A stretch of DNA of 60,877 nucleotides, from positions 1-60,877 of the forward strand of contig CACKTH010000001.1 of NCBI GenBank assembly GCA_902603045.1. Direction: 5' to 3'. Origin of the DNA: an uncultured Pelagibacteraceae bacterium. Its GTDB lineage: Bacteria > Pseudomonadota > Alphaproteobacteria > Pelagibacterales > Pelagibacteraceae. The notes beneath the pieces were generated by a model. The model made no database searches. It was not told where the DNA came from and saw only the letters and a list, made by a program, of their open reading frames with translations. Below, in pieces: positions 1 through 60,877 of the stretch (its first letter is position 1; each line of letters begins with the position of its first letter). The translations under genes were made by a program, and so were the position numbers.

Positions 1-2
1 AA

Positions 3-428
3 AATCATGCAATTGACTATAATAAAGATGGATCAATTGATCTAAAAAATATTGAGGATTCTTTTGCATCTGCTGCAAACTATTTAAGTAATCTTGGATG
101 GAATGATAATACTCCGTGTTTTTATAGAATTAATCTAAATGAAAATATTCCTGATAAATATTTAAATACATCAGCAAAAAAAATTAAACATGAGAGAAAA
201 GTAAAATATTTAAAAAATTATATAAAAAATTCGTCTTTTTTGGACAAATTTGACAATTTGAAAGCAGCAATAGTTACTCCTGATGCTGAAATAGTAGAAA
301 ATGCAAATAAACTTAAACCAGCATATATTATTTTTAATAATTATAAGCTAATCTTAAAGTGGAACAGGTCATTAAGATTTAGTTTGGCTGTATGCACATT
401 AAAAAATAGTTTTGAAAATGAAACCTAA
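3..428 (+). CDS. mltB: Lytic murein transglycosylase B family, 5' truncated by the window edge
   Basis: Frame 3 is open from position 3 and continues into the 240..428 ORF. It reads AIDYNKDGSIDL (EF-hand-like), ASAANYL..GW and NY..I..WNRS. It lies upstream of rlpA-dacA as in alphaproteobacteria. Confidence 0.8.
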   Translation, partial: NHAIDYNKDGSIDLKNIEDSFASAANYLSNLGWNDNTPCFYRINLNENIPDKYLNTSAKKIKHERKVKYLKNYIKNSSFLDKFDNLKAAIVTPDAEIVENANKLKPAYIIFNNYKLILKWNRSLRFSLAVCTLKNSFENET

Positions 429-1170
429 GATAATAATTTTTTTAGCAATAATTTTAACATCATGTGAAACTACTAATAAAAAAGTAATCACAAATAAAGA
501 TTTCAAAAATTATTCGAATGATGGATTTGCTCTCATATATAATAATGATATTTTCAAAAAACGAATAGTTTCAAAAAAAATAGATCAAAGATCATTAATT
601 ATTTTCAATAATAAACTTGAAAATGATACAGATATAAAAATAACAAATTTGTTAAATGAAAAGTATTTGATTGCTAAAGTAGGAAAAAAAACGAAATATC
701 CAATTTTTTATAATTCAGTAATTTCTGAAAGGATTGCGACTGAACTTGATATTGATCCTGATCAACCCTATGTACGTGTAGAAACAATAAATTCTAGTAA
801 TACTTTTGTTGCAAATAAAGCTAAAACATTTGATGAGGAAAAAAAAGTAGCTAATAAAGCTCCAGTAGACAGCATTTCAATCCAAAATATATCAATTGAA
901 AAAGATAATAATTCAAAAGTTGAAAAGGTGAAAAATACAAAATTTGAATATATAATTAAATTTGCCGATTTATTTTTTGAAGAATCTGCAATTACATTGA
1001 AAAAAAGACTTGAGGATGAGTACAATTTAAAAGACATAAATATCAAAAAAATGTCTAAAAATTTATATAGAGTTTACAAGGGTCCTTTTTATAATTTAGG
1101 ATCAATTAAAAATGTATATAATGAAATAGCTAACATAAATTTTGAAAATATTGAATTAATAAAATTATGA
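418..1170 (+). CDS. rlpA: RlpA-like lipoprotein with C-terminal SPOR domain
   Basis: Signal peptide with lipobox LTSC; C-terminal LYRVYKGPF SPOR-like motif; position between mltB and dacA. The ATG at 418 is preferred over the TTG at 412. Confidence 0.65.
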   Translation: MKPKIIIFLAIILTSCETTNKKVITNKDFKNYSNDGFALIYNNDIFKKRIVSKKIDQRSLIIFNNKLENDTDIKITNLLNEKYLIAKVGKKTKYPIFYNSVISERIATELDIDPDQPYVRVETINSSNTFVANKAKTFDEEKKVANKAPVDSISIQNISIEKDNNSKVEKVKNTKFEYIIKFADLFFEESAITLKKRLEDEYNLKDINIKKMSKNLYRVYKGPFYNLGSIKNVYNEIANINFENIELIKL

Positions 1171-2321
1171 AAATAAAAGCACTATTAATTTTTGTTCTAT
1201 CATTCTTAGTTATTAATAATATTTCTTATGCAAAATTTAACATAAATGCACGAACTGCAATATTACAAGACTATTTATCTGGTGAAATTTTATATGAAAA
1301 AAATTCTGATGAGAGAATTTTTCCTGCCTCTATGACAAAAATAATGACCTCAATCATTGCTTTTGATTTATTGAAAAGTGGCGAAATTACTTTAGATGAA
1401 AAATTTATCGTTTCTGAAAATGCCTGGAGATTATCCTCATCTGGTTATTCATCAATGTTTATAATGGTTGGAGATGAAGTTTCGGTAGAAGATTTATTAT
1501 TAGGTATAATTGTTGCTTCAGGTAATGATGCTTGTGTAGCTTTAGCAGAGGGTATTGCAGGAACTGAGGACGAGTTTGCATTACTAATGACTGAGAAAGC
1601 CCAAGAAATTGGGATGGAAAATACTAATTTTTCAAATTCGTCAGGGATTAATGATGATAATAATTATTCAACCGTTAGAGATATTTTAATTATGTCTAAT
1701 TATCTAATTAAAGAACATCCTAAATATTATGAGTATTTTAAAATTAAAGAATTTACATGGAGTAGGACAGGCGGGGATCCCATTACACAAGGAAATAGGA
1801 ACCCATTACTATATAAAAATATGGGTGTAGATGGAATTAAAACTGGATACCTTGGTTCAGAAAAATATTCACTTGCATCGTCTATATTAAGAAAAGAACG
1901 AAGATTAATAGCTGTTGCAAGTGGTTTTGAAACAAAAAATTCTAGATCAAAGCAATCACAAAAATTATTAACTTGGGGAATTACAAATTTTGATACAATA
2001 AAAATAAGTAATGATAACGAATATCTTTATGAACTAGATGTATGGCAGGGAAATAAGAAAAAAGTAAAAGTTAATACTAAAGATATAATTTATAAGACCA
2101 TTCCAAAAGCTAAAAAAAAATATATGAAAGTAAAGATTGTTTATGAAGGACCTATACAAGCACCGATAAAAAAGGGTGAAAAATTAGCAGAAATAAAAGT
2201 ATTATATAAAGATGAAGTAATATCTAATCATGACTTATTTTCTACAGAAAATATCAAACAGCAAAATGCAATATCAAGGTTGATAACTTCTATCAATTTT
2301 TTGATATGGGGCGATGTCTAA
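1167..2321 (+). CDS. dacA: D-alanyl-D-alanine carboxypeptidase (PBP5/6)
   Basis: PASMTK (SxxK), SGNDA (SxN) and KTG motifs. Confidence 0.93.
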   Translation: MKIKALLIFVLSFLVINNISYAKFNINARTAILQDYLSGEILYEKNSDERIFPASMTKIMTSIIAFDLLKSGEITLDEKFIVSENAWRLSSSGYSSMFIMVGDEVSVEDLLLGIIVASGNDACVALAEGIAGTEDEFALLMTEKAQEIGMENTNFSNSSGINDDNNYSTVRDILIMSNYLIKEHPKYYEYFKIKEFTWSRTGGDPITQGNRNPLLYKNMGVDGIKTGYLGSEKYSLASSILRKERRLIAVASGFETKNSRSKQSQKLLTWGITNFDTIKISNDNEYLYELDVWQGNKKKVKVNTKDIIYKTIPKAKKKYMKVKIVYEGPIQAPIKKGEKLAEIKVLYKDEVISNHDLFSTENIKQQNAISRLITSINFLIWGDV

Positions 2322-2928
2322 ATATCCAATTATTATATTTGAAGGCATTGAGGCCTCAGGAAAAACTACAAATTTTAAAATTGCTGCAAATTATTTAAAA
2401 AAGCGAAGAAAAAGTTTTATAAAATTAAGAGAGCCTGGTGGTTCAATTTTTTCAGAAAAAATAAGAAAATTGATTTTAAATAAGAAACTAAATTTAAATA
2501 ATAAAACCGATCTATTACTATTTTATGCTGGAAGATCAGAAAATATTGAGAAAATTATTAAAAAAAATTATAAAAAAAAAATAATACTAATTGATCGCTT
2601 CACAGATTCTACTATTGCGTATCAACATTATGGAATGAAAATTGATTTAAAAGTAATCAAAATGCTGAATAAGTTTATAATTGGAAATTTTAATCCTAAT
2701 ATAATTTTTTTAAGTACTGTAAATTCAAAAAATTTAAAAAAAAGGCTTAGAAATAGATCTAACTTAAATAGATATGATGAATTTAAACTTAAATTTTATA
2801 ACAAAGTTCAGAACGGGTATGAAAAAATATCAAGGAATAAGAGCAAATATATTAAAATTAATTCAAACACTAACACAATTAACGAAGTAAAAAAAATCAT
2901 AATAAATAAACTCGAGAAATTAATATAA
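2314..2928 (+). CDS. tmk: Thymidylate kinase
   Basis: EGIEASGKTT P-loop, REPGG, DRF..ST.AYQ. Confidence 0.95.
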   Translation: MSKYPIIIFEGIEASGKTTNFKIAANYLKKRRKSFIKLREPGGSIFSEKIRKLILNKKLNLNNKTDLLLFYAGRSENIEKIIKKNYKKKIILIDRFTDSTIAYQHYGMKIDLKVIKMLNKFIIGNFNPNIIFLSTVNSKNLKKRLRNRSNLNRYDEFKLKFYNKVQNGYEKISRNKSKYIKINSNTNTINEVKKIIINKLEKLI

Positions 2929-3798
2929 ATGTCTGAATATAAATTAATAGGACATGAAACATATTTAGAAAAATTTGTAACACTTTACGAAAATAATAAA
3001 CTTCCAAATAAAATTATATTATCTGGTAAAAAAGGTATTGGAAAATCATTACTTACAGAAAAATTTTTATTTAAAATTTTTAATTCTAGTAATGATAATG
3101 AACTAATAAAAAATAAATCTCATCCCAATGTTTTAAATATAAAAAAGAATAATGATAAAAAAAATATAGAAATTGATCAAATTAGAGAAATCATAAAGTT
3201 TACAAATCAATCCTCCTTTAATAATAAGTCAAGATTTATAATTCTCGATGATGTCGAATTTTTAAATATTAATTCATCAAATGCTTTATTGAAAAATTTA
3301 GAAGAACCAAATGATAATGTATATTTTATTTTAATTTTTAATTCAGAGAATTTTATAATAGATACTATAAAATCTCGATGTATAGAATTTAAATTAAGTA
3401 TTTCTACTGAAAATACCAAATTAATTGTCAATAATTATTTCAATGAAAAAATTTATGATCAAATAAATTCAAATTTGATAAATTATTACTCAACACCTTT
3501 TTTTTTAATATCCTTAATAAACTACATGAATGAATATGAATTATCAGTATCCAAAACCACTATTGATGATTTATTAGTTAATTTAATTAATAATAAGCAC
3601 TATGTTAAACAAGAATTTATAAGAGATAATTTAAATATGATTATTGAATTATTTTTTTATAAACATATAAACACAACAAAAAAATTGTCATATAAAGTTA
3701 AAGAATATTACTATTCAAAACTATCTAATGTAAAAAAATTTAATCTTGATTATGAAACTTTTTTTTTAGAATTTAAGGATAAATTACTAAGTGAATAA
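2929..3798 (+). CDS. holB: DNA polymerase III delta-prime subunit
   Basis: GKKGIGKS, NALLKNLEEP, TIKSRC; tmk-holB-metG synteny. Confidence 0.9.
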   Translation: MSEYKLIGHETYLEKFVTLYENNKLPNKIILSGKKGIGKSLLTEKFLFKIFNSSNDNELIKNKSHPNVLNIKKNNDKKNIEIDQIREIIKFTNQSSFNNKSRFIILDDVEFLNINSSNALLKNLEEPNDNVYFILIFNSENFIIDTIKSRCIEFKLSISTENTKLIVNNYFNEKIYDQINSNLINYYSTPFFLISLINYMNEYELSVSKTTIDDLLVNLINNKHYVKQEFIRDNLNMIIELFFYKHINTTKKLSYKVKEYYYSKLSNVKKFNLDYETFFLEFKDKLLSE

Positions 3799-5317
3799 AA
3801 ATTATTATATTACAACACCAATTTACTATCCTTCTGCAAAACCTCATATGGGACATGCATACTCAAGTATAATTGCAGATTTTTTTGCTCGTTTCAAAAA
3901 GATTGACGGTTTTAATGTATATTTTTTAACAGGCACGGATGAGCATGGTTTAAAAATACAAAGATCTGCTGAAAAGTTAAATAAAGATCCAAAATCATTT
4001 TGCGATGAAATAAGTAAAACATTCGAGGATTTGACTAAAAAATTAAACTTATCAAATACAGATTTTATAAGAACTACAGAAGATAGACATAAAGTGTCAG
4101 TCCAAAATTTATGGAATATTCTTGAAAAAAATAAGCAAATTTTTTTGTCTAAATATTCTGGTTGGTATTCTGTATCGGATGAGGCTTTTTATAATGAAGA
4201 TGAAGTTGAGGAAAAAGATGGTTCAAAAATTGCAAAATCATCTGGTTCAGCTGTTGAGTGGGTCGAAGAAGAATCTTTTTTTTTTAAACTTTCAGAATGG
4301 GAAAAACCTTTACTAGAATTTTATGAAAAAAATAGAAATTTTATTTTACCTGAAAGTAGGAGAAATGAGGTAATTAGCTTTGTCAAAAGTGGTCTAAAAG
4401 ATTTGTCTGTCAGCAGAAAGACTTTTTCTTGGGGTATAAAAGTACCAAATGATGAAAATCATGTTGTTTATGTATGGTTAGATGCATTAACAAATTATTT
4501 AAGCTCTTTAAAATATCCCGATGAAAAAAATGAATTGTATAAAAATTTTTGGCCAGCAGATTTACATATTATTGGTAAAGACATATTAAGATTTCATGCA
4601 ATTTATTGGCCAGCATTCTTATTAGCTGCAAAAATAGAGCCTCCCAAAAGAGTTTATGGGCATGGATGGATACTTACTGGTGATGAGAAAATGTCAAAAT
4701 CAAAAGGAAATATTTTAGATCCAATAGAAATCATAAATTCTTATGGTTTAGATCCATTAAGATATTATTTACTTAAAGAGGTTTCTTTTGGTAATGATGG
4801 CAATATTTCAGAGGAAAAACTAGAAAATTGTATTAATAGTGATTTGGCAAATAATTTTGGAAATCTCTGTCAAAGAGTACTTTCGTTTGCAGAAAAAAAT
4901 TGTTCCTCATTAATACCTGATCACAAATTTAATGACAAAGATTTAGAAATTTTAAAACCATTAAATGACTTAGATAAAATAAGATCATTTATAGATAATC
5001 AAGATATAAACCAATATATGAGTTTTATTGTTGATAAATTGTTTGCCGCAAATAAATATTTTAATGATCAAGAACCTTGGAAGAAGAAACACGATAGATT
5101 AAGGTTGAATACGATAGTTTATACTGCATTAGAATTAATTAGAAAAATTACTATTTTGCTTTATCCAGTAATACCGGAAACATCAATAAAAGTGCTAAAT
5201 GTTTTTAATGAAACAGAAAATTCTATTGATTTTGCATCAATCGATAATAATGAAATTTTAAAAAAAAATTTAAAAATAAATAAATTAAATATTTTGTTTA
5301 GAAAAATTGAAAAATGA
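3791..5317 (+). CDS. metG: Methionine-tRNA ligase
   Basis: TTPIYY, HMGH, TGTDEHG, KMSKS; GTG start. Confidence 0.97.
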   Translation: MNKNYYITTPIYYPSAKPHMGHAYSSIIADFFARFKKIDGFNVYFLTGTDEHGLKIQRSAEKLNKDPKSFCDEISKTFEDLTKKLNLSNTDFIRTTEDRHKVSVQNLWNILEKNKQIFLSKYSGWYSVSDEAFYNEDEVEEKDGSKIAKSSGSAVEWVEEESFFFKLSEWEKPLLEFYEKNRNFILPESRRNEVISFVKSGLKDLSVSRKTFSWGIKVPNDENHVVYVWLDALTNYLSSLKYPDEKNELYKNFWPADLHIIGKDILRFHAIYWPAFLLAAKIEPPKRVYGHGWILTGDEKMSKSKGNILDPIEIINSYGLDPLRYYLLKEVSFGNDGNISEEKLENCINSDLANNFGNLCQRVLSFAEKNCSSLIPDHKFNDKDLEILKPLNDLDKIRSFIDNQDINQYMSFIVDKLFAANKYFNDQEPWKKKHDRLRLNTIVYTALELIRKITILLYPVIPETSIKVLNVFNETENSIDFASIDNNEILKKNLKINKLNILFRKIEK

Positions 5318-6078
5318 TAGACTCACATTGTCATCTTGATCACGAGCCTCTTTATTCAAATATTAGTGATGTTATTAAACGTTCTAAGGAAAATGGATTA
5401 AAGAAAATTTTAACTATTTCAACCAATTCAAAAAGTTTTGAAAATATTAAAAAGATTATAAATCTTGATGATATAATTTATGGAAGTATAGGAATTCATC
5501 CCCATGAGTCTAGCAATGACAAGATGGATAAAAAATTCATTATTGAAAATGCTAATAAATTTAGAAAAATAATTGGAGTAGGGGAAACAGGATTAGATTT
5601 TTATTATGAAAATAGTCATAAAGACGATCAAATTAAAAGTTTTGAGACACATATAGAAGCCTCCATTGAACTTAAATATCCTTTGATAGTTCATTCTAGA
5701 TGTGCCGAAACAGAAACTTTTGATATTTTAAATAGATATAAAAATACTGATATTAAAATACTTATGCACTGTTTTACAGGTTCAAAAGAGTTTGCTAAAA
5801 AAATGATGACACTAAATGCATATTTTTCTGCAAGTGGAATAATAACTTTTAAAAATAGTATTGATCTTCAAGAAACATTTAAAATGATTGAAAATGATAA
5901 AATTTTAATTGAAACAGACAGTCCTTTTTTAGCACCTATACCAATGAGAGGTAAAAAAAATGAACCATCTTTTATTAAATATACATTGGAAAAACTTTCT
6001 GAATTAAAATCAATAACCTTTGATGAATTAGAGACTATTATAAGTAATAACTTTGAAAGATTATTTTTTCAAAAATGA
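5314..6078 (+). CDS. tatD: TatD family nuclease
   Basis: DSHCH, GIHPH, GETGLD, ETDSPFL. Confidence 0.93.
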   Translation: MIDSHCHLDHEPLYSNISDVIKRSKENGLKKILTISTNSKSFENIKKIINLDDIIYGSIGIHPHESSNDKMDKKFIIENANKFRKIIGVGETGLDFYYENSHKDDQIKSFETHIEASIELKYPLIVHSRCAETETFDILNRYKNTDIKILMHCFTGSKEFAKKMMTLNAYFSASGIITFKNSIDLQETFKMIENDKILIETDSPFLAPIPMRGKKNEPSFIKYTLEKLSELKSITFDELETIISNNFERLFFQK

Positions 6079-6851
6079 GTATAAAATTTATAATATTAGG
6101 TTGTGGAAGTTCCATGGGTGTTCCAAGACCTGATGGCTTTTTTGGAAATTGTAATCCCAAAAATAAGAAAAATTATAGAACAAGATGTTCAGCACTTATT
6201 AAAACTTATGATGAAAATATATTAATTGATACATCTCCTGACTTAAGACAACAGTTACTACGTCATAAAATTAAGAAAATTGATAAAGTATTCTACTCTC
6301 ATATGCATGCTGATCAAACTCATGGAATTAATGATTTAAGATCTTTTTTTATTAATAGTAGAAAACAAGTTAATGTTTATGCTGATAATGAAACATCAAA
6401 ATATTTAAAAAAATGCTTTTCGTATTGTTTTGAAAGTTTCTCAAAAGAATATCCAGCTACTTTAAAGTTAAATAAATTAAAAAAAAATTCATTTATTAAA
6501 CATAAAAATAAAAATATAAAATTTAAGTCAATTGTAGTTGAGCACGGTTCGGTCAATTCAAATTGTTTTATAATTGATAAAAAACTTGCATACATTACTG
6601 ATGTAAGTGAAATTTACAAAAAAGATTATTCTTATTTCAAAAATCTAAAGTATTTAATAATTGATTGTCTGTGGTACAATTTTCATCCATCACACTTTAA
6701 TTTGGAAAAATCTTTATTATTTATTAAAAAATTTAAACCAAAAAAAGCTATACTCTCAAATTTATCACCAGTATTAGATTATAATAAGTTAAAGAGAGTT
6801 ATACCTAAAAATGTTATACCAGCACATGATGGTTTAACGTTAGAGCTATAG
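6075..6851 (+). CDS. Metallo-beta-lactamase fold hydrolase (PhnP-like)
   Basis: ILGCGSSMGVP, R.R.S, IDTSPDLRQQL, HMHADQTHG; typical neighbour of tatD. Confidence 0.85.
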   Translation: MSIKFIILGCGSSMGVPRPDGFFGNCNPKNKKNYRTRCSALIKTYDENILIDTSPDLRQQLLRHKIKKIDKVFYSHMHADQTHGINDLRSFFINSRKQVNVYADNETSKYLKKCFSYCFESFSKEYPATLKLNKLKKNSFIKHKNKNIKFKSIVVEHGSVNSNCFIIDKKLAYITDVSEIYKKDYSYFKNLKYLIIDCLWYNFHPSHFNLEKSLLFIKKFKPKKAILSNLSPVLDYNKLKRVIPKNVIPAHDGLTLEL

Positions 6852-7391
6852 TATTTCTTCAATTTTACTTATAATTTTATTTGATGTAGGTTTTGTAAAA
6901 GAAGCATATGTTTCTTCTACATTTCCCTGCTTATTGATTAATATTTTATGAAAATTCCACTTAGGAATTGCAGATTTGCCAAAATCATTTTCTGCCCATT
7001 TAAAAATCTCATGAGCATCACTTCCTTTTACCTCTGTAATAGTTGTTAATAGAAAATTTATGTCAAAATTAACTTCACAAAATACTTTCACCTCACTGTT
7101 AGTTTTTTTTTCTTGATTGAAAGAGTCTGAGGGTACTCCAAGAACGATAAGACCCTTAGATTTATATTTATTCCATAATTCTTGCAGATCTTCGTATTGT
7201 TTTGTGAAACCACAATAGCTGGCAGTGTTAACTATGAGTATAACTTTATCTCGATAATCTTTTAATTTAATGATTTCTCCATTAATACTCTCTATTTCTA
7301 GATCATAAAAACTTTTTTGATTATTGCTCATTGCTAAACTCTTGAAAAAAAACATAATTATAGTAGTACTTATTATTATTAATCTCTTCAT
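6846..7391 (-). CDS. Glutathione peroxidase family protein with N-terminal signal-like segment
   Basis: VNTASYCGFT, FNQE, WNFHK. Confidence 0.92.
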   Translation of the reverse strand: MKRLIIISTTIIMFFFKSLAMSNNQKSFYDLEIESINGEIIKLKDYRDKVILIVNTASYCGFTKQYEDLQELWNKYKSKGLIVLGVPSDSFNQEKKTNSEVKVFCEVNFDINFLLTTITEVKGSDAHEIFKWAENDFGKSAIPKWNFHKILINKQGNVEETYASFTKPTSNKIISKIEEIL

Positions 7392-7398
7392 AAACTAC

Positions 7399-8571
7399 TT
7401 ATTTATTTGGTGTAAGTAGTATTAAGAAGTAACCAAATAAAGTGGATAATAATGACCCAGTTAAAACTCCAATTTTAACTCCATCCATGTATTGCATATT
7501 TTCAACAAATGCCAAATTTCCAACAAATAAGCTCATTGTAAACCCAATGCCTGTTAAAACACCAACGCCGTAAAAATTAAACCAATTAGAGTTATTGGGC
7601 ATCTGTGCTATTTTCATTTTAATTGAAACATAAGAAAACACAAATACACCCAATTGTTTTCCAACAAAAAGTCCTAATAAAATTCCTAATGGAACCTTAT
7701 TAAGTAAAGATGCAAAAGATAATCCTTCTAATGAAACACCTGCATTTGCAAAAGCAAATAATGGCATTATTCCAAATGCAACATAAGGGCTGATAGCATG
7801 TTCAATTTTTATTAGCAGTGAAAAATCTTTGTCTTTCTTTCTGTGAGGTATAGTCATTGCTAGTAAAACTCCGGCAATCGTTGCATGAATTCCAGAATTA
7901 TGAGTGAAGTCCCAAAGAAATATTCCTACAATTAAATAAGGCAAAAATTTCTTTATATTAAATTTATTGATTACAAGAAGAACAATAAAGGCCAAAAGCA
8001 TTAAGCTTAAATATTTAATACTCAGATCACCTGAGTAAAATAATGCAATAATTACTATTGCTCCTAAATCATCTATAATAGCTAAAGCAGTTAAAAAAAC
8101 TTTTAATGATAATGGAACTCTTTTTCCTAATAACGATAGTACACCTAAAGAAAATGCAATATCAGTTGCAGATGGAATGGCCCAACCATTCATTGTTTCA
8201 CTATCTCCAAAATTAATAAAAATATAAAATAATGCAGGTACTAACATTCCACCAACTGCCGCAATAATTGGAAGAAGTGCTTGTTTTATATTTGAAAGTT
8301 CACCTTGTAAAAATTCTCTTTTAATTTCTAATGTTACAAAGAAAAAGAAAATTGCCATTAAAGCGTCATTTATCCAATGTAATACAGATAATTTTAAACC
8401 AAAATTATTTATTCCCAAAAATAAATATTTATTCAATGTAGAAAAATATATTTCTGATAAATTAGAATTACTTACAATTAAAGCTATTATGGCTGCAAAT
8501 AGTAAAACAAGACCACTAGCAGCTTCTAATTTGAAAAACCACCTAAATGGTTTTGTAATTATCTGAATCAT
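7399..8571 (-). CDS. nhaA: Na+/H+ antiporter NhaA
   Basis: WINDALMAIFFF..LEIKRE, ATDIAF, AIIDDLGA, GIGFTMSLF. Confidence 0.96.
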   Translation of the reverse strand: MIQIITKPFRWFFKLEAASGLVLLFAAIIALIVSNSNLSEIYFSTLNKYLFLGINNFGLKLSVLHWINDALMAIFFFFVTLEIKREFLQGELSNIKQALLPIIAAVGGMLVPALFYIFINFGDSETMNGWAIPSATDIAFSLGVLSLLGKRVPLSLKVFLTALAIIDDLGAIVIIALFYSGDLSIKYLSLMLLAFIVLLVINKFNIKKFLPYLIVGIFLWDFTHNSGIHATIAGVLLAMTIPHRKKDKDFSLLIKIEHAISPYVAFGIMPLFAFANAGVSLEGLSFASLLNKVPLGILLGLFVGKQLGVFVFSYVSIKMKIAQMPNNSNWFNFYGVGVLTGIGFTMSLFVGNLAFVENMQYMDGVKIGVLTGSLLSTLFGYFLILLTPNK

Positions 8572-8573
8572 TT

Positions 8574-9068
8574 TTACCTGACTAAATCTTTAATAAATAA
8601 TTTCAAGTCATTTATTACTAGATACAGACTATCTGACATATTTATTATGCCTGGAAATATAACAGATATCTGATTTTTAAACGTGTCTATAAGTAATATA
8701 AATGCAATAGTTGAAATAATTGTTAGAAATATTTTCTTGATAATATTGTTTTCTTTTGAGACTGAATTTTTATCAATAGATATTAATTCTTTTGATGCAC
8801 TCTCTTTTGTTGGAGATCTTTTTGAAATTTTTTTTCTTATTTTTTTTGTTTGTTTTACAGTTTCTTTAACTGGTTCTATATTTATCTCTGATTTATTTTC
8901 TTCAATTTGACTTATTTTTGTAGTTTCATCCTCTGATTTTACATTTTCTTCCTTTTTAAAAAACCATGTATGTTCGCAATTGCCGCACTTTAAAAGTCTA
9001 CCTTCATCAGGAATTAACTTTTCATTAATATTGAACTTCTTTGTGCAAGCTGGACATTCAATGATCAT
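8574..9068 (-). CDS. Zinc-ribbon (MJ0042-type) protein with C-terminal membrane anchor
   Basis: CPAC...CGNC.HTW N-terminus, low-complexity linker, one hydrophobic helix. Confidence 0.8.
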   Translation of the reverse strand: MIIECPACTKKFNINEKLIPDEGRLLKCGNCEHTWFFKKEENVKSEDETTKISQIEENKSEINIEPVKETVKQTKKIRKKISKRSPTKESASKELISIDKNSVSKENNIIKKIFLTIISTIAFILLIDTFKNQISVIFPGIINMSDSLYLVINDLKLFIKDLVR

Positions 9069-9163
9069 AGATACTTATATATAGCAAATTTTATAAAATT
9101 TCCTTTTAAATAGTGATTAATATACTTTGATATTTTTTTTATCTACTGTATTAGTACTGCATT

Positions 9164-9240
9164 CGGGGTGTAGCGCAGCCTGGTAGCGCACTTGGTTTGG
9201 GACCAAGGGGCCGTAGGTTCGAATCCTACCACCCCGACCA
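9164..9240 (+). tRNA. tRNA-Pro(TGG)
   Basis: CGGGGTG/CACCCCG acceptor stem, anticodon arm CTTGG-TT-TGG-GA-CCAAG, GGTTCGAATCC T-loop, encoded CCA. Confidence 0.97.
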
Positions 9241-9244
9241 TTTT

Positions 9245-9526
9245 ATGAAAAAAGCTAAAATTTATAAACCATCTAAAACTGCTATGCAGTCAGGATTAAA
9301 GAAATTTGATAAATGGATTATTGAATACATCACTGATGATCCAGGCACCAATCCTTTGATGGGTTGGGAAAGTTCTACAGATACTTATGGTGAATTAAAA
9401 TTAGAATTTTCTAATAAAGAATTGGCAATTGAATATGCGAAAAAAAACAATATTGATTTTGAAGTAATAGAACCTAATAAAAGAAAAATTACTTTAAAGT
9501 CCTATGCTGATAATTTTACAAAATAA
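9245..9526 (+). CDS. ETC complex I subunit (NDUFS4-like)
   Basis: AKIYKPSKTAMQSG, NPLMGW.SS.D, KSYADNF. The true start is ATG 9245; the ORF-track extension runs through the tRNA. Confidence 0.9.
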   Translation: MKKAKIYKPSKTAMQSGLKKFDKWIIEYITDDPGTNPLMGWESSTDTYGELKLEFSNKELAIEYAKKNNIDFEVIEPNKRKITLKSYADNFTK

Positions 9527-10524
9527 TGTTTAAATTTTTTACAGAAAAGAAATGGTATGGTTGGAGTATATTTGGATCAATCTTCATATTAGTTTCAACC
9601 TGGTATCAAGTACAATTAGATGTAAAAATTAATGAATGGTTTGGTGAATTTTACGATACTCTTCAAAAAGCTTTAACAGAACCTGGTTCAGTCACAGAAA
9701 CTGAATTTATTGGATATTTGTTTACATTTGCAAAAGTTGCAGGACTTTGGATTATAATTGCGATTGTAACCGGATTTTTTGTATCTCATTGGGTCTTTAG
9801 GTGGAGAACTTCAATGGCTGAATATTATCACTCTCAGTGGCTAAAAGCTCGTTTAACAGAGGGAGCTTCACAGAGAGTTCAAGAAGACACTTTAAAATTT
9901 GCAAGAATAATGGAAGGTCTTGGCGTTGGACTTTTAGATAGTATAATGACACTCGTTGCCTTTTTACCAATATTATGGGGATTATCTAAACAGGTCGATG
10001 TTCTTCCATGGATTGGTGAAGTTGATCATGCTTTAGTTTGGGTTGCAATAATATCTGCACTTGGTGGAACAGTTGTATTAGCTGCTGTTGGTATAAAATT
10101 GCCGGGTATTGAATATGATATTCAAAAAGAGGAGGCTGGTTATAGAAAAGAATTAGTTCATGGAGAAGATGATCCTATAAGAGCTGCTCCACCAACTATA
10201 GGTCAATTATATGATAGAGTAAGAGGTATTCACTATAAATCATATTTTCACTATTTATATTTTAATGCAGTAAAATGGAGTTATTTCCAAGGCATGGTGA
10301 TAGTTCCATATTTGGCTTTAGCACCAACTATTGTGTCAGGTGCAATTACGTTAGGTTTCGTTCAACAAATAACCAGAGCCTTTGGTAGGGTTGAAAATTC
10401 ATTACAATATTTAGTTAGAAGCTGGTCTACAATAGTAGAATTGATTTCAGTTTGGAAAAGATTAAGTGAATTTGAAGCTAGATTGAAATATAATTCAGAA
10501 GAATCTACTTTTGAAAATATTTAA
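9526..10524 (+). CDS. SbmA/BacA-like peptide transporter
   Basis: FRWR..M, EGASQRVQEDT.KF, EAGYRKELV.GED, IVELISVWKRL. Confidence 0.9.
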   Translation: MFKFFTEKKWYGWSIFGSIFILVSTWYQVQLDVKINEWFGEFYDTLQKALTEPGSVTETEFIGYLFTFAKVAGLWIIIAIVTGFFVSHWVFRWRTSMAEYYHSQWLKARLTEGASQRVQEDTLKFARIMEGLGVGLLDSIMTLVAFLPILWGLSKQVDVLPWIGEVDHALVWVAIISALGGTVVLAAVGIKLPGIEYDIQKEEAGYRKELVHGEDDPIRAAPPTIGQLYDRVRGIHYKSYFHYLYFNAVKWSYFQGMVIVPYLALAPTIVSGAITLGFVQQITRAFGRVENSLQYLVRSWSTIVELISVWKRLSEFEARLKYNSEESTFENI

Positions 10525-11468
10525 TGTCTTTAAATAAAGATCTGATTAATAAACTTGTAAAAGTTACTTCTAGAGCTGCAATAAATTGTTATCGATTTCT
10601 TGGTAAAGAAAATAAAAAAATAGCTGACAAAGCGGCAACGGATTCAATGAGAAATGATTTGAATAATTTAGAAATTAATGGAGAAGTAGTGATAGGTGAG
10701 GGTGAACTGGATGAAGCACCAATGTTATATATAGGCGAAAAACTGGGAAAAGGTAATGGACCAAACATAGATATAGCGGTTGATCCTCTTGAAGGAACAA
10801 ATTTTGTTGCAAAAAATATTCCAGGGGCCATATCAGTATTAGCAATTTCAGAAAAAGGAAATTTATTTAATGCTCCAGAAACCTATATGAATAAAATTGC
10901 AGTAGGTAAAGATGTTCCATTTGATGCAACAGACTTAGATTATCCTATAAAAAAAAATATTTCTAATATTGCAGAAGCCAAAAACAAAAAAATTAATGAA
11001 TTAACAGTATGTATGCTTGATAGACCAAGACATAAAGAGATTATAGAAGAATTAAAATCTTTAAAAGTAAATTTAAAATTAATTTCAGATGGTGATATTT
11101 GCGGCGCTCTCTTGGTTACTAATAATAAGTATAATATAGACTTATTTTTAGGTATTGGAGGGGGTCCCGAAGGAGTAATCTCCGCTGCAGCTTTGGATGC
11201 TTATGGTTGTAAATTTCAGGGAAGATTTTTATTTGAAACTGATCGAGATAAAGCAAGAGCTAAAAAAATGGGCATATCTGACTTAAATAAAAAATATGAA
11301 TTAAATGAAATAGTTAAAGGCGATAGTATTTTTTGTGCGACAGGTATTACCAGTACTGAAATGGTGGCTGCTATAAAAAAAGAAAATACAAAATTTATTA
11401 CTGAAACTCTTGTCACACACAAAGAATCTTCCATAGAAATTATAAAAAGTGAGGAAGCTATAGCTTGA
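10524..11468 (+). CDS. glpX: Class II fructose-1,6-bisphosphatase
   Basis: VIGEGE.DEAPML, DPLEGT, DRPRH, GGGPEGV. Confidence 0.95.
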   Translation: MSLNKDLINKLVKVTSRAAINCYRFLGKENKKIADKAATDSMRNDLNNLEINGEVVIGEGELDEAPMLYIGEKLGKGNGPNIDIAVDPLEGTNFVAKNIPGAISVLAISEKGNLFNAPETYMNKIAVGKDVPFDATDLDYPIKKNISNIAEAKNKKINELTVCMLDRPRHKEIIEELKSLKVNLKLISDGDICGALLVTNNKYNIDLFLGIGGGPEGVISAAALDAYGCKFQGRFLFETDRDKARAKKMGISDLNKKYELNEIVKGDSIFCATGITSTEMVAAIKKENTKFITETLVTHKESSIEIIKSEEAIA

Positions 11469-11503
11469 TTATTTTTAATAATTGCAATAGAAACTCCATC
11501 ATT

Positions 11504-11578
11504 GGTCCCTTCGTCTATCGGTTAGGACACATGGTTTTCATCCATGAAAGAGGGGTTCGATTCCCCTAGGGACCGCCA
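11504..11578 (+). tRNA. tRNA-Glu(TTC)
   Basis: GGTCCCT/AGGGACC acceptor stem, anticodon arm CATGG-TT-TTC-AT-CCATG, GGTTCGATTCC, encoded CCA. Confidence 0.97.
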
Positions 11579-11580
11579 TA

Positions 11581-11832
11581 ATGAAATACTTTGTTTATTT
11601 AATCATATCCAAAAATAAACAAAAATATCTTAGCTACGTCGGGTATACTAATAATTTAAAGAAAAGATTGGCAAAACATAATGCTTCTAAAGGAGCAAAA
11701 TTTACTAGAGGTAGAAAATGGATATTAGCCTATAGTATGAGTTATGATTCAAAATCTAAGGCCATGAGTGAGGAATACAAACTTAAAAAAAACTATAAAC
11801 TTAGAAATAAAATAAAATCTAATTATTTATAA
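11581..11832 (+). CDS. Stand-alone GIY-YIG nuclease (UPF0213/YhbQ-like)
   Basis: YFVY...YVGYT..L.KR..HN..KGAKFTR...A...E..LK. Confidence 0.88.
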   Translation: MKYFVYLIISKNKQKYLSYVGYTNNLKKRLAKHNASKGAKFTRGRKWILAYSMSYDSKSKAMSEEYKLKKNYKLRNKIKSNYL

Positions 11833-12870
11833 ATGAAAATCTCAATTCTACTGCCTTATAAAGAAAATTTTACCCCAAGTTATGCAGGCGCAGTCTCCCT
11901 TTTTTTAAATGATACAATCAAACTAAGTAAATATAAAAAAAATATTCAAGTGTATGGAAATACCTCTTTTAAGAAAAAATTATTACCTAATTATACTAAT
12001 TTAAATTTTTCAAAAATATTCTTCAGAAGCAGTAGTAAAGCATATGTAAAAAAATTTCTGGATATTGAAAAAATAAAAAAATCAAATTTAATAGAAATAC
12101 ATAATAGACCAGATTATATAAATTCTATTTATGAGATAAATAATAATATTGTTCTATATTTTCATAATAATCCACTAGAAATTAAATCATCGAAAACGGT
12201 GAAGGAAAGAATTGATATATTTGAAAAAACAAAAAAAATAATATTTAACAGTAATTGGACTTTAAATAAATTTATGAAAGGTTTAAATAAAAAATACAAT
12301 ACGGATAAACTTGAAGTTATTAATCAATCAACTAGTAAAAAAATAATTAATTTTAAAAATAAAAAAAAAATAATTTTATTCGTTGGGAGATTAAATGCCT
12401 CCAAAGGTTATGACTTGTTTGGAAAGGCTATTATAAATGTATTAAATAATAATCCATATTGGAAAGCTGTTGTTATTGGTGATGAACCTAGAGAAAACCA
12501 TATTTTTGAGCACAAAAATTTAAAAATTTTGGGTTTTCAAAAATATAATGCTGTCACAAAATGGTTTGTAAAGTCAGATATTTCAGTTGTTTGCTCTCGA
12601 TGGGACGAACCTTTTGGTAGAACTGCTTTAGAAGCATCAAGTGCAGGATGTGCTGTAATTATCACAGATAAAGGTGGGCTTAATGAGGCATCTCCAAAAG
12701 CTATGAAAATAAAGTCTTTAACAGCTAAAAATATTGAAAATTCAATCGAAAAACTTATTAAAAATGAGTCTTTAAAGAAATCATTACAAAAAACGATTTA
12801 TAAACATTTTTACTTAACGAATAATTATATTTCAAAAAAAATTGATAGATACAGAGAACAGCTTATTTAA
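11833..12870 (+). CDS. Glycosyltransferase family 4
   Basis: ILFVGRL...KG, SRWDEPFGRTALEA (ExFG..xxEA). Confidence 0.9.
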   Translation: MKISILLPYKENFTPSYAGAVSLFLNDTIKLSKYKKNIQVYGNTSFKKKLLPNYTNLNFSKIFFRSSSKAYVKKFLDIEKIKKSNLIEIHNRPDYINSIYEINNNIVLYFHNNPLEIKSSKTVKERIDIFEKTKKIIFNSNWTLNKFMKGLNKKYNTDKLEVINQSTSKKIINFKNKKKIILFVGRLNASKGYDLFGKAIINVLNNNPYWKAVVIGDEPRENHIFEHKNLKILGFQKYNAVTKWFVKSDISVVCSRWDEPFGRTALEASSAGCAVIITDKGGLNEASPKAMKIKSLTAKNIENSIEKLIKNESLKKSLQKTIYKHFYLTNNYISKKIDRYREQLI

Positions 12871-12875
12871 GATTA

Positions 12876-13829
12876 TTATATTTTAATTTTATTTAATGCA
12901 TTATTTTTAAATATATTTGCCTCTCTAATATATCTTCTAACCATCTGAGTTGTTTTATGACCTGTCATAGCCATTATACTTCGCTCATCAGCACCAGAAT
13001 CAGCAGCTACTGTTGCAAAACCCGACCTTAAACTATGACCTGCAAAATTTTTGTTTTCGATACCTGCTAAATTTAAATAGTCTTTCATTAACAAAACTAC
13101 AGATTGGTCAGTTAATCTTTTGTCTGTTAATGATAAACCTTTAGAAAATCTTCTAAAAATAGGTCCAGACTTAATTTTAGAAATTTCTAACCATTTTTTT
13201 AGATTTGTAACAGGACAGTAAATTTTATTATCGAAGTAAGGTAGTCCTTTAGTCATTCCCTCACCGAATTGGTCAGTTTTTGATCTTTTAATAACGATTT
13301 TTAGGCCCTCAGGAACAAATTCTAAATCCTCATGATCAATTGAAATGAGCTCGGCTCTTCTAAAGCCTCCTCCAAAGCCAATTAAGATTATTGATTTATC
13401 TCTAAGTTTTTTTATTTCAAGAGTTTTTTGTTCATTTATTACATTAATAATTGATTTTAAATGATTGATTAATATAGGTTTTTTACCTTTCTGAATACTT
13501 CCTTTGACCCTTCTTATTCCCATTAAATTTTCAACGATAATTGGATGCTTTGTGTCTAGATAATGCCCTTTAAGTTTATGAACCATGCTTATTGATACCA
13601 ATCTACGTCTTAAAGTGCTTATTTTTGAGTTTTTAGATAGATGGGTTAGGTATAAGGAAACTATTTTTGGCTCTGTTGGTAATGAATTTAATCTATGCTT
13701 AGCACAAAAAGCTCCGAAATCTTTAAAGTCAGATTTATAAGCTCTTAACGTATTATTAGCCTTTGAACTTTTAAGGTTATTTAAAGTTGCCTCATGAAGC
13801 GATTTTAGGTCTGTTGTCAGTTCATTCAT
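12876..13829 (-). CDS. Cre-like site-specific tyrosine recombinase
   Basis: N-terminal core-binding domain (NTLRAY..D); full catalytic set R (GFRRAEL), K (RSKTDQ), HxxR (HSLR), H (MTGH), Y (RRY). Confidence 0.93.
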   Translation of the reverse strand: MNELTTDLKSLHEATLNNLKSSKANNTLRAYKSDFKDFGAFCAKHRLNSLPTEPKIVSLYLTHLSKNSKISTLRRRLVSISMVHKLKGHYLDTKHPIIVENLMGIRRVKGSIQKGKKPILINHLKSIINVINEQKTLEIKKLRDKSIILIGFGGGFRRAELISIDHEDLEFVPEGLKIVIKRSKTDQFGEGMTKGLPYFDNKIYCPVTNLKKWLEISKIKSGPIFRRFSKGLSLTDKRLTDQSVVLLMKDYLNLAGIENKNFAGHSLRSGFATVAADSGADERSIMAMTGHKTTQMVRRYIREANIFKNNALNKIKI

Positions 13830-13832
13830 ATA

Positions 13833-13867
13833 ATTACTATTGATAACAATTAATTATCGTTAGTAAT
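13833..13867. other. Candidate recombination site (dif/lox-like): ATTACTATTGATAA-CAATTAA-TTATCGTTAGTAAT
   Basis: 14-bp inverted arms matching at 12/14 positions around an asymmetric 7-bp spacer, 3 bp upstream of the recombinase ATG; ATAA-spacer-TTAT core as in dif-type sites. Confidence 0.7.
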
Positions 13868-13891
13868 ATATCAAGTGATTTTAAATGTCAA
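13863..13891 (-). promoter_or_regulatory. Sigma70-type promoter of the recombinase
   Basis: Minus strand TTGACA (13891-13886), 17 bp, TATTAC (13868-13863); the -10 overlaps the right palindrome arm. Confidence 0.55.
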
Positions 13892-13912
13892 ATGAAATAA
13901 AATAAATACTTA

Positions 13913-14092
13913 ATGACTTTAGATGGAGAAATTCCTACAAGCTATTTTTTAATAATATCTATAGGTTTAACTATACTGAGTTATTTGGTTTACAAAAAAA
14001 ATGGGAAATCTTTAGAAGTATATTTCTTATCTGTTTTAACAATAATTTTCTATTTATCCTATTTTATTCTTATATTTGTTGGACCTAGATAG
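13913..14092 (+). CDS. Small 59-aa two-helix membrane protein, hypothetical (below the ORF-track cutoff)
   Basis: ATG..TAG open frame MTLDGEIPTSYFLIISIGLTILSYLVYKKNGKSLEVYFLSVLTIIFYLSYFILIFVGPR; two hydrophobic segments with a Lys-rich loop. Confidence 0.6.
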   Translation: MTLDGEIPTSYFLIISIGLTILSYLVYKKNGKSLEVYFLSVLTIIFYLSYFILIFVGPR

Positions 14093-14180
14093 TTTATTAA
14101 CGCTATCCACAGCTGTTAAAAACCCATAATTATCAACTATAAAGTGATACTAATATAATTTGCACTGTGATAATCTAGTA

Positions 14181-14373
14181 AATGAATTAAGAGGCAACTC
14201 TTAACTGACCATCTGGGGAAAAATCGAGAGATTCAAGCCCAGAGGGCAGAAAACCACGCAGAGTAGCGCTAAAATTGCGAGGTGGAAGGCATGGCGGTAG
14301 CGCATACAACGACGTGCCAAAAAACTACTGATCTTTGTACCTGAAAAGGTGCAGAGATACAGGGTTTTTTTTT
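14181..14373 (+). ncRNA. Highly structured marine-type ncRNA (IMES-2-like; family assignment from memory, unverified)
   Basis: About 47% GC island with five hairpins: TTAAGAG-GCAA-CTCTTAA; TCTGGG..AATC-GAGA-GATT..CCCAGA; CCACGCA..TGC..GTGG; GGCATG..CGTGCC; ATCTTTGTACCT-GAAA-AGGTGCAGAGAT. Three GNRA tetraloops; ends in a T9 tract. Confidence 0.85.
14328..14373 (+). terminator. Intrinsic terminator closing the structured RNA
   Basis: 12-bp stem (with G-U pairs) capped by GAAA, extended by CTG/CAG, followed by 9 T. Confidence 0.75.
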
Positions 14374-14375
14374 GT

Positions 14376-14651
14376 ATGATCCTTAAAGGTACAAAATTTC
14401 AAATTAAAGTTTGGAAATATTTAAAGACAATTAAAAAAGGTAGTGTTTTAACCTATTCTGACGTTGCAAAGGGTATTAAAAAGCCTAAAGCTGCTAGAGC
14501 TGTAGCTAATGCTATTGGAAAAAACCCATATGCTCCTAAAATACCTTGTCATAGAGTAATCAGGTCTGATGGATCTCTAGGAGGATATTCTGGAAAAGGT
14601 GGTATAAAAACCAAGAAAAAACTGCTCAAATCCGAAGGAATTTTGCTCTAA
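14376..14651 (+). CDS. ogt: Minimal O6-methylguanine-DNA methyltransferase (MGMT family)
   Basis: FQ..VW, TY.DVA, ARAVANA, PCHRV active site. ATG 14376 is preferred; the track start lies inside the RNA hairpin. Confidence 0.9.
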   Translation: MILKGTKFQIKVWKYLKTIKKGSVLTYSDVAKGIKKPKAARAVANAIGKNPYAPKIPCHRVIRSDGSLGGYSGKGGIKTKKKLLKSEGILL

Positions 14652-15180
14652 AAGCTAGCAATATCAACGTTTTTTTTAAATTTAACAACATTTAGTATTA
14701 CAATTTTAAATTCCCCTATTGGTTGCAGCTTATAAATTGATATCTTTAAATTAGCCCTATATTTGGGGCATTAAACGCTATATTCATAAATTGCATTACT
14801 TAGGAAATTATTAAGAAAAATATTTTTTTTTTTATATTTATATCAATTAGTATTAAGAATTTTCCATATCGAATTAAAACTAATTTTTATTATCAATAGA
14901 TTTATTTTAAAATTTCCTCAAAATTGTTGAATTTATTGAATTATTGTCCCCTATCTCATGATCCAATTTTATCGTCTATTTTTTCAATTCAAATAGCTTC
15001 ATATTTATTGATTATTTTTAATTAGCAGCTTTTATTTAATTGAAAATTTAACAATTTTAGTTCATTCTTTTTTATTTTATATAAACATACTTTTTGTTCT
15101 GATATTTAATAAAATATAGTAATTACAATAGTTTACATATGTTAATTAAAGTATTATATTAATATATAGTACATATATAT

Positions 15181-16029
15181 TTACTTATATTTATGATAAT
15201 ATTCCCTTTTAAAAACATATAATCCTGACGAAACAATTATGAAAAGTCCAATAAAAGTATATTTATCAGGAAAATCCGAAAACACATAATACCCTAAAAT
15301 AAGGTTAGTAATTATCTCGAAATAACCAAATGGTGCTAATTTTGAAGCATCAGCATAACGAAGAGATAAAATGATTAATATATGGCCTAAACAGGCAAAT
15401 ATACCCATTAGAGCCATCCAAGACCATTGAATTGGAGTTGGATTAATCCAAACAATAGGAACAAAAAAAGATGCGATAATGGCCCCTACTATGCCCGTAA
15501 TCAGCAATGTGAGTAAAGGACTATCTGTTGAATGTAATTTTCGAGTTATTATCAGATAAAAGCCGTAAAAACAGCCTGTTCCAACAGCTGCTATACTAGC
15601 TAGATTAATCTCTATAATTCCAGGTCTTATGACAACTAAAATACCAAAAAAACCGACCAATACAGCAGTCCACCGTCTATATCCAACTTTTTCGTTAAGT
15701 AAAAATGGAGAAAGAGCAGTTGTGACCAATGGAGCAACGAAAGCCAAGGTTAATGCTTTCGCCATTGAGATTACAGAAATGGAGTAAAAAAAACATATAT
15801 TTGCAAAAAATAAAGACAAACCTCTAATTATTTGTAATTTGATATTTTGAGAAAACTTCAATTGTTCCCTAAAAAATAAAAACATAAAAAAAGTTGTGAA
15901 TACAACTGTAAAAAAATATCTAGCCCACGTTATTTGAAAAAAAGATAAATCCGAAGATAAGTATTTTGCAATTGCATCCATAAAGGGCAAAACCATCCAT
16001 GCGGATAAATTTAAAAATATTGCTTTCAT
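15181..16029 (-). CDS. DMT/EamA family transporter
   Basis: About 10 hydrophobic helices; L.EKVG..RW.AV..GF.G.L.VIRPG; AS.LAPF.Y. Confidence 0.9.
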   Translation of the reverse strand: MKAIFLNLSAWMVLPFMDAIAKYLSSDLSFFQITWARYFFTVVFTTFFMFLFFREQLKFSQNIKLQIIRGLSLFFANICFFYSISVISMAKALTLAFVAPLVTTALSPFLLNEKVGYRRWTAVLVGFFGILVVIRPGIIEINLASIAAVGTGCFYGFYLIITRKLHSTDSPLLTLLITGIVGAIIASFFVPIVWINPTPIQWSWMALMGIFACLGHILIILSLRYADASKLAPFGYFEIITNLILGYYVFSDFPDKYTFIGLFIIVSSGLYVFKREYYHKYK

Positions 16030-16929
16030 TTAAGCGAAATATTTAAGGGCGATAAATACTGTAATTGGAACTGTAACTAATGACATTAAAGTAGAAACAA
16101 CAATTGTGCTGGAAATATTATCTACATTTTTTTTTGGTGAATACATTGAAGCAACCAAATAACATAATATTGCACTAGGCATAGAAGATTGAATTAGTAA
16201 AACTCCAGCTGCAAAACCAGATAAATTAAAAAATTTTATAATAAAAAAACCTACAATTGGACCAAGGATTACTCTACCAATTGATGTTATAATTGAATCT
16301 CTTAAAGAAAATACTTTCATTTGGGTTAAAGCAATACCTAAAGACATTAAAATCATTACAATCATTGCATAAGATAAAAGCATTGTTGTATTAATCACAA
16401 AAACTGGCATTTCTTTGCCGTAGTATAAAAAGATAACGGTCAAAATAATTGTATAGAAGGAAGGACTTTTTGCAATTATTGAGAAATCAAATTTTCGTTT
16501 TGCAAGAAATATATTAGCAGTAAAATGTAAGAGTATTACCAAAGATGATATAGCTGCAGCTACGCCCATTCCCAATTTCCCATAAGCAAAAAGACATATT
16601 GGTATACCCATATTACCTGTATTAGGTAAAAAAAAAGTAGGTAATTCTCTAATATAATCTTTTTTCATAAGAATTAAAAAAACAAGACCAATTAAAGCAA
16701 ATGATGAGAGTAATATTAATGCGTAAATAAAATATTCTGCAAATATATTAAAAGTAACACCTGTAGATGTAAGAGAGAAAATTACTAAAGCTGGAGTTCC
16801 AAAATTTCCAGCATAAGATGTTATAAAGGAAGTATCAAAATTTGGATTTTTTTTTCCTAATAAAAAACCAATTCCAACAATAAAAAATACAGGGAATAGA
16901 ACTTCAAAGAGCTTTAAATAAAGTTCCAT
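16030..16929 (-). CDS. AEC (auxin efflux carrier) family transporter
   Basis: PVF..V..G, PALV, NTGNMGIP, MPSA motifs. Confidence 0.88.
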   Translation of the reverse strand: MELYLKLFEVLFPVFFIVGIGFLLGKKNPNFDTSFITSYAGNFGTPALVIFSLTSTGVTFNIFAEYFIYALILLSSFALIGLVFLILMKKDYIRELPTFFLPNTGNMGIPICLFAYGKLGMGVAAAISSLVILLHFTANIFLAKRKFDFSIIAKSPSFYTIILTVIFLYYGKEMPVFVINTTMLLSYAMIVMILMSLGIALTQMKVFSLRDSIITSIGRVILGPIVGFFIIKFFNLSGFAAGVLLIQSSMPSAILCYLVASMYSPKKNVDNISSTIVVSTLMSLVTVPITVFIALKYFA

Positions 16930-18218
16930 TAAAAAAGTCTTAATAATACTGGGTTTTTAATAATATTTAAATTTGATTTAAAAGATTTAATACATTTCTG
17001 GTAATCCTTTTCATAAGATTTGTGAGTTATAATTACAATAGATGCAGTTTTGTTTTTATTATTTGGTATTTGTATTAATCGTTGTACAGAAATTTTATGT
17101 TTAGCAAATTTATTAGTGATTTCAGATAGAACACCAGGTTTATCTTTAACTTCAAGTCTAATATATAAAGCATTAGAATAATTATCTGTATTATATATTA
17201 AAGGAGATTTTCTTTTATTTTCAGAAATCCCAAAAGGGTATTTGATATTTCCACGTAAAATTGACAAAAGATCAGACATTAAAGCAGACGATGTTGGACC
17301 AGGTCCAGCCCCTTCTCCTTGTAAAACACTCTCCCCTACTGGATTACCTTCAATTATAACGGCATTCATAACACCATTAACATTTGCGATGTAAGTATTT
17401 TTTTTAATTAAACATGGATGAACTCTTTCAAATAATTTATTATTAACAATTTCTGTTATACCCAATAATTTAATTTTATAATTTAATTGATTTGCAATTT
17501 CTAAATCCTTATATTCTATATTTTCAATACCCTCCATTAAACATTTTGAATTTGAAACTTTATTATTAAAAGCTAAAGCAGAAAGAATTTTAACTTTGGC
17601 TAAAGCATCGTAACCATTTAAATCTAATTTTGGATTACCAGGTTCAGCATAACCTAATAGTTGAGCTTTTTTTAATACATTTGAAAAGCCTGACTTAGTT
17701 TCTTCCATTTCAGATAATATATAATTACAAGTACCATTTAATATTCCATATACTTTACTTATCTTATTAGTTGCTAACCCTTCTTTAATAGTTCTTAATA
17801 CTGGGATTCCACCTCCTACTGACGCTTCAAATTCTAAGTTAACTTTATTTTTTTCAGCAAGTTTAGAAAGGTTATTACCGTGTTTAGAAATTAATGCCTT
17901 ATTAGGAGTTACAACATGAATTTTATTCTTAAGTGCAAATTCTACAATTTTTTTAGATATACCATCAGATTGACCAATAGCCTCAATTAAAATATCAATT
18001 TTATTATTTTTAAAAATTTTAAAGGGATCTTTATAAAATATTTTCTTATTAATTCTAAATTTTCTTTTTTTATTAATATTTTTAGCTGAAATTGCAGAAA
18101 CAGAGATAATTTTTCCAGTTTTTTTTAGAATATCTCTTTTTTTTGTATTTAATTCATTATAGAGATAATTACCAATCTGCCCTAATCCAACAATTGCTAT
18201 ATTAAGCTTTTTAGTCAT
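16929..18218 (-). CDS. hom: Homoserine dehydrogenase with ACT domain
   Basis: GLGQIG, EASVGGGIP, GILNGT, GAGPGPTSSA; alternative ATG at 18227. Confidence 0.95.
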   Translation of the reverse strand: MTKKLNIAIVGLGQIGNYLYNELNTKKRDILKKTGKIISVSAISAKNINKKRKFRINKKIFYKDPFKIFKNNKIDILIEAIGQSDGISKKIVEFALKNKIHVVTPNKALISKHGNNLSKLAEKNKVNLEFEASVGGGIPVLRTIKEGLATNKISKVYGILNGTCNYILSEMEETKSGFSNVLKKAQLLGYAEPGNPKLDLNGYDALAKVKILSALAFNNKVSNSKCLMEGIENIEYKDLEIANQLNYKIKLLGITEIVNNKLFERVHPCLIKKNTYIANVNGVMNAVIIEGNPVGESVLQGEGAGPGPTSSALMSDLLSILRGNIKYPFGISENKRKSPLIYNTDNYSNALYIRLEVKDKPGVLSEITNKFAKHKISVQRLIQIPNNKNKTASIVIITHKSYEKDYQKCIKSFKSNLNIIKNPVLLRLF

Positions 18219-18219
18219 A

Positions 18220-18423
18220 TCAATCATCTAAACTTGGAAAACTACTATTTTTTCCATAATTAATAATTTTATTTTTAAAATCCTCGAAAGAAATATTTTT
18301 ATCAATATCTAAATTTGGTTTTTCAACCATATCATCATTTTTTTTCTTTAAAAAAGAACCAAAGTTTTGGTTAGAACAATTATTTATAAATAAAAAAATT
18401 AATAAAATTATCAGTATTTTCAT
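18220..18423 (-). CDS. Small hypothetical lipoprotein
   Basis: MK + hydrophobic core + NNC lipobox-like; ATG overlaps the argC TGA. Confidence 0.65.
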   Translation of the reverse strand: MKILIILLIFLFINNCSNQNFGSFLKKKNDDMVEKPNLDIDKNISFEDFKNKIINYGKNSSFPSLDD

Positions 18424-19445
18424 CAATTTAATCCTTCGTCAGACTTATATCCAAATAAAATATTCATATTTTGAACAGCCTGTCCACTACCACCCTTAAT
18501 CAAATTATCTATTGCTGACAATATAATAATTTTATTCTTATATTTACTTTCACACACAGAAATATAACAGTTATTTGTGTTTATTACTTCATTAGTTCCT
18601 AAAAAAGTATTTGGTTTCAAAATTTTAATGAATTTATGATTTTTATAATATTTTTTTAGAAAAGAATAAATTTTATTAAGAGAATCATTTGTTTTTAGAT
18701 CTAAATACATAGTAGTTAATATTCCTCTAAACATTGGTGAAAGATGAGGTGTAAATTGAAATTTTACCTTTTTGCCAGTTTTTATTTTTAGTTCCTGATC
18801 AATTTCTGAATTGTGTCTGTGAAACGCTAAACCATAAGCACTCAATGTCTCATTTAAAAATTTGTTGTTATATTTTTTATGAATATTTCTGCCTGCACCT
18901 GAATAACCAGATTTAGAATCTATTATAATATTGTTTGATTTAACAATATTTTTATTAATTAGTGGCACCAAGGGTAATAAAATTGATGTTGGATAACAGC
19001 CTGGACAAGAAATTATTTTATATTTCTTAATACTTTTATTATTTAACTCAGGTAAAGAATAAATACTTTTTTTGATTAATTTAGGAGCATTGTGTTTGAT
19101 TTTATACCATTTAAAGTAATCACTAGTTGATTTAAGTCTAAAATCTGCTGCTAAATCTATTAAAATATTTTTATTATTTAAATTTTTTGAAATTTTTTGA
19201 GCCTCTCCATTGGGTAATGCAGTAAATACAACATCAACACTTTTTAATAACTCTTTATTAAATTTAACAATATTTGGTAGTTTATATTTATTAAAGTATT
19301 TATCATAAGAGCTAATTTTCTTACCTACAGAGGTATCACCACAAAGATATTTAATTTTAACTCTCTTATGTTTAGTTAATAATTTAACCAATTGAATACC
19401 TATGTATCCTGTGGCTCCAGCAACTAATGCATTTATCTTAGACAT
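18423..19445 (-). CDS. argC: N-acetyl-gamma-glutamyl-phosphate reductase
   Basis: GATGYIG, PGCYPT, SGYSGAG, DNLIKGGSGQAVQN. Confidence 0.96.
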   Translation of the reverse strand: MSKINALVAGATGYIGIQLVKLLTKHKRVKIKYLCGDTSVGKKISSYDKYFNKYKLPNIVKFNKELLKSVDVVFTALPNGEAQKISKNLNNKNILIDLAADFRLKSTSDYFKWYKIKHNAPKLIKKSIYSLPELNNKSIKKYKIISCPGCYPTSILLPLVPLINKNIVKSNNIIIDSKSGYSGAGRNIHKKYNNKFLNETLSAYGLAFHRHNSEIDQELKIKTGKKVKFQFTPHLSPMFRGILTTMYLDLKTNDSLNKIYSFLKKYYKNHKFIKILKPNTFLGTNEVINTNNCYISVCESKYKNKIIILSAIDNLIKGGSGQAVQNMNILFGYKSDEGLN

Positions 19446-19478
19446 ATTGTAATATAACAGTTGTTTATTAAAATGATA

Positions 19479-19910
19479 TTATCTTTTAGAAAACTGATAA
19501 CTTCTTCTTGCTTTTGCTCGACCAGGTTTTTTTCTCTCGACTGATCTTGAGTCTCTCGTCGTAAGTTTTTCTTTTCTAAGTGTAGGTTTTAGATTTTCAT
19601 CAAATTGTAATAGTGCTCTTGATATACCATGTACTAATGCACCAGCTTGACCTGTATGTCCACCACCAACAACTTGGGATCTAACATCGTATTCTGTAGA
19701 TTGATTGATAATCTCAAAAGGTCTTAGTATTTGCATTTTATGTGTAGCTCTTTTGAAATAATCATCTAGACTTTTTCCATTAACATAAAATTTACCAGTC
19801 CCTTTTTTTAACCAAACTTTCGCAATTGAAGTCTTTCTTCTTCCTGTTGCATATTTAGAATCTTTAAAATCTAATTTTATTTTTGAGGATATAGATTGAT
19901 TTGTTTCCAT
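19479..19910 (-). CDS. rpsI: 30S ribosomal protein S9
   Basis: ATGRRKTS, GGG.TGQAGA, ERKKPG..KAR...QFSKR. Confidence 0.97.
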   Translation of the reverse strand: METNQSISSKIKLDFKDSKYATGRRKTSIAKVWLKKGTGKFYVNGKSLDDYFKRATHKMQILRPFEIINQSTEYDVRSQVVGGGHTGQAGALVHGISRALLQFDENLKPTLRKEKLTTRDSRSVERKKPGRAKARRSYQFSKR

Positions 19911-19911
19911 T

Positions 19912-20370
19912 TTAATTTCTAACTATATTTTTTGAATTGAGTTTTCCAATCTCTATTACTACAGGGTTTTGTGCTGAGTGAGGATGATCTGATCCTGAAT
20001 AAACCTTAAGTTTAGTTAATTGTTTTTTAGCTAAAGGACCGCCAGGTAACATTCTTTTTACTGCCATTTTTAAAACTTCGCCTGGTTTTGAAGATTGTAA
20101 TATTTCAGGAGTTGTTTCTTTTATTCCACCAGGGTGACCTGTGTGTCTATAATATTTTTTGTTTGAAAACTTATTCCCTGTAAATTTTAATTGATCTACG
20201 TTTTTAACAACAACAAAATCTCCACTATCCATATGAGGAGTAAATGTTGCTTTATTTTTTCCTCTAAGAATTTTTGATACAACAGTTGCTAGTCTTCCTA
20301 CCACAGCTCCAGTTGCGTCAATTTCAAACCATTTACTGTTTAGGTCATCTTTTTTAAGAAATTTAGTCAT
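19912..20370 (-). CDS. rplM: 50S ribosomal protein L13
   Basis: W..IDA, GRLA, FTPH.D.GD, HTGHPGG; true start ATG 20370. Confidence 0.97.
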   Translation of the reverse strand: MTKFLKKDDLNSKWFEIDATGAVVGRLATVVSKILRGKNKATFTPHMDSGDFVVVKNVDQLKFTGNKFSNKKYYRHTGHPGGIKETTPEILQSSKPGEVLKMAVKRMLPGGPLAKKQLTKLKVYSGSDHPHSAQNPVVIEIGKLNSKNIVRN

Positions 20371-20380
20371 AATTGCGGGA

Positions 20381-20409
20381 TTAATACTTATAAATCGATA
20401 TATTGTCAA
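20381..20409 (-). promoter_or_regulatory. Sigma70-type promoter of rplM-rpsI
   Basis: Minus strand TTGACA (20409-20404), 17 bp, TATTAA (20386-20381). Confidence 0.6.
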
Positions 20410-20526
20410 ACGATATACAGTTAGAACTTAAGTCATTTTTGATAGTTTTAACTAATAAATAAGCTATAAATAAGCGATAATATTTGTTTATAATAAAACC
20501 TTAAAAATTTTAACAGGAGCAACAAA

Positions 20527-21858
20527 ATGTCAGATAAAAAAAAAGGAATGGATCCACAAACATATAAATTTGATACCCTTAGTTTACATGCGGGTTATCA
20601 ACCTCACAAAAATGCTGGTTCAAGACAGGTGCCAATATACCAAACAACTTCATATCTATTTGATGATGTAGATCATGCGGCAGCATTATTTAATTTAGAA
20701 AGAGGTGGACATATTTATAGTAGGATATCAAATCCAACAGTTGCCGTTTTAGAAGAAAGAGTTGCTTCATTAGAAGGTGGAACGGCAGCACTTGCTACTT
20801 CGTCTGGCATGAGTGCAATATTTCTTGCAGTAATGACACTTTGCGAAGCAGGAGATCATTTGGTTGTATCATCCCAACTTTATGGTGGAACTGTAAATCT
20901 ATTTAGACTAACACTTCCAAAATTTGGTATTAAAACAACTTTTGTAAAACCAAGAGATACAGAGGGATTTAAAAAAGCAATTCAAAAAAATACAAAAGGT
21001 ATTTTTGGGGAACTTGTAGGTAATCCAGGTAATGAAATAATGAATATGCCTGAGATTGCTAAAATAGCTCACGACGCTGGTATTCCTTTAATGGTAGACG
21101 CAACTTATCAAACACCTTATTTATGTAAACCTATAGAGCACGGTGCTGACATTGTAGTTCATTCACTTACTAAATGGATGGCAGGTCATGGATCTTCAAT
21201 GGCTGGTATAATTGTTGAAGGTGGTAAGTTTGACTGGATGCAAAATGATAAATTCCCAACAATGACTCAGCCTTATGAAGGTTATCATGGATTATCTTTT
21301 GCTGAAGAATTTGGACCAACAGCTTTTACAATGAAAGCAAGAGCAGAAGGTATGAGAGATTTTGGTCCTTGTCTAAGCCCTCAAAATGCATGGAATGTAT
21401 TACAAGGTATAGAGACTCTTTCTGTCAGAATGAAAAAACATTGCGAGAATGCTGAAAAAATGGTCGAGTATTTATTAGGTCACGAAAGTGTTGCTTGGGT
21501 TTCACATCCGAGTGTTCCAGATCATCCTGATCATGATTTAGCAAGCAAATTATTACCAAATGGCAAAGGATCAATGATAGCATTTGGAATTAAAGGAGGA
21601 AAAGCTGCAGGTGAAGCATTTATTAATAACGTTAAACTTGCTTCTCATTTAGCAAATGTTGGAGATACACGAACATTGGTAATTCATCCAGCATCAGCAA
21701 CACATTCTCAAATGGATGAAGCTACTTTAAAATTTGCTGGTTTATCTCATGATATGATCAGATTATCGGTCGGTATTGAAGATATAGATGATATTAAAAA
21801 TGACTTTGAAAATGGATTTAGAGCTGCTAGGAAACCTAGACTCGTATCCAATCAATGA
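20527..21858 (+). CDS. metY: O-acetylhomoserine sulfhydrylase
   Basis: PIYQTTSY, YSRISNPT, SSGMSA, HSLTK (PLP lysine), LANVGD, IRLSVGIE; AGGAG RBS. Confidence 0.92.
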   Translation: MSDKKKGMDPQTYKFDTLSLHAGYQPHKNAGSRQVPIYQTTSYLFDDVDHAAALFNLERGGHIYSRISNPTVAVLEERVASLEGGTAALATSSGMSAIFLAVMTLCEAGDHLVVSSQLYGGTVNLFRLTLPKFGIKTTFVKPRDTEGFKKAIQKNTKGIFGELVGNPGNEIMNMPEIAKIAHDAGIPLMVDATYQTPYLCKPIEHGADIVVHSLTKWMAGHGSSMAGIIVEGGKFDWMQNDKFPTMTQPYEGYHGLSFAEEFGPTAFTMKARAEGMRDFGPCLSPQNAWNVLQGIETLSVRMKKHCENAEKMVEYLLGHESVAWVSHPSVPDHPDHDLASKLLPNGKGSMIAFGIKGGKAAGEAFINNVKLASHLANVGDTRTLVIHPASATHSQMDEATLKFAGLSHDMIRLSVGIEDIDDIKNDFENGFRAARKPRLVSNQ

Positions 21859-22667
21859 AGTTTCAGGTAAATAATAATGAGGTTTATGCTTCTACAGGAG
21901 GTAGACCTTTCGATAAGAATAAGCCATTAATAATATTTGTTCATGGTAGTGGATTAACTCATATGACATGGGTTTTGCAAACAAGATATTTTGCATTCCA
22001 TGGATATAGTGTTTTAGCATTAGATATGCCAGGTCATGGATTATCAGGGGGCGAAAGTTTAAAATCAATTGAAGAAATGGCTGATTGGGTAAGCGATGTT
22101 ATTGATGCAGTTGGATATAAAGAAGCTTCGTTAGTTGGTCATTCACAAGGATGTTTGGTTACAGTTGAGTGCACATCAAGGAATCCTGATAAAATAAAAA
22201 CTTTAAGTTTAATGGGTGGAGCTGGAGCGATTCCTATGAACCCTGAATTATTATCTTTAGCAGAAAACAACGATCCTAAGGCTGTAGAATTAATGATGGA
22301 CTGGGCTCACGGTCCAGCAGGTCACTTTGGTGGTCATCCTGTGCCAGGTTTGTATCATATTAATACCGGTTCAATGTTAGCCAAAACCAGAACAATAAAG
22401 AATACCCTCGGTGTAGATTTCAGAGCATGTGATAACTATAAAAATGGTTTTGAGGCTGCTAAACAAATTAAGATACCTACCCTTTCTATACTTGCTACTG
22501 ACGATAAGATGTGTCCAGTAAAAGAAGGAAAAAAATTAGCTAATTTAATTGACGGGAGCCAAATTGATATTATTGATAACTGTGGACATATGATGTTGTT
22601 AGAGGAAGCAGATCGAGTATTAAATGTTTTGAAAAAATTCATAACAACAAATTATCCAGCAAATTAG
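21855..22667 (+). CDS. Alpha/beta hydrolase
   Basis: FVHGSG, DMPGHGLS, GHSQG nucleophile elbow, GHMM; ATGA overlap with metY. Confidence 0.9.
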   Translation: MKFQVNNNEVYASTGGRPFDKNKPLIIFVHGSGLTHMTWVLQTRYFAFHGYSVLALDMPGHGLSGGESLKSIEEMADWVSDVIDAVGYKEASLVGHSQGCLVTVECTSRNPDKIKTLSLMGGAGAIPMNPELLSLAENNDPKAVELMMDWAHGPAGHFGGHPVPGLYHINTGSMLAKTRTIKNTLGVDFRACDNYKNGFEAAKQIKIPTLSILATDDKMCPVKEGKKLANLIDGSQIDIIDNCGHMMLLEEADRVLNVLKKFITTNYPAN

Positions 22668-22686
22668 TAATTTCAAATTCGTATTT

Positions 22687-23796
22687 ATGAAAAAAAATTT
22701 TAGATTTTTTGATAATAGACAAAAATATTTACTTTTTGTCACAACAACTAACGAAAAAAATAAGATTGCTGATGCGTTAAAACCTATTGTTCAAAAATTA
22801 AAACCAAAATTTCCAGCATTAAAAATATTTGATGCAGGTATGGGTGATGGATCATTATTGATGAGTATAATGAGGCAATGTCATCAAAAAATGCCTCAAA
22901 TTCCTCTACTTGTAAGCACAAAGGAAATAAGTATGGAAGATGTTAGATTAGGGCTGGAAAAACTTCCGGATCGATTTGTCGAACATAAAAATACAGTATT
23001 TGTTATTTCAAATTTAAATTATGTTGAGTCAACCGCGCTCAAATCAAATGACAAAAAAAAACAAAAAAAAATGAATTGGAAGATAGTTAAGCTAAAAGGT
23101 AATTCTTCATTAGATTTTTCAAATCAATTGAGAATACTTAATCAAGAATTTTTGAGTAAAAAATGGCAAATAGAGAGAAACCCAAAAAATGGAAATCCAA
23201 CTTACAGAGAACCATCAGTAATTGTTATTTATAGAAAAGACCAGGAATTTTCGTTGAAAAATGTTATTCCAAAAAAAAATAATGGGAAAAATAGTTACGA
23301 CTTAATCATTGCATCTCAACCTTATAGATCAAGAATATCTGCAGAGAAAAAAGTAAAGTATGTTATTGACCCAATGATCAAATCATTAGATAAGAAAGGT
23401 AAGTTAGTGGTGGTTCATGCATGCGGAAATGATCCAGGAAATAAAATTATTAAGAAAATCTGGCCAAAAGAAAAACCATTCCCTTCACTATACAGATCAA
23501 TAATAAAATATATAAAAAGTAATACTGACAAGGAAATCTTAAAAAAATTAAAATTTAATAAAAAAAAAAATATTAAATACGTTTTGAGAGCACTACCGAA
23601 TGAAATTAGTGGAGGTATTGCAACTTCATTAATATTTTCAGCATGGAATGCAGCTGTATACGTTAACCAAATATCAGATGAACAAATATTGAACGCGGAA
23701 CGAAAAAAATATTACCAAAAAGTTGTAAAAGATATAGTCAATAAAAATAAAGGTTTATATTTTAATAATGAACTATTTGTAATTGAAAAAAAATAA
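22687..23796 (+). CDS. Hypothetical protein with SAM-dependent methyltransferase-like motif
   Basis: 369-aa ORF; IFDAGMGDG resembles class I motif I; YDLIIASQ resembles a later strand motif. Confidence 0.6.
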   Translation: MKKNFRFFDNRQKYLLFVTTTNEKNKIADALKPIVQKLKPKFPALKIFDAGMGDGSLLMSIMRQCHQKMPQIPLLVSTKEISMEDVRLGLEKLPDRFVEHKNTVFVISNLNYVESTALKSNDKKKQKKMNWKIVKLKGNSSLDFSNQLRILNQEFLSKKWQIERNPKNGNPTYREPSVIVIYRKDQEFSLKNVIPKKNNGKNSYDLIIASQPYRSRISAEKKVKYVIDPMIKSLDKKGKLVVVHACGNDPGNKIIKKIWPKEKPFPSLYRSIIKYIKSNTDKEILKKLKFNKKKNIKYVLRALPNEISGGIATSLIFSAWNAAVYVNQISDEQILNAERKKYYQKVVKDIVNKNKGLYFNNELFVIEKK

Positions 23797-24813
23797 TCAA
23801 CTGAACCTATTCTTGTATAAAAAAAACAATGATGATGTAATTAATAATATTGAACTAAACTGATGTAAGGAAGCTGTTAAAATACTAGCACCAGATAGAA
23901 CGGTAAGAATTCCCAATATAATTTGTAATAAAATAATTAATCCTAAAATAATTACTGGTTTATACAAATAATAAAATTTATCACGGTAAGTTATATATGA
24001 AATAACTAAATATATAATAAATATTAAATAGGCCAAATTTCGATGCAAATATTGAACTAACGACGGATCACTAAAAGCAGATAATTTAAATAAAGCTATA
24101 AATTTATTATCATCTGGAAAATAAGAATTACCCATCAATGGCCAGGTGTTATATATCTTTCCTGCATCCATACCAGAAACAAATGCGCCAATAATAATTT
24201 GTAAGAAAATTAATAATAAAAAAAATTCAGGTATATAATTATTAATTTTTTTATCTTTGTTATTAAAATTTACTAAACTTAAATAATTCCAAAAAATTAA
24301 TGATAAAATTATAAATGCAAATAAAAGGTGTATAGACAATCTGAAGTGACTCACATCTATATTATTTACAAGTCCACTCTGCACCATATACCATCCTAAA
24401 AAACCCTGAAAACATATTAAAAAAAATATCAGGTAAAAATTATAAAGTTTTTTAATACTTAATTTAATTGTGAAAAAAATTAAAGGTACAAGAAAAGCTA
24501 ATCCAATTACACGACCAAAAAATCTGTGTGCCCATTCCCACCAAAAAATTACTTTGAATTCATTTAAGGTCATCGAATTATTTTGGAATTTAAATTCAGG
24601 TATTTGCTTATATGCCTCAAAATATGCCAACCAGGAATCATTTTTGATTGGTGGAAGAAAACCTTTGAAAAATTCCCATTCAGTGATTGATAGACCAGAG
24701 TCTGTAAGTCTTGTTAGGCCTCCAAGAACGATCATTGCTGAGACTAAAAAAAACATAAATAACAACCAATTAGATATGTAAATTTTCAATTTTGTATTAA
24801 TTTCGGTGTACAT
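23797..24813 (-). CDS. ctaA: Heme A synthase (COX15/CtaA)
   Basis: GGLTRLTDSGLSITEW, WWEWAHR, GWYMV.SG, RL..HL, HR, LHQ. Confidence 0.94.
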   Translation of the reverse strand: MYTEINTKLKIYISNWLLFMFFLVSAMIVLGGLTRLTDSGLSITEWEFFKGFLPPIKNDSWLAYFEAYKQIPEFKFQNNSMTLNEFKVIFWWEWAHRFFGRVIGLAFLVPLIFFTIKLSIKKLYNFYLIFFLICFQGFLGWYMVQSGLVNNIDVSHFRLSIHLLFAFIILSLIFWNYLSLVNFNNKDKKINNYIPEFFLLLIFLQIIIGAFVSGMDAGKIYNTWPLMGNSYFPDDNKFIALFKLSAFSDPSLVQYLHRNLAYLIFIIYLVISYITYRDKFYYLYKPVIILGLIILLQIILGILTVLSGASILTASLHQFSSILLITSSLFFLYKNRFS

Positions 24814-24856
24814 AATAGTTTAAATATAATATTTATTTATAATTCCAATTGTTCAA

Positions 24857-25147
24857 ATGTCGCCTGATAAAAAAAAAAAATTAAATATATTAAGAAAAAA
24901 ATTAGATCTTATTGATAATAAACTTATTAGTCTCATTAAAATAAGAACAAATATAGTCAAAGATGTTCTGAAACTTAAAACTTATAAACATGAAATTGTA
25001 GATAAAAAAAGAATATCAATAATTCTTAAAAATATTAAAAAGAAATCAATTAAAAATAAAATTGATCCAAAAATAACAAATCGTATATGGAAAAATATGA
25101 TTTTATCATATATCGATTTTGAGAGAAGGAATTTTAAAAAAAAGTAA
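24857..25147 (+). CDS. Chorismate mutase type II
   Basis: L..LR..LD.ID..L..L...R, VD..R. Confidence 0.8.
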   Translation: MSPDKKKKLNILRKKLDLIDNKLISLIKIRTNIVKDVLKLKTYKHEIVDKKRISIILKNIKKKSIKNKIDPKITNRIWKNMILSYIDFERRNFKKK

Positions 25148-25148
25148 T

Positions 25149-25340
25149 TTATTTACTATGAGGAGGAAGTTTCTTTTCAACAAAAACTTCGTGTTTTCTA
25201 GTTGCTGGATTATATTTTTTAGCTTTTAATTTAATCTTTGCCTTCTCGCCTCCAGCAGGTTTTTTAACATAATAAAAAAAAGGACTATCTGGTTTCTCTT
25301 CTGGAACTAATCTTACCTTAACATGAGTTTTTTTAGCCAT
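25149..25340 (-). CDS. rpmG: 50S ribosomal protein L33 (Cys-free type)
   Basis: MAKK...VRLV, Y..KK, KKYNP..RKH..F.EKK. Confidence 0.9.
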   Translation of the reverse strand: MAKKTHVKVRLVPEEKPDSPFFYYVKKPAGGEKAKIKLKAKKYNPATRKHEVFVEKKLPPHSK

Positions 25341-25701
25341 TTGTTTTAATTTTTTTAATTAACCTTGATATATTATTTAACTTAGTTTTTATAATTTTTG
25401 CTTTTATAGATTTATTATCATGTACGTCAAGTTGAGAATTAGCATTATTTAGATATTTTTTTACACCTTTTATGGTCATGCCTTTGGTTTTAAGAAGAAA
25501 TTGTATTTTTTTTAAAATCTCAATTGATGTATTGTCATAATATCTTCTTTTTCCTGCAAAAATACGTGGTTTAATTTGCTTAAACTCTTTCTCCCAAAAT
25601 CTTATTGTATGAGTAGATAATTTGCCAGTTTTTTTATCTATTAGATTAAGAATTTTTGCTACATCACTTATAGTTTTATATGTTTTATTATTTTCATTCA
25701 T
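25333..25701 (-). CDS. MerR family HTH regulator
   Basis: YKTISDVA, H.IRFWEKEF.QIKP, RRYY, G.TIKGV; follows ihfA as in alphaproteobacteria. Confidence 0.88.
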   Translation of the reverse strand: MNENNKTYKTISDVAKILNLIDKKTGKLSTHTIRFWEKEFKQIKPRIFAGKRRYYDNTSIEILKKIQFLLKTKGMTIKGVKKYLNNANSQLDVHDNKSIKAKIIKTKLNNISRLIKKIKTNG

Positions 25702-25987
25702 CGGTATTTATAAAAGTTTTTAGATCTTTTGACGCTTTAAATAAAATAACATTTCTTTCATTAATAATTTTTTTCTCTAATGTTTTAGGATTTCTTCCGA
25801 TTCTACTTCTTTTATATCTTAATATAAAAGTTCCAAATTTAGCAATTTTAACTTTTTTATAAATTATAATTTCATTTAAAAGAATATGAAGAAAATCTTC
25901 AAATATAATTTCTGAAATTTTTTTTGAAAAACCTAACTGCATATAAATTGAGTTAATTATTTCTTTTTTTGTTAAGTTAATTCTCAT
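25694..25987 (-). CDS. ihfA: Integration host factor alpha / HU family protein
   Basis: LTKKEI, VKI..FGTF, R.GRNPKT, FKAS; ATG 25987. Confidence 0.88.
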   Translation of the reverse strand: MRINLTKKEIINSIYMQLGFSKKISEIIFEDFLHILLNEIIIYKKVKIAKFGTFILRYKRSRIGRNPKTLEKKIINERNVILFKASKDLKTFINTDE

Positions 25988-26994
25988 CAAATTATATTTT
26001 TTTTAATTTTTTCTATCAATTTTCCTTTTATTATTTTTTCACTAACTTTTAATGAATTGGCAAAACCTATTTCATCAGTTGATCCATGACTCTTTATCAC
26101 TGGCTTGTCTAAACCTAGTAAAATAGCACCATTATATAATCTTGGATCTAGTTTATTTTTAAATTTTTTTAAGTTTTTAATATTTAATAGTGCTGATAAT
26201 TTACCTAATAAAGATGAATTCATCGTCTTTTTAAGTTCTGAGGTAATAAAATTTGCTGTACCTTCTGCAGTTTTAAGTGCTACATTTCCAGTGAAACCAT
26301 CAGTAACAATAACATTAACATCACCATCCATAATTTTATTTCCTTCAATATATCCTTTAAATTCAAATAAAGAATTTTTTTTTTCATTTAGTATTTGATA
26401 GGTATTTTTGATTACATTATTTCCTTTTAATTCTTCAGATCCAATATTTAATAAAGCGACCTTTGACATTTCATTTTCAAACAATGATTTATGTAAGGCT
26501 GATCCCATTAAACTAAAATCAACTAGATTTTTTTCATTGCATTCAATATTAGCGCCTAAGTCTAAAACTACATTCATACCAATTTTGTTAGGCCATAATG
26601 CTGAAAGTGCCGGTTTTTCAATCCTTTCAATCATTTTTAAATTAAGTTTTGCTATTACAAATAATGCTCCAGTATTTCCAGCGGAGACAATTGCGTCTGA
26701 TGCTTGATTTTTTAAACTTTCTACTGCTAACCACATGCTGCTATTTTTACCTTTTTTTGCTGCAGTCAAAGGACTATCAGTGTCTTTAATATAATTTTCC
26801 GTGTGTGTAATATTATAAATTTTACTTTTGATCTTAGACTTTTTTAAAAGTGGCTCAATAATTTTTTGATCACCATAAATATTATAATTAATATTATTAG
26901 TATTAGAACTGTGGATTTCAATTCCTTTTATAACTTTATATGGAGAATTTTCACCACCCATTGCATCAATTGCAATATTTATTGGGTTGCTCAT
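25987..26994 (-). CDS. plsX: Phosphate acyltransferase PlsX
   Basis: AIDAMGGE, SAGNTGA, DLGAN, DGFTGNVALKT.EG, KSHG. Confidence 0.96.
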   Translation of the reverse strand: MSNPINIAIDAMGGENSPYKVIKGIEIHSSNTNNINYNIYGDQKIIEPLLKKSKIKSKIYNITHTENYIKDTDSPLTAAKKGKNSSMWLAVESLKNQASDAIVSAGNTGALFVIAKLNLKMIERIEKPALSALWPNKIGMNVVLDLGANIECNEKNLVDFSLMGSALHKSLFENEMSKVALLNIGSEELKGNNVIKNTYQILNEKKNSLFEFKGYIEGNKIMDGDVNVIVTDGFTGNVALKTAEGTANFITSELKKTMNSSLLGKLSALLNIKNLKKFKNKLDPRLYNGAILLGLDKPVIKSHGSTDEIGFANSLKVSEKIIKGKLIEKIKKNII

Positions 26995-27001
26995 AATCAA
27001 T

Positions 27002-27181
27002 TTACTCTTTAGGGTCTAATACCTGTCTGCCTTTATAAAAACCAGTTTTAGGATCAATATGATGTGATAATCTGTACTCACCAGATTTTTTGTCTTCAAT
27101 AATATTTTTAGTATTGTGACTCATATGTGATCTTCTTTTGCCAGCTCTGGATTTAGTTGTTTTTCGTTTTGGTACAGCCAT
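27002..27181 (-). CDS. rpmF: 50S ribosomal protein L32 (59 aa, missed by the ORF track)
   Basis: [19 protein letters not shown]...[23 protein letters not shown]. Confidence 0.95.
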
Positions 27182-27189
27182 AATATAAT

Positions 27190-27654
27190 TTAAAGGCTTA
27201 ATATATCTTTTGAAAGATTTTTGAAAGTGTTTTTTGCAAGAAAATTGCTATATTTTTCAAAATATATTAAGTATTTTTCAGGATCTTTGTCTTCATTTAT
27301 ATATTTTGATAAAATTTTCTTTTTTTCTACATCTCTTAGATATTCCCATTTATCAAGTTTATCTATAATAGAAAATAATATATTGATATAATCTTTCATT
27401 TTTTTGTTAATTGTTGCATCACCATAACCTATTTCTCTAATTGATAATTCTAGTTGTTTAATACAATAGTCAAAAAATTTTTGTAAATTGTCTTTTGACT
27501 CTATATCTTTGAATGTTTTTAATAAAAAACTTAAATGAAAAAAGAATATAATCATTCGATCATAAAAGGTATCTTGATTGTTATTGTTGTATAAATTTTT
27601 ATTTCTGGTTAGTTTAATTAAATTGTTGTAAATATTTAAATAAATTTTATTCAT
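27190..27654 (-). CDS. Ubiquinol-cytochrome c chaperone (Cbp3-like)
   Basis: DTFYDR....[16 protein letters not shown]; typical divergent neighbour of bamE. Confidence 0.8.
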
Positions 27655-28111
27655 GAAATATATTTATATAATAATTTTAACTTTAATATATAGTTGTTCT
27701 GGAAATAAAGTCTCGAATTATCATGGTGCAAAATCATTAGATCATAAATTTGAGCAGATTTATATAAACGTAACAAATAAAAATGATCTAATAAAAATTA
27801 TTGGACCGCCTTCTACAATTAGTGATTTTGACCAAAATAAGTGGTTTTATTTTGAAAGACTAAAGACAAATCAATCCTTAATAAAACTTGGTACACAAAA
27901 AATAAAAAAAAATAACGTTTTGATAGTGGAATTAAATAATAATGGTATTTTAAAAAACAAAACACTATTGAACCTAGAAAATATGAATGATTTGAAATAT
28001 TTAAAAAAAACTACAGAAAAAGAATTTGAAAATAAAAATATTATGTACGATGTAATGTCTTCTCTGAGAGAAAAAATAAATGCACCATCTAGAAATAGAA
28101 AATCTAAATAA
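27653..28111 (+). CDS. bamE: Outer membrane assembly lipoprotein BamE
   Basis: Lipobox-like YSC, HG, T.K.D....IGPPS, W.Y. Confidence 0.8.
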   Translation: MKYIYIIILTLIYSCSGNKVSNYHGAKSLDHKFEQIYINVTNKNDLIKIIGPPSTISDFDQNKWFYFERLKTNQSLIKLGTQKIKKNNVLIVELNNNGILKNKTLLNLENMNDLKYLKKTTEKEFENKNIMYDVMSSLREKINAPSRNRKSK

Positions 28112-28121
28112 ATAAATTCTT

Positions 28122-30221
28122 TTATCCTGCAATAACAGCAAGTAATAACAATGCTACAATATTAGTGATTTTTATCATCGGATTTACAGCTGGACCAGCT
28201 GTGTCTTTGTATGGGTCACCAACTGTATCACCTGTAACTGCTGCCTTATGTGCTTCTGATCCTTTTCCACCAAATTTACCATCCTCAATATATTTTTTAG
28301 CGTTATCCCATGCTCCACCACCAGCTGTCATTGATACAGCAACAAAAAGTCCCGTAATAATAACGCCTAAAAGCATTGCACCAACAGATGATAATGCTGC
28401 AACTTGACCTCCTATAGGAAGAATAATTAAATATAAAACTATAGGCGAAAGCACAGGCAATAAAGATGGAATCACCATTTCTTTAATAGCTGCCTTTGTA
28501 AGTAAATCTACAAGTTTACCATAATCTGGTTTGGCTTTTCTCTTCATAATTCCAGGAATTTTTTTGAATTGTCTTCTTACTTCTATGACAACTGCGCCAC
28601 CTGCTCTTCCTACTGCCTGCATTCCCATAGAACCAAACAAGTAAGGAAGCATTCCGCCTATTAATAAACCTACTACTACAAATGGATTTGATAAATCAAA
28701 TGTTACGACAATACCTTCTAATTTAGAACCTGCTTCTTTTGAAAAATGTTTAATATCCTCAGTGTATGCTGCAAACAAAACTAAAGCACCCAATCCAGCT
28801 GAACCTATTGCGTATCCTTTCGTAACTGCTTTTGTAGTGTTACCTACAGCATCAAGAGCATCAGTAGTTTTTCTAACATTATTTGGTAAGTTTGACATCT
28901 CTGCTATACCACCAGCATTATCTGTAACTGGACCATAAGCATCTAAAGCAACTACCATTCCAGCAAGTGCAAGCATAGTAGTAACAGCGATAGCAATTCC
29001 AAATAAACCAGCTATAGCATTAGTTGTTAAAATTCCAGCAACAATTATTAATGCAGGAATTGCAGTTGCTTCCATTGAAATTGCTAAACCTTGTATAACA
29101 TTAGTTCCATGTCCTGTTGTAGAAGACTCTGCAACACTTTTTACAGGTCTATAATCAGTTCCAGTGTAATATTCTGTTATCCATATTAATAGGCCAGTAA
29201 TAATTAACCCTATAACACCACAATAATATAAGCTCATTCCATTAAATGAAACATTGTTAGCTGTGTAATTTGTATCTAGTCCAATTACATAGTCTGTTAT
29301 TGGATACAGAATAATTAAAGATAAAATAGCAGTAGCAACAAATCCTTTGTACAAAGCATTCATTATATTTCTTGATTGTCCAAGTTTTACAAAAAAAGTA
29401 CCTGCGATTGATGTTAGTATACATGCACCACCTATCGATAAAGGGTAAACCATCATATTTAAATCAGAAACAAAAAATATCGATGAAAGGACCATAGTAG
29501 CAACAATGGTTACTGCATATGTTTCAAATAAATCCGCTGCCATACCTGCGCAGTCACCAACGTTATCACCAACATTATCTGCAATAACCGCTGGATTTCT
29601 AGGATCATCTTCAGGTATACCCGCTTCTACTTTTCCTACTAAATCTGCACCAACATCAGCTCCTTTTGTAAAGATTCCACCACCTAATCTTGCAAATATA
29701 GATATTAGAGAAGCACCAAAACCTAAAGCCACTAATGCATTTACAATCTCTCTTTCATCAACACCGGCTGATAATAAAATATAATAATAAACAGCTATAG
29801 CTAATAAAGCTAAACCAGCAACTAGCATTCCTGTAATTGCTCCAGATTTAAACGCTATTGAAAGACCTTGAGATAAACCTTTCCTTGATGCTTCGGCAGT
29901 TCGTACATTAGCTTGAACAGAAACTAACATTCCAACATAACCAGCTATACCCGATAATGCTGCTCCAATTAAATATCCAATTCCAACCAATAATGAAAAA
30001 GCAAAACTAATTATAACTAAAACAACAACACCAACTATAGCGATTGTTTTGTATTGTCTGTTTAAATAAGCTTTTGCCCCTATTTGAATAGCTGAAGCAA
30101 TTTCTTGCATCTTTGCATTTCCTGCACTTGCATTCAAAATCGACGATCCAGTAACAAATCCATATACAATGGATAATATCCCAGCAAAAATTGTGTATAA
30201 TAAAATGGTATCAACAGACAT
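28122..30221 (-). CDS. hppA: Membrane-bound H+-translocating pyrophosphatase
   Basis: [53 protein letters not shown]. Confidence 0.96.
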
Positions 30222-30303
30222 ATAATTCCTTAAATAAGTGTTTTAGTTATTTTTTAAAATGCGGACATTACAAAAAAGATTATAAAAGGCAATATTTAAC
30301 TTA

Positions 30304-31263
30304 CTAAAATATATGAGAATAACCCTGGTATTTGAGGTATTTTATTGGAATTCTCCTATTATCTAATAGGTAATTTTTTGATTTAGTGTTAATTTTTCCA
30401 ATAATAGAAATTTTTTGATTCATTTTAGAAGATAGAGTTTTTATATATTTTCTCTTTGACTTAGAAGCTGTAAATAAAATTTGATAGTCATCGCCATTAA
30501 ATAAATATTCAATTTTTTTTAGTTTTTTGTCTTTAATTAATTGTTTTAAATGATTTGATATCGGGATCTTATTTATATCAATTAAATAACCAAGCTTTTG
30601 TTTATTTATTAATTTATTCAGATCAATTACTAATCCATCTGAAACATCCATAGAGCAGTTTGCAATTTTAAAAAGATGTAAACTAAACTTTATAGGTAGA
30701 TTAGGTGAATAATATTTATCAATAAAATATTTCTTTTGATTTGAGTTTAAATTAATTTTCTTTTTTAAAGCTTTTAAACCAATATGACTATCACCAACAT
30801 TACCAGTTAAATAAATATCATCTCCAATTTTTGCTTTATTTCTGTAAACAATTTTGTTTGAATATCCTAAAGATATAACTGTGAAACTTAGATTTTTTGA
30901 GTATGTGGTATCGCCTCCAGATAATTTTATATTAAATCTATTTTGTTCATTGGATAAAGATTTGTTAATTAATGACATATTTTTTTTTGTAAAATGTTTT
31001 TTGTTACCTGAGCCGGATAAAAAGAAATAATTTGGTTTTACCCCTTTAGCATAAATATCTGATATAGAAGATCTTATTATTTTTCGTATAACAAGATCTG
31101 GTTTATTAAAATTTAAAAAGTGTATACCCTGATTGTAGGTGTCAACGGAAATAACTAATTTTTTACTTTTATCAAAAAAAACATCATCATTTAAATTAAG
31201 TGAAGATGGATTATTTTTAGATAATTTTTTTAAATAACTACTTATTAAGAATTCTTCATTCAT
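30304..31263 (-). CDS. thiL: Thiamine-monophosphate kinase
   Basis: DD, SDI.A.G, GGDT, MDVSDG, GDDYQ; follows nusB. Confidence 0.9.
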   Translation of the reverse strand: MNEEFLISSYLKKLSKNNPSSLNLNDDVFFDKSKKLVISVDTYNQGIHFLNFNKPDLVIRKIIRSSISDIYAKGVKPNYFFLSGSGNKKHFTKKNMSLINKSLSNEQNRFNIKLSGGDTTYSKNLSFTVISLGYSNKIVYRNKAKIGDDIYLTGNVGDSHIGLKALKKKINLNSNQKKYFIDKYYSPNLPIKFSLHLFKIANCSMDVSDGLVIDLNKLINKQKLGYLIDINKIPISNHLKQLIKDKKLKKIEYLFNGDDYQILFTASKSKRKYIKTLSSKMNQKISIIGKINTKSKNYLLDNRRIPIKYLKYQGYSHIF

Positions 31264-31658
31264 CAGTTTCGTAATTTCTTTGAAATTTTATCAAGCAAAG
31301 CATTCAAATATTTTGTTTGTGATAAATCAATAAAGAAATTAGAGGCATTAAGGTATTCTTTAATAATTATTTTTGAAGATATTTTTGGTTTATACATTAA
31401 TTCAAAAATTGCACTTTTTATTATTACTTGAAAAACTTTATCTAGGTTTGATATTTTTAAATCATCATTTAAATGATTTGTAATTTCTTCGTGAATTACA
31501 TCATCTCTTTCAATGGTGCCATTGACTACATCTTTTATAAATTTTTTGAAACGATGTTTTGGAAAATCTAATTCTATTTCATTGTTATAATACTTGCTGT
31601 AAAGCTTTTGTATTATAATAACTCTTGGATTATTTTTTTTACTAAAATGAAGTGGCAT
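31263..31658 (-). CDS. nusB: Transcription antitermination factor NusB
   Basis: R...IQ.LY, AIFEL, II.EY, LNALLD; ribH-nusB-thiL synteny. Confidence 0.88.
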   Translation of the reverse strand: MPLHFSKKNNPRVIIIQKLYSKYYNNEIELDFPKHRFKKFIKDVVNGTIERDDVIHEEITNHLNDDLKISNLDKVFQVIIKSAIFELMYKPKISSKIIIKEYLNASNFFIDLSQTKYLNALLDKISKKLRN

Positions 31659-31659
31659 T

Positions 31660-32046
31660 CTATAACGATAATATTGTTTTTACTGCGTTTGCTGCCTCTC
31701 TACCTTTTTTACCACGTGCTATAGCTTGTTTTTTATTTAAACAAGTAATTATTCCATTACCAACTGGTTTTTTTGACACCACAGATATATTCATAATTGC
31801 ATCAGTCGTTGATTTAGATATAAAATCAAAATGAGGCGTTTGACCTTTAATTACACATCCAAGTGCTACAAAACCATCATATTTTTTTAAATTTTTAGAA
31901 ATAACTACGGGTATCTCAAATACACCTGGAACAGAGATTACATCAATCTTTGCAAAATTTTTTAGTTCATTCTTAGCACTTTTAAGAAGAGCACTTGAAA
32001 TATCTTTATAGTAGATTGCATGTATAATTAATACTTTATTTTTCAT
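31660..32046 (-). CDS. ribH: 6,7-dimethyl-8-ribityllumazine synthase
   Basis: VPGVFEIP, GCVIKGQTPHFD, KG.EAA. Confidence 0.95.
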   Translation of the reverse strand: MKNKVLIIHAIYYKDISSALLKSAKNELKNFAKIDVISVPGVFEIPVVISKNLKKYDGFVALGCVIKGQTPHFDFISKSTTDAIMNISVVSKKPVGNGIITCLNKKQAIARGKKGREAANAVKTILSL

Positions 32047-33146
32047 TTTATAATTTCTTGTTTAATAATCTTGATACCATAACCATCCAACCCAACAACC
32101 TTTTTTAGAGTTCTAGTAACTAATATCATTTTCTTTATTTTTAAAGATTTAATTATTTGAGCTCCAATACCATAACTTTTTATTAATTGATCCTTTTCCT
32201 TAGTTTTAGACTTTTTATCTTTAAATTCTTTAAGTGTTTGAGTAACAGATTTTAAATTTGGATCTCTTATAAAAATCATAACACAATTGCTATATTTTTT
32301 AAAATATTTTAAAGTTTTTTCAAATGAGTTAGGAAGTTTTTGATTAATTAGATAATTTTGAACTACATTAGATGAAATGACTCTTACTCTTGGTGATTTA
32401 CTTTTATTAACTTTACCCTTAACTAATGCAAAATGCTCAGAACCATCAATTGAGTTCTCAAAAACATAAATTTTAAATTTTTGATTATTTAAATTAATTG
32501 TAGATGTTTTTTTTAATTTAATAAGATTCTCTTTTCTCAATCTATATGAAATTAAGTCTTCAATTTTTGCAATATGGAGTTTATGTTTACTTGCAAATTT
32601 TAATAAATCCTCACCTTTTGCCATCGAACCATCTTCATTCATAATCTCACATATTACAGCGGCTGGGATTTTGTTGCCAAGTCTAGCTATGTCGACAGAT
32701 GCCTCTGTATGACCGGCCCTAACTAGCACGCCTCCTTCTCGAGAAATAATTGGAAATACGTGACCAGGAGAAACTATTTCATTTTTAAACACATTTTTTT
32801 TTGTAGCAACTTTTATTGTTCGTGATCGGTCTTTAGCTGAAATACCAGTAGTTATACCCTTCTTGGCCTCTATTGAAATGGTAAAGGCTGTTTGATTTCT
32901 CGATTGATTAACAGGAGCCATAAATGTTAGCCCAAGTTTATTTGCTTGATTTTTATTTAGTGTTAAACAAATTAAACCTCTGCCGTTTTTGGCCATAAAG
33001 TTAATTTTTTTAGAATTAACATCACTGGCATTAAATACTAAATCCCCCTCATTTTCTCGATTTTCATCATCAACGAGAATATACATTCCTCCTTTTTTTG
33101 AGATAGAAATAATCTTTTCTATTGGGCTAAATTTATTTTTTATCAT
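32043..33146 (-). CDS. ribB: DHBP synthase fused to a degenerate GTP cyclohydrolase II-like domain (RibBX type)
   Basis: DDENRENEGD, RAGHTEAS, ICEIM; the C-terminal domain lacks the zinc-binding cysteines. Confidence 0.92.
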   Translation of the reverse strand: MIKNKFSPIEKIISISKKGGMYILVDDENRENEGDLVFNASDVNSKKINFMAKNGRGLICLTLNKNQANKLGLTFMAPVNQSRNQTAFTISIEAKKGITTGISAKDRSRTIKVATKKNVFKNEIVSPGHVFPIISREGGVLVRAGHTEASVDIARLGNKIPAAVICEIMNEDGSMAKGEDLLKFASKHKLHIAKIEDLISYRLRKENLIKLKKTSTINLNNQKFKIYVFENSIDGSEHFALVKGKVNKSKSPRVRVISSNVVQNYLINQKLPNSFEKTLKYFKKYSNCVMIFIRDPNLKSVTQTLKEFKDKKSKTKEKDQLIKSYGIGAQIIKSLKIKKMILVTRTLKKVVGLDGYGIKIIKQEIIK

Positions 33147-33726
33147 TACTAAATTTTTTTACATATTTAGATAAAATATCAATTTCAATATTAACTAAAT
33201 CATTTTTTTTTATGTTTGCTAAATTTGTAAGTTTTAGTGTATGTGGAATAACCCAAATTTCAAATTTATACTTCTTTATCTTGGCTATGGTTAAAGAAAT
33301 ACCATTTATCAAGATTGATGCTTTCTCAACTAAATATTTATAAAATTTTTTATCAATACTAAATTCGTAAATTATAGATTTGTCTACATTTGTTAAATTT
33401 GTAACTTTACTTACTGTATCAACATGACCTTGACAAATATGACCTGAAATATTTTGTCCATACTTTAAAGGTAATTCTAAATTAACATAATCACCAACAT
33501 TAGATTTCTTAAATTTTGATTTTCTAATAGTTTCATTTGATAAATAAAATTCAGATATACCTTTTTTATATGATATTAATGTTAGGCAAACACCATCACA
33601 GGAAATAGATATGCCTAATTGCTTATTAGTTAATTTTAATTTTGACTTGATAAAGACGTTTATTCCTTTAGCTCTTTTAGTAATATTTGTAATTTTACCT
33701 TTATTAAAAATTATTCCATTAAACAT
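33133..33726 (-). CDS. ribE: Riboflavin synthase alpha chain
   Basis: MFNGI, GVCLT, VNLE, GHVD, GISLT, NIEID. Confidence 0.94.
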   Translation of the reverse strand: MFNGIIFNKGKITNITKRAKGINVFIKSKLKLTNKQLGISISCDGVCLTLISYKKGISEFYLSNETIRKSKFKKSNVGDYVNLELPLKYGQNISGHICQGHVDTVSKVTNLTNVDKSIIYEFSIDKKFYKYLVEKASILINGISLTIAKIKKYKFEIWVIPHTLKLTNLANIKKNDLVNIEIDILSKYVKKFSNDKK

Positions 33727-34821
33727 TTACTGATACCTAAAAAGTTTTTCTTTATCTAAAAAAGTATTAATTTGTGATCTTTTTTTAAATTTTTTAGACA
33801 ATAAATCAATAAAAGAATTCAAAGCAACTGAATTTTTTAAATTAATTTTATAATCAGCTTTGAATAAATAGAAATCATTTATTAAATTGTTGTTTAAAAA
33901 AGATTTTAAAAGATTTGGACCTGATTCAAGTAATAAATTTGCATAACCTAATGAGTATATTTTTTTTAAAATTATATTTAAATCAAAACTATTGTTTTCT
34001 ATTTTCATAAAAATAAGTTTTGCATTTTTATTCTTAAATTTATTAATAATATTTTTATCTTTTTGATTATGAAAAATATAAGTTTTATTTGAGCTAGGTT
34101 TTAACAATTTTGAATTTATTTTAGTCTTTAAATCTTTATCAATAATAAATTTTACTGGTGAAAACTTTTCTAAACCTTGAATTCTACAATTTAAATCAGG
34201 ATTGTCAGAGTTAATAGTTTTATAAGATGTTAAAATTGCTTGATTTCTATATCTTAATAAATGAGACACTTTATGAGAATGTTCATTTGTAATTTTTTTT
34301 TTAAATAAATAAATTCTATTATTCTTAGAAACAGCTAATTTTCCAGTAACGTATGGAATATCATTAAATTTTGAGAATTTATAATCTTTGTAAAATTGAT
34401 TTGCCTCATTTTTAATTAAACCGATTTTAGCCAAAATATTATTTTTTTTTAAAACACTTTTTGTTTTTTTTGCTGTTCGTTTATCAAAATCTTCAATGGA
34501 ATAATTAACTAATTTAATCTTTTTTTTTACAATAATATTTGTGCAAGGTGGTGTTTTTCCATAATGGATACAGGGTTCTAATGTTACATACATATTTGAA
34601 TTTTTGAAATTTATTTTATTATTTTTTAAGGCAGCTACTTCAGCATGAGGTCTGCCATTAATATCTGTCTTTCCGTAAGAAATGATTTCATCTTTATGTG
34701 TTACTACACATCCAACCGATGGATTTAATCCTGTTAACCCTTTATTTTGATTGGCAAGTTCTAGTGCCAATCTCATGAATGCTTTATTTTTTTCTGATGA
34801 TTTATCTTTTCTTAAAGACAT
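33727..34821 (-). CDS. ribD: Bifunctional riboflavin deaminase/reductase
   Basis: NPSVGC, HAE, TLEPC.H.GKTPPC, ESG; true start ATG 34821. Confidence 0.93.
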
Positions 34822-35260
34822 CGATTTTATCAACAAATTGAACGAAGTCTTTTTCTTCTCTAAAATTTCTATATACTGATGCAAATCTTACATAAGCAAC
34901 TGGGTCCAATTCTTTTAATCCGTCCATTACCATTGTGCCTATTGTGTTCGAAGAAATTTCACTTTGACCAAATTCCTCTAGTGATCGAGAAATTTTAGAA
35001 ATAAATTTTTCTACTGTTTCAGTATCAAGAGGTCTTTTTTTTAGAGCTACATAAATGGATTTAGACAATTTATCTCTATCAAATGGTGATTTTCTTCCAT
35101 TTTTTTTTACAATTGTTAGTTCACGAAATTGAACTCTTTCAAATGTAGTAAATCTTTGTCCACAGCTACAAAGCCTCCTTCTTCTTATAGCTGTTCCATC
35201 TTCAGTAGGTCTAGAGTCTACAACTGAAGTTTCACCTTTTTTATCACAGGGACAAATCAT
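34802..35260 (-). CDS. nrdR: Transcriptional repressor NrdR
   Basis: VVDSR, IRRRR.C, RFTTFE, ATP cone, [11 protein letters not shown]. Confidence 0.95.
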
Positions 35261-35266
35261 AATTCA

Positions 35267-36577
35267 TTATCCCAAATTTTTATAAATTGGGAAATTTGAA
35301 CATAAATCAACAACTTCTTTTCTTACTTCGTCTTCTATTTTAGTATTATCATCAGGGTTGGATGACAAACCTTTAATTACTTTAGTAATTAACTCACCAA
35401 CTATTTTAAATTCATTTAAACCAAATCCTCGAGTAGTTGCTGCCTGAGAACCTAGTCTTATACCTGACGTTACCATTGGACTTTCTGTATCAAATGGAAT
35501 TCCATTTTTATTACATGTTATATTAGCACGTGATAAACTTTCGGCTGCAGCATTACCTTTAACACCAAAAGGTCTTAAATCTACCAACATTAAATGAGTA
35601 TCAGTTCCTCCAGAATAAATTTTAAATCCATTTGTCTTTAATGTTTCTGCTAGTATTTTTGCATTAGCTAAAACATTAGATATATATTCTTTGAAAGAAG
35701 GTTCTAATGCCTCTTTAAATCCAACTGCTTTTGCAGCTATTATATGCATAAGAGGGCCACCCTGATAACCAGGAAATACAGCTGTATTAATTTTTTTATA
35801 AATATCTTCGTGATTTGTTAAAATAATTCCACCTCTGGCACTTCTAAAAACTTTATGAGTTGTAGATGTAACGACATGAGCATGATCAACAGGATTTGGA
35901 TAACCTTTACCAGCAACAAGACCTGAAAAGTGAGCCATATCTACCATAAAGAATGCCCCAACCTTATCAGCAATATCTCTAAATCTTTTAAAATCAATTG
36001 TCCTAGAGTATGCACTACCTCCAGCAATTATAAGTTTAGGTTTATTTTCAATTGCTAATCTTTCAACTTCATCATAATCGATTAATTCAGAGGTTTTATC
36101 TACATCGTAGCTTATTGCATTAAACCATTTGCCTGACATTGCAATTTTAAGACCATGAGTAATATGGCCACCAGAATTTAAACTCATTCCCATAAAAGTA
36201 TCACCTGGCTTTAATAATGCTAAAAACACTGCTCCGTTAGCTTGCGCGCCAGAATGAGGTTGTGAATTCGCAAATTTACAATTAAAGAGTTTTTTTAATC
36301 TATTGTTAGCAAGTGTTTCAGCAACATCAACATGTTCACAACCGTTATAATATCTTTTACCTGGGTAACCTTCGGCATACTTATTCGTTAGTACTGAACC
36401 TTGTGCCTCTAAAACAGCTTGTGAAACAATGTTTTCTGATGCGATTAATTCGATATGATTTTGTTGTCTGATTAATTCTTTATTTACTGCATCAAATATT
36501 TCTGGATCAGCTTCAGACAATTTTTTTTCAAAAAAGTTTTCATATTGAGTATTTAAATATTTTTTTTCACTAGACAT
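35267..36577 (-). CDS. glyA: Serine hydroxymethyltransferase
   Basis: [25 protein letters not shown]. Confidence 0.97.
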
Positions 36578-36585
36578 TTATTTAC

Positions 36586-37011
36586 CTATATTTTTTTAAT
36601 TCTTTTTATATGTCTACCGCCTTCAAACTCAGTTTTTAGAAAGCTCTCAACACATTTTAAAGCAACTGTTTTTTTAATAAGCCTTTCTCCTAATGTTATA
36701 ACATTTGCATCATTATGCAATCGCGATAATTTGGCATTTTTTACTGAATAGCATAAAGCTGCGCGTATTCCCTTATTTTTGTTTGCAGCAATAGACATTC
36801 CTACTCCTGAACCACAAACAAGTATTCCTACATAATTCTTATTTTTCGCCACTTGTTTACAAAGTTTATGAGCAAAATCAGGGTAATCAACGGACTTCTT
36901 ATTTTGTTTTGGTCCCAGATCTTTTATTGGATAATTTTTATTAAAGTATTTTAAAATATTTTTTTTTAAATTAAACCCACCATGATCTGAAGCAATAAAA
37001 ATTTTTTTCAA
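36586..37011 (-). CDS. rpiB: Ribose-5-phosphate isomerase B
   Basis: SDHGG, DYPD, CGSGVG, HNDAN, FEGGRH; TTG start. Confidence 0.94.
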   Translation of the reverse strand: MKKIFIASDHGGFNLKKNILKYFNKNYPIKDLGPKQNKKSVDYPDFAHKLCKQVAKNKNYVGILVCGSGVGMSIAANKNKGIRAALCYSVKNAKLSRLHNDANVITLGERLIKKTVALKCVESFLKTEFEGGRHIKRIKKI

Positions 37012-37012
37012 A

Positions 37013-37603
37013 CTAATTAAATTTGTAATTTAAAACACAAGCAACAAGGTGAACTCTATTTTCTTCACCCCCATTAAATGCATTGTGATATTTAGTATTA
37101 TTAGTAATCCAAACAGAGCCATCTGCTGGCATATGTTTTGCAACATTATCAACGACCATTATTGCACCAGGATTTGTGTATATAGGTATATGAAGCCTTG
37201 GCTCAGGATCTCTATGCCAACTTAATGTTGATCTTGGCTCTTTAAGAAGAAGTCTCATCCTACCTAATCTATACTTTTTTGTTAATTGGTCATAAACTTC
37301 CTTGAAATAAGTATTTTTAAAGTCGTCAACAAATTCTGTATATTTATGTTCATCAATTTTCCTTTCCCTCTGTACCTCAACACCTGTACTATCTGGTTTA
37401 GTCCAATAAATGCCTCTTACATTATTTCCTTTTACAGAATCTGGATCACCTGGAATTTGATTTAGAGGTATACCGGCAAAGTGAGGTATTCCAAGACTTG
37501 TATCAAAACCTTTTATTTTTAATACTTCATCACAAGCCTGTTTTAATTTTATGATATCAAATTTTACATCTTGTTTTTGGAAATCAATGAATAATTGTGA
37601 CAT
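37013..37603 (-). CDS. Aspartyl/asparaginyl beta-hydroxylase-like Fe(II)/2OG dioxygenase
   Basis: WHRD (HxD), RLHIP, HNAFN (distal His), R.HLV. Confidence 0.75.
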   Translation of the reverse strand: MSQLFIDFQKQDVKFDIIKLKQACDEVLKIKGFDTSLGIPHFAGIPLNQIPGDPDSVKGNNVRGIYWTKPDSTGVEVQRERKIDEHKYTEFVDDFKNTYFKEVYDQLTKKYRLGRMRLLLKEPRSTLSWHRDPEPRLHIPIYTNPGAIMVVDNVAKHMPADGSVWITNNTKYHNAFNGGEENRVHLVACVLNYKFN

Positions 37604-37673
37604 CGGTGCTCTACTATCTTATAGACTATTATATTAAATATTACTATTGTCGCATCAAAAAAATTAATTGATA

Positions 37674-38660
37674 ATGATTATCACAGGTAGCTATCCTAAT
37701 TTAAGATTGAGAAGATCAAGAAAATTCAGTTGGTCTAGAAGATTAATTCAAGATAATGATCTATCTTACAATGATTTTATTTTACCTATCTTTCTTACTG
37801 AAGGAAAAGCAAAAAAAGTTCCAATTAATTCAATGCCAAATGTTTTTAGGTATTCTATTGATAAATTAAAAAGTGTAGTTGATAAATCACTAAAATTGGG
37901 AATACCAATGGTAGCTTTATTCCCTTATACAAATCCAAGAAAAAGAGATGAATATGGAAATGAAGCATTAAATGAAAATAATTTAGTTTGCCGAGCAATA
38001 AAATTCATCAAAAAAAATTATAAGAACGAAATTGGAATAATGTGTGATGTTGCATTAGATCCATATACATCACATGGCCATGATGGAATAATTAAAAAAA
38101 ATGAAATTTTAAATGATGAAACATTAGAAATATTGATTAAACAATCAATATTGCAGGCAAAAATGGGTTGCGATGTGATTGCCCCATCAGATATGATGGA
38201 TGGTAGAGTTTTAAAAATTCGTAAAGCTTTAGATAAAAATAATCTTAAAGATGTTCAAATTTTATCATATGCCGTTAAGTATGCATCAAGTTTTTATGGC
38301 CCATTCAGAAATGCTGTTGGATCAAGAGGTCTCTTAAAAGGAGACAAAAAAACTTATCAAATGGATTTTAAAAACAATTATGAATCATTAAGAGAAGTTG
38401 CATTAGACATAAAAGAAGGAGCAGACATGGTTATAGTAAAACCAGGGATGCCTTATCTTGATATAATTAGAGAAGTTAAGAATAATTTTAAAATTCCAGT
38501 AATTGCATACCAAGTATCAGGAGAATATAGTCTCATAAAAAATGCAATTTCAAAGAATATATTAGATAAAAAATCGATATATGAAAGTCTAGTTTCCTTT
38601 AAAAGAGCCGGAGCAAGTGCAATTATAACCTATTTTGCTGATCAAATAAAACTAGATTAA
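37674..38660 (+). CDS. hemB: Porphobilinogen synthase
   Basis: DVALDPYTSHGHDG, APSDMMDGRV, KYASSFYGPFR, VKPG, YQVSGEY. Confidence 0.96.
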   Translation: MIITGSYPNLRLRRSRKFSWSRRLIQDNDLSYNDFILPIFLTEGKAKKVPINSMPNVFRYSIDKLKSVVDKSLKLGIPMVALFPYTNPRKRDEYGNEALNENNLVCRAIKFIKKNYKNEIGIMCDVALDPYTSHGHDGIIKKNEILNDETLEILIKQSILQAKMGCDVIAPSDMMDGRVLKIRKALDKNNLKDVQILSYAVKYASSFYGPFRNAVGSRGLLKGDKKTYQMDFKNNYESLREVALDIKEGADMVIVKPGMPYLDIIREVKNNFKIPVIAYQVSGEYSLIKNAISKNILDKKSIYESLVSFKRAGASAIITYFADQIKLD

Positions 38661-39332
38661 TTTTAAAGAATTTTGAAAATTAAATCTTGTTTTGGGAAAA
38701 TTAAGATTATTCGGTTTAACTATTGTTTTATCTAAAAAATCTCCGACAATTTTTAAAGCATCAAAAGTATCTTCAAAGCTTATATCTTCTTCATCTTTAT
38801 TTACTAAAAAATTTGGAATGATTTTGTCAGAATTTTTTAATTTATAATTAATTTTATTACCTGAAGAAACTTCTTCTACATAATTATTAAAGTCTATGTC
38901 ATATCCAATTAATTTATAAAAGTTTAATTCCCAATTTACAAACTTTGAAAGCCACTCTTCATCTTTTAATATATTAAAATAATTATCAATTAAGTAATAA
39001 ATCTCTCTATTTTTTTCATTTTCTACTGTTAAAATTTTAATCAAATTCATTGTATAAATTATACAAAGTAGTTTTTGTTTATCTTCTAAAAAGTAAGGAG
39101 TTTTAAATTCATCAATTTCAACTTTTAAAGAACCAATTTTTGATTGAGATTTTGAATTATAATTTATATGCAATTTATTACCCTCAAATAGATAGTTTTT
39201 TATTTTTTTTGAAGTTCCTCCAAAAATAATTCCTGAAATTTTTCCATGATTTTCAGTATAAAATTCAGATATTACAGAATTTTCATTATATTTATTTTTT
39301 GAAAGTAAGTAGCCTTTATCCTGCCAATTCAT
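38652..39332 (-). CDS. recO: DNA repair protein RecO
   Basis: W.D.G..L....Y.E...I...T..HG OB-fold start; position after rnc. Confidence 0.82.
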   Translation of the reverse strand: MNWQDKGYLLSKNKYNENSVISEFYTENHGKISGIIFGGTSKKIKNYLFEGNKLHINYNSKSQSKIGSLKVEIDEFKTPYFLEDKQKLLCIIYTMNLIKILTVENEKNREIYYLIDNYFNILKDEEWLSKFVNWELNFYKLIGYDIDFNNYVEEVSSGNKINYKLKNSDKIIPNFLVNKDEEDISFEDTFDALKIVGDFLDKTIVKPNNLNFPKTRFNFQNSLKLI

Positions 39333-39994
39333 TATATTTTAATAGTTTCTAAAAGTTTCATTGCTGCGGCCTGTTCTGCATTTTTTTTTGAAGTACCATC
39401 AGCGATAACTGTTTTGCTATCCTTGATTTTTACACTAATTTTAAAATTTGGTTTATGTCTTGGTCCAGTATTAGAAATAAGTTTATATATTGGCAATGCT
39501 TTAAATTTCTTTAATGAATATTCTTGTAATCTTGTTTTCGAGTCGATTACAGTAATATCTGATAAATTTAAATAATTTTTCCAAAAATTTAATATAAATT
39601 TTGAAGAAACCTCAAAACCTTTATCTATATAAATTGCTCCTATCATAGACTCACAACAATCAGATATAATTTTTTTTTCAATATTGACTTTTTTTTTCTT
39701 TTCAGTGTTTCCTGTTAAAATGTAATTATCCAATTCTAATTCCTTGCCAATTTCAAAACATTTATTTTTATTAACTAAGTTTGCAAGTTTTTTGTCAATC
39801 ATACCTACTTTTTCATTTGGATATAACTCTAAAAGTTTCTTTGATATAACAAACCCCAAAACTCTATCACCTAAAAATTCTAGTTTTTCATAATTATTTT
39901 TTGTATCGAAACTTTTGTGTGTTAAGGCTTGTATCAATAGTTTATCATCTTTAAAGCTAATACCTATTTTTTTTTGTAGTTTGTTTAACTTCAT
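39332..39994 (-). CDS. rnc: Ribonuclease III
   Basis: ALTHKS, EKLEFLGDRVL, ES.IGAIY.D, dsRBD KK.AEQ.AA. Confidence 0.96.
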   Translation of the reverse strand: MKLNKLQKKIGISFKDDKLLIQALTHKSFDTKNNYEKLEFLGDRVLGFVISKKLLELYPNEKVGMIDKKLANLVNKNKCFEIGKELELDNYILTGNTEKKKKVNIEKKIISDCCESMIGAIYIDKGFEVSSKFILNFWKNYLNLSDITVIDSKTRLQEYSLKKFKALPIYKLISNTGPRHKPNFKISVKIKDSKTVIADGTSKKNAEQAAAMKLLETIKI

Positions 39995-39998
39995 TTAT

Positions 39999-40727
39999 TT
40001 AAATTATTTTATTAAAAAATCTTTCAAATCGAACTATTTCATCCCATTTGAAAATGTTAAAGATACTTCCTTTCCTTGGATTAGATGAAAAAAATAAAAT
40101 TTGTGCTTTTCCAACTAAATTATTTTGATTAACATAACCAACTTCAGATAGAAACCTGCTGTCTTTAGAACAATCTCTATTGTCACCTAAGAAAAAAAAG
40201 TGATTTTCAGGAACAATGTATTTATCTGAATTAGAAAAAGTTATATCGGTTCTATACGCAGCTAAATAACTTTTTCCATTTGGAAGTTTTTCTTCAAATA
40301 CATTGACATCAATTTGGGATGATCCACAATATAACTTATCATTTTTGCTTTTAATTGTTTTTAATACTTGATTAGAATTTATATATAAATCACCATCAAT
40401 AAACTGTATTGTATCACCCGGTAAACCAATCAATCTTTTAATATAATCTGTACGATTATCAGCAGGTGTTTTAAAAACTATAACATCTCCTCTTTTAGGG
40501 TTTTTATTTAATATACGTCCTTTAAAAATAGGAGGACTAAAAGGAAATGAATGTTTACTATATCCGTAAGAAAATTTTGTAACAAATAATCTGTCACCAA
40601 CAAGCAAGTTAGTTTCCATTGATGATGATGGTATATAAAATGGCTGGATTAATATTGATCTTATAAATACTGCAATTATTAATGCATAAAATAATGTTTT
40701 AGTATTATCAATTATGAAATTTTTCAT
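39999..40727 (-). CDS. lepB: Signal peptidase I
   Basis: IPSSSM, YIKRLIGLPGD, GDNRD.S.DSR. Confidence 0.96.
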   Translation of the reverse strand: MKNFIIDNTKTLFYALIIAVFIRSILIQPFYIPSSSMETNLLVGDRLFVTKFSYGYSKHSFPFSPPIFKGRILNKNPKRGDVIVFKTPADNRTDYIKRLIGLPGDTIQFIDGDLYINSNQVLKTIKSKNDKLYCGSSQIDVNVFEEKLPNGKSYLAAYRTDITFSNSDKYIVPENHFFFLGDNRDCSKDSRFLSEVGYVNQNNLVGKAQILFFSSNPRKGSIFNIFKWDEIVRFERFFNKII

Positions 40728-41110
40728 TTTTTTCTATTCAAAATAACAAATGCAATTGAGTGGTTTTTTTCATCTGAAAGTGAAAGATGTATATCGTAAT
40801 TCTTTAATTTAAATTTTTTTTTTAATATATCTTTTATCTTCTGTGAAATTTTAATTTTAGGAGATCCTTTCTTATTATTATATATTTCAATATCATTAAA
40901 ATTAATATTATTTCTAAAGCCTGTGCCCATTGATTTAACAAAAGCTTCTTTAGCAGCAAATCTTTTTGCAAAATAATTTGTTTTGTTTCTATGTTTTTTT
41001 GACTGATTAATTTCATTCAATGTAAAAAGTCTTTTTTTAAAACCTTTAATTTTTAGGGATTTTTCTATTCTTTTATTATCAATAATATCAACACCGTTAC
41101 CAATTATCAT
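40724..41110 (-). CDS. acpS: Holo-ACP synthase
   Basis: G.GVDII, AKRFAAKEA. Confidence 0.94.
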   Translation of the reverse strand: MIIGNGVDIIDNKRIEKSLKIKGFKKRLFTLNEINQSKKHRNKTNYFAKRFAAKEAFVKSMGTGFRNNINFNDIEIYNNKKGSPKIKISQKIKDILKKKFKLKNYDIHLSLSDEKNHSIAFVILNRKK

Positions 41111-41829
41111 TAGTTTAATATTTTTCTAAAATTACGTATTACTTTTTTCATACCAAACATAATGGACTCTCCTATTATAAAATGTCCAATATTAAATTCC
41201 TCTATAGATTTAATCTTTCTTAAAATTTTAGTTGATTTATAATCTAAGCCATGACCTGCATGAACTTCCATTCCTAGCTTTTTTGCTAACGTGGCACAAT
41301 TTTTTATTTTTTTTAACTCTACTAAATAATTTTTGTTATTTTTAACTTTTAAAGCAAATTTTCCTGTATGAAGTTCCACACATTTTGCATTTAATTCTTT
41401 TGATGCAAAAACATCTTTAATATTTGGGTTGATGAAAAGACTTGTTCTAATTTTTTTTGAATTTAGTTTATTAATTACTTTTTTAATTATTTTTTTATTT
41501 TTTGTGATATTTAAACCTCCTTCGGTTGTTATTTCATTTCTTTTTTCAGGAACTATACAAACAAAATTAGGTTTGTATTTTAATGCAATTTTAAGCATTT
41601 CATTGTTAGCAGCCATTTCTAAATTTATTGGTACTCTTTTAATTTTTGAAAATATAGCCACGTCTTTATCTCCAATATGTCTACGATCTTCTCTTAAATG
41701 AATAGTGATAGAATTTGCACCGAAATTCATAACTTGCCTTGCATATGAAATAGGATCAGGATGTCCCTCTCCTCTGGCGTTCCTTAATGTTGCAATATGA
41801 TCTACGTTAACACCTAGTCTAGATTTCAT
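41110..41829 (-). CDS. pdxJ: Pyridoxine 5'-phosphate synthase
   Basis: LGVNVDHIATLRNAR, HLREDRRH, HAGHGL, NIGH. Confidence 0.96.
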   Translation of the reverse strand: MKSRLGVNVDHIATLRNARGEGHPDPISYARQVMNFGANSITIHLREDRRHIGDKDVAIFSKIKRVPINLEMAANNEMLKIALKYKPNFVCIVPEKRNEITTEGGLNITKNKKIIKKVINKLNSKKIRTSLFINPNIKDVFASKELNAKCVELHTGKFALKVKNNKNYLVELKKIKNCATLAKKLGMEVHAGHGLDYKSTKILRKIKSIEEFNIGHFIIGESIMFGMKKVIRNFRKILN

Positions 41830-42416
41830 TTTAAATATCTACTTCCAGGTTTTGTAATTGGAATTTTTTTTAACTCAATTGGTAAATCATTTTTTTTAAA
41901 AGTTGGTATTTCTAATTTAATTTGCGAAACAATATTTTTATCTTTAATTTTTAAACTTGGTTTACTAGATCTATTAATCAAACACGCATATCCAACAACT
42001 TTGGATTTAAATTTTTTTACAAGTCGAGCACATTCTAAACTTGACTTACCTGTAGTAATTACGTCTTCTACTATCAAAACTTTAGAATTTTTTTTAATTG
42101 AAAAACCTCTTCTTAATGTAAATTTCCCATTAACTCTTTCACAAAATATTGTCTCTTTATTCAATAAATTTCCTACAATATAACCTATTACAATACCGCC
42201 CATAGCTGGTGACAAAATTATATCAATTTTTTTAAATTTTTTTTTTATTTTAGAGCTTAAGGATTTACAAAATTTTTCTGATTTTTTGGGATAACTTAAT
42301 AATTTAGCGCACTGAACATATTGGGGCGAATGTAAACCTGATGATAAAACAAAATGTCCTTCTAAAAGTGCCTTAGTTTTTCTTAAAACCACTAAAGAAT
42401 CTTTTAAAGAAAGCAT
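41826..42416 (-). CDS. pyrE: Orotate phosphoribosyltransferase
   Basis: GHF.LSSG.HS, LRRGF, VEDVITTG. Confidence 0.95.
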   Translation of the reverse strand: MLSLKDSLVVLRKTKALLEGHFVLSSGLHSPQYVQCAKLLSYPKKSEKFCKSLSSKIKKKFKKIDIILSPAMGGIVIGYIVGNLLNKETIFCERVNGKFTLRRGFSIKKNSKVLIVEDVITTGKSSLECARLVKKFKSKVVGYACLINRSSKPSLKIKDKNIVSQIKLEIPTFKKNDLPIELKKIPITKPGSRYLK

Positions 42417-44115
42417 ATTTTTTGTTTTTATGTCTAATTATTTTGAAGTTATATTCTTTCTGTTTTAGCTCACTAATAAGTTTTGTAAAGTTTTTCAAAT
42501 CTTGAATAATTAGGTTAAACCTAAAATTAATGGTTCTTTTAGTCTTTTCTACCATTTCAACACTTGAAATGTTTACATTATTGGTTCCGATCATTGTTGT
42601 AACATCTCCTAAAATACCTGGTTGATCAGGCAATGATACCCACAGTGTAGTATTATATTTTTTCATTGTGGGTTTGGGATCCTCTTTATATTGCCAATAT
42701 CTTCTTATTGCCGCTCTGGCTTTTCCAGTCTTCGCACTTGTTATCCAATGTAATGAAGGAGAATCTTTTTTTGATGTTAATATTTTAACTACATCTCCAT
42801 TCATTAAAATTGACTGTAAAGCACTTTCCTTTCCATTAATTTCACATCCAGTAGCAGTGTCTCCAATTTTAGTGTGAACTGCGTATGCAAAATCAATTGG
42901 ACTAGCATTTTTTGGCAATTTAATTACAGAGCCTTTAGGGGTAAAGCAAAACACATTGTCTTGAAACATTTGTAGCTTTGTATACTCAAAAGAATCCTCG
43001 GGATTTTCATTTTTATCCATAATTTCTACTAAATCTGCCAACCAATCATACTCTTTCCATGTTAAAGAATTAAATTTTTCTGAAGACTTATATTTCCAAT
43101 GAGAAGCAATTCCTCTCTGAGCAAATTCATGCATTTGTTGAGTACGAAGCTGTATATCAATAGGTCTCTTATTCGGCCCAATAATTGCAGTATGCAATGA
43201 CTTATAGTTATTAATTTTTGGTGAAGATATATAGTCTTTAAATCTTCCTGGTATACAATTCCATTCTTTATGAAGAACACCTAGAGCTTTGTAACAGCTT
43301 TCTACACTTTCTAATATAATTCTAAATCCAATTATATCTGTGATTTGCTCCAATGAGGTTCTTTTTTTTTGTATTTTTTTCCAAATTGAAAAAGGTGTTT
43401 TCTCTCTAGAAAAAATTTTATATTTTATATTATTTTGTATTAATATATTTTCAAAATCACTTAAGACTGAATTATAATTGATAAGATTATTATCTTTAAT
43501 TTTATCTAATCTATTTTTAATCATTACCCTTGCATCAGAATTTAATATTTCAAATGATAAGTCCTCAAGTTCATCTCTTATACGATTCATTCCCATTCTA
43601 TCTGCCAATGGCGCATAAATTTCCATTGTTTCTTTTGCAATTCTTTCTCTTTTTTCCTTTTTTTCGATAGCTTTAATTGTTCTCATATTGTGTAAACGAT
43701 CAGCAAGCTTTACTAGAAGAACTCTTATGTCTTTAGAAGTTGCTAATATAAGTTTTCGAAAATTTTCAGCTCTAGAATTTGAGACAGCTTGATTTTCAAA
43801 AACTGAAATTTTTGTAACTCCATCAACTAAGTCAGCAACTTCTTTTCCAAATTGTTCTTCTATAGTTTTGTAAGTTGCATAAGTATCTTCTATAGTATCG
43901 TGAAGTAAACCAGTTGCTATCGTTGCACTATCCAACTTAAGTTCGGTTAAAATATTTGCAACAGCAACAGGATGAATGACGTATGGATCTCCCGATTGTC
44001 GTTTTTGATCTTTATGAACTTTCACTGCAAAATCATATGCTTTACTTAGAGTTTCAGGGTTAAGAAACTTATTGTATGATTTAACCTTATTTATTAATTC
44101 ATCAGAATTTAGCAT
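42373..44115 (-). CDS. spoT: Bifunctional (p)ppGpp synthetase/hydrolase Rel (shortened C-terminal region)
   Basis: HDTIED hydrolase, KLADRLHNMRT, synthetase YKSLHT, TGS (DFAY.VHT), ACT. Confidence 0.93.
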   Translation of the reverse strand: MLNSDELINKVKSYNKFLNPETLSKAYDFAVKVHKDQKRQSGDPYVIHPVAVANILTELKLDSATIATGLLHDTIEDTYATYKTIEEQFGKEVADLVDGVTKISVFENQAVSNSRAENFRKLILATSKDIRVLLVKLADRLHNMRTIKAIEKKEKRERIAKETMEIYAPLADRMGMNRIRDELEDLSFEILNSDARVMIKNRLDKIKDNNLINYNSVLSDFENILIQNNIKYKIFSREKTPFSIWKKIQKKRTSLEQITDIIGFRIILESVESCYKALGVLHKEWNCIPGRFKDYISSPKINNYKSLHTAIIGPNKRPIDIQLRTQQMHEFAQRGIASHWKYKSSEKFNSLTWKEYDWLADLVEIMDKNENPEDSFEYTKLQMFQDNVFCFTPKGSVIKLPKNASPIDFAYAVHTKIGDTATGCEINGKESALQSILMNGDVVKILTSKKDSPSLHWITSAKTGKARAAIRRYWQYKEDPKPTMKKYNTTLWVSLPDQPGILGDVTTMIGTNNVNISSVEMVEKTKRTINFRFNLIIQDLKNFTKLISELKQKEYNFKIIRHKNKKYAFFKRFFSGFKKN

Positions 44116-44135
44116 TGTTTTATTATATCACTTAT

Positions 44136-44663
44136 TTAGATAACTTTAATACTTCTTAAATTATTTTTTTTTAAAGAAGATAAGAGTTTTACTATATTTT
44201 TTTTTAATTTTGGGTGAGACCAATTTTTGCATATTTCAAACAGTGGCATAAGTACAAAGTTTCTATTATGCATTCTTGGATGCGGGATCTCTAAATTAAT
44301 CAATTTTTTATTTGATTTAGTAATCTTTCCATTAAAATCTAATATATCAATATCACAATTTCTTGGATGATTTTTAGGAGTTATTTTTCTACCTAATTTT
44401 TTTTCTATAGACTTAATTATTTTAAAGAGCTCAAATTGATTTAATTTTGTTTTTATCAGTAATACAGCATTAATAAATTTTGGAAAACTAGGATCTGGCC
44501 ATGACTCAGTCTCATAATAACTAGAAGTTTTGATAATTTTAATATCATGGGCTTCCAATAAATATTTAGATTTTTCTAAAAAATGTATTCTATTTCCTAA
44601 ATTAGAACCTATTGATAGATATACATTTTTAACTTGAGCGTCTGAAATATCTCGCTTTTTCAC
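44136..44663 (-). CDS. folK: HPPK
   Basis: SIGSNLG, PR..DIDIL, PHPRM..R.FVL; probable GTG start at 44663 overlapping the smpB end. Confidence 0.92.
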
Positions 44664-45099
44664 GGTTCCAATCTTTAGTTTTTTTGGTTTGTCGCTTATC
44701 GTATTGTTTTTTGCCCTTTGCAACTGCTATTTCAACTTTAGCTTTACCTTTTTTAAAATACATTTTAGTTGGAACTAAAGTTAGACCATCCTCGTTCATT
44801 TTACCAATTAGTTTGTTAATTTCCCTTTTGTTAAATAACAATTTTCTTTCTGAGTAAGGGTTGTGATTTGAATAACTGGCTTGTTTATATATGGGTATAT
44901 GTGAATTAATTAAAAAAATTTCTCCTTCTTTTTCTACAGCATATGACTCTGCAATATTTACTTTTCCATCTCTTACAGATTTTATTTCAGAACCTTTTAG
45001 AACAATTCCTGCTTCTAAGATTTCCTTAAAGAAAAAATTAAAAGATGCTTTTCGATTTATTGTAATAATCTTGATGCCAGATGTAGATTTATCACTCAT
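44629..45099 (-). CDS. smpB: SsrA-binding protein
   Basis: [30 protein letters not shown]. Confidence 0.96.
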
Positions 45100-45979
45100 C
45101 AATAAGTTTTGCTACTTTCAATGCTTTCTCGACTTCCTTTTTTGTATTTTCAGTTATTTTTACCAAAGGCAATCTTACAGTATCATCGCATAGACCAAGT
45201 AATTTAGCAGCATACTTAACTGGTGAAGGATTACTTTCTATAAATAAATTTTTATGTAACGGTTGCAACATATCATCAAGTTGTTGAGCTTTTTTTAAAT
45301 CATCCTCATTTGAAGATTTTGATAATTTTTGAAATTCAGAACATAATTTAGGAGCTACGTTTGCTGTAACACTAATTGTTCCAACGCCTCCACGTTTATT
45401 AAATTCAAAAGCATTATCATCGTTTCCGGTAAGTTGAATGAAATCATTACCCATTTTTTCTTTTTGTTGATCAACACGATTTAGATCACCCGTTGCATCT
45501 TTAACTCCAACTATATTTTTTAGTTCATATAATCTAGCCATTGTTTCAACGCTCATATCGATTACTGAACGGCTTGGAATATTATAAATTATAATTGGAA
45601 TTCCACAGTTATCATTGATTGATTTATAATGTTGATATAATCCTTCTTGAGTGGGTTTATTATAATATGGTGTTACAACTAAAGCACCATCCGCACCAGC
45701 TTTTTCAGCGTGTTTAGTTAATGATACGGCTTCTTCTGTAGAATTAGATCCTGTGCCAGCTATTATGGGAAGTTTACCGGTTGCTTCTTTTATACACAAT
45801 TCAATTGTTCTCTCATGTTCATCATGTGATAATGTTGGTGACTCACCTGTTGTTCCAACTGGAACTAACCCATTTGTTCCATTTTCAAGATGATGATTTA
45901 TTATTTTTATGTAACTTTCTTCGTCAAGCTTATTGTCTTTAAACGGTGTAATTAAAGCTACATTTGATCCTTTAAACAT
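45092..45979 (-). CDS. dapA: 4-hydroxy-tetrahydrodipicolinate synthase
   Basis: GTTGES, PYYNKP, YNIP.R, KDAT, NP.PVK. Confidence 0.96.
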
Positions 45980-46014
45980 AATTATTTATAACATAAGTTG
46001 TTTGATTTAATAAA

Positions 46015-48216
46015 ATGTATTTAAAATTATTAACAACAATTATCCTTTTTTTCTTATCGTTTCAATCTGCTTTTTCAAATGAAACTATACTTCCTATTAA
46101 AAAACCAGATTTAAATGAAAAAAATACAACAAATAAAATAGCTGAAATCATTCCTCTACCAAAACCATCTGAAAAAGAAGATGAAATTCAAAAAGAAATT
46201 AAAATTACTACCACGGAAATATTTAAAAAAATTGATGGTGTAATAATTCCAAAAAATAAGCCTCTAATAGTTAAAGAAAAATTAAGACAGATAAAAAAAC
46301 AAAAATTTTATAGCGATAGAGATTTGAAGTATGCGAAACAAGCTATTTCATTTATGGAGAAAAGTAATTGGAAGGATGCAAAAAAAGCTGCGAGTAAAGC
46401 AAGAGCAAAATCAATTTATGATTTTATCCAATGGAGACATCTCCTTACGACTGGTAATAGAGCTACTTTTACTGAATATAAACAGTTTATAGAAAGAGTA
46501 AAAAACTATCCAAGAATAGATAGAGTTCGTTACTTAGGAGAGCATAAAATAAATTCTAAAAATTATACAAAAAAGGAAATTATACAATGGTTCGATAAAT
46601 ATCCTCCTTTAAGTGGATTTGGAAAAATGATGCTAGGCGATGCTTTGTTATCAAAAAATAAAGAGAAAGGTATAAATTTAATTAAAGATGGATTCATAAC
46701 AGCTGATTTAAGTAAAAATGATCTTATTTTTTTTAGAAAGAAATTTAAAAAATACTTGAACAGCAGTGATTACATTAGAAGAGCTGATTATTTAGCATGG
46801 GAAAATAAATATTGGGGCCTAAAGAGACTGATAAGATATTTACCAAAAGATTATCAGCTTTTATATACAGCAAGACAGTTATTAATGAGCAGATCATATG
46901 GTGTTGATAGCGCTATCTCAAATGTACCTGCGAGCTTAAAAAAAGATGCAGGTTTAAATTATGACAGACTCAAATGGAGAAGGAAAAGAGGAAGAGTTGA
47001 TAGTTCTTTAGAAATTTTATTAAACATCAAAAACAATAAAGACTATATGGTTCGTCCAGATAAATGGTGGGTTGAAAGATCAATAATTGCAAGATCACTT
47101 ATTTATAAGAAAAGATATGAGCAAGCTTATAAAATTACAAGTAAACACGGTCTATCAGAGGGTGCCGAATTAGCTGAAGCTGAATGGATGAGTGGATGGA
47201 TTGCTTTAAGTTTCTTAAAAGACCCAATTTTAGCAAAAAATCATTTTACTAAATTTTATAATAATGTTGGATATCCAATTAGTTTATCAAGAGGTGCTTA
47301 TTGGCTTGGAAAAGCGTATTTAGCACTAAATAATAAGGAGGAAGCAGATAAATGGTTTCAAGAAGGTTCAAAATATCTAACAACCTATTATGGTCAATTA
47401 TCTCATATGAAAATATATCCAAATAAAACTTTTGAACTTAAAGAAAGTACTCAAATTGATAAAAATTATGCTGAAAGTTTTTACAAAAATAAATTAGTCG
47501 CAATAGTACATTTATTAGATGAAGTAAAAAAAGATAAATATACGAAACATATTTTAAGATTTCTAGCAAATGACAATGTTTCAGCAGGGAGTGAAATATT
47601 GGCAGCAAAACTTGCAACTGACATCTCTAGATTTGATTTTGCTATTCAGGTTTCTAAAATAGCATCTTATCAAAAAAGGTTTCATAACAAATATAATTAT
47701 CCAGTAATAAGCACTCCTAATAAAGTTGGATCAAGAAAAATACCAGAACAAGCTTTAATTTTATCTATTATAAGACAAGAAAGTGAGTTTGATATATCTG
47801 CAAGAAGTAGAGTTGGAGCACAAGGCTTAATGCAGTTGATGCCTTATACTGCAAAGACAGTTGCTAAGCAGGCAAAAGTTTCTTATTCAAAATCTCGTTT
47901 AACAACAAGTCCTGAGTATAATATAAATTTAGGATCTTTTTATATTGCTGGTTTAATTCTTGATTATGATGGATCCTACCCTTTCGCTGTAGCAGCATAT
48001 AATGCAGGACCAAAAAGAGTGAAGTATTGGAAAAAAATAAATAAAGATCCTCAAAAGAAACAAATCGATTATGTTGATTGGGTAGAACTTATTAAGTTTA
48101 AAGAGACCAGAAACTATGTTCAGAGAGTTATGGAGAATTACAATGTTTATAGATACATTTTGTCTCAAAAACCAATATTTTTAAAAGATTTTTTTAAAAA
48201 TAATCCGCTCTATTAG
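46015..48216 (+). CDS. slt: Soluble lytic murein transglycosylase
   Basis: Signal peptide, helical repeats, RQESEF, GLMQLMP, AYNAG, ETRNYV. Confidence 0.93.
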   Translation: MYLKLLTTIILFFLSFQSAFSNETILPIKKPDLNEKNTTNKIAEIIPLPKPSEKEDEIQKEIKITTTEIFKKIDGVIIPKNKPLIVKEKLRQIKKQKFYSDRDLKYAKQAISFMEKSNWKDAKKAASKARAKSIYDFIQWRHLLTTGNRATFTEYKQFIERVKNYPRIDRVRYLGEHKINSKNYTKKEIIQWFDKYPPLSGFGKMMLGDALLSKNKEKGINLIKDGFITADLSKNDLIFFRKKFKKYLNSSDYIRRADYLAWENKYWGLKRLIRYLPKDYQLLYTARQLLMSRSYGVDSAISNVPASLKKDAGLNYDRLKWRRKRGRVDSSLEILLNIKNNKDYMVRPDKWWVERSIIARSLIYKKRYEQAYKITSKHGLSEGAELAEAEWMSGWIALSFLKDPILAKNHFTKFYNNVGYPISLSRGAYWLGKAYLALNNKEEADKWFQEGSKYLTTYYGQLSHMKIYPNKTFELKESTQIDKNYAESFYKNKLVAIVHLLDEVKKDKYTKHILRFLANDNVSAGSEILAAKLATDISRFDFAIQVSKIASYQKRFHNKYNYPVISTPNKVGSRKIPEQALILSIIRQESEFDISARSRVGAQGLMQLMPYTAKTVAKQAKVSYSKSRLTTSPEYNINLGSFYIAGLILDYDGSYPFAVAAYNAGPKRVKYWKKINKDPQKKQIDYVDWVELIKFKETRNYVQRVMENYNVYRYILSQKPIFLKDFFKNNPLY

Positions 48217-48311
48217 TGGCGGAAGGAGAGGGATTCGAACCCTCGGTACACCTTTTCAAGCGTACGGCGGTTTAGCAAACCGCTGGTTTAAACCAGCTCA
48301 CCCATCCTTCC
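48217..48311 (-). tRNA. tRNA-Ser(GCT)
   Basis: Minus strand GGAAGGA/TCCTTCC acceptor stem, anticodon arm GCGGT-TT-GCT-AA-ACCGC, long variable arm, GGTTCGAATCC, CCA. Confidence 0.96.
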
Positions 48312-48326
48312 ATGATAATATGTGTA

Positions 48327-48361
48327 ACTTGAAATCATTGAATATTCAATCATATTCAAGT
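48327..48361. promoter_or_regulatory. Palindromic operator candidate between tRNA-Ser and soxB
   Basis: Perfect 14-bp palindrome ATTGAATATTCAAT (48337-48350) flanked by ACTTGAA/TTCAAGT. Confidence 0.4.
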
Positions 48362-48375
48362 AATTTCTTCAAAAT

Positions 48376-49629
48376 ATGAAAAACAAATATTCAGTATTCT
48401 CTCTAATAAAAAATGCTTTATCACAGCATGAGAATTGGCAACAAGCTTGGGGAAATCCAGAGCCAAAAAAAGAATACGATGCTATTATTGTGGGTGGTGG
48501 CGGACACGGTTTAGCTACTGCTTATTATTTAGCAAAGAAACATAATTTAAAAAATATTGCAGTCTTAGAAAAAGGTTGGATTGGTGGTGGAAATACAGGG
48601 CGTAACACTACAATCATTAGGTCAAATTATTTATGGGATGCTAGTGCTGGTTTATATGATCATGCGCTTAAACTATGGGAAAATTTATCTCAAGAGCTAA
48701 ACTACAATGTGATGTTCAGTCAAAGAGGTGTAATGAATTTAGCACACAATCTTCAAGATGTAAGAGATTTAAAAAGAAGAACACATGCTAATAGACTAAA
48801 TGGTATTGATGCTGTTTGGTTAAATACTGAGGAAGTTAAAAAATTTTGCCCAATTATAAATACATCACCTAGTATCAGATATCCAGTTTTAGGTGGAACA
48901 TTGCAAAGGAGAGCTGGAACTGCAAGACATGATGCTGTTGCCTGGGGTTATGCAAGAGGCGCAAGCGAAATGGGTGTTGATATAATTCAAAACTGTGAAG
49001 TTAAAGGAATAAAAAGAAATGGGGATAGAGTTGAAGGATTAGAAACCACTAAAGGATTTATAAAAACTAATAAAATTGGAGTTGTTGCAGCAGGCCACTC
49101 AAGCGTAGTTGCAAATATGGCTGGATTAAAACTTCCTCTTGAAAGTAAGCCATTACAAGCATTAGTTTCGGAGCCAGTAAAACCAATTATTGATACTGTT
49201 GTAATGTCAAATGCAGTTCATGCTTATGTAAGTCAATCGGATAAAGGCGAATTAGTTATAGGTGCGGGAACAGATTCATATGTTTCATATACTCAAAGAG
49301 GTAGTCATAATATTGTTGAAGAAACTTTAAAGGCTATTTTAGAACTCTACCCTATTTTTAGTAGAATGAAGATGTTAAGACAATGGGGAGGAATTGTTGA
49401 TATATGTCCAGATGCAAGCCCTATTATAAGTAAAACTAATATAAAAGGTTTATATTTTAATTGTGGTTGGGGTACCGGTGGTTTTAAAGCTACTCCAGGA
49501 TCGGGAGATTTATTTGCTCACACAATCGCAAATGATGAGCCACATAAATTAAATGCAGCATTTAATTTAAATAGATTTATAAGCGGTGATCTTGTTGATG
49601 AACATGGTGCTGCAGCAGTTGCACATTAA
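48376..49629 (+). CDS. soxB: Sarcosine oxidase beta subunit
   Basis: [47 protein letters not shown]. Confidence 0.95.
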
Positions 49630-49631
49630 TA

Positions 49632-49913
49632 ATGTTTTTAATTAATTGTCCATTTTGTGGAGAGAGAGATCAAAGTGAATTTTCTTCAGGTGGCGAAGCT
49701 CATGTAGTTAGACCCAAACAACCAACTGAACTTAGCGATGATGAATGGGCGGAATATCTATTTATGAGAAAAAATATAAAAGGCATTCAATTTGAAAGAT
49801 GGAATCATGTTCACGGATGTAGAAAATGGTTCAACGTCGTTAGAGACACATCGAATGATAAAATATTATCTGTTTATAAAATGGGTGAAAAACCTCCTGT
49901 TAATTATAAGTAA
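49632..49913 (+). CDS. soxD: Sarcosine oxidase delta subunit
   Basis: CPFCGER...EF, W.H..GC..WF...RDT. Confidence 0.94.
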   Translation: MFLINCPFCGERDQSEFSSGGEAHVVRPKQPTELSDDEWAEYLFMRKNIKGIQFERWNHVHGCRKWFNVVRDTSNDKILSVYKMGEKPPVNYK

Positions 49914-52900
49914 TGTCCAACTATAGAATTCACAAAACTGAATATATTGATGAAACTAAGAGAGTTTCATTTAAATATGATGGTAAGACTTACTTTGGAT
50001 ATGAGGGTGATACCTTAGCATCCGCACTGTTGGCAAATGGTATTCATTTAGTCGGTAGAAGTTTTAAATATCACAGACCAAGAGGTATAGTTTCCTGTGG
50101 AGCAGAAGAACCTAATGCAATTTGTCAAATTGGTAGTAAAAAAGACTTAACTGAACCAAATGTAAGAGCAACCGAGTTAGAATTGTATGAAGGATTAGAA
50201 GCAAGTTCTCAAAATTGCTGGCCTAACGTAAAATTTGATATTGGGGGTATTAATAATTTTATATCACCGTTAATTCCTGCAGGCTTTTACTATAAAACAT
50301 TTATGTGGCCAAAGAGTTTTTGGAAAAAAGTATATGAACCATTAATACGATTATCTGCAGGTTTGGGAAAATCTCCTACAGAACCAGATCCTGATATCTA
50401 TGATCACAAACATGTTCATTACGATGTATTAATTATTGGTGGTGGAGTTTCAGGTATTATTGCCGCAAAAATGTCAGCAAAAAATAATTTAAAAACTTTA
50501 TTAGTAGATGACAAAAAAATACTAGGTGGTTCTACAATTTATCAAAATAATGAATCTATTAAGATTGATGATAAATTATCAAGCCAATGGTTAAAGAATG
50601 AAATTCAAGAAATTAAAAAATTAAGTAATTTAACAATTAAGACAAGGACAAGTATTGCAGCTTATCATGGATATAATTTTCTATTAGCTAAAGAAAATTT
50701 AACAGATCATTTGCCAGAGGAAAAAAAGAAAAATAATATTAGACAAAGATTATGGAAAATAAGAGCAAAAAAAGTTGTAATTGCAACTGGATCAATTGAA
50801 AGACCACTTGTATTCAATAATAATGATAGACCAGGAATATTATTATCTAATTCTATAAAAAAATATTTGGATTATTATGGCGTTACCTGTGGAGAAAATA
50901 TAATATTATTTACAAATAATGATAGTGCATACGAAACTTCAATTTCACTTCATAAAAAAGGTATAAAGAATATAATCATTGATTTAAGAAAATCTACTAG
51001 CTCTGAACTAATCAAACAAGCAGAAAGTCTAGGAATAAAGATCTACTTCAATCATGTTGTAACAAATACTTTTGGATACAGAAAAATAAATTCATTAGAA
51101 ATCATGGAACTATCTGAAGATGGAAATACAACTGTAGGCAATAAAATTAAATTAAGTTGCGACTGTTTAGGTATGAGTGGTGGATGGACACCTATGGTGC
51201 ATATGCATACTCAATCTGGAGGTAAATTAGATTTTAGAGATGATGATCAAGTATTCCTACCAAAAGAAAATAGTGAAGATCAAATTTCTGTTGGTTCATG
51301 CAATGGAGATTTTGATTTAGAAAATATTATAGATAAAACAGTTAATAAAATTAATAAATTCTTAGATATAGATAATCAAGATTACCAGGATACAAATATA
51401 CTTTGCTCCAAAGAGAAAGATAAAAGAAATATATGGCTCTTACCAAATAAAATACCTTTAGGTAAAACAAAATGTTTTATAGATTTTCAAAATGATTCAA
51501 CTGCAAAAGATATTAAATTAGCCTTAAAAGAAGGCTTTAGATCAATTGAACATGTAAAAAGATATACAACTACTGGTATGGCAACAGATCAAGGAAAATT
51601 ATCTAATATGCACGCACTTGGGATTATAGCTGACACTGCTAGTGTAAAAATGGGTACATTAGGAACAACTACATTTAGACCTCCATTCACACCACTAACC
51701 TTCGGAACACTAGTTGGAAGAAATGTTGGAAAATTTTTTGAAGTAGTAAGAAAAACATCTATGCATGAGTGGCATGTAGAAAATAATGCAGAATTTGAAA
51801 ATGTTGGTCAGTGGAAAAGACCCTGGTACTATCCAAAAAATGCAGAAAATATGCATGATGCTGTTCAAAGAGAAAGTAAAGCCGCACGTGATAGCGCGGG
51901 TATCTTAGATGCATCAACACTCGGAAAAATTGATATCCAAGGATCAGATGCATCAGAATTTTTAAATCGAGTTTACACAAATGCTTGGTCAAAACTTGCA
52001 ATCGGAAAATGTAGATATGGAATTATGCTAAATGAGGATGGTATGGTTTATGATGACGGTGTTACAACAAGAATATCCGAAAATCATTATTTAATGACAA
52101 CCACTACTGGGGGAGCTGCAAATGTATTGAGTAAACTTGAAGATTATTTACAAACAGAGTGGCCAGAATTAGATGTTTATTTAACTTCAGTAACAGATCA
52201 TTATTCTACAGCAAGTATTTGTGGCCCAAATTCAAAAAAAATTCTTAACAAACTTTTTCCAACCTTAGATTTAAGTGATGAAAACTTTCCTCATATGTCA
52301 TTTAAAGAAGTTAAACTAGAAAATATAAATTGTAGAATAATGAGAATAAGTTTTACGGGTGAACAGAGCTATGAAATTAACATAGAGTCAAAATATGGAC
52401 ATGCATTATGGAAAATGTGTATAGAAGCTGGGAAAGAGTTTAATTTGACACCTTATGGTACCGAAACAATGCACCTACTCAGAGCTGAAAAAGGTTTTAT
52501 TATTGTAGGACAAGATACAGATGGCACAATGACTCCCTCAGACCTACAGATGGATTGGATTGTAAGTAAAAAGAAATTTGATTTTATTGGTAAAAGATCA
52601 TTATATAGAAGTGATACTGTTAGAGAAGATAGAAAGCAACTGGTAGGACTACTAACAGATGATCCAAAAGAAATTTTGGAAGAAGGTGCCCAAATAGTTT
52701 CAGATATTAAATCAAAGCCTATAGATATGCTAGGACATGTAACCTCCAGCTATTTTAGTCCAAACCTAAATAAATCAATTGCTTTGGCTGTAGTTAGGAG
52801 TGGAAAAACAATGAAAGGTCAAAAGTTAATTATTCCGATGGAAAATAAAAATATTAATGTGACTGTTTCTGACACAATTTTTTTTGATAAGGAGAATAAA

Positions 52901-52915
52901 AGACTAAATGCTTGA
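49913..52915 (+). CDS. soxA: Sarcosine oxidase alpha subunit
   Basis: GDTLASALLANG, RSFKYHRPRG, KRYTT.GMA.DQGK, GcvT-like C-terminus. Confidence 0.95.
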   Translation: MSNYRIHKTEYIDETKRVSFKYDGKTYFGYEGDTLASALLANGIHLVGRSFKYHRPRGIVSCGAEEPNAICQIGSKKDLTEPNVRATELELYEGLEASSQNCWPNVKFDIGGINNFISPLIPAGFYYKTFMWPKSFWKKVYEPLIRLSAGLGKSPTEPDPDIYDHKHVHYDVLIIGGGVSGIIAAKMSAKNNLKTLLVDDKKILGGSTIYQNNESIKIDDKLSSQWLKNEIQEIKKLSNLTIKTRTSIAAYHGYNFLLAKENLTDHLPEEKKKNNIRQRLWKIRAKKVVIATGSIERPLVFNNNDRPGILLSNSIKKYLDYYGVTCGENIILFTNNDSAYETSISLHKKGIKNIIIDLRKSTSSELIKQAESLGIKIYFNHVVTNTFGYRKINSLEIMELSEDGNTTVGNKIKLSCDCLGMSGGWTPMVHMHTQSGGKLDFRDDDQVFLPKENSEDQISVGSCNGDFDLENIIDKTVNKINKFLDIDNQDYQDTNILCSKEKDKRNIWLLPNKIPLGKTKCFIDFQNDSTAKDIKLALKEGFRSIEHVKRYTTTGMATDQGKLSNMHALGIIADTASVKMGTLGTTTFRPPFTPLTFGTLVGRNVGKFFEVVRKTSMHEWHVENNAEFENVGQWKRPWYYPKNAENMHDAVQRESKAARDSAGILDASTLGKIDIQGSDASEFLNRVYTNAWSKLAIGKCRYGIMLNEDGMVYDDGVTTRISENHYLMTTTTGGAANVLSKLEDYLQTEWPELDVYLTSVTDHYSTASICGPNSKKILNKLFPTLDLSDENFPHMSFKEVKLENINCRIMRISFTGEQSYEINIESKYGHALWKMCIEAGKEFNLTPYGTETMHLLRAEKGFIIVGQDTDGTMTPSDLQMDWIVSKKKFDFIGKRSLYRSDTVREDRKQLVGLLTDDPKEILEEGAQIVSDIKSKPIDMLGHVTSSYFSPNLNKSIALAVVRSGKTMKGQKLIIPMENKNINVTVSDTIFFDKENKRLNA

Positions 52916-53456
52916 AATCTTACATCCAAATATTTCAAATAATAATAAAAATAACATCGATATTAATTTATCTGAAGAAAAAATTAAAATTAATATCAGG
53001 GGAAAAAATAAAGAATTTTTTACCAAAGTAGGTAAAATTCTCTCAATTATTTTACCTTCTGAGTCAAATACCAGTTCATCAAATGAAAACTATGATGTTT
53101 TGTGGCTAAGTCCAGATGAATGGATGATTTATTTTGATGAAAATAAAAATATAAAAATTTTTGATCAACTTTATAAAGATATTTCGTCTTTAAATTTTGG
53201 ATCAATTACTGATATCTCCTCACAATTAATTTGCATAAATATAAAAGGAGAAAATATATTTGAATTATTATCATCTGGATCACCTTTTAATTTCGAAAAA
53301 TTTAAAAATAATGTTGGTTCATCAACACAAACAATAGTAAATCATATTGATGTAATTCTTCACCACAAATCAAAGAATGATGTTAATTTATTTGTAAGAA
53401 GATCGTTTTCAGAACACCTTTATGAATGGTTAGTTGATAGCTCTAATTTTGTCTAA
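52908..53456 (+). CDS. soxG: Sarcosine oxidase gamma subunit
   Basis: WLSPDEW, VRRSFS..L..WL; operon position. Confidence 0.88.
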   Translation: MLEILHPNISNNNKNNIDINLSEEKIKINIRGKNKEFFTKVGKILSIILPSESNTSSSNENYDVLWLSPDEWMIYFDENKNIKIFDQLYKDISSLNFGSITDISSQLICINIKGENIFELLSSGSPFNFEKFKNNVGSSTQTIVNHIDVILHHKSKNDVNLFVRRSFSEHLYEWLVDSSNFV

Positions 53457-54779
53457 TTTATAATTCAAATAAAAATAAGTATAACCAAGATACATCAAGG
53501 AGAAAATCCAATTGAATATTACCCATAACCAAAAAAATTCAGAAAAGTCAGAGTTAAAATAAATTGCAGTATAAAATACGACAAATGGAAAAATTCCATT
53601 TCGGCAAATATTAGCAATTAATGCGTTTTCAGCTTTTTTTAAAGCCATAAAAAAACCATTTGATAAAAAAAATATTGGATAAGCTGGCAGCACAAACGCT
53701 GAAATCTCTAAATATAATTTTCCAAACTCAACGACCTCTAAATCTTTTGAAAATAATTTTGTTATCATTTCAGCACCAAAATAAATAATAAAAGAAGAAA
53801 TAATCATTATAATGAAAGCATATTTTATAGCTTGGAAGTACGTTTCTTTAATTCTTAAAATATTTCGTGCACCAAAATTTTGAGCAATAATTGTAATAAT
53901 TGCTGTATTTATTCCCAAGATTGGTAATAAAACCACTTGTTCTATTTTGGTACCAGCCCCATAACCAGCTGCTGCATATTCTCCTGATAAACCTGCATAT
54001 TTGAATACAATAGCAGAAGCGATTGAATAACCACAAATTGAAATTATTATTGGCATAGATTGAAAAAAAATATTTTTTAAAAAAAAAAATTTAGGAATAA
54101 AATAAGAAATAAGTATGTTTTTAAATAAATTACTTTTTAAAACTTTTATAAATATAATTAAAAAAGCGACTGATTGAGCAATTAAAGTTGCGATCGCAAT
54201 ACCCTTCATACCCAAAGCTGGTATGAAATAAAATCCAAATATTAAAATTGGATTTAACAATATGTTTAAAAAAAAAGATAATATTAAAGCATTTCTATAA
54301 GTTTTCGTATCGCCTTCTGCATGAAGTAATGAATTTAATGCAACAACTAAAATAAAAATAAACGAGCCAAGGAAAATGATATCTGTATATTGTAAGCCAA
54401 GATTTATTACCTCGTTAGTTGAACCCATAATTGAAAAAAGTTCTGATGCATAATTTAATCCAATAAAAGTAATCAACAGAATTATCAAAAAAGAAAAGAA
54501 AATTAATTGGCAGAAATAAATTGAAGCATTTTTATTATTTTTTTCTCCAATGCTATTACCTATCAGTGATGTACCTGCAACTGTGATGCCAATAGATGAG
54601 GCAATAATAATAAAATAAATTGGAAAAGATTTTGTTAAAGCTGACAAAGCTTCAGGTGATATTTTTCCTGCAAAATATGTATCAGCAATATTATATAATG
54701 TTTGAAAAAGTGTTCCTACCGATGCAGGTATTGCTAATTTTTTAATTAATTCTTTGATGTCATCACTTAATATATTCAT
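53430..54779 (-). CDS. MATE family efflux transporter
   Basis: LAIP, LYNIADTYF.G, GDTKT, NILLNPILIFG, QNFGA. Confidence 0.92.
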   Translation of the reverse strand: MNILSDDIKELIKKLAIPASVGTLFQTLYNIADTYFAGKISPEALSALTKSFPIYFIIIASSIGITVAGTSLIGNSIGEKNNKNASIYFCQLIFFSFLIILLITFIGLNYASELFSIMGSTNEVINLGLQYTDIIFLGSFIFILVVALNSLLHAEGDTKTYRNALILSFFLNILLNPILIFGFYFIPALGMKGIAIATLIAQSVAFLIIFIKVLKSNLFKNILISYFIPKFFFLKNIFFQSMPIIISICGYSIASAIVFKYAGLSGEYAAAGYGAGTKIEQVVLLPILGINTAIITIIAQNFGARNILRIKETYFQAIKYAFIIMIISSFIIYFGAEMITKLFSKDLEVVEFGKLYLEISAFVLPAYPIFFLSNGFFMALKKAENALIANICRNGIFPFVVFYTAIYFNSDFSEFFWLWVIFNWIFSLMYLGYTYFYLNYKLDKIRAIN

Positions 54780-54783
54780 GATA

Positions 54784-55656
54784 TTATTTATTTGAATTTA
54801 TCATTTGATTGTGCCTCATTGTGAAACGTTTTATTTGATCATTTGTCAATTTATCAAAACAATTTGGACATGATAGGCCTACTTTATACTTTTTTGATTT
54901 GGTTAGTTTTTTATGCAATGGCATTCTACAACCACCACAAACAGTATAATTTCCAATTTCTAGGTTTTTTTTAATAGTAACTCTTTTATCAAAAACAAAA
55001 CATTCGCCATTCCACTTACTTTTTTTTGGATCAGTTTTGTTAAGATAATTTAAGATACCACCCTTAAGCATATAAACATTTTTAAAACCTTTATTATTAA
55101 GATAATTAGACGCTTTTTCACACCTGATACCACCGGTACAAAACATCCCTATTGATTGATCTTTATTAAATTTTGATAAATAATTTTTAAAATCTCTAAA
55201 ATTTTTAGTTTCTGGATTAAGAGCATTTTTAAATGTACCAATCTTATATTCAAAAGGTTTTCTGGCATCAATAAGTTTAATATTTTTTTTTGATATAAAT
55301 TCGTCCCATTTTTTAGGTGATAAATATTTTTTATTAAAAAAATTTTTAAAATTAATTTTTTCATTAATTGGAACAACTTCATCTTTTATTTTAACTTTAT
55401 TTTTTGAGTATGGTAATATCTTTGAGTTAATTTTATTTTGAACATCAAATCTATCAATTGATAAGATATTTTTTATTTTTATAATTGTAAGTTTAATTTT
55501 TTTATGATTACCTGATATTGTGCCATTAATTCCTTCGGGAGATAATATTATATGACCTTTAATATCAAGTTTGTTAGTTTCTTTTAAAATATTTTTTTTA
55601 ATAATTTTTAATTTATTAAGTTTTGATATTTTATAAAAAGATAAGATTTCAAACAT
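54784..55656 (-). CDS. trhO: Rhodanese-domain tRNA uridine(34) hydroxylase family (TrhO/YceA)
   Basis: EGINGTI, K.K.EVV, CTGGIRCEKA, GECFVFD.R; ATG 55656. Confidence 0.85.
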   Translation of the reverse strand: MFEILSFYKISKLNKLKIIKKNILKETNKLDIKGHIILSPEGINGTISGNHKKIKLTIIKIKNILSIDRFDVQNKINSKILPYSKNKVKIKDEVVPINEKINFKNFFNKKYLSPKKWDEFISKKNIKLIDARKPFEYKIGTFKNALNPETKNFRDFKNYLSKFNKDQSIGMFCTGGIRCEKASNYLNNKGFKNVYMLKGGILNYLNKTDPKKSKWNGECFVFDKRVTIKKNLEIGNYTVCGGCRMPLHKKLTKSKKYKVGLSCPNCFDKLTNDQIKRFTMRHNQMINSNK

Positions 55657-55658
55657 AA

Positions 55659-56306
55659 TTACCAACAAACTGTAAAACCATCACCAATTGGTAAAATATA
55701 CTTATTAATAGGTGATTTTTTTATGTATTTATTAAATTCTCTTAATTTTATAGTTAATTTGTCTTTTATCTTTGGATTTGCAACATCTCCTTTCCAAAGT
55801 GTATTATCAATTAAAATTATACCCTTTTTGCTTTTTAATTTAAGAGACTGATTAAAATAATTTATATAATTTTCTTTATCTGCATCAATTAATATCACAT
55901 CATATTTTTTCTTTTTCTTAATTAAATTTTCAAGAGCAATTTTTCCATTTTCACAAAGAAGATTTATTTTTTTTTCTTGCTTTGCTTCTTTAAAAAACTT
56001 AATTGCCTCATTGTTAGTTTTTAAATTTTTATCTATGCCAATTAATTTACAATTATTAGGTAAAGCAAGTGCAGCAGATAAAATACTGTAACCTGTAAAA
56101 GTGCCAATTTCTAAATATGATTTATAGTTATTAATTTTTATGATAAATTGTATAAAGTTAGCTTGTAGAATTGAAATTTGTAATTTTTTAATATGACCAA
56201 GTTTTTCGTTATATTTTAATAATTTTTTTTGTACTTTGTGAAGATTATTTGTATGTGAAAAAATATAATTGATCATATTTTGATCAATTATGAAATTTTT
56301 ATCCAT
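55659..56306 (-). CDS. O-methyltransferase (CCoAOMT/MdmC-like)
   Basis: [29 protein letters not shown]. Confidence 0.9.
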
Positions 56307-57765
56307 TCAACTTTTCTTTTAATATTTTGTTTATTAATTGAGGATTGCCTTTTCCTTTACTTTCTTTCATGGCTTGACCAACAAAAAAACCAAATAATTT
56401 ATCTTTACCAGATTTATATTCAGCGACCTTATCTGAATTATTTTCAATAACTTTATCTATCAATTCCTCTATCGCTTTTGGATCACTTTCTTGTTTTAAA
56501 CCTTTTTCTTTTACTATTATTAATGGATCTTGATCTCCATCTATCATTTGTTCAAAAACCGTTTTAGCTATTTTTCCTGATATGGTTCCATCTTTTATAA
56601 TGTTAATAAGTTTTGATAGATTTTTAGTACTAACTGGGCTTTGAGATATTTCTAAATTTTTTTCATTTAAAACTGCGAATAATTCACCTGTAATCCAGTT
56701 TGTTGCTAATTTAACATCTGAATTTTTTATAACTTCTTCAAAGAAATTTGATGTTTCAATGTCAGATACCAAAATTGTTGCTTCATATGGTGAAAGATTA
56801 AATTTATCTATAAATCTTTTTTTCTTTTCATCTGGTAATTCAGGTATATCTGATTTTATTTTTTCAATTAACTCTTGGCTTATTTCAAGCGGTAATAGAT
56901 CTGGGTCAGGAAAATATCTGTAATCATGCGCGTCTTCTTTTGATCTCATAGATCTTGTCTCATTTCTTTTAGTGTCAAAAAGTCTTGTCTCTTGATCTAT
57001 TTCTTTCCCCTCCTCTAACAAATCTATTTGTCTATTTGCTTCGGATATTATTGCCATTTGCATAAATTTTATTGAATTAACATTTTTAATTTCACATCTG
57101 GTGCCGAATTCAGTCTCCCCTTTTAATCTTACTGATACATTAACATCTGCCCTCAAAGAGCCTTCTTGCATATTGCCATCACATGTTCCTAAATATCTCA
57201 TTATCGATCTTAATTTTTTTATATAAACGTTGACTTCATCTGGAGATCTTAAATCAGGCTTACTTACTATTTCCATTAAAGCCACTCCAGATCTATTTAA
57301 ATCGACTAATGTATTATTTGGATCAATATCATGAATACTTTTACCTGCATCTTGCTCTAAGTGTAATCTTTCAATTCCAATTTCTTTTTGACCATTCGGC
57401 ATATCCAAAATTACTTTTCCTTCACCAACAATTGGATATTTGTATTGAGAGATTTGATATCCTTGGGGTAAATCTGCATAAAAATAATTTTTTCTATCAA
57501 AGACAGATTTTTTATTTATTTTGGCTTTAAGTCCTATTCCAGTTTTAATTGCTTGTTCAATACAAAATTCATTAATAACTGGTAACATTCCTGGAAATGC
57601 TGCATCTACGAGACTAACTTGTGTGTTTGGTTCTGCACCAAATTTTGTTGATGATTGAGAGAAAAGTTTTGACTCTGAAGTAACTTGAGCGTGCACTTCT
57701 AAACCAATTATCACTTCATATTGTTTATTTTCTCTTTCAATAAGATATTCACTATTTTTACTCAC
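56299..57765 (-). CDS. gatB: Asp/Glu-tRNA amidotransferase subunit B
   Basis: [39 protein letters not shown]. Confidence 0.97.
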
Positions 57766-59218
57766 TTAACCACCAGTCTGAAATATCATTTTTAAAATTA
57801 ATCTTATCTTCTAATGCATAAGAAATATTAAGTATATTTTGCTCATCAAAAGGTTTTCCAATTACTTGAAGGCCTAAAGGATAATTATTTTTATCTTTAC
57901 CAGCTGGTATAGAAATACCTGGTAAGCCTGCTAGATTTATTGGAACTGTAAATATATCATTTAAATACATTGATACTGGATCATTTGTTTTTTCACCAAT
58001 TTTAAATGCTGAGCTTGGAGTAGATGGAGTTAAAATTGCATCAACTTTAGAAAAGGCATCATCAAAATCTTTTTTTATTAATTGTCTTACTTTCTGCGCT
58101 TTTAGATAATACGCATCATAGTAACCAGAAGATAAAACATAAGTTCCAATCATAATTCTTCTTTTAACTTCATCACCAAAACCTTCAGATCTAGTTTTTT
58201 CGTACATTTCTATTAAATTTTGACCAGGTGATCTAAATCCATATTTAACACCATCATATCTAGCTAGATTCGAAGATGCTTCAGCTGGTGCAACAATATA
58301 ATAAGTTGGTAATGCGTAATTAGTATGTGGAAGCGAAATATCGATAATTTCTGCTCCGCAATCTTTTGCATATAAGATACCATTTTTCCATAGCTGCTCA
58401 ATTTCGTCAGGCATATTGTCAACTCTATATTCTTTGGGAATACCAATTTTCTTTCCTTTAATATCTTTTGATAATTCTTTTGAATAATAATTTCTTTTGT
58501 AATCAATTGAAGTTGAGTCTTTTTGATCAAATGAAGAGATCACCTCTAAAAGCATAGAACAGTCTCTTACATTTTTCGTCATAGGTCCTGCTTGGTCTAA
58601 AGATGAGGCAAATGCTACAATTCCATAACGAGAACAACTTCCATATGTAGGTTTAAGTCCAACAGTTCCTGTAAATGATGCTGGTTGACGAATGGATCCA
58701 CCTGTATCTGTTCCAATGGTAACTGGAGTTAAATTTGCAGCAACAGCTGCTGAAGAACCTCCTGAAGATCCACCAGGGACTAAATTTTCTCCTACCGGAT
58801 TTTGAACATTTCCAAAAAAACTAGTTTCATTTGAAGAGCCCATAGCAAATTCATCACAATTAAGTTTACCAAGAAGTATTGCTCCTTGACTCCACAAATT
58901 TTGAGTAACTGTAGACTCATATGTGGGAACGAAGTTATTTAATATTTTGCTACCAGCTGTTGTTCTAACTCCATTTGTACAAAATAAATCTTTTACAGCA
59001 ATGGGAATACCTGGTAGTTTTAAATCAAAGTTAGGATTAGAATCAAATTTCTTTGATTGATCTATTGCTTTTTCAAAATTATCCGTAACATAAACATTTA
59101 ATTTTTTTGAATTTTTAGCACGGTCTATAAATGCTTTTGTAATTTCCTCTGAAGATAGTTTTTTTTCTTTTATATTCGATGTTAATTCGAATAAACTTTG
59201 ACTTGTTATATCTGACAT
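57758..59218 (-). CDS. gatA: Asp/Glu-tRNA amidotransferase subunit A
   Basis: [35 protein letters not shown]. Confidence 0.97.
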
Positions 59219-59505
59219 TATTCAACAACCTTTGGTACAACAAAAAAATCTTTATTTTCCTCAGGAGAGTTTTTTAAAATTTTTTCTCTAATATTTTCTG
59301 ATTTAATTTCATCTTTTCTAAATCTTAAGGTGGTTTTAGCAATTGATGTTAAGGCTTGAACATTATCAGTATTTAATTCATTTAATTTTTCTATAAATTC
59401 AAATATATTATTTAAGTCGCCCTTTAATTTATTAGCTTTTTCATCATCAATAGAAATTCTTGCTAATTTCGAAATGTGCTTTACTGTTTTAAGATCTATA
59501 CTCAT
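59218..59505 (-). CDS. gatC: Asp/Glu-tRNA amidotransferase subunit C
   Basis: [19 protein letters not shown]; true start ATG 59505. Confidence 0.93.
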
Positions 59506-59554
59506 ATGGTAAAAATATTGCCGCAAACTATCACTTAAGTAAATAATATACAAT

Positions 59555-60010
59555 ATGATCACAATTGAGGAATTTAAAAAGAAACAGCTAAATACATCTA
59601 GATTAATTGGTCTTGATTTAGGTTCAAAGAGAATTGGTGTAGCTATATGTGATGAAAATCAAAAAATTGCCACACCGCTTAAAACAATAAACAAATCCAA
59701 ATTTGAAGATCTTATCAATGAATTAGAGGATATTATTAAAGAAAATAATATTAAAGGAATAATTATTGGCAATCCAATAAATATGGACGGAACCTTTGGT
59801 AAATCGTCTCAATCAGTCAATGATGTGTCAAAAGCAATATCAAAAGAAATTGATCTTCCAATAAGTCTTTGGGATGAAAGATTATCAACAGTTGGGGCTT
59901 TTAAATTAACTAAAAATTTAGGTATTAACGTATCTAAAAGAGAAAAAAATATAGATAAAAATGCTGCTGCATTTATCTTACAGGGTGCCATAGATTTTAT
60001 TAATAATTAA
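59555..60010 (+). CDS. ruvX: YqgF/RuvX pre-16S rRNA nuclease
   Basis: GLDLGSKRIGVA, G.P..MDG, DERLST, D..AA..ILQ. Confidence 0.93.
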   Translation: MITIEEFKKKQLNTSRLIGLDLGSKRIGVAICDENQKIATPLKTINKSKFEDLINELEDIIKENNIKGIIIGNPINMDGTFGKSSQSVNDVSKAISKEIDLPISLWDERLSTVGAFKLTKNLGINVSKREKNIDKNAAAFILQGAIDFINN

Positions 60011-60013
60011 TAC

Positions 60014-60042
60014 TTGCATTAATCAACCTTTGTGGCTATAGA
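60014..60042 (+). promoter_or_regulatory. Sigma70-type promoter of pyrB
   Basis: (C)TTGCAT, 17 bp, (C)TATAGA; matches the alphaproteobacterial CTTG..CTATA pattern. Confidence 0.55.
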
Positions 60043-60052
60043 GTTGGTTTTA

Positions 60053-60877
60053 ATGGCAACTAAAACCAAAGCTATTAAAATTTCTCAAAAACATCTCCTA
60101 GGTATTCAAGATTTATCAATAAATGATGTTAATTTAATCTTAAAAGAAGCTGAAAAATTTATTGAATTAAACAAAAGTAAAAATAAAAAATTAGATTTAC
60201 TTAAGGGAAAAACACAAATTAACCTTTTTTTCGAACCATCAACAAGAACACAAAGCTCATTTGAACTAGCAGGAAAAAGATTAGGTGCAGATGTTATGTC
60301 AATGAATATAACAAACTCAGCAATTAAAAAAGGTGAAACGCTAATAGACACTGCAATGACATTAAATGCAATGCATCCTGATATAATAGTTATTAGACAT
60401 CAAGATTCAGGAGCTTGTAATCTTTTATCTCAAAAAGTTAATTGTGCTGTTTTAAATGCTGGTGATGGAAGGAGAGAGCACCCTACCCAAGCATTACTTG
60501 ATGCATTAACTATATTGAATAGGAAAAAAAAAATTCAAGGATTAAAGGTTGCAATTTGTGGAGATATTCTACATTCAAGAGTAGCAAGATCTAATATTTA
60601 CTTACTAAACATGTTGGGTGCCGAAGTTAACATTGTAGCTCCTTCAAACCTTTTACCAAAAGATATAGAAAAATTTGGAGTTAATATTTTTTCAAATATG
60701 AAGAAAGGTGTAAAAGATTGCGACATAGTAATGATGCTTAGACTTCAAAATGAAAGAATGAGTAGTTCATTCCTGTCATCTAATAGAGAGTATTATGAAT
60801 ACTATGGACTAACACAGGATAAATTAGAATATGCAAAATCAGATTCAATTATTATGCATCCTGGTCCAATGAACCGC
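60053..60877 (+). CDS. pyrB: Aspartate carbamoyltransferase catalytic subunit, 3' truncated by the window edge
   Basis: Open from ATG 60053 to the window end; [38 protein letters not shown]. Confidence 0.96.

What the first reader, a model, noticed from the sequence alone, without database searches (positions are those of the whole stretch)
12876..13891. Candidate single-recombinase chromosome dimer resolution system: Cre-like recombinase plus adjacent GATAA-N7-TTATC site
Seen: an intact 317-aa tyrosine recombinase (R-K-HxxR-H-Y, Cre-like RSKTDQ loop) with no phage or plasmid genes nearby. Three bp upstream of its ATG lies ATTACTATTGATAA-caattaa-TTATCGTTAGTAAT: near-symmetric 14-bp arms (12/14) with an asymmetric 7-bp spacer. 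I saw only one copy in the window. Known: E. coli dif has an ATAA-N6-TTAT core with distinct XerC and XerD arms. Single-recombinase systems (XerS/difSL, XerH/difH) use one enzyme, and difSL lies beside xerS. From memory, the Rhizobium IntA att site has a similar GATAA-N7-TTATC core. Inference: a domesticated Cre/IntA-like enzyme may replace XerCD in this streamlined lineage and act on this site. It would also be a possible new lox-type tool.
Basis: partly seen in the sequence, partly recalled or inferred. Interest (0 to 1): 0.82.

Follow-up and report, generated by a model that had tools for sequence, protein, structure and literature searches.

The report
SAR11 plasmid-type chromosome dimer resolver
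This family of ocean bacteria shows no XerC/XerD genes in the genomes searched and instead keeps one Cre-shaped recombinase gene beside a single palindromic site where the chromosome's direction-giving motifs converge; the pair likely unlinks fused sister chromosomes, and many of the family's phages carry altered copies of the site.

Summary
Observation confirmed; interpretation supported by genomics, untested at the bench. The palindrome alone is ordinary (88 similar hits in the 807-kb assembly). Its context is not. The gene is in 140 of 151 family genomes, nearly always single-copy, and its GATAA-N7-TTATC site lies just upstream in 71 of 71 loci. No XerC/XerD was found (best 89.5 bits), while 18 of 20 sister-family genomes have both. 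In two of those, a canonical dif-like site lies beside the same genes. KOPS-like GRGNAGGG motifs switch strand across the site in 8 of 8 genomes, the GC-skew peak is within 3 kb in both genomes tested, and FtsK keeps its gamma domain. The enzyme folds like Cre and belongs to a plasmid IntA/TnpS-like family. Best reading: a plasmid-type resolvase replaced XerCD/dif in place (0.87). Two enzyme/arm types exist and cross genus lines. Pelagiphage-like contigs copy the arms, often both types in tandem, mostly with non-host spacers; four tests found no integration. The scan reported this module before on other genomes (8 notes). Nine paper searches found no description of it.

The parts
12876..13829 (-). 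Tyrosine recombinase, 317 aa, Cre-like fold, IntA/TnpS-like plasmid family, 'long' type
13833..13867 (-). Candidate dif site: two 14-bp arms around a 7-bp spacer (TTAATTG on the gene strand), core GATAA-N7-TTATC
13863..13891 (-). Inferred promoter of the recombinase gene: TTGACA at 13891-13886, 17 nt, then a TA-starting hexamer overlapping the outer arm, so bound enzyme would repress its own gene
   Evidence: TTGAC columns conserved in 64-69 of 71 loci and 103 of 103 metagenome loci; not listed by the consensus scan; no transcription start mapped
5576..5583 (+). KOPS-like GRGNAGGG motif pointing towards the site (nearest on the left)
17310..17317 (-). KOPS-like GRGNAGGG motif pointing towards the site (nearest on the right; two more at about 57,015 and 60,488 point the same way)
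1167..6078 (+). dacA-tmk-metG-tatD block; its orthologues lie 4.6-8.9 kb from a canonical dif-like site in two sister-family genomes (context, not part of the module)

Best explanation
This gene and the palindrome in front of it are likely the chromosome dimer resolution system of this bacterial family (inferred to be Pelagibacteraceae, SAR11): one Cre-shaped recombinase of plasmid ancestry that likely replaced XerCD/dif at the same chromosomal place. Shown: core, single-copy gene with intact catalytic residues; single-copy conserved site; no XerC/XerD in the genomes searched; convergence of KOPS-like motifs and GC skew on the site; FtsK with a gamma domain. Inferred: one enzyme molecule binds each arm; four molecules pair the two sister copies of the site in a dimer; cleavage at the edges of the 7-bp spacer and two strand exchanges give monomers; FtsK, guided by GRGNAGGG, brings the sister sites together at the septum so that products are unlinked, as for engineered Cre/loxP at the E. 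coli terminus, probably without needing to activate the enzyme; and the bound enzyme covers its own promoter and limits its own level.
For: Core gene: 140 of 151 genomes; the 11 misses are drafts of 20-70 contigs. Site upstream in 71 of 71 loci with GATAA and TTATC invariant, and the recombinase follows the site in 111 of 111 metagenome loci. All 44 single-contig genomes have it beside the gene (39 strict pattern; 5 relaxed). XerD model: 0 of 151 over cut-off, best 89.5 bits, which is this gene. XerC model: family best 75 bits, whereas 18 of 20 sister-family genomes have two full hits of 260-318 bits and 5 of 5 tested lack this gene. In G551 and G548 a dif-like site sits within 0.4 kb of the local GC-skew peak and 4.6-8.9 kb from orthologues of the window's dacA, tmk, metG and tatD. 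The motif switch brackets the site in 8 of 8 genomes of 4 genera, within 0.16-2.9% of the chromosome. In G054, 52 of 59 motifs face the site, including 21 of 24 antisense to genes, ranking first of 252 same-letter arrangements. GC-skew peak 2.8 kb (G054) and 1.1 kb (G014) away. FtsK in 4 of 4 complete relatives, gamma domain intact. Fold closest to Cre. The related IntA recombines a site with the same core (PMC4928290). Cre/loxP can replace XerCD/dif in E. coli given KOPS-guided FtsK (PMC2680272).
Against: No activity or phenotype tested. Genomes share ancestry and gene order, so 8 of 8 is not 8 independent events. The motif was picked in G054 (site region excluded), and there the switch ties with a second interval 33-38 kb away. 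Skews corrected for gene orientation were noisy in G054 (peaks at 863 and 1,089 kb; intergenic skew uninformative). G045 has the site only 0.14 of the chromosome from dnaA, though motifs still converge on it. The gene is in pieces in G078, G103, G041 and G036, either sequence error or tolerated loss. A 2026 preprint says Arctic Pelagibacterales genomes have XerC and XerD, by automated annotation. FtsK was not found in the 61%-complete G000. The overlap with the promoter could explain arm conservation by itself.
Confidence: 0.87

Rival explanations
1. The palindrome is only an autoregulatory operator; the enzyme acts elsewhere (for example on variable islands) or non-catalytically, and lies near the terminus by inherited gene order.
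For: The site overlaps the inferred promoter and ends within a few bases of the ATG in most loci. Plasmid relatives also have the site next to their own gene. The locus borders variable glycosyltransferase genes.
Against: No second copy to recombine with in single-contig genomes. The asymmetric spacer is conserved, which an operator would not need. Motif polarity flips within 2-9 kb around the site in 4 genomes. It sits where the sister family keeps a dif-like site. XerCD is missing exactly where this gene is present.
Confidence: 0.07
2. It is a stranded plasmid or transposon resolvase module (an IntA/TnpS-like remnant, or a landing pad for mobile elements) with no housekeeping role.
For: Nearest relatives are plasmid-borne and patchy in other families of the class (16 of 397 genomes). 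The gene tree rejects genus monophyly for g1, g4 and g6. Phages carry site copies.
Against: Kept in 140 of 151 streamlined genomes with 76 invariant residues. One clade, 100/99 support. No cargo and no second att site. No phage-host junction found.
Confidence: 0.04
3. The module acts at the terminus but mainly in another job, such as stepwise decatenation of sister chromosomes with FtsK, rather than dimer resolution.
For: All the positional evidence fits equally. XerCD-dif with FtsK can decatenate when topoisomerase IV is absent (PMC2680272 passage).
Against: Not exclusive of the best reading; dimer resolution is the conserved job of dif systems. Topoisomerase IV was not checked here.
Confidence: 0.02

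Closest known systems
XerS/difSL (streptococci, lactococci), XerH/difH (Campylobacter, Helicobacter), XerL/dif (Legionellales)
   Same: One recombinase, near-symmetric site at the terminus, no XerC/XerD; difSL and difH can lie beside their gene (PMC2731167). XerL also filled a 'no dif/Xer' gap (bioRxiv 2021.09.12.459815).
   Different: Not these enzymes: XerS model 42.6 bits against a cut-off of 267; fold nearer Cre (TM 0.68-0.81) than XerH (0.54-0.63). Spacer is 7 bp, against 6 bp in proteobacterial dif and difH and 4 bp in the Legionella site. XerL was not compared by sequence.
IntA/attA of Rhizobium etli plasmid p42a
   Same: Same site core and 7-bp spacer; the short-type SAR11 arms TTCCGATAA/TTATCGGAA match the attA arms; site just upstream of the gene.
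   Different: 25% identity, 84 bits, far apart in the tree. IntA is plasmid-borne and cointegrates plasmids; this gene is chromosomal, core and at the terminus.
TnpS of Tn4651 (plasmid pWW0)
   Same: 29% identity, 132 bits over the whole length, the nearest studied protein compared here; described as Cre-related (PMC4337579).
   Different: TnpS resolves transposon cointegrates with the helper TnpT. The pWW0 gap holds AATAA-N7-TTATT, not GATAA-N7-TTATC. No TnpT-like neighbour here. I assigned tnpS/tnpT by position and annotation.
Cre/loxP of phage P1, including engineered dif::loxP in E. coli
   Same: Best structural match; one enzyme, two long arms, asymmetric spacer; Cre can stand in for XerCD when FtsK translocation is KOPS-guided (PMC2680272).
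   Different: 16-19% identity in the fold search; 14+7+14 rather than 13+8+13; here the arrangement is natural and family-wide.
IMEX elements (CTXphi, TLCphi, LME-1)
   Same: Mobile elements without their own recombinase that carry a copy of the host site.
   Different: Here they are tailed phages; spacers mostly differ from the host's; no integrated copy was found.

Membership tests
Chromosome dimer resolution (dif-type) system | Non-coding, AT-rich palindromic site of about 30 bp | tested here: met
Chromosome dimer resolution (dif-type) system | One copy per chromosome | tested here: met
   44 of 44 single-contig genomes; one weak extra match with a broken core in G068
Chromosome dimer resolution (dif-type) system | At the terminus where KOPS-like motifs converge | tested here: met
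   8 of 8 genomes; GC-skew peak within 3 kb in 2 of 2; G045 lopsided against dnaA
Chromosome dimer resolution (dif-type) system | Conserved chromosomal tyrosine recombinase with intact active site | tested here: met
Chromosome dimer resolution (dif-type) system | FtsK with gamma domain present | tested here: met
   4 of 4 complete relatives; not found in incomplete G000
Chromosome dimer resolution (dif-type) system | Recombination at the site and a recA-dependent defect on loss | not testable with these tools
   needs bench work
XerC/XerD | Two paralogues passing or near TIGR02224/TIGR02225 cut-offs; dif with 6-bp centre and distinct arms | tested here: not met
   60 and 68 bits against 335 and 330; no dif-pattern match in G054
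XerS / XerH | Sequence family and difSL/difH site | tested here: not met
   XerS 42.6 bits against 267; XerH ranks below Cre in the fold search; site differs
XerL | Homology to Legionella XerL; 10-bp arms, 4-bp centre | tested here: inconclusive
   Site layout differs; protein not compared
IntA/TnpS-like (Cre-related) plasmid recombinases | Full-length homology and Cre-like fold | tested here: met
IntA/TnpS-like (Cre-related) plasmid recombinases | Adjacent GATAA-N7-TTATC site | tested here: met
   71 of 71 family loci; 12 of 26 outside loci not selected by the site
IntA/TnpS-like (Cre-related) plasmid recombinases | Borne on a plasmid or transposon | tested here: not met
   Chromosomal core gene
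IMEX (for the phage copies) | Carries host-site mimic and no own copy of this recombinase | tested here: met
   HTVC100P annotated without integrase
IMEX (for the phage copies) | Found integrated at the host site | tested here: inconclusive
   None found; low power for rare lysogens

The most novel reading that the evidence does not exclude
SAR11 replaced XerCD/dif in place with a plasmid resolvase and now swaps two specificity types of it across genera, while abundant pelagiphages classed as strictly lytic borrow the host enzyme: they keep its binding arms for both types side by side but change the spacer, so the enzyme would resolve or circularise phage genomes without inserting them into the chromosome.
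Probability: 0.3. Interest if true: 0.92.

Novelty: new variant of a known kind. Interest (0 to 1): 0.8.

Why it matters
Carnoy and Roten (PMC2731167) list Pelagibacter ubique as lacking dif/Xer, ask how such cells unlink chromosomes, and note no evidence for a natural Cre/lox-like substitute. This supplies a specific, testable one for a dominant ocean lineage: a natural counterpart of the engineered dif::loxP experiment, from an enzyme lineage outside the known Xer groups. It gives a precise terminus marker and a KOPS candidate for SAR11, two natural enzyme/arm pairs for studying specificity, and an unreported link to pelagiphages currently described as strictly lytic.

Tried and rejected
Symmetry as evidence by itself: rejected. 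XerC/XerD elsewhere in the family: not found; other integrase hits are sporadic and phage-like. hemE as an origin marker works in most genera but not g6, where it lies near the site. Gene-orientation-corrected and intergenic skews were too noisy to place the terminus. Phage integration at the site: no recombinase within 5 kb of 47 terL loci in GTDB genomes, and the only 2 with a site are phage contigs in unrelated bins; 0 of 94 upstream flanks of metagenome host loci matched my phage set; no joints at the site in 8 runs laid as contigs. Phage site at genome ends: no enrichment at contig ends, 8 of 44 within 400 bp against 5.5 expected. Link between site and absence of phage integrase: my test recovered only one integrase query and no hits, so inconclusive. 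The reverse tandem count (long arm beside short sites) was dropped because short sites with AT flanks score 12/14 as long arms. The Methylophilales phage Venkman match is not a site. The canonical dif pattern (recalled) is weak: G549 and G550 matches are doubtful and controls gave 0-4 hits. The FtsK-gamma/recombinase complex prediction was never run because the queue was full, so physical contact is untested. RNA contigs cannot show a transcription start.

Full report
Observation. The ORF is at 12876-13829 on the minus strand, 317 aa, with Pfam Phage_integrase and SAM-like domains. The site spans 13833-13867: arms of 14 bp matching at 12 positions, a 7-bp spacer, 3 bp before the ATG. Such symmetry is common in this AT-rich assembly: 88 hits in 807 kb, some overlapping, and 6 of 642 gene starts. 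The case rests on comparison, not on symmetry. No tool names the organism. I infer Pelagibacteraceae (SAR11) from relatives of 0.9-1.6 Mb, marine runs and the site shared with Pelagibacter phages.

A core gene. G000 is 61% complete, so I used relatives. The protein matches in 140 of 151 family genomes at least 90% complete plus G000, almost always once, at about 53-95% identity over full length. The 11 misses are drafts of 20-70 contigs, and they also lack the strict site pattern and any XerD-model hit. In G078, G103, G041 and G036 the gene is in pieces.

A conserved site. Of 92 loci given to, 72 held the orthologue (71 genomes; 29 are close relatives at 91% or more). All 71 have one GATAA-N7-TTATC core just upstream. 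There are two arm types: 55 'long' (14-bp arms as here, protein 317-326 aa) and 16 'short' (TTCCGATAA arms, protein 301-317 aa). The change is on both arms. It goes with loss of a 12-residue hairpin and Q242 to K at the start of the following helix, 55 of 55 against 16 of 16. That this region reads the outer arm is my inference from recalled Cre structures. Spacers are TTAATTG (33) or TTAATGG (31) in 64 of 71. In 114 metagenome loci (scan stopped at 9 of 64 parts), those two spacers make up 99, the recombinase follows in 111 of 111 with enough sequence, and TTGAC precedes in 103 of 103. All 44 single-contig genomes have the site beside the gene: 39 by a strict pattern with no second copy and 5 by a relaxed one.

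No XerCD, and a built-in control. The XerD model passes its cut-off in 0 of 151 genomes; the best score, 89.5 bits, is this gene. Across the order, the XerC model gives at most 75 bits in this family (100 genomes plus G000), but two full hits of 260-318 bits in 18 of 20 genomes of the sister family f184. Five of five f184 genomes tested lack this gene. A recalled dif pattern hits G551 exactly and G548 with one mismatch. At both, the local GC-skew peak is within 0.4 kb, the nearby KOPS-like motifs face the site, and orthologues of the window's dacA, tmk, metG and tatD lie 4.6-8.9 kb away. In the window tatD starts 8.5 kb from the site. This suggests replacement in place; it rests on two genomes. 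Against this, a 2026 preprint states that Arctic Pelagibacterales genomes have XerC and XerD, from Prokka-based annotation (passages). I think that is a label given to this gene, but I could not check their genomes.

Terminus. In whole G054, cumulative GC skew peaks at 995,999, TA skew bottoms at 1,002,175 and gene orientation turns at 997,066; the site is at 998,840. Those signals are largely gene orientation, and corrected skews were noisy. A motif search that left out 120 kb each side of the site found GAGNAGGG as the top strongly polarised word; with the classical GGGNAGGG it gives GRGNAGGG. In G054, 52 of 59 copies face the site, 21 of 24 of them antisense to genes, first of 252 same-letter arrangements (partly circular, as the motif came from this genome). 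The inward-facing pair around the site: G054 993,996/1,002,586 (tied with 1,031,761/1,037,093); G014 about 490/494 kb, 280 kb examined, GC peak 493,446, site 492,374; G020 1,012,055/1,014,071; G006 771,526/775,734; G013 91,467/125,207; G045 658,488/691,041; G059 552,578/572,895; G091 72,625/83,065. That is 8 of 8 examined; six were read from lists by eye. In the window 4 of 4 motifs face the site. The site is 0.39-0.50 of the chromosome from dnaA in 43 of 44 genomes, using rounded sizes; G045 gives 0.14. FtsK is present in 4 of 4 complete relatives, with a gamma domain.

What the enzyme is. The model is confident (pLDDT 91.4) and all listed matches down to rank 31 are Cre or its variants (TM 0.68-0.81), ahead of XerH (0.54-0.63). 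By sequence the nearest listed relatives are plasmid integrases at 35-44%. TnpS gives 29% and 132 bits, IntA 25% and 84 bits. The IntA attA sequence printed in PMC4928290 has the short-type arms and a 7-bp centre. The same core lies near 12 of 26 outside homologues not chosen by site. Outside the family, homologues are patchy, 16 of 397 genomes of the class. The 38 family rows in the tree form one clade, 100/99 (33 of 71 family rows and 4 fused or partial outside rows left out). On a 24-row subset the data reject one clade for genera g1, g4 and g6 (p 2e-105, 3e-4, 8e-4; quick tree, tested after I had seen a tree). This points to allele exchange, or to chimeric bins.

Mechanism. Binding, a tetramer on paired sister sites, exchange across the 7-bp spacer and autorepression are inferred from the family. 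The FtsK role is inferred from E. coli, where Cre/loxP replaces XerCD/dif, needs no activation, but depends on KOPS-guided translocation (PMC2680272). Direct FtsK contact is untested; the complex prediction could not be run.

Phage copies. A scan of viral contigs for the host site gave 19 contigs, none with the recombinase, all phage fragments with the site upstream of terL or next to a terS-like gene. Only 3 of the 32 long-arm phage copies have a main host spacer; CTTATGA and TTTATGA dominate and occur in 0 of 114 host loci. None of the 44 short-arm copies has TTAATGG, the spacer of 13 of 16 short-type hosts; 8 have TTAATTG. A perfect short arm lies beside the long site in 27 of 44 loci and in 0 of 55 long-type hosts. 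Unselected by site, 11 of 51 terL loci with 1.3 kb upstream have one, against 0 of 39 control stretches (80 best loci of 591). Among 13 cultured phage regions, 4 pass the arm test (HTVC100P, HTVC035P, HTVC106P, Greip; all four include a 6-bp-spacer form); seven, including HTVC010P, show only weak traces; integrase-bearing HTVC028P and Venkman show none (only HTVC100P fetched whole). Du et al. call the integrase-less HTVC010P-type subgroup strictly lytic and report only tRNA integration sites (PMC8477408). I found no integration. Self-resolution of phage DNA, rare IMEX-like integration and a decoy or operator role all remain open.

Literature seen. Passages only: PMC2731167, PMC4928290, PMC3025954 (no mention of Pelagibacter), PMC11876622, PMC10504331, PMC4337579, PMC2680272, PMC8138268 (no mention of Pelagibacter, IntA or TnpS), bioRxiv 2026.10.07.757358. 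Parts 1-3 of 6 of bioRxiv 2021.09.12.459815. Passages, abstract and section 19 of PMC8477408. No supplements were read; tables of screened Cre-like candidates could list this enzyme. Searches listed no paper describing this system; the library lacks most subscription journals. Earlier scan notes reach the same reading on other genomes; they were read after my own tests and are not counted as support. A word search for notes on the phage spacers found none.

Verdict. A real, family-wide single-recombinase terminus module from an enzyme lineage outside the known Xer groups. It works like XerS/XerH/XerL by every genomic test I could run but is not a member of XerCD, XerS or XerH. New variant of a known kind; interest 0.8.

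Noticed in passing
window 14180-14320 (+): IMES-2 RNA motif (Rfam RF02035, 163 bits) between the site and the methylguanine-repair gene; well covered by contigs in marine runs.
   Followed up: no
L192-L210, L246-L408, L233-L244: Pelagiphage-like contigs and some cultured pelagiphages carry the host arms near terL, often both arm types in tandem, with changed or 6-bp spacers.
   Followed up: yes
L055, L060-L064, L067, L073-L081 against L002-L054: Two enzyme/arm types: a 12-residue hairpin loss and Q242K go with TTCC-type arms; both types occur within genera g1, g4 and g6.
   Followed up: partly
G054:C1 341-424 kb: The origin-side switch of GRGNAGGG falls at 422-424 kb, whereas skew minima and hemE lie at 308-368 kb and dnaA at 399 kb; oriC is not pinned down.
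   Followed up: no
G045:C1: Motif polarity gives very unequal arms (about 0.3 and 1.1 Mb), suggesting a large inversion or misassembly; motifs still converge on the site.
   Followed up: no
G013, G006, G023 (genus g6): hemE lies 55-60 kb from the site rather than near dnaA, and scores below the family cut-off.
   Followed up: no
L246-L365, class 'other': Many unrelated viral contigs, some GC-rich, carry perfect TTCCGATAA-N7-TTATCGGA sites with no matching recombinase in the stretch held, so borrowing IntA-family sites may be wider than SAR11 phages.
   Followed up: no
window 11504-11832: tRNA-Glu and an 83-aa GIY-YIG protein gene 1.0-1.4 kb beyond the recombinase's 3' end; glycosyltransferase genes of varying kind border the recombinase in most relatives.
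   Followed up: no
window 13847-13853 and orthologues: The spacer is nearly fixed across the family (two forms in 64 of 71 loci) although plasmid relatives vary it freely; unexplained, perhaps a promoter or leader constraint.
   Followed up: partly
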